Below the pieces are notes generated by a model, which saw only the letters and a list, made by a program, of their open reading frames with translations, was not told where the DNA came from and ran no database searches. The position numbers were made by a program, and so were the translations under genes. From Macrostomum lignano (taxonomy: Eukaryota), in the NCBI GenBank assembly GCA_002269645.1, contig NIVC01000303.1, positions 627,331 to 691,330 of the forward strand: a DNA stretch of 64,000 nucleotides, in the 5' to 3' direction. This document shows, in pieces, positions 1-64,000 of this stretch. Each line of letters starts with the position of its first letter. Within the stretch, counting starts at the first letter, position 1.

Positions 1-66
1 TATTATATATTTAATAGTAATCCGCATATGCTAAAAGTATTAAGATTTATTATGATTTTTTTCCAA

Positions 67-639
67 TTATTGAGCTGTCCTAAAGATCTTGTCCCGAATT
101 CCCGAGGCCCGACCCGGGCCCGAGTCCTCATTCCCGGGCCCAACCCGGGCCCGACTTTGGCCGTCCCGGTCGCCCCCTAGCTCGCACACACGCACTGCCT
201 CAAGCACACCTGAGAGCTGGCCCGTCACCCTGCTACGAAACGAGTCGATGTGTTGCTGTACCAAATCGAATTTGTGATTGACCTCTTGCAGCTGCTGTTG
301 GATGTCGAGAGCGAGACGACGCAGCGACTCAGCGTCTTTTCGGTGTCGCAGCAGCGCTGCATGGCCAGCTGCACCTGCTGCGCCTTGTGACTCTTGTGAC
401 TCTTGTGACTGTTGTGACTCTTGTGAGTCTTGTGACTCTTGTGAGTAGGCACGCAGCAGATCGTCGACCTCCTCCTTGAGTTTGAATAGATTGGCCACAT
501 CGACACTGAGGTGTTGACTGCACATGTGGCAGCGGGAGAATGGAGCCACACCGACTGCAGCTTGGTTGCAGATGATGCAGAGAGGAGTTGCGGGAGGCGC
601 GTCCGAACTCGAGCTGTCGCTGGAGCTGCTGTGGCTCAT
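67..639 (-). CDS. Orphan ~190-aa protein: Ser-rich N-terminus, CxxC-x12-CxxC (B-box-like Zn site), SQE repeat, coiled coil
   Basis: Open frame; ATG at 639 directly follows a cctcacag acceptor (AG ends at 651); CIICNQ...RCHMC motif followed by heptad-rich helices. No confident family assignment. Confidence 0.5.
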   Translation of the reverse strand: MSHSSSSDSSSSDAPPATPLCIICNQAAVGVAPFSRCHMCSQHLSVDVANLFKLKEEVDDLLRAYSQESQDSQESQQSQESQESQGAAGAAGHAALLRHRKDAESLRRLALDIQQQLQEVNHKFDLVQQHIDSFRSRVTGQLSGVLEAVRVCELGGDRDGQSRARVGPGNEDSGPGRASGIRDKIFRTAQ

Positions 640-693
640 TGTTGGATTGGCTGTGAGGAGTTGAAATGTAGATGAAGTCAAAACTCAACGTAG

Positions 694-858
694 GATGCAG
701 TGTGGGGATGGGGTGCAGTGTGGGAATGGGGTGCAGTGTGGGAATGGGGTGCAGTGTGGGAATGGGTTGCTGCGTGGGAATGGGGTGCAGTGTGGGAATG
801 GGGTGCAGTGTGGGAATGGGGTGCAGTGTGGGAATGGGGTGCAGTGTGGGAATGGGAT
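694..858. repeat. 18-bp minisatellite (tgcagtgtgggaatgggg)
   Basis: About 9 tandem units. Confidence 0.95.
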
Positions 859-1311
859 GAAAAGAACCCGTGACACTGCAGGTGTCAGTAAATGCATATG
901 ATAGTCTATCAAACACTAAGACAGCTATAAGTATAAATAAAAAATATGTTTAAAAAGTAAAGCAAATGTTATTGCATGGCATGAAAACTAAACTGTGGTA
1001 AATAATGAGCATATAAAAATGCTGTCATTAAATTCAGTATATTTTGCATGCAGCACATAGTTAATGAAAAGGCAAATCACAATTATCTATTTTGAATTAG
1101 ATAATCAGAATTATTCGACAGATAATTTTATAATATACAATAGTACACTCATAAATAACAGTACACTATTATTAGTACCCAGATTAAAAGTGCAATGCCA
1201 GCGGAATACTAAGTTTGTAGTAGCCGGTAAATGATGACTCATCAAAAAAGCAAAAAATTAATTAAAGCCTGTTCAAGAACTCATAATGCCCATAGCAGCA
1301 CACAGATACTC

Positions 1312-1686
1312 AGGCTACTCAGCCAAGCAACCACAGCAGCTCAGGCTACTCAGCCAAGCAACCACAGCAGCTCAGGCTACTCAGCCAAGCAACCACAGCA
1401 GCTCAGGCTACTCAGCCAAGCAACCACAGCAGCTCAGGCTACTCAGCCAAGCAACCACAGCAGCTCAGGCTACTCAGCCAAGCAACCACAGCAGCTCAGG
1501 CTACTCAGCCAAGCAACCACAGCAGCTCAGGCTACTCAGCCAAGCAACCACAGCAGCTCAGGCTACTCAGCCAAGCAACCACAGCAGCTCAGGCTACTCA
1601 GCCAAGCAACCACAGCAGCTCAGGCTACTCAGCCAAGCAACCACAGCAGCTCAGGCTACTCAGCCAAGCAACCACAGCAGCTCAGG

Positions 1687-1705
<19 letters not shown>
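1312..1705. repeat. 31-bp minisatellite (ctactcagccaagcaaccacagcagctcagg) containing the TSC2 stop codon
   Basis: About 12-13 near-identical units. Confidence 0.95.
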
Positions 1706-31719
<30,014 letters not shown>

Positions 31720-31869
31720 ATCCACAGATGCTTCTGTGGAAGCAATTCATAACAACAAAAAGACTTCACTTCTGAGTCAATGATCAATCAGCTTCATTCT
31801 GTTTGAAGTTTGCCTCGATCGGTTTTTCAAAGTTCCTCGAGACTTAAAATTTATAGAGGTTTTAATACT

Positions 31870-32910
31870 CTTAAGACGCCAAATTCCTCAGTTTTAAATA
31901 CCCTTAAGACACTAAATTCCCTACAGTTTGAAATACCCCTGACACTTAATTCCCTTAAGTTTTAAATACCCCTAGGACACTAAATTCACTACAGATTGAA
32001 TACCCCGAGGACACTAAATTCCCTACAGTTTGAATACCCCTAGGACACTAAATTCACTACAGATTGAATACCCCGAGGACACTAAATTCCCTACAGTTTG
32101 AATACCTTGACAGAATTCCCTACAGTTTGAATACCCTTAGGACACTAAATTCCCTACAGTTTGAATACCCCTAGGACACTAAATTCCCTACAGTTTGAAT
32201 ACCCCTAGGACACTAAATTCCCTACAGTTTGAATACCCCTAGGACACTAAATTCCCTACAGTTTGAATACCCCTAGGACACTAAATTCCCTACAGTTTGA
32301 ATACCCCTAGGACACTAAATTCCCTACAGTTTGAATACCCCTAGGACACTAAATTCACTACAGATTGAATACCCCGAGGACACTAAATTCCCTACAGTTT
32401 GAATACCTTGACAGAATTCCCTACAGTTTGAATACCCTTAGGACACTAAATTCCCTACAGTTTGAATACCCCTAGGACACTAAATTCCCTACAGTTTGAA
32501 TACCCCTAGGACACTAAATTCACTACAGATTGAATACCCCGAGGACACTAAATTCCCTACAGTTTGAATACCTTGACAGAATTCCCTACAGTTTGAATAC
32601 CCTTAGGACACTAAATTCCCTACAGTTTGAATACCCCTAGGACACTAAATTCCCTACAGTTTGAATACCCCTAGGACACTAAATTCCCTACAGTTTGAAT
32701 ACCCCTAGGACACTAAATTCCCTACAGTTTGAATACCCCTAGGACACTAAATTCCCTACAGATTGAATACCCTAGGACACTAAATTCCCTACAGTTTGAA
32801 TACCCCTAGGACACTAAATTCCCTACAGATTGAATGCCCCTAGGACACTAAATTCACTACAGATTGAATACCCCGAGGACACTAAATTCCCTACAGATTT
32901 AAATACGCCT
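31870..32910. repeat. 34-bp minisatellite (ggacactaaattccctacagtttgaataccccta) between TSFM and TSC2
   Basis: About 30 units. Confidence 0.95.
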
Positions 32911-33504
32911 ATGGCACTAAGTTCCCAATTGAATGGACTAAATTTCCCATAATAAGTTTTTAAGTACTACTATTAGTTTTAGCATATAAAGATTTAGTTA
33001 TTCATGCTTTGCATAACCTAGCAACCAGAAACCTCAGCTGTCATCAGCAATATCTAGCCTAACAACCAACAAAAAGTATTCATTGAAAAATTACCAAAAC
33101 TCAGGTAAATAAATCAAGCAAAAGTATTAAGAATGCTGTTTTAATGCAGACAAAAAATATTGCTAATTTTCTTTTGCGCCTTGCAATTCAACAATTAGGC
33201 CTACTTAAAGTAGCTATGCTTGCAGTTGCAACAAGTTTACTTAAAAAAATTAATTGATCTAACGAAACACACGTTCAGAGACAAGATCTTAAGAAATAGT
33301 ACAACTTCGCTATGGAAAATGCATTTTTTGCTAAAACAAATTACAAGCTTACCTTAGATAAATTTGACCAAAGCAATAATTTAATCTAGCATACAGAGCC
33401 TAGGTTTTTGGGTATCATATCGCCTGTAATGACACATCAACTTGTATCTTTTTAAGCTTAGTTTATTCTATCTTTCAGTTTCAACCCAAAAAAACAGGTT
33501 GAGA

Positions 33505-36724
<3,220 letters not shown>

Positions 36725-38295
36725 ATTGTGTTAATTCTGAAATTACTGTTTTTGTTAAAAAATGATGAATTTGTAATTAATTTATTGAATTTTTGACTCC
36801 TAATATCTGAATGTTGATATTGATTTTAGATACTAAATTTTTAGAATAGATTAAATGATGACTCTTGGATAGATTGAATACTACATCTTAGATAGAATTA
36901 ATGATAGATCTTGGATAGATTAAATGATAGATCTTTGAAAGATTGAATGTTAGATTTGGGATGAATTATTGATAAATATTGGTTAGATGTGATAATAGAT
37001 TTTATATTAAATAATCTTGGATAAATTTAATATATCTTGGATGCATTGAATCATAGCTTTTAGCTTAAATGATAATCTTAGAAAGATTGAATGATAGATT
37101 GAATGTTAGCTCTTGAATAGATTAAATGATAGATATTAGTTAGATTTTGTGATAGATCTTAAACTAAATGATTTGATTTTGCATAGAATAAAAAGTAGAT
37201 CTTTCATATGTTAAAATATCAATTTGGAATAGAATAAAAAAGCAAAGAGATCTAAAAAAAGAACTTAAGCTTAAATTATTGAAAAAATTAACAAATTTAA
37301 AGGCCAGTTGAACTTCTATATAAGTTTATGATTCAGTTTTATTTCAAAAGTTTATTGATAATCATTAACTGGAATGAAAAACAGCAAAGGCAATATAAAT
37401 GAAAATACAAACTATAGTTTTATTTATTTAAAAAACATTGAAAAAGTATATGCTACAAAGCTGAAGCTTGTATTATAAAATTATAAGTATAGAATGATTC
37501 ACAAAACTACAAAGAATCATTAACAAGCAAATTTATTAAGTAATTGATAATTGTAGCATTATAATTACAAGACAAGTCCAAGACAACATAGTGAAGAAAT
37601 ACTTTTTAACATTTTTATTTAACAAATAATTTTACTTTTGGATTAAAATTTAAATAATAAAACTTTTATTAATGAATATAAAATTGATAGGCCTACTTGA
37701 TTTTAAAAAATTGATAGGAACATTTATGTTTATTTACTAAGTTACTAACTAATACTATACTTAAAATAATTTTATTTTTTATTAAATTTATAATTATGAA
37801 TGATTATTGTTAGGTTTTACCATTATTAAATGACCATAAACCATTTCTTTAAGTAAGAACAAACTTAAAGTTAAAGGTCTAAGAAAGATGCAATTTATTT
37901 TAATTAATTATATTTTATTATATCTATTATTTAATGATATTATGGCATTGCATATTAGAATTATATTTTATTAGGACATCTAGATATTATTGTTATCTTA
38001 GACTTATTTAGACCTAATAACTATTCTTATTAAGCTACTTATTAAATCTTTATTATTATTTTATCATTCATCCTTATTTATTGAAATTTGTTAAACCCAT
38101 GATAAGGATAAAGACACAAAAACATTTATTTAAAATTGAAATTACAATTACATTGAAACTTATACTTATCAATTGAGACAAAAACTGACAATATAGTCTC
38201 TGACCAATTCATTAAGGAGACAAGGAGCCAAAAAATGTATGATTATGGCTGTAGTGTAGATATTAAACCTGACATCAGTCTGTCACTTGCTTAAG

Positions 38296-38781
38296 TTAGT
38301 ACAAGCAAAATGAAAATAGAGCACACACAAATACAAGTGCCAATGAAACAGCAGACTGCCTTTGAGCAAAGTTGCAGCCATTCCAATCGTTGCAAAAGCA
38401 ATATTTTTTAAATTCGTCGACATCTTCATTAATTTTTGTGTTGGGTCGTTTGTCCAGTGTAGCCTGAAACGTTTTTGAGTATATGCAGTAACCATGACGG
38501 CGAATCATAGGCATTTCGGTCCTGTGCGCAGTAGACTCCAGAAAGCTATCAAGACATCCACGGGTAATGTATTTTTGTCCGCCAATGCTCTCGATATACT
38601 TCACGCAGTAGTTTACAGCAAGCTTTGAATTGTCGCACTTTTTCCAGTGCTGTAGACGTATGTCGAGCGACTCTCCACACCCCGACCTTCCACTGTGGCA
38701 TCGATAGCACCAGGTCTCACCAGCATGACTAAAACTAAATAAGAAAATAGTCAAAATACCTAAAACAATAACTGCTTTCAT
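38296..38781 (-). CDS. Ly6/uPAR three-finger GPI-anchored protein (crooked/quiver-like), 161 aa, single coding exon
   Basis: Signal peptide, 10 Cys (WCYRC...YCFCNDWNGCN), hydrophobic C-terminal GPI-type signal. Confidence 0.88.
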   Translation of the reverse strand: MKAVIVLGILTIFLFSFSHAGETWCYRCHSGRSGCGESLDIRLQHWKKCDNSKLAVNYCVKYIESIGGQKYITRGCLDSFLESTAHRTEMPMIRRHGYCIYSKTFQATLDKRPNTKINEDVDEFKKYCFCNDWNGCNFAQRQSAVSLALVFVCALFSFCLY

Positions 38782-39234
38782 TTTAGCGCTAATCAAACAG
38801 CTGCAGCGTAGAGCTTACTGGGCTTATCAAACGTTTTATTTCGGAGAATAGTGGAAATTTCCTCAAAATTAAAAAACTTTTAAATATAATTAAATCAGCT
38901 CTTATTTATGCTTATGACTATAAAAAAACTGACACAATGCATGAAATTGGAAATTACTGATAGTTTTTGCATAAATAATAAAACCACGTTAAATTCTTTG
39001 TTTTACGTTGTTAAACTCATGGCTAATATTCCGTGAGAATAACTTAAAAAATAGTTTCTAGTGTCAAAGAAAAAATAATTACGTTTCTGTCGTGACGCTA
39101 TATGTTTCTATAAATTTCTACGCTTGTATTAATAGTACAGTAGTAGTAATTATAAACATTAATATTTAATAATGTAATGTAGTCTCCATTCTGGAAACTT
39201 CTGCGCTCACCCCATATACCAACACCACCAACAG

Positions 39235-40090
39235 CAACAAACTACAGCAACCCTGGGCAAGCCAATTAAGTTGGGTTGCTGTCAAAACGCGCGCGCAAGC
39301 GCAGATTTGCGCAGAATAGCGAGTCCGCGGGGGTCGGAGATTGCAGCGTCTCTTAAAAGCAGGTCGACAAAAAAACGCTGACTTCTCGCCTGACCAAGTC
39401 GCCGCGGACCTTGAAGGGATAGCAGCAGCACATCTTGAAGCGGCTCAGGGCAGTACTGCTCTGCCCGGATGACGTGGCCGGCCAGCTGTAGGCGCCGGAT
39501 GCGTAGCAGCTGGCTGGGTCGGGAAAGCTGAGCCCGTCGGTATAAACTCGTCATTGCTGGTGTTGGTGGTGGCAGTCGGCGAGTAGTGGACACCGAAGGC
39601 GGCTCTCGGGAGTCCAGCGTGAGCGGCGTCTAGTTGCCGCTCCTGCGGGCCGTTCAGTGTCCGTTCAGACGGCCTGGAACAGCCCCCCTCAGCCGATCCG
39701 GCAGCGCGGGGGGCTCTGCAGGACAGTCCGCACAAGCGCCCAGACAAGCGCCCTGCGCCGTGCCATGTCCTCCGTGATGCTTGGCACCAGACCGCCGAGG
39801 TAGACGAACTCTTTGCAGCGGGGCAGCAACGCCACCTGCCCGTTCGTGCAGCGGCAGTATAGATCTCAGCTGCATGGGAGGTCCATCGGCACGGTCAACA
39901 CCATCGTCTTTTTGGTGTTCACGGACAGTCCGATCGCAGCAGCCGCCACCGTCAGCTGGTCTAGCAGGCGTTGAGCTCCTTCAGCTGTGCTAGACAGCAG
40001 CTAGCGCTATAGATCGTCCGTGTTCGCTAGGACGGAGAGTCGCTTCTCGGGGTGCCGCCTGCTTGTTCTGCGACAGAGCAAGAATCCTTT
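39235..40090 (-). mobile_element. 5'-truncated, frameshifted RTE-like LINE 3' fragment
   Basis: RRLQLAGHVIRAEQYCPEPLQDVLLL matches the C-terminus of the 56-59 kb element; (CAA)-type tail on the plus strand. Confidence 0.88.
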
Positions 40091-41027
40091 GGAGTCATCG
40101 CCATATACCAAAAGTATAGTAATGCATGCTGTGCAGCAATTGTCCTTGAGTACATCTTCCGGCCTGATCGAATTTAGCTTCAGTTCATGCAGTTTCTGTT
40201 TAGCTCATCATGCACTGCTTACAGGGGGTTCAAACTTTTTGGGGTGACGTATCAATCGGTAGAGGGTGGGTTCGGCCGGGGCATCGATGATCAACTCAAG
40301 GAAAATCGAGGAAATCGACTAATGACTAAGTAATCTATGTATAGTAGTCCTTGCATAATATATGCCAAAACCATGCTGACAATGCCCAGGACAGGACATT
40401 TCGTCAACCATTTTGCGAAATGCCTCTCGCTGGAGTTGGCCTGCTCTGCCGAAAGGGCATCAGAACGATGAGGCTGACGAATTTGATTGCATTCACCGTG
40501 CTTGCAACACCATGCGCAGTGCGATACACATGTTTGAGCATTCCTTGACGAAAAGCCGGTTAATTGACGCAATGTCCGTTTACCTTCAGGCCAACATGAA
40601 CCCACATGATGCATGTCTGGCGCTGCCAACTTCCAGTACAGTTGCTACGTAGCTTTTGGCGCCGCTTTCTCTGATCTACTCTGATATAATATATAAAAAT
40701 AGCCCCCCCCCCTGGCAATATGCAGCCCCGAATGAAAAATCCTGACAATACATACATGTATCACTTTAAATTAGAATTTTTAATTTATTTATTTATTTAG
40801 AATTTATTTGTAAACGCGAGACTTAAAAATGTTTTTCTTACAGAATATTTTGTTTGAGATTTTTTCGTCTTTATATTTCGCAATAAAACAAAACTTTACC
40901 CTGTCCTGTATCAAGCGGAAAATGAAGTTCGAGATTTTTTATTTGACTGAACAATGGAATGGAATATTTTGCGAATACATGGACGTGTACGATGTAATGT
41001 AGATAAGAAAATTAAGGTAGTCGCAGT

Positions 41028-43510
<2,483 letters not shown>

Positions 43511-44110
43511 ACTTTTCTTGTTGAATAATTTCCTTTAAATAAAGTACTTCTTGAACTGACTATTACTGAATTGGATTCAGAAAAATGCGCTGCTGTTCTG
43601 ATTGAAGGCCGAAACTTGCTGCCCAAAAACGTTGAGTTAAAAGTTGACAAGAGGTGATTCAAATGGTCTTTACAGCACGGATTCAACCCATAGACGAATC
43701 ATTTTACGCTTATTTGAACTTTTGAATGGCACCAAGGCAGAGCGTCTGTCTTCGTATACCGTAAATCTTTCATTTTTAAATGCTTAATATTGCCAGCAAT
43801 CCTTACATTCGATATTTGATATTAACTGATTAATACCTATATACGTGTTATATTCACCTACTGAATGAATTTCTCACCATCAAGTTCATACAGTACTTGT
43901 TTTATAATTCCTTATTTAAATACTTTTCGTCTCGTTAGCCGTTAAATTTTGTTTTGAAGATTCGTAGAAAAATTGTAGGCGCTCTTTCAAATACCATATT
44001 TTTACAAAACTCGTACTTATACATGTACATCTAAATGCATGTCCCATCCTCTTGAATTATTATTTAATACTTGACATATACTGGCCAAACAAGCTTTTTG
44101 CCTGAGCCAA

Positions 44111-44814
<704 letters not shown>

Positions 44815-45575
44815 ACAATTTAGCCGCGCAATTTTCATCTGTACAGGTCAATCAACAAGTCAAAGGCCACTGTACATACTGGTGAGGGCGTGTGCCTGGA
44901 TACAGTTATCAGTGTGCGTGACTGTACATGGTCATAAGCTAATATGTAGTTTATTCCCTTGTCTTTGTCGCCTCTTCAGGGATGGGTGAAGATTGCTACT
45001 CGTAGTATCTTTTTAAAAGAAGAAAAAAGCACCGCTCCCCTGACTGCTTTTTCGATTGAAAACGACGACGACTTTGACTCGACCAGACCAATGCCAATTG
45101 CATGTATGAAGACGACTCAACGCGCTTCTTCAGCTGGTCTATCTAAGGCCTCAACCTCATTAGCTAGGTTGAGCCGAACTTCTGTCTTTAACTCTGCGAT
45201 CTCATAGCGAAAGTTTCAATTAGCTTTTTCTCGCAAGCTTTTTCGCGTCACATCCTACAAGCGCATATACTGTCTACTTATCATCAGTAGACGAACTCCT
45301 GACACTGCTATCTACGAGCGTAAAACTTTCTATAACTAATAATGACATTAAAGAAAAGAACGGTTGTAGATCACCCTATACGTGTGCTCACACAACTGTA
45401 ATTATTAGTAAACAAACTAATATATTTACAGATTCAGCTTAATAGGTGCCATGCTCAAGACAACACTGGCACACCTTAATTTTGTGGGGGCTTTTTGCTC
45501 TAAACATTACGACACTTTAGCCACACTTTAGCTACACTTGATTAAAAACACTTTGATGTCTGCTTCACTTTGCTT

Positions 45576-45794
45576 TCACTTCTTGCCGTAGCTATATCGG
45601 CGGCGTTGCCCCTTGGCAACAGGTTGAACTTCTTCATCGTAGTCGTCGTCAGCTTCCAGCGGCTCGTCAAGACTTTCGCCGGCGATGTCGTCAAGCGAGT
45701 CGGGCTCTTCCACCTGATCCCACTGGTTGCTGGCTGCCAGCTGGGACACGAGGAACAGGGTCAGCAGCAGAGCGATGCCAAGTTGCATCTTCAT
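45576..45794 (-). CDS. Secreted prepropeptide copy A (signal, acidic pro-region, ...K-GQRRRYSY-GKK)
   Basis: 72 aa; hydrophobic signal; D/E-rich spacer; terminal Gly-Lys-Lys amidation/cleavage signal. Confidence 0.8.
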   Translation of the reverse strand: MKMQLGIALLLTLFLVSQLAASNQWDQVEEPDSLDDIAGESLDEPLEADDDYDEEVQPVAKGQRRRYSYGKK

Positions 45795-46612
45795 GGTTCA
45801 GCTGTGCTTGGTTTTGAAAGGCTTGAATAAATTTTAAACTTTCCTAGTTGAGACAGAGAGGCGCTGCTTCGGGTCAGCTGCTTTTAAAAGCAGCTCTAAA
45901 ACGTGCCATGCAGGGCGCTGTGGGTGCACGTTTTCAATGCAATGCTTTGCGTGGCACAGACTGCGTGCTGCCTTGCCCAAGCTCACCTTAGTTTTTGCTC
46001 CATGCATCTCTTCATCTCTCACTGCTTGCCATAGAGGCTGGACAATGCAGCTACTTGATGAGAATACTGCACGTGCCAGTCTAACAAGATGGGAACCGCA
46101 CACGGCTCACTTGTGGCTCAAAATGAATTAAACTAGCTGGCTACTCAACCTGCATCTTTTATTGCAAATAATTCTCCAAACCCTTAAGTTTGGCCTCTTT
46201 AACACTAGTCGTCTATAGATGCATTCATAAATTTAGGACTCTCACAACTCGCGTGACTGGCTGACAACGTATTTTGTTGTTGTTGATATAGGATTGTCGC
46301 AAGCCCTGGCACCCGCAATTTGCTCGGGGCAGAATTAACAAAATTGCTTCGTTTGTAAAGGAGTAAGTAAGCACTGCACAGTCCTTATACAGTCCACCAC
46401 AATATAACTGCAGAAATTTCTCTGTCACACATTTACTCCCGAACCTAACATAACTCTAACCGCACTCTAACCTAAACCTGAGATGAGATGAGAGGAGAGA
46501 ATAGATAATAGGAGAGAGGAGAGGAGAGGAAAGGAAAGATATGAGATCAGAGTAGAGAAGAGAAAAGATAGAAGACAAGAGAGAGGAGAGAACTTAGAAT
46601 AGACACAAACCT

Positions 46613-46722
46613 TTAGCTGGCCGGATTGCTATTGTGCAGTTTCAAAGGACCCGAGGGCCGAATTGAGAGGCTTCGTGGACCGCATGTGGCCCGAGGCCAG
46701 AGTTTGCTGACCAAGTGCATCA
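46613..46722 (-). mobile_element. hAT/Charlie-like terminal fragment
   Basis: Reverse-complement similarity to 52919-53000 (aagcctctcaat.cggccctcgggtcctt...cacaatagcaatccggcc). Confidence 0.45.
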
Positions 46723-46845
46723 TAAGGTTCATAAAGTAAGATAATCCTGTACTAACTAAATGTTTTTTTTGGACATTAGGTAATAGTCTAGAGGCTATTA
46801 TTAAGGGAGAACTTAATTTCGGACACTCTTCATTTCTGACACTAT

Positions 46846-46950
46846 TCATTTCGGACACTGCTCCGGCTGGCCGCCAGTGGCCACAAGAATTGACTGCACC
46901 ATCAGCAGAGTGAGCAGTAGTGCAATGCCTGTGAGTTGTCGCTCGATCAT
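46846..46950 (-). pseudogene. Signal-peptide-only ORF (34 aa) related to the peptide precursors
   Basis: QLTGIALLLTLLMVQS vs QLGIALLLTLFLVSQ; ends where a triplicated agtgtccgaaat motif begins. Confidence 0.4.
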
Positions 46951-47424
46951 TGCCTCGAATGTCTCATTTTTTTCTGTGAAATATCTTACTACTGAGTCTG
47001 AAATCTGTGGCTCTTTTCGAAAACTCCTATTTAAAGTATGAGAGCCAAAAGACACGGACGGCGGATTTCGAATGACTTCTCCTGATGGTGCAGTTGTGGA
47101 GATGATATACTTACTATGCTATAAAAAGGAGAACTTCAATTGAGAAGGTTTCGATTATTTTGAGATCGCTCCAAGGATCTGGGCGAACTTATTGGTATTC
47201 CCCCTCTCTCTCTCCCTCTTTCTCCTTCTCTCACCATTCTCTCCGTCCCTCTCTCTCTCCCCCTCTCTCTCCTTCTCTCCCTCTCTCTCTCTCCCCCTTC
47301 TCTCCGTCCCCCTTTCTCCCTCCCTCTCTCTCCCTCTCTCTCCCTCTCTCTCTTTCTCTTGGTCTCACTATCTCTCCCTACCCCAAACACCTTCTCTCCC
47401 TATTTTTTATCTTTAAATACTGTC

Positions 47425-48440
47425 TTCCGTCTTCTGGGACCGCGATGGTGACAACAAGAGCGTGGCAACTAGGAAGTACTTTAAGCCCACCGTTAGCCAA
47501 GCCCTCATCCACCGAGGCTCTTTTCATCCTAAGCTCACTTTCTGAAGCGTGGTGAAGTCCCAGCTCCTCAGGTACGCCCGGCGGTGCTACCGGATGGCCG
47601 ACTTCGACGCAGCGTGCACCGGGCTGAAGTCGAATCTGGTGCAGCACCAAGGCTGCCGCCGGCGTTTCCTCCGCACCATCAAGTACGACGTGCTGGCTGA
47701 GCTGGGCTTCTACCCGACCAGACGGTGGGTGATCGGCCGTGCAACCCGGCCGACTCTGCAAGTGCTGCCAGGCGCACGCCAGATTCACCTCGGATCAGCA
47801 GCTCGGATCACCTGGCAGATCAGCTGCCACATCGGTTAAACTCATCATCAGTCAGAGGATCGACTGCAACGCAATGAACGCCGTCTACGTTGTGTTCTGC
47901 CGACGGTGCGATCACACGGTCTATGTCGGCGAGACCGTCAACAGCATCCGTGGTCGTATGCTGGGGCACGACACTGCGAGGCCCCGGTGCTGCAATCCTA
48001 CAGAGACCAAGGGCAGGAGCCTGCGGGAGCTGCTCTGCCAGAGCCGGCTCTGCCGCAGTACACGGTGCCCTTTCACTTTAATGGTATTTTCTCTCTCTCT
48101 CTCTCTCTCTATACTTTGTGACTTGTTCTGTTCCTCTGCCATTGTTTGAACTTGTTTGTCGACTCTGGTGTACGGTGCACCGGAACTCTTTCTACACAAC
48201 ATATATTTTTTATTATTTAACTTATTTGTTTTACTTCTGGTGATGTTCTATCTGGTTAATTATTATTTGACACTTTAATGACTTTTCTATTCATTCTATT
48301 TCATTCTATTACTCATCATACTTCATTGTCGTAAATATTGACGGCAACTGGCTCAAATAAACTTTACTCTACTCGCCCTGACAAAGAGTTTGCCAAATTC
48401 GAAATATCGGCAACAATAATCTTATTGACTTTTGAGCCCT
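47425..48440 (+). mobile_element. 5'-truncated Penelope-like element (RT C-terminus + GIY-YIG), degenerate, with 3' hammerhead relic
   Basis: YFKPTVSQALIHRGSFHPK, VKSQLLRYARRC, NAVYVVFCRRCDHTVYVGET; internal stop and frameshift. Confidence 0.85.
48375..48411 (+). ncRNA. Minimal type-I hammerhead ribozyme motif (G8A variant)
   Basis: gcc-CTGACAA-A-gagttt-gcc-aaattc-GAAA-tat-C-ggc at the 3' end of the Penelope-like fragment. Confidence 0.65.
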
Positions 48441-48814
48441 ATTTTCACCGTGTCAGCGCCTGAGTTTGGAGGTGCCCTCCTTTCCCCCCCTCTCTCTCCC
48501 CCATCTCTCTCTCCCTCCCTATCTCTCTCCCCTATCTCTCTACCCCATTCCCCTATCTCTCTCTTCCTCTCTATCTCTCTCCCCTATCTCTCTCTCCCCC
48601 ATCTCTCTCTTCCTCCCTATCTCTCTCCCCTATCTCTCTCCCCCATTCCCCAGTCTCTCTCTCCCTCCCTATCTCTTTCCCCTATCTCTGGCTCCCCTAT
48701 CTCTCTCTACCCATTCCACTATCTCTCTCTCCCTCTCTATCTCTCTCCCCTATCTCTCTCTCCCCCATTCCCCTATCTCTCTTTCCCCCATTCCCCCATC
48801 TCTCTCTTCCTCCC

Positions 48815-49545
48815 TAATGCAGCCTGATGCAGCGGGCGCGCAGTCGCAGGTCGACCCGCAGCAGTCGCGGGGACAGAGAGGTGCAGTGCACGCTCTGCTG
48901 GAGGCGCGGTCCGATCAGTACGCGACACCGCCCGGCCGCGGTCGTCTGCCGACGTTTACAGGAGGCTCCAGCCGGCTCCGAGGTCCTCAGAGTGGAGCCC
49001 CGGCTCAGCCACGATAGAAATCTCCTGCAGCGGGACGAGGTCCAGCTGTAGGTCGTGGGCCAGCTGGACAAGGATGGTGCGACGCCAGGGGGCCTTCAGA
49101 GTTCGGCAGTTCATCGTGCCGAGTCTGAGGCGGCCACCTGGTACAGCTGGGCCAAATGAAGGTTGGCCTCGTGGTCCCCAGTGGATCCATAGATGAAGTT
49201 GCAGGGACTGGGGACAACAGGCGCCTGGCCGCGCCACGGAGTCGCCCTCGCCGGTTGCGCTCGCGCCGCCACTCAGTGCGACGTTGCGCGCTGCGCCGAC
49301 CTCTGCGTGTCCCTGCTGTGCTGAGCTTTGCTGCCGCAGCCGAGAGGCGGACGTCCGACCCAACCAAGGTCATCCGCGTCCAATGCCAGGAGTTGTCAGC
49401 ACTATTTGTACTTTCGGGCAAATATAATGGCTCGTCGCGGTTGACGGGCTGGGTGCGAACGATGGAACGCAGTAACACGGCCCCTTGCACCGGCTGTGGC
49501 CCGACGGCACAACAAGTCGCTTGGTGACTCGTACTCGTCACAGAT
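48815..49545 (-). mobile_element. 5' fragment of an RTE-like LINE (5' leader + start of AP endonuclease)
   Basis: LRLGTMNCRTLKAPWRR...LQEISIVAEPGLHSEDLGAGW is homologous to the 57.7-59.0 kb endonuclease. Confidence 0.88.
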
Positions 49546-49596
49546 CTTGAATGACAGAACAGAAATTCACTTTAGTGCCGCCTGAAATTCACTCAC

Positions 49597-49692
49597 CTGC
49601 AGATTTAAATCGCCAACATCGTCGCCTAGAATGGCCGTACCAGCCAGATCTGGCACGCAGTCTCCGATACAGACGGCTTCTTGACCTGGCAT
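49597..49692 (-). other. Duplicated peroxiredoxin exon 1 (orphan or alternative first exon)
   Basis: 96 nt encoding the same MPGQEAVCIGDCVPDLAGTAILGDDVGDLNLQ with intact ATG and cag|gtgagt donor. Confidence 0.85.
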
Positions 49693-50639
49693 ACTTCTGT
49701 TGTTGAATAATTTCCTTTAAATAAAGTACTTCTTGAACTGACTTTGACTGAATTGGATTCAGAAAAATGCGCTGCTGTTCTGCTTTAAGGCCGAAACTTG
49801 CTCAAAACCGTGGAATAAAAAGTTATAACACCTTTTCCGTTCCATTTCCACAAAACTACCATTCCAATTCGGCAAGCGGCATTCAATGTCGAAAAGTAAA
49901 TATTCTATTACGAGCGTTCATTCTCGCTCCTGCATGCAGATTTCCCATTCAATTTTAACACATTTTTGTGCGCTGTTTTTTGTGTACTGTACGAGCCATC
50001 AATCTTGAACAGATCCCCTGTCAAGCTAACGACAAGTACTGTAACTCTCTGTGGTTTTCTATAGCATCCCCCTTTCAACAGAGTGCTCTCGGTGAAGTTC
50101 GCTTCTAGAACACAGAAGCTTAATGTACGGGAGCATGCACTGAATATATTGTTGAAGAAATATCACAAATAGAATAAGAATGAGCGACGAGGAGATGTTC
50201 GAAGAAGCAGGAGATGAAGAAGAAAAAATCGGTGAGGAAGACGATGAGGTTAAACCCTGGGGGCCATATGGACGCGTGTCTGTTTGTGGACAACGTGAAT
50301 TTGTTCACGTTCATCTTTAAGAAGTTTTTAAAGTTTTATAAGAAACTTACAATAGTGACTGTGCGGGGTCAAAAGCCACTGCTCTTCCGATAAAAAACTA
50401 CGAGTTTCCGCTGCCTCGACCAGATCAATACCAATTACATGATGGTGTCGACTCAATGTGCTTCTTAAGCTGGCCTCCTCAAAGGCTAGACCCCACGCCA
50501 CTCCATTAACGAGGTTGAACAGAACTTCTGCATGCGCTCTCTCATGGCGAAATTCCTTTTTCATCAATGCAAGCTTTTCACATTCTATACTTTTTACTAA
50601 TCAATGGCCGAACTTTAAAACGGCTATCTAAACTTTCTA

Positions 50640-51700
50640 TAGCTATAATAAAGACAATAAAGATAAGAACGGTTGTTGATCGCCCTACGTCTGCTCACAC
50701 AACCAATTAGTAAAAAACTAATATATTTAAAGATTCAGTTTAATAGGTGCCATGCTCAAGACAACACTGGCACACCTTGATTTTGTGGGGGCTTTTTGCT
50801 CTAAACATTACGACACTTTAGCCACACTTTAGTTGGCATTAGTCTGTAGGGTGTCAGCTTGTAAATAAAAAACTGCTTTCAGTAGCATAAGAGTGTTTCA
50901 CAAAGTTTGATTAAAAACACTTTGATGTCTGCTTCACTTTGCTTTCACTTCTTGCCGTAGCTCAATCGGCGGCGTCGCCACTTGGCAACAGGTTGAACTT
51001 CTTCATCGTAGTCGTCGTCAGCTTCCAGCGGCTCGTCAAGACTTTCGCCGGCGATGTCGTCAAGCGAGTCGGGCTCTTCCACCTGATCCCACTGGTTGCT
51101 GGCTGCCAGCTGGGACACGAGGAACAGGGTCAGCAGCAGAGCGATGCCAAGTTGCATCTTCATGGTTCAGCTGTGCTTGGTTTTGAAAGGCTTGAATAAA
51201 TTTTAAACTTTCCTAGTTGAGACAGAGAGGCGCTGCTTCGGGTCAGCTGCTTTTAAAAGCAGCTCTAAAACGTGCCATGCAGGGCGCTGTGGGTGCACGT
51301 TTTCAATGCAATGCTTTGCGTGGCACAGACTGCGTGCTGCCTTGCCCAAGCTCACCTTAGTTTTTGCTCCATGCATCTCTTCATCTCTCACTGCTTGCCA
51401 TAGAGGCTGGACAATGCAGCTACTTGATGAAGATACTGCACGTGCCAGTCTAACAAGATGGGAACCGCACACGGCTCACTTGTGGCTCAAAATGAATTAA
51501 ACTAGCTGGCTACTCAACCTGCATCTTTTATTGCAAATAATTCTCCAAACCCTTAAGTTTGGGCTCTTAAAGCACGTGTCGTCTAAGACGCTTTCACAAA
51601 CCCAAGGACTGCCGTGAGCCCTGGGCACTGCAATTTGCCTGGGGCAGAGCTTGAAAACATTGCTTCTTTTGTAAAGGAGTAACACTGCACGGTCCTAAGT
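50640..51700 (-). repeat. Segmental duplicate of ~45330-46400 (peptide gene with flanks)
   Basis: Long near-identical alignment visible by eye; a second homologous block is 49445-49800 vs 43265-43625. Confidence 0.92.
50945..51163 (-). CDS. Secreted prepropeptide copy B (...K-WRRRRLSY-GKK)
   Basis: 72 aa; identical to copy A except 4 nt in the last 11 codons. Confidence 0.8.
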   Translation of the reverse strand: MKMQLGIALLLTLFLVSQLAASNQWDQVEEPDSLDDIAGESLDEPLEADDDYDEEVQPVAKWRRRRLSYGKK

Positions 51701-52918
51701 TCCAACCTCTACCAGGTCAAATGTTTCAGTTGTCTCTTATTCTTCCGTCTCTCTATTAGACGATGATGGTACCAATCGTATATGCTTCTAATCAATTAAA
51801 TAAGCCGAAGGTTCGATATGTTTCTCTCGATCTTTAACCCTCAACACGGAGGTTTATTTCTAATTCCTGATGATTGCAATTTCAAATAGATATTAAGCAT
51901 GCAAGTGTATTAAGCAATTCAGTGAAAATGAGATCTGGGCTGGATTCAAAGGAATAGGTTTCCTTGTCTCCTCGATCCTCTCTCCCTATCTCTGTCTCCC
52001 CCTCTCTCTCCCTCTCTCTTCCCCTGTCTCTCTCCCCCCGTCTCTCTACCCCTCCCTCCCCTATTTCTCTCTCCTCTCCTTCCCCCCTCTCTCTGCATAT
52101 CTCCCTCGATATCTCTGTCTCCCCCTCTCTCTCCCCCTCTCTCAATCTCTCTTCCCTCTCTCCCTCTCTCTACCCCTCTCTCACTCTTTCTCACCCTCTC
52201 TTCCTCTCTCTCTGTCTCCCGTCTCAGCATTTCTTTCCCTAAACCGCGAGGAAAGGATCGAGGCAAGACAAGGGGTGGCACGAAACGGAACCTCTGGGCC
52301 AAACAAAGCCTGCAGATGGATTTATTTCTTGCGAAAGATTCAATAGTCGAATGAAAGTGAGAAAAAAATCTGAGCAAACTGTGGTAGTGGCTGCTAGCTA
52401 GAGCTAGCGTTGTTGCACTTTACCCAATCATATCCTTGTTATGTCTATGGTTCTTAAGCTTTCGTTCTCAGCCTCCCACTTATTTTATAATTTTCTATGC
52501 TTGAATAAACTCTGCCGACAGCTTCGTTCAAACTACGACACAAACAAGAACCCATAGGCGTACAAGCGGAGACCAGACTAAATACGAGCTAGCACCCGCG
52601 CACGCGCACCCCGAGCCCCCGCAGCACACGCTACCCCGCACGCACCCGCCCCAGCCAAGCGAGCCACCTCACCCCGCAGTTTAAACGCCCTTACCACCAA
52701 CCCAGTGGCAAGGGTAACATAACTGTCTGTGCTACAGGGTCACCTGAAATGCCCTAGAATTGTTTTGAGGGCTAAGAGCTCTAGCAAAATAATTTCGAGT
52801 AGTGAGCTACTGTGGTGCCATCTCAATGAGTTTCATTGAGTTTGAGTTTGAATGAGTTTCTCATTCTAAGAAAACTATTTTTAAGCTACCAAAACTGTTG
52901 AGCTCGTACGCTCTACAC

Positions 52919-53000
52919 CAGGGGTCGGCAGACTCCGACCCGCAAAGCCTCTCAATCCGGCCCTCGGGTCCTTCACAATAGCAATCCGGCCCGGCCCGTT
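52919..53000 (+). mobile_element. hAT/Charlie-like terminal fragment
   Basis: Begins caggggtcggca; related to 46613-46722. Confidence 0.45.
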
Positions 53001-53207
53001 CACGGCTTGTGTCTCATCTCAGCTGTCATCTTTTTCCTCATAGCTGCAGCCATCAGCTCATTTTTGTCTATTCATTTCTATTTTCAATTCTGCCATATTT
53101 TCACGTGTTGTACATTACCAATATAATCAAAAAAAAATTTGGCATCTAAAAAATTCTAGTCGAAAGTTTTTCGCAGAGTGGCAAACAGCAAGGAAGAGAG
53201 AAAGACA

Positions 53208-53278
<71 letters not shown>

Positions 53279-53281
53279 GGC

Positions 53282-53318
<37 letters not shown>

Positions 53319-53340
53319 GGCAGACAGACAGACAGACAGA
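53208..53340. repeat. (CAGA)n microsatellite
   Basis: Direct observation. Confidence 0.97.
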
Positions 53341-53629
53341 TTTGTACTGAAATTCGGCAGCTATTAAAAATCATAAACCTTAAGTTTGGAACTAGCAATC
53401 TAGTGCGGCCCCCCTTCGGGGCGCCCAATAAGCAAGGAGCAAAATTAGTTCATGTAAAACAATTAAAAAAGCACATTTTCTTAAGAACTAATTCCTTCTT
53501 CTCTTTTAAAAATCACCTTATTCATGTAAAATTGTCACGGACAAAGATGCTTGCTATGAATAACTTTTTTTCTAAAATTAAGAAACAGACAACAAAATAT
53601 AACTTTCACAAAGATAACAGACATTCCCC

Positions 53630-54075
53630 CTAAATAGAAAATATTCCCAAGACAGCAAGCATCCCCCCAGATAGCAAGCACCCCCCTCCAAAAGTAAGCA
53701 ACAGCAGATAGCAAGCATCCCCTAATACTCGTAGCAAGCATCCACCCAGATAGCAAGCATCCCCCAGATAGAAGCATCCACCCAGATAGCAAGCATCCTG
53801 CAGATAGCAAGAATTCCTAAATAGCAAGCATCCCTAAATAGAAAGACTCCCATACATGTAGCCAATACCCCCCCCCCCTCTCCCAAATAGCAAGTACCCC
53901 CCCCCTCGAGAGCAAGCATCCCCCAGATAGCAAGCATCCCCCAGATAGCAAGCATCCCCCAGATAGCAAGCATCCCCCAGATAGCAAGCATCCCCCAGAT
54001 AGCAAGCATCCCCCAGATAGCAAGCATCCCCCAGATAGCAAGCATCCCCCAGATAGCAAGCATCCACCAGACAGC
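53630..54075. repeat. 18-bp minisatellite (atagcaagcatcccccag)
   Basis: Tandem units. Confidence 0.9.
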
Positions 54076-54089
54076 AAGTAGCTAGTGCA

Positions 54090-54770
54090 AATGTTACCTC
54101 CGCTAATGCAATAATCGCTTTCTCAGGTTGTGCAGCAATCCACGTCTCAGCTAGCGCAATAATCTCTTTTTTAGACAGCGCAATAATCAGCTTCTCAGCT
54201 AGTGAAATAATCATTTTCTCATCTAGTGCAATAATCCTTTACTCATCAAGTACAAAAATCGATGTCTCAGCTAGTGCAACAGCCTTTTCTAACCTAGTGC
54301 AATAATCCTTGGTTTATCAAGTGCAATATTCCTTGGTTTATCTAGTGCAATATTCCTCATTATCAAGTGCAATAATCCTTGGTTTATCAAGTGCAATATT
54401 CCTTGGTTTATCTAGTGCAATATTCCTTATTATCAAAGTGCAATAATCCATGGCTTATCAAGTGCAGTAATCCTTGGCTTATCAAGTGCAATAATCCTTG
54501 GTTTGTCAAGCGCAGTAATCCTTGATTTATCAAGCGCAGTAATCCTTGGTTTATCAAGTGCAGTAATCCTTGGTTTATCAAGTGCCATAATCATTGGCTT
54601 ATCAAGTGCAATAATCCTTGGCTTATCAAGTGCAATAATCCTTGGCTTATCAAGTGCAATAATTCTTGGTTTATCAAGCGCAATAATCCTTTGTTTATCA
54701 TGTGCAGTAATCTTTGGTTTATCAAGCGCAGTAATCTTTGATTTATCAAGCGCCATAGTCCAGGTCTTTT
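54090..54770. repeat. 24-bp minisatellite (atcaagtgcaataatccttggctt)
   Basis: Tandem units, degenerate at left. Confidence 0.9.
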
Positions 54771-54834
54771 TAATTAGTCCTTTAATAAAAGCTTTCAATA
54801 AAAAAAGTCATGCTACTTTTATTTTTTTATACAC

Positions 54835-54902
54835 TACTAAGATTCGAACCCAGGTCGCGCTGCATTAGCAGTCCAGTGTGTTCACATCTAGGCTAGCTCT
54901 CA
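54835..54902 (-). pseudogene. tRNA-derived (Ser-GCT-like) SINE head or pseudo-tRNA
   Basis: A-box-like TAGCCTAGATG, anticodon arm TGGACTGCTAATGCA, B-box GGTTCGAATC; acceptor stem does not pair and there is no long variable arm. Confidence 0.45.
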
Positions 54903-55404
54903 TTGAATTTATAAATGAATTTGTAGCACTTATAATTCAACACTCAAACCAAGTCAGTTGAGTAAAAGTCACACGAAGCAGTTATGGCATAATCAATTTC
55001 TTAGGCAACTCTATTAAAGTTAGCATTGTGGTTACGCAATATAAATCAAGTATGGTGCTATGCTTCCACACTGCGTTTTCAATACTATTGTGATTCAATC
55101 TATTTCAGAATCAGAATTCAAAACCAGTCAATTTTTTCTCTAGCACTCTTACAATGCATTTCAAGTCGAAAGAGCTGCTTGACTTTTGCAAAAATGCATG
55201 TTTTCGAATATTTAATATTAGGCATGTTGGCTACTTATAGTAATACAGATTGCGTGCTATATGACATTTTTTCCTGTATTTATGACTAATGTCTAATTTA
55301 TGAATAATGAAGAATTATTTGCTACGAGCGTATGTTAGTAAAGCTTGCCTATTTGCAGTGAACGGGTTTGCTATTTTAATAAATTATAGTTTGCATGGTT
55401 AGCG

Positions 55405-55431
55405 AGCGGAGAGAGAGAGAGAGAGAGAGAG

Positions 55432-55530
<99 letters not shown>

Positions 55531-55745
55531 GGCGCCTCCAATCTCAGGCACGGACGCGGTACATGTAAAAAGGACAAACAAGTCAAGTTGATTTAAGTTG
55601 CCGATACGCTCGTATTTCGAATTAGGTAAATTCTTCGTCAGGGCAAGTGAAAAGGAACAATCTTTCACAAGTGAAAGTGAAAAATTTTAATAAATTATAG
55701 TTTGCATGGTTAGCGAGCGGAGAGAGAGAGAGAGAGAGAGATAAA
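55405..55745. repeat. (GA)n tracts with a duplicated ~40-bp leader (55375-55415 and 55686-55725)
   Basis: ttttaataaattatagtttgcatggttagcgagcgg(GA)n occurs twice. Confidence 0.85.
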
Positions 55746-56114
55746 AAACGGAAACACGCGCTGTTTCAAGCGACACGATGAGGCTCGTACGAGCTCTATA
55801 GTCTATATTTGAGAAAACTCCGCACACCGAAAGCTTTAAAGAAACTTTCTGAGCACTGAAACACCATGCAGTTGACACAATATGAAGCGACAACTTACAG
55901 ACAACTCACAGGCATTAGCTAGCAGTGATGACAATTAGTTAGTTGGTAATGTAAAAATAAATAAACTTCTGCATTATCTCGTTAAAAGGGGTTCGATTCA
56001 AGCCTGGATTTTCGGCATCCTAATACTCAATCCATGTGAGTTAGGCTTTCTGGGCCAGGTGTAATCTATAACAACAGCAACAACAGAGTACGCTGCCAGT
56101 TCACAAAAGCAGCG

Positions 56115-57700
56115 TCAGATGGCGCGCTTCAAAGCTTGGGCGCGAACAAAAGCCGCACCGCCGGCAGAGTCCGGGGCGCCGGCGTCAGCCAGCAGACAGT
56201 CGACGTAGCGCCGAGACTTCGCCTGTCCCCGCCGGTAGGGTGCCTGCAACGTAAGTAGCAGCACCTCCTGCACCGGCTCCGGACAGTAGGCCTCGGCGCG
56301 GATGACGTGGCCTGCCAGCTGGAGTCGCCGACGGCGCAGCAGATCGCTAGGACGGGCCAGGCCGGCGCGATGATAGAGCGCCGTGTTGGTGACTCGCTCG
56401 TTGCCGATCTTGAAGGCGGCGCGCAGCAGGCCAGCGTGCGCCGCGTCGACTTGAGCCTCGAGCGAGTCTGTCAGCGTCCAGGTCTCGGCGTTGTATAACA
56501 GGACGGTCTCGATCACCGCCTGGAACAGCGCCGCCCTCTGGCGGTCCGGTAGGGCCTCGGACTGCAGGACTGACCTTATAGAACGAAAGGCAGCCCAAGC
56601 AAGTCCTCGGCGACGCCGCAGATCCTCGCGGACGTCGGGAACCAGACCGCCGAGGTAGACGAACTGCTGACATCTTGGAAGCTCACTCGCCTGTCCGTCA
56701 GCGCCTCGGCAGAAGATTGCAGCCTCGGTGTCGTCCGGCACGCATAGCACGACGGTCTTCTGCGTGTTGACCACCAGGCCGACGCTCGCCGCAACGGCAA
56801 CCAGCCTATCTAGCTGTCGTTGGGCGCCCTCGACGGTCGAGGACAGCAGGGCGAGGTCATCGGCGTAGCCAAGCACGCTGAGCCGTCTCTCCGGTTGGCG
56901 TCGACCCACGCGTCGCCGCAGCAGGAAGCCGTCGTCGTTGGAAGGCAGAGCAGTCCGTAGCACCCAGTCAAGCACCAGAATAAATAGGAACGGCGCTAGC
57001 GTATCTCCCTGGAGCACCCCGGAGGATGTCTCGAAGAAATCCGATAGGCCGTCCGGTGTTGAGACAGCAGCCGTCGTGCCGTGGTACAGCGCCATGACAG
57101 CAGAAATCAGCAGCTCTGGCACGTTGTACGCACGGAGCACCTCTGGGAGCGCGTCCCTCACGACCGAGTCGAAAGCCTTCCTGAAATCGACGAAGATCAG
57201 GATCAGGGTCAACTGGCGGATGCGCGCCTCCTCGATGACTCGTCGAAGAGCCAGGATCTGCGTCACTGTGCCGCGATGGGGCCGGAATCCGTTCTGCTCA
57301 GGTCGCAGGTACGGGTCCAGCACAGGCTGTAACCGCGATAGCAGCATGCGGTTGAACAGCTTCGCGGCGCAGGACTGTAGGCAGATGCCTCGATGCTCCT
57401 CGAGCTTGGTGGTGCCCGGCTTCTTTGGAATGGCGACGATGTGCGCCGTGGTCCATTCGTTTGGCGCCACCTCACCGAAAAGCACGCGGTTCATCACTCT
57501 GGCGACCTCAGTGGCCACGCAGTGGATCCGCAGCGCCTCGGTGGGCACCTCGTCCGGACCAAGCGCTTTGCCGCCCGGCGACTGCCGAGCGAACTTCACA
57601 ACGTCGGCTGTGCTGACTGGGGCAACATTGAAGCTCTCCTCCGCCGGCAACGGCGTCTCCGGCGGCAGCCTCAGATTTTCTGGAAGCGGAGGGGCGGCGC
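56115..57700 (-). CDS. LINE reverse transcriptase domain
   Basis: RT motifs as listed for the element; stop at 56115. Confidence 0.93.
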
Positions 57701-58990
57701 GTTGACAATGGCGGCGAAGAACTCGCGCAGCTCGTTCCTGCGCTCATCCGGAGTGTCGCCTGCCAGGTTGAGCGCGATGCGCCGCTTTCGCCCCGTCAGA
57801 GTGTTGATGGCGGACCAGGCCAAGCGCCCTCTGGCATCGGGCCCTGCGGCAGAGACGGCTTGGATGGCGTCATCGACAGCGGACTGCTGCCGCTGCAGGT
57901 AGACAGCCGCCAGAGCCTCCTCCGCCTCGCGAGTTGGCCGCCCACTCAGTCGGAGCCTCTCCAGATCTTCCCTCGCTTCGTCGATCGCGGGGTCGTCCTG
58001 CCAGACCGGCTGCCCGCGCTGGGCCGGTCGCATCAGCGGGACTGCTTGCTCCGCAGCGGCTCGAACTGCAGCGCTCACCTCCGCGTACTCGGCTCCTCCA
58101 CGCTTGTCGCCCAGCGCAGTGACAAAGGCACCGGCAAAGCGACGTCGCGTCTCGGCGTCCCTGAGCGCGCGGTAGTAGCGCCGCGGTGGCCGCTTTGGCG
58201 GACGGTAGAGCGGGTCCCGAAGCCGAAGGTCGCAGATGAGCAGCCGATGGTCGGACCGCAGAGCCAGCGGCGTAATGGTGTGGCAGTTGGTGACGCGGCG
58301 GCGCTCACGAAAGCGCACAAGCACGTGGTCGAGCTGTGCCAGCCTCCGCGTAGCGTTCCGGCCGCGCGCGTTCCGCCGCCTCCGCTTGCAGCCCACGAAG
58401 GTCGCGAGCCTGCCCGGTGACTTGCGGAATCTGGTGTTGGCCGACACCATGTCCTGTCTCTCCAGGAAGTCCTCTAGCGCTCCGGTGTTGCCGTTCTCGC
58501 GCGCTGTCACAAACAGCGATCGCTCGGACCTACGCAGAACTGCGTTCAGGTCTCCGAGAATGACCACTGTGTCACGTTGCGCCATCTCCTCCACCCGCAC
58601 CGAGAGTTGCTCGAAGAAGGCCTGAGCCTCATCGGAGCGGGTAGCAGGCGGCGCATACGCGCAGAACAGGCGGGTGTTCCGGCCGCGAAGCCGGACGTCG
58701 ACCCGAAGCAGCCGAGAAGACAGGGAGATGCAGCGACAGCTCTGCTGCAGCCTCGGTCCGATCAGCGCTCCAACTCCTCCACGGCCTCGCTCATCCGCTG
58801 AGGTGTACCAGAGTGTCCAACCGGCGCCCAGGTCCTCACAGTGAAGTCCGGGGTCGGCTCTGATAGACACCTCCTGTAGTGCGATGACATCACAGCTGAG
58901 GTCGAGCGCTAGCCTCGCCAGCAGCCCTCTCCGCCATGTGGCCTTGAGAGTGCGGCAGTTCAGCGTCCCGACCCGAAGCGTGCCTCTGGT
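57671..58990 (-). CDS. LINE apurinic-like endonuclease domain
   Basis: Open frame from TLRVGTLNC to the frameshift near 57700. Confidence 0.92.
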   Translation of the reverse strand, partial: TRGTLRVGTLNCRTLKATWRRGLLARLALDLSCDVIALQEVSIRADPGLHCEDLGAGWTLWYTSADERGRGGVGALIGPRLQQSCRCISLSSRLLRVDVRLRGRNTRLFCAYAPPATRSDEAQAFFEQLSVRVEEMAQRDTVVILGDLNAVLRRSERSLFVTARENGNTGALEDFLERQDMVSANTRFRKSPGRLATFVGCKRRRRNARGRNATRRLAQLDHVLVRFRERRRVTNCHTITPLALRSDHRLLICDLRLRDPLYRPPKRPPRRYYRALRDAETRRRFAGAFVTALGDKRGGAEYAEVSAAVRAAAEQAVPLMRPAQRGQPVWQDDPAIDEAREDLERLRLSGRPTREAEEALAAVYLQRQQSAVDDAIQAVSAAGPDARGRLAWSAINTLTGRKRRIALNLAGDTPDERRNELREFFAAIVNAPPLRFQKI

Positions 58991-59289
58991 ACGGCTGGGG
59001 CTCGATGCTGGTGAGCCTCATGGTCCCCGGCGCCACCCGGAAGATCCAATTGGGCCAGCGCAGCAGCAGCTCGGCGGGCGGCGCCACGTTGCCGACCTCG
59101 CCAGTTTCGCTCGCGACGGCGTTCAACTCGCCGACGCGCGCTCCGCTGCCCTCGCTTGGTCCTGCCGCATTTGGCCGCCGCAGCAGTTAAGCGCGGCTCT
59201 CCACTCTCACCACGAGGAGGTAGCGGCATTTATCTGCACCGTGGTGCAAAATAAATTAAGACTGCAAAATCAATTAAGACCTTATGATT

Positions 59290-59592
59290 GATCTTAATTT
59301 ATTTTGCAGTCTTAATTTATTTTGCAGTCTTAATTTATTTTGCAGTCTTAATTTATTTTGTCTTAATTTATTTTGCAGTCTTAATTTATTTTGCAGTCTT
59401 AATTTATTTTGCAGTCTTAATTTATTTTGCAGTCTTAATTTATTTTGCAGTCTTAATTTATTTTGCAGTCTTAATTTATTTTGCAGTCTTAATTTATTTT
59501 GCAGTCTTAATTTATTTTGCAGTCTTAATTTATTTTGCAGTCTTAATTTATTTTGCAGTCTTAATTTATTTTGCAGTCTTAATTTATTTTGT
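59290..59592. repeat. 18-bp minisatellite (ttaatttattttgcagtc) with an inverted 2-unit copy at 59245-59280
   Basis: About 16 units. Confidence 0.95.
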
Positions 59593-59654
59593 AATCTATA
59601 TAACTGACAGATTTGTTCAGGGGCGTTGCCAAGTTTCTTTATTGCTTTAGCACC

Positions 59655-59920
59655 AATGGGCTTTAGCACCAAGGGGCTTTAGCACCAAGGGGCTTTAGCA
59701 CCAAGGGGCTTTAGCACCAAGGGGCTTTAGCACCAAGGGGCTTTAGCACCAAGGGGCTTTAGCACCAAGGGGCTTTAGCACCAAGGGGCTTTAGCACCAA
59801 GGGGCTTTAGCACCAAGGGGCTTTAGCACCAAGGGGCTTTAGCACCAAGGGGCTTTAGCACCAAGGGGCTTTTTAGCACCAAGGGGCTTTAGCACCAAGG
59901 GGCTTTATAGCACCAAGGGG
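59655..59920. repeat. 16-bp minisatellite (ctttagcaccaagggg)
   Basis: About 16 units. Confidence 0.95.
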
Positions 59921-61807
59921 CGCCAAGTGCGAAGTTTCACATTGTCAAAGATCTAGTGTCTTACTTGTCCAGTATCTCACAACTCAAACGACTTCGACGA
60001 TTTTGACGAGATGTGAAGCTTATGAAAGTGATCGATATGTTTGTTTCGACGATATTTTTAACGTTAACAATAAAGATATTATTGTTATAATCTTTTGTTA
60101 ACTAAAGTACATCTACTTTTTTAATTTTTGCAGTTACAGTACATGTAGATCTTCGAAATTTATTATTTCTATGTGGTAATTCTTACTATTCTACATGTTA
60201 ACTACACTCAATCTGCGAGCGTACATGTAGACTGTTATAGATTCAGATATTAGCTATAGACTGCTTCAGTTCTGATTATTGTTCTCAAATCGGATTTTGG
60301 AATCATAGAATTCGAATGCCAATTTCCAGCAAGTAGCATTTACTACTAGTAATTAATAAATTATTAATAAACTAATTAATAAATTCAATAGTTGAATTTA
60401 TTATAACTGTACCGACGGACATTCAGCCGAGAGCACGTTTTCCGCTCATTTAAGCTCGATTTATAGCTATAAATAGCTATTTTTGTTTTTTTTCGCAACA
60501 TTAAATATTAAGAGAGCGTCTGTCCTAATGTCCTAAAAGGGTGAGCAGCATAATTTGCATGCGCTTATCTACTTTCAGTAATGTAGAACGAAGCTCCTTT
60601 GTTTGTTTGTTTTTGCTTTTAAAACTAAGTTGTAAATTTTGGAAACCCAGAAGCGATATTTAATAAAATATATAATTTTGTTTTTTTTTCACGCCAATTT
60701 ATTAAAGTTTGAACAGCAAAGCGTATTAATAGAATGTTCGCCATAATAAACTTTAACATCGAGTGAAAAGTTTGAAACAAAAAAGGCGGTTAATTAAAGC
60801 TACAGCGCAGCGCTTAGAGAAAATTTAATCAAAAACTGGCTAAGAAATACGTTACAGTAGTACAGCCTACAACACTATAAAAATTAGCAAATAAATAGCA
60901 GCATTTAAAAATATCATAAAAGTTTACTAATTGTTCAGCAGATATAATTTAACAAACAATTTGTTTTGTTTTAACAAACAAACAAACAAACAAACAAACA
61001 ATAAATTTATATATTTTGTTTGTTTGGAAGGATAGGAAGCAGAATTATTTATACTTATGCAGTGATTCAGTAGGTAGTGAACAACCAGCCTTGAATAGAA
61101 TTCAAATAAAAATTGCATTTAAAAATGTATATTAGCTATTGCCAAAAGCAAATCAGCAGAAAAAGTTAAAATTAGAAAAGCTTTAAAAATCGAAACGCCG
61201 ATAATTCGAACCGTTTATAACAAAAAAACACTAAATAAAACAAATTAAACTGGAAGCTGAAGTATGAAATGTGAGCGAGTTAAAAACAAATAAAGCTGCT
61301 CAAAAGCACGACGCCAATAAAAGCTGATATACTGTCTAGACAATTATCTAATAGGTGAAGTATTTTGTTTTCGTTTATGCCTATAAAGCGGAAGGTTTAC
61401 CAACACCGGAGAAATTAATGATATTTATTGTTACTTTTATACAGTACGGTCTAGTTTACAAAAAAGATCATGATAACGGATCTGTGTGATTTGATTTGAG
61501 GAAAGAGGATTAAACTTTTGTCAACTAGGCTCAACTTAAATGGAATTGCTGTTTGCGGGTGTAAACAGGCGTATTACCGTAGCAGTGGATGCCCCTCTGT
61601 CCTTTGTAATGGAACTTTGCAGATAAAAGCTTTCATGTTCGAAAATTTAAGTGTAGCTATATATAACATAGGCGAAGCGGTTAGAAGAATTTATTACTTT
61701 GCAACGAAGACTAAAAATCGAACTGCAGACTCATTCTGACAAACAATATTTTTGTTCCTTTACTTTTTGATCACAAACATTACCAAGAGTCTTCAGCTAC
61801 GATCCAA

Positions 61808-61982
61808 TCAGAACGTCTCCTCCTCATCGTATCCTGTGCAAAAGGGTTTGTCGTGAATATCGAATTGTTAAAAATGTATTTGACATGCAGAAAGACTGCA
61901 CAAGCAATTATGTAGTTAATTACTGAGCCACGGCATCTTGACACACTAAAAGACAGACCCACTAAGACAAACATACATCCCT

Positions 61983-62013
<31 letters not shown>

Positions 62014-64000
62014 GGCAGACAGGTGGAAAAACAGACAACAACTCTCACCTTCCGGAACCTCAGCAGGGGCCACAGCCGCGGCCACACTGTCGATAGCGGT
62101 GGCACCGGTGTCATCGACGTTGACGGCGTTGCCACGATCGCCGGCTCTGTCGCTGCGCAGCTCCTGATTGATGTCAAAACTGCTGACATTCTCGCCAGTT
62201 AATGGGTTTGGACGATCTGTGAATGCAAAATTCAGGTAAATATCTATGCGTACTAAATATGATGTAGATTCTTATTTAAGGAACAAAACTTTTCGATAGA
62301 AGAAAACTGATGCCCTATTGTTTTGGTAAGATTTTTCTAATAATAGAACTGACCTCATTTAGCTTCTTTGTGCGGTGTCTCAAAATAGAAATGATGTCAT
62401 ATAGTTTTTAAAAGCGTGGTTTTCTTACCATACCGGTGTCATTAAAGTTTTCAGATTTGTTACCACAGATAAAAATGGAATTGCATAGATAATATGTGCG
62501 TTTATCTAAAATATAGTACGAGCTACTAACGTCACTGTTTGTTTGGGTAGTTTCGTCATAGTTTTGCTATATGTATCTAAAAATAGAACTGACGCCATAC
62601 AGTTGCAATAGATGCTGCTAAACATAGATCTGACGCGATGTACTTTCAGTAGATGTTGCTAAAAATAGAACTGACGTCATTGAGCTCGATGGCTTCGATG
62701 AGCTTCTAAAAATCTAATTGACTTCGTGATGCAAGTTATATATATAGTGGCAAATTATTTACTGTAGTTTATTATTCGTAAGTCGCTAAATTCATCTTTG
62801 ATGCAATTAAAAGTTACGAGCTAATTCTCACCTTCGCGAGCTGTAGACGGTCGCGATTTACTTTCAGCTGTCAGATCGTAGCTTTCACAATTCTCTCCAG
62901 TTAGAGGATTCTTCGGTTCGCCTTGATGAAAAAGTAACCGATGTAATGGTTTTTCATTACCATAAGTGTCTGGAACAAATTAATTACACCTGCCATTTTA
63001 TTATCCTTTTGTTTACCTTTCTCGCTTGATTTTTTTGATCGAGATTCGGCGCTGAGATCGTACGACTGACAGTTTTCCCCTGTCAGCGGGTTGCCAACAC
63101 GGCCGCCACCGCCTCCGTTGGCGAGCTGCTTGCGCGGTGTTGAAGGTCTCGAATCCGACGAGTTGTAGCCCTCGCCCGTGAGCGGATTCGAACCTGGGGA
63201 TTCAACGTGCTGGAGAACTGAGGACAGCTGGATTAGAGAACTGAGGACAGCTGGATTAGGGAACTGAGGACAGCTGGATTAGAGAACTGAGGACAGCTGG
63301 ATTAGGGAACTGAGGACAGCTGGATTACGGAACTGAGGACAGCTGGATTAGGAACTGAGGACAGCTGGATTAGATAAACTGAGGACAGCTGGATTAGGGA
63401 ACTGAGGACAGCTGGATTAGGGAACTGAGGACAGCTGGATTAGAGAACTGAGGACAGCTGGATTAGAGAAATGAGGACAGCTGGATTAGGGAACTGAGGA
63501 CAGCTGGATTAGGGAACTGAGGACAGCTGGATTAGGGAACTGAGGACAGCTGGATTAGGGAACTGAGGACAGCTGGATTAGGGAACTGAACTGAGGACAG
63601 CTGGATTAGGGAACTGAGGACAGCTGGATTAGGGAACTGAGGACAGCTGGATTAGGGAACTGAGGACAGCTGGATTAGGGAACTGAGGACAGCTGGATTA
63701 GGGAACTGAGGACAGCTGGATTAGGGAACTGAGGACAGCTGGATTAGGGAACTGAGGACAGCTGATTGACAACTAAATATCTCATAACTATTAAAGATTA
63801 AGCATCCAATTGCAACCTTTCGACGAGCCACTGGCCGCTCTGCTTCTCTGCGGTCGCTCCTCCGGCTTTACGCTGAAGCTGCTGCAGTTCTCCCCAGTCA
63901 GTGGGTTGGTCTTCTCTGCAGTTTTATTGAATCATTATGGAGAAGTGGCTTTTCGTTTCAACAAAGCAACAATTCGCTTACTAATGACTCGTCGAGGAGT
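61808..64000 (-). CDS. Jupiter-like microtubule-associated protein, 3' part (gene continues beyond the window)
   Basis: Exons >64000-63982, 63915-63817, 63193-63017, 62216-62049, 61833-61808, all phase 1-1 with GT..AG; four NPLTGE motifs including NPLTGEGY, like Jupiter NPVTGEGY; ends GYDEEETF*. Confidence 0.7.
63217..63770. repeat. 23-bp minisatellite (ggattagggaactgaggacagct), intronic
   Basis: About 24 units. Confidence 0.95.

Follow-up and report, generated by a model that had tools for sequence, protein, structure and literature searches.

The precursors of amphibian skin peptides and of conotoxins join a conserved signal sequence and acidic propiece to a hypervariable C-terminal peptide. 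Among flatworms, prohormones have been recognised operationally by a signal peptide, basic cleavage sites and a length of under 200 aa (Collins et al., 2010; PMC2953531). For Macrostomum lignano, Weber et al. (2018; PMC5977470) took prostate-limited transcripts as seminal-fluid protein candidates, and a small negatively charged releasing factor has been predicted for the duo-gland adhesive organs of the same species (Wunderer et al., 2019; PMC6410801). The genome of M. lignano is neopolyploid, with three subgenome copies (PMC10733133), and its Mlig gene models derive from RNA-seq by way of a genome-guided transcriptome (PMC5730564).

Here, we consider a window of 64,000 nucleotides of M. lignano (Mlig_3_7, NIVC01000303.1, positions 627,331 to 691,330), in which a preliminary description had noticed tandem peptide-precursor paralogues. 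Judged from sequence comparison, the genes form an orphan, M. lignano-only family, with two intact tandem paralogues and two subfamilies, A and B. We propose, with about even confidence, that they encode a lineage-specific secretory propeptide which would be cut at an Arg-Arg-Arg site into a conserved polyanionic peptide and a tiny variable C-terminal peptide, the latter amidated only in subfamily A.

The two tandem genes

The pair consists of two intact neighbouring ORFs of 72 codons each on the minus strand (Table 1). The genes have one exon each, with a putative secretory prepropeptide of about 72 aa as its product, and the proteins of the family have 72-74 aa. The ORFs, coordinates and sequences agree with the preliminary description, in which two 72-aa precursors are identical over their first 61 codons and carry four non-synonymous differences at the end. 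The window copies belong to subfamily A (Mlig015496), deposited solely as hypothetical proteins, and the protein of copy 2 is the representative of its protein-database cluster, P0001. The antisense ORFs at 45570-45830 (+) and 50939-51199 (+) were rejected as true genes: the minus-strand frame is supported because all silent differences in the family sit at its third codon positions, and what subfamily B conserves is the protein of the minus strand.

After the first 38 nt of the 3' flank, copy 2 has about 70 additional bases (~50833-50906), beyond which a 121-bp block is again shared with copy 1 at 97% identity (45411-45531 vs 50712-50832). The spacer between the units contains CT-rich low-complexity blocks as well as a single arm of a dispersed 300-bp repeat. 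Its degraded ORFs look like mobile-element remnants, and those at 47739-48149 (+) and 49005-49541 (-) gave zero Pfam matches.

Table 1. Positions in the window of the two tandem genes and their parts.
Feature	Position	Strand	Remark
Copy 1 CDS	45576..45794	-	72 codons + stop; C-terminus ...VAKGQRRRYSYGKK, then stop
Copy 1 signal peptide (predicted)	~45729-45794	-	codons 1-22
Copy 1 acidic piece	45615-45728	-	codons 23-60
Copy 1 basic tail K-GQ-RRR-YSY-GKK	45579-45614	-	
Copy 1 stop	45576-45578	-	
Copy 2 CDS	50945..51163	-	72 codons + stop; C-terminus ...VAKWRRRRLSYGKK, then stop
Copy 2 signal peptide (predicted)	51098-51163	-	
Copy 2 acidic piece	50984-51097	-	
Copy 2 tail K-WR-RRR-LSY-GKK	50948-50983	-	
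Hypervariable 24-nt island, copy 1	45588..45611	-	codons 62-69; copy 2 equivalent 50957-50980
Copy 1 shared upstream region (putative promoter + 5'UTR)	45795..46231	-	97.9% identity with copy 2 51164-51600
Copy 2 shared upstream region	51164..51600	-	
TATA-like TTTTAAAA within palindrome	45882-45889; copy 2 51251-51258		putative promoter role
Copy 1 3' flank	45411..45575	-	first 38 nt same in every copy
Spacer between units	46232..50711	.	outside duplicated unit

The layout of signal peptide, acidic middle and polybasic tail, as first described, holds for both proteins. Residues 5-21 are hydrophobic, AlphaFold2 gives, at low confidence (pLDDT 62.5), a helix at residues 4-23 only and coil elsewhere, and in the alignment of the two subfamilies small residues occupy -3 and -1 in the same column (AAS|N and VTG|E), all of which points to an N-terminal secretory signal. 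Conservation across the family extends to the signal peptide, the acidic block LDDIAGxSLxEPLExD, RRR and the terminal KK, but not to the non-basic tail residues. The block is the best-conserved part, nearly unchanged between subfamilies that are 40% identical overall, and net charge is conserved as well (-14 to -17 in the acidic piece, +6 to +7 in the tail). The acidic piece had been taken as a mask for a cationic peptide. An acidic block does precede a cationic tail, but the notion of a mere mask is weakened, since conservation between the subfamilies is highest in the block and lowest in the putative mature peptide.

An orphan family of M. lignano

The same tandem pair occurs, at ~98% identity, on a second contig (NIVC01003287.1), and copy 2 is also present on a third. 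Sequencing errors and alleles, either of which might have accounted for the two variants, are therefore excluded, as both variants lie on a single contig and recur on independent ones. A second locus encodes the tails WRRRRYSS and WGRRRRYSS. Subfamily B (Mlig003877), deposited as a hypothetical protein only, is 40% identical to subfamily A and has the tail RRRTFNKKK, without Gly; its gene model includes translated 5'UTR, as expected of a transcript-derived ORF. The assembly holds at least six tail variants, and the ORF is intact in all 10 CDS copies examined across both subfamilies, a census that is a lower bound, with at least one genomic copy (L002_b) missing from the annotated copies counted. 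Between the promoters of the two subfamilies, the sole shared stretch was 11 nt long (CAGCGCCTCTC; E=0.07) and lay in the region of the 5'UTR.

Word-indexed searches of ~5.8 billion proteins found no relative outside M. lignano, and a full HMMER profile search, run against 1.84 billion representatives, returned the two M. lignano subfamilies alone. A profile search of the PDB gave no homologue, and Pfam gave nothing at E<=10. On these searches a known neuropeptide or protein family was rejected, and the family is indeed undescribed, as the preliminary description had supposed. A literature search for SYamide-type peptides gave no relevant match, and the genes do not fit the conserved bilaterian neuropeptide families (RYamide/luqin, NPY/NPF, sulfakinin), their tail being the least conserved region. 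Both gene IDs were without a match in the full-text literature searches and in the supplements searched for expression, peptide or localisation; among these, the supplement text of PMC5977470 is short and uses older transcript names, and the absence of the IDs from it carries little weight.

Orphan genes of this kind could also be lineage-specific ORFs of recent origin that serve hardly any function or none, and whose tail differences are a few neutral multi-nucleotide events or leftovers of patchy conversion. The polypeptide is predicted to be disordered, homologues are confined to M. lignano, and the changes form tight clusters of the multi-nucleotide type (46062/3, 45594/5, GAC GAC>AAA GAA and, in each subfamily, a pair of changes at a distance of 4 nt), all as such ORFs might be expected to show. 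We nevertheless regard this explanation as quite unlikely: intactness of every copy examined across such divergent subfamilies, with signal, motif, basic residues and length conserved, the excess of silent changes over replacements in the signal and acidic parts of recent copies, and the existence of transcript-based gene models all argue against it.

Gene conversion and the variable tail

The four CDS differences between the window copies (45611, 45607, 45595 and 45594 in copy 1; 50980, 50976, 50964 and 50963 in copy 2) fall in codons 62-67, where GGG>TGG, CAA>CGA and TAT>TTG produce three residue changes (G62W, Q63R, Y67L). The rest of the near-identical core of 656 bp (45538-46193 vs 50907-51562) has only two further differences, the adjacent dinucleotide at 46062/3. 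In simulations, at least four of six core differences fell inside 18 bp with P ~9e-4, and all four CDS differences with P ~1.4e-3, although the window pair alone loses significance when adjacent changes count as single multi-nucleotide events. Family-wide, the tails account for 15% of the coding length but for at least six of 13 conservatively counted events (P=0.007). CpG decay is unlikely as the cause of this hot spot because the changes are mostly transversions.

As the source of the near-identity, a recent duplication was rejected in favour of an old duplication with conversion. A further sequence, L005, retains the copy-1-specific flank and, of the copy-1 unit itself, its first 149 bp, and therefore the duplication is older than the split between locus I and locus II. 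The core is 97.9% identical between copies 1 and 2 vs 94% between orthologous copies of copy 2; outside the core, copy 2 is near its orthologues (88-98%) and not copy 1 (49-67%). Copy 2 in the window also has a copy-1-like distal 3'UTR, which is absent from its subgenome counterparts. Gene conversion homogenises the tandem copies yet leaves the 24-nt island, and the locus illustrates cleanly, on a small scale, how a coding island can stay different between tandem paralogues. The copies would thus be old duplicates kept nearly identical by conversion, with the island, which codes for the non-basic tail residues, escaping homogenisation. Selection may favour tails that differ, or these residues may be free of constraint.

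Among seven subfamily-A copies, the island has six substitution columns and one codon indel, whereas its flanks are invariant over 30 nt before and 50 nt after it (GKK, stop and the first 38 nt of the 3'UTR). No variation occurs at K/R61, R64-66 and K71-72 in any of the six distinct proteins, or at G70 within subfamily A, and tail length is equal in the two subfamilies. All amino-acid replacements in the tail are at non-basic positions, for which chance would give (5/11)^6 ~0.009, a pattern consistent with retention of the basic residues for processing or for their charge. Subfamily B repeats this independently: the sole two residue differences among its copies (VA vs LG) stand immediately before RRR, and the two other CDS differences are silent.

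The tail is thus the hypervariable part, as first described. These counts suggest diversifying selection on it, but they are tiny, and silent changes too are clustered in the island; mutation of several nucleotides at once and conversion in patches are both serious alternatives. By region, tail pN is 0.12-0.25 and tail pS ranges from 0 to 0.34 on ~6 synonymous sites; among recent copies, silent changes prevail over replacements in the signal peptide and the acidic piece. Variability of the island is higher than that of the adjacent promoter (6/24 vs 33/430, P ~0.005), but among copy-2-type genes it shows no excess over the fastest neutral proxy (4/24 vs 58/428). The label "diversifying" in the preliminary description is consequently not established, and the claim that the changes are only non-synonymous applies to the window pair but not to the family, since copy 2 on NIVC01003287.1 and on the third contig has two synonymous tail changes with the same WRRRRLSY.

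Predicted processing and products

In the processing scheme that we propose, the signal peptide would come off after about residue 22, a subtilisin-like proprotein convertase would cut the 50-aa propeptide after the invariant Arg-Arg-Arg, and a carboxypeptidase would then remove the basic residues; in subfamily A, the exposed Gly would become a C-terminal amide. The predicted products are a conserved polyanionic peptide of ~40 aa with a net charge of about -14 to -17, and YSY-NH2, LSY-NH2 or YSS-NH2 in subfamily A or TFN in subfamily B. Secretion, cleavage sites, amidation and active product are all predicted from sequence here. An amidated family had been claimed, which suits subfamily A, where Gly precedes the terminal basic residues in all copies (GKK), but not subfamily B, which ends in Asn-Lys-Lys-Lys without Gly. 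Of the two products first envisaged, the amidated tripeptides from a cut after RRR are favoured by standard convertase rules, and the octapeptide with RRR intact is less likely.

That octapeptide was nevertheless the leading idea at first, and we keep it as an unlikely alternative: the tail would be set free whole, as one cationic, amidated peptide of eight or nine residues (GQRRRYSY-NH2, WRRRRLSY-NH2, W(G)RRRRYSS-NH2). Under diversifying selection, this peptide would serve as an effector of antimicrobial, toxin-like or seminal "allohormone" type, and the acidic propiece would mask it up to secretion. The layout resembles amphibian skin-peptide and conotoxin precursors, and the two residues before RRR, which vary in both subfamilies, belong to the peptide only if RRR stays uncut. 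In two independent comparisons, non-basic tail sites underwent replacement at a higher rate than the local neutral proxies (Poisson P=0.028 and 0.009), although this class of sites was defined partly post hoc. However, such a product needs a monobasic cut after K61/R without a basic residue at -4, -6 or -8, and the internal RRR/RRRR would have to survive convertases, both of which are unfavourable under the usual rules. Eight residues without Cys are below the typical length of natural antimicrobial peptides or toxins, and subfamily B has no amidation signal.

Against our own reading, YSY, LSY, YSS and TFN, so divergent and amidated in only one subfamily, would make an odd signalling ligand, and the most conserved part of the precursor is the "spacer". 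Possibly, though still on the unlikely side, the polyanionic peptide is the working product. The basic tail would then be an intramolecular cap to be taken off, or a cassette for processing, in which the non-basic residues are neutrally drifting spacers. The near-constancy of the acidic block, the charges kept where tail residues are not, the amidation not conserved between subfamilies, the synonymous changes in the island and its unexceptional rate in copy-2-type genes are all consistent with this, as is the releasing factor predicted by Wunderer et al. (2019). By contrast, the island is more variable than the promoter, and the exact tail length and Gly70 kept in all subfamily-A copies suggest more than a spacer. 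Such a polyanion might be a counter-ion or competitor for polycationic partners, or might condense granules or modulate adhesion. It is very improbable that it is the duo-gland releasing factor itself, with the polybasic tail as a safety catch cut by a convertase before or at secretion; in that case the hypervariable island would reflect tail residues free to vary.

Were the acidic piece the product, it would offer a candidate for a component still missing from the secretion biology of M. lignano, a genetically tractable flatworm with transgenesis and RNAi. If instead the tail peptides are active and diversifying, the family would be a compact conserved secretory cassette with a hypervariable effector, with a bearing on sexual conflict or innate defence.

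Comparison with known systems

The polyanion shares with the releasing factor of Wunderer et al. (2019) the species and a small, presumably secreted, strongly negative nature, a likeness of matching properties alone; PMC6410801 does not state that the factor is a peptide. Like defensin- and cathelicidin-type precursors with charge masking, the M. lignano proteins place an acidic segment (~-16) before a cationic tail in one putatively secreted polypeptide; unlike them, the charges are far from balanced and the acidic part is conserved and dominant, because of which "mask" may be the wrong word.

Preprodermaseptin-type skin peptides and conotoxin superfamilies are likewise multigene, with a near-invariant signal and acidic propiece and with C-terminal substitutions after a basic site, and this pattern of a conserved front and a hypervariable mature region was found here too. 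The likeness is one of sequence layout alone: the mature part, of at most 8-9 residues, is far shorter than in those precursors and too short to be amphipathic, without Cys framework, amphipathic helix or homology.

Flatworm prohormones of the npp and spp type (PMC2953531) are also short secreted precursors with basic sites and a Gly + dibasic amidation signal (here in subfamily A), and their genes are often clustered paralogues; the M. lignano proteins have a signal sequence, invariant RRR and terminal KK as basic sites, and 72-74 aa. They differ in lacking any sequence relationship, in having one terminal peptide of just 3-8 residues, in the absence of the amidation Gly from subfamily B and in being known here from genes alone. 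Conservation also runs opposite to that of ordinary neuropeptide precursors, the acidic block being the most conserved part and the putative mature peptide the least.

Tandem genes and their counterparts on other contigs

The preliminary description of the two tandem precursor genes, copy 1 and copy 2, proved exact: four nucleotide changes alter three residues, all within the last 11 codons. Base-by-base alignment of both units delimits a near-identical core of 656 bp with six differences in total, two of which form an adjacent dinucleotide upstream of the CDS (46062/3). The other four, at 45611, 45607, 45595 and 45594, lie in the CDS and convert GGG to TGG (G62W), CAA to CGA (Q63R) and TAT to TTG (Y67L) from copy 1 to copy 2. 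Under simulated random placement, at least four of six differences fall inside 18 bp with a probability of ~9e-4. The tight clustering could reflect two or three multi-nucleotide events, and with the clusters counted as such the window pair by itself is not statistically compelling.

In assembly GCA_002269645.1 the proteins are deposited as hypothetical M. lignano proteins under gene group Mlig015496 (subfamily A). The same tandem pair stands on a second contig (L002, NIVC01003287.1), which aligns collinearly with the window at ~98-99.8% identity, and a third (L003) carries copy 2 and stops short of the copy 1 position; three copies at ~2% divergence are the norm in this neopolyploid assembly (PMC10733133). 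Copy 1 shows no difference between the window and L002; copy 2 of L002 and L003 encodes the same protein as window copy 2 but differs from it at three synonymous positions, of which two lie within the C-terminal basic tail. Therefore, sequencing error and allelism are excluded as the source of the variants by recurrence on independent contigs. Given these synonymous tail changes, the earlier claim that the changes are only non-synonymous is true of the window pair and fails for the family as a whole.

Features of the tandem pair, its surroundings and the related loci (window coordinates unless a locus is named)
Feature	Position	Strand	Remarks
Copy 1 ORF	45576-45794	-	72 codons; C-terminal end EEVQPVAKGQRRRYSYGKK, stop
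Copy 2 ORF	50945-51163	-	72 codons; C-terminal end EEVQPVAKWRRRRLSYGKK, stop
Near-identical core	45538-46193; 50907-51562		copy 1; copy 2
Island, codons 62-69	45588-45611; 50957-50980	-	copy 1; copy 2
Tyr in acidic context, codons 47-53	45636-45656	-	EADDDYDEE
11-nt identity CAGCGCCTCTC	45856-45866; L006 ~10022-10032	- (window)	presumed 5'UTR of subfamilies A and B
Distal 3'UTR, copy 2	50712-50832		
Short ORF	46846-46950	-	MIERQLTGIALLLTLLMVQSILVATGGQPEQCPK, stop; ~1.1 kb upstream of copy 1
(ACT)n microsatellite	44111-44814		704 bp, 234.7 copies, 100% matches; unusually long and pure
CT-rich low-complexity arrays	47189-47380; 48470-48820; 51964-52240		flank both gene units
Dispersed 300-bp repeat	43299-43598; 49481-49780		97% identity; one arm in spacer
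ORF	47739-48149	+	GIY-YIG-type mobile-element remnant by eye; no Pfam match
Retroelement ORFs and DnaJ-domain ORF, listed together	19708-22904; 56115-58870; 18346-19326	-	Ty3/gypsy-type pol (RVT_1, RNase H, integrase); LINE-like ORF with reverse transcriptase beside a weak endonuclease match under the Pfam cut-off
L001, contig NIVC01000303.1	40945-61163		reverse complement of this interval
Disrupted copy-1 position	L005 13638-14219		
Disrupted copy-1 position	L004 from 17539		passes into expanded satellite of ~37 bp period, to end of DNA examined

Family members and conserved features

A more divergent locus II, present on L004 (NIVC01000200.1) and L005 (NIVC01000677.1), shares 88-95% identity with the part of the window that surrounds copy 2; its genes encode the tails WRRRRYSSGKK and WGRRRRYSSGKK, and their acidic part carries DD>KE. 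Profile searching with HMMER across 1.84 billion representative proteins added one further cluster, Mlig003877 (subfamily B, 40% identical to A), found on three contigs (L006-L008). The precursors match no described family in protein databases, Pfam or PDB, and no relatives beyond these two M. lignano subfamilies were found in ~5.8 billion proteins searched twice, Pfam and PDB; the census covers deposited proteins and the loci that carry them and is a lower bound. The sole non-coding similarity of A and B is the 11-nt identity (E=0.07), at ~-72 from the ATG in A and ~-39 in B. In the short ORF upstream of copy 1, the hydrophobic GIALLLTL matches the precursor signal peptide (tblastn E=0.17); this ORF may be a relic of another copy, or chance.

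Both subfamilies keep the signal peptide, Q-x-D..VE-x-PD, the LDDIAGxSLxEPLExD block, VA[KR], RRR, the terminal KK and a tail length of 12 residues. The tail reads K-xx-RRR-xxx-GKK in A and R-xx-RRR-TFN-KKK in B; the pair preceding RRR is GQ, WR or WG+R in A and VA or LG in B, and the amidation Gly is present in every A copy and in none of B. Only the non-basic tail positions are variable, and all tail replacements lie at such positions (chance ~0.009). The subfamily B copies differ at only two residues, both directly before RRR, their other two CDS differences being silent. Among seven subfamily-A copies, the 24-nt island shows six substitution columns and one codon indel, while the 30 nt before it and the 50 nt after it (GKK, the stop and the first 38 nt of the 3'UTR) are invariant.

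An island that escaped gene conversion

Outside the core, copy 2 is 88-98% identical to the locus II genes and 49-67% to copy 1. Since its flanks resemble locus II and not copy 1, copy 2 and the locus II genes are positional counterparts. The copy-1 position is disrupted at locus II, in both L004 and L005; in L005, the upstream flank specific to copy 1 persists with the initial 149 bp of the copy 1 unit, followed by AAACCTGACTGGGAT-type satellite. Therefore, the tandem duplication is older than the split of the two loci. Within the core, however, copy 1 and copy 2 are 97.9% identical, versus ~94% for positional counterparts, a sequence pattern characteristic of gene conversion within the tandem pair. 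The distal 3'UTR of window copy 2 is copy-1-like, whereas its L002 and L003 counterparts are locus-II-like there, which indicates a haplotype-specific conversion patch; conversion is therefore recent and patchy. Codons 62-63 of copy 2 retain the state of the positional counterparts (TGG CGx), and thus the island escaped the homogenisation that affected the sequence on either side. This conversion-resistant island is an interesting feature of the family.

Diversifying selection or relaxed constraint

By the Nei-Gojobori method, pN is 0.12-0.25 in the tail and 0-0.03 in the signal peptide and acidic piece; pS in the tail lies between 0 and 0.34, estimated from ~6 synonymous sites. The region-wise dN/dS check suggested earlier shows raised pN in the tail, but on so few synonymous sites does not separate selection from relaxed constraint. 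In favour of selection, the island is more variable (6/24) than the adjoining 450 bp of upstream sequence (33/430, P ~0.005); non-basic tail sites, a class set partly after the data were seen, show more replacements than the local neutral expectation in each of two independent tests (P=0.028 and P=0.009); and recently diverged subgenome copies show four substitutions in 132 nt of tail versus three in 750 nt of the remaining CDS (P=0.012). On the other side, the island also accumulates synonymous changes, in copy-2-type genes it is not faster (4/24) than the fastest neutral proxy (58/428), and substitution counts are inflated by multi-nucleotide events. Consequently, the non-basic tail residues are either unconstrained or positively selected, two states that the present sample cannot separate.

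Predicted processing and products

The invariant basic residues, fixed tail length and signal peptide fit a convertase-processed secretory propeptide, and the precursors match the operational definition of prohormones applied to planarians (PMC2953531). In the mature propeptide, the acidic piece has a net charge of -14 to -17 and the tail of +6 to +7; AlphaFold2 yields a signal helix only, the remainder being low-confidence coil. Proprotein convertases favour cleavage after RR or RRR and disfavour a monobasic cut lacking a basic residue at -4, -6 or -8, and a cut after K61 is disfavoured because those positions are not basic. By these usual rules, the precursor would be cut after RRR and release two predicted products, an acidic peptide of ~40 aa ending in the variable pair and a C-terminal tripeptide, amidated in A (YSY-, LSY- or YSS-NH2) and non-amidated in B (TFN).

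The best-conserved part is the acidic block, and on that ground we place the acidic peptide close behind the tail peptide as candidate for the active product. Tyrosylprotein sulfotransferases use Tyr sites in acidic context; a Tyr amid strongly acidic residues occurs in copy 1, the locus II counterpart reads EADKEYDEE, and subfamily B is without this segment. A small negatively charged releasing factor has been predicted for the adhesive organs of M. lignano (Wunderer et al., 2019; PMC6410801); equating the acidic peptide with it would be speculative. Mlig gene models were built from RNA-seq (PMC5730564), so transcription of the Mlig015496 and Mlig003877 genes is likely. Full-text literature and supplement text, searched by gene ID, returned no expression, localisation or peptide data for them.

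Comparison with known systems

Judged from sequence, Mlig015496 and Mlig003877 constitute a taxon-restricted secretory peptide precursor family outside any described family. Of the original interpretation, the undescribed family, the secreted-precursor layout and the hypervariable tail stand, while the predicted amidation does not extend to subfamily B, which lacks the Gly, and the variable tail may reflect either diversifying selection or relaxed constraint. The precursor layout works like that of prohormones, or like that of amphibian skin-peptide and conotoxin precursors, which combine a conserved cassette with a hypervariable peptide. In ordinary neuropeptide precursors the peptide is expected to be the conserved portion, whereas here the tail peptide is the least conserved. 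The predicted tail peptide is also too short, and without Cys, for typical antimicrobial or toxin products.
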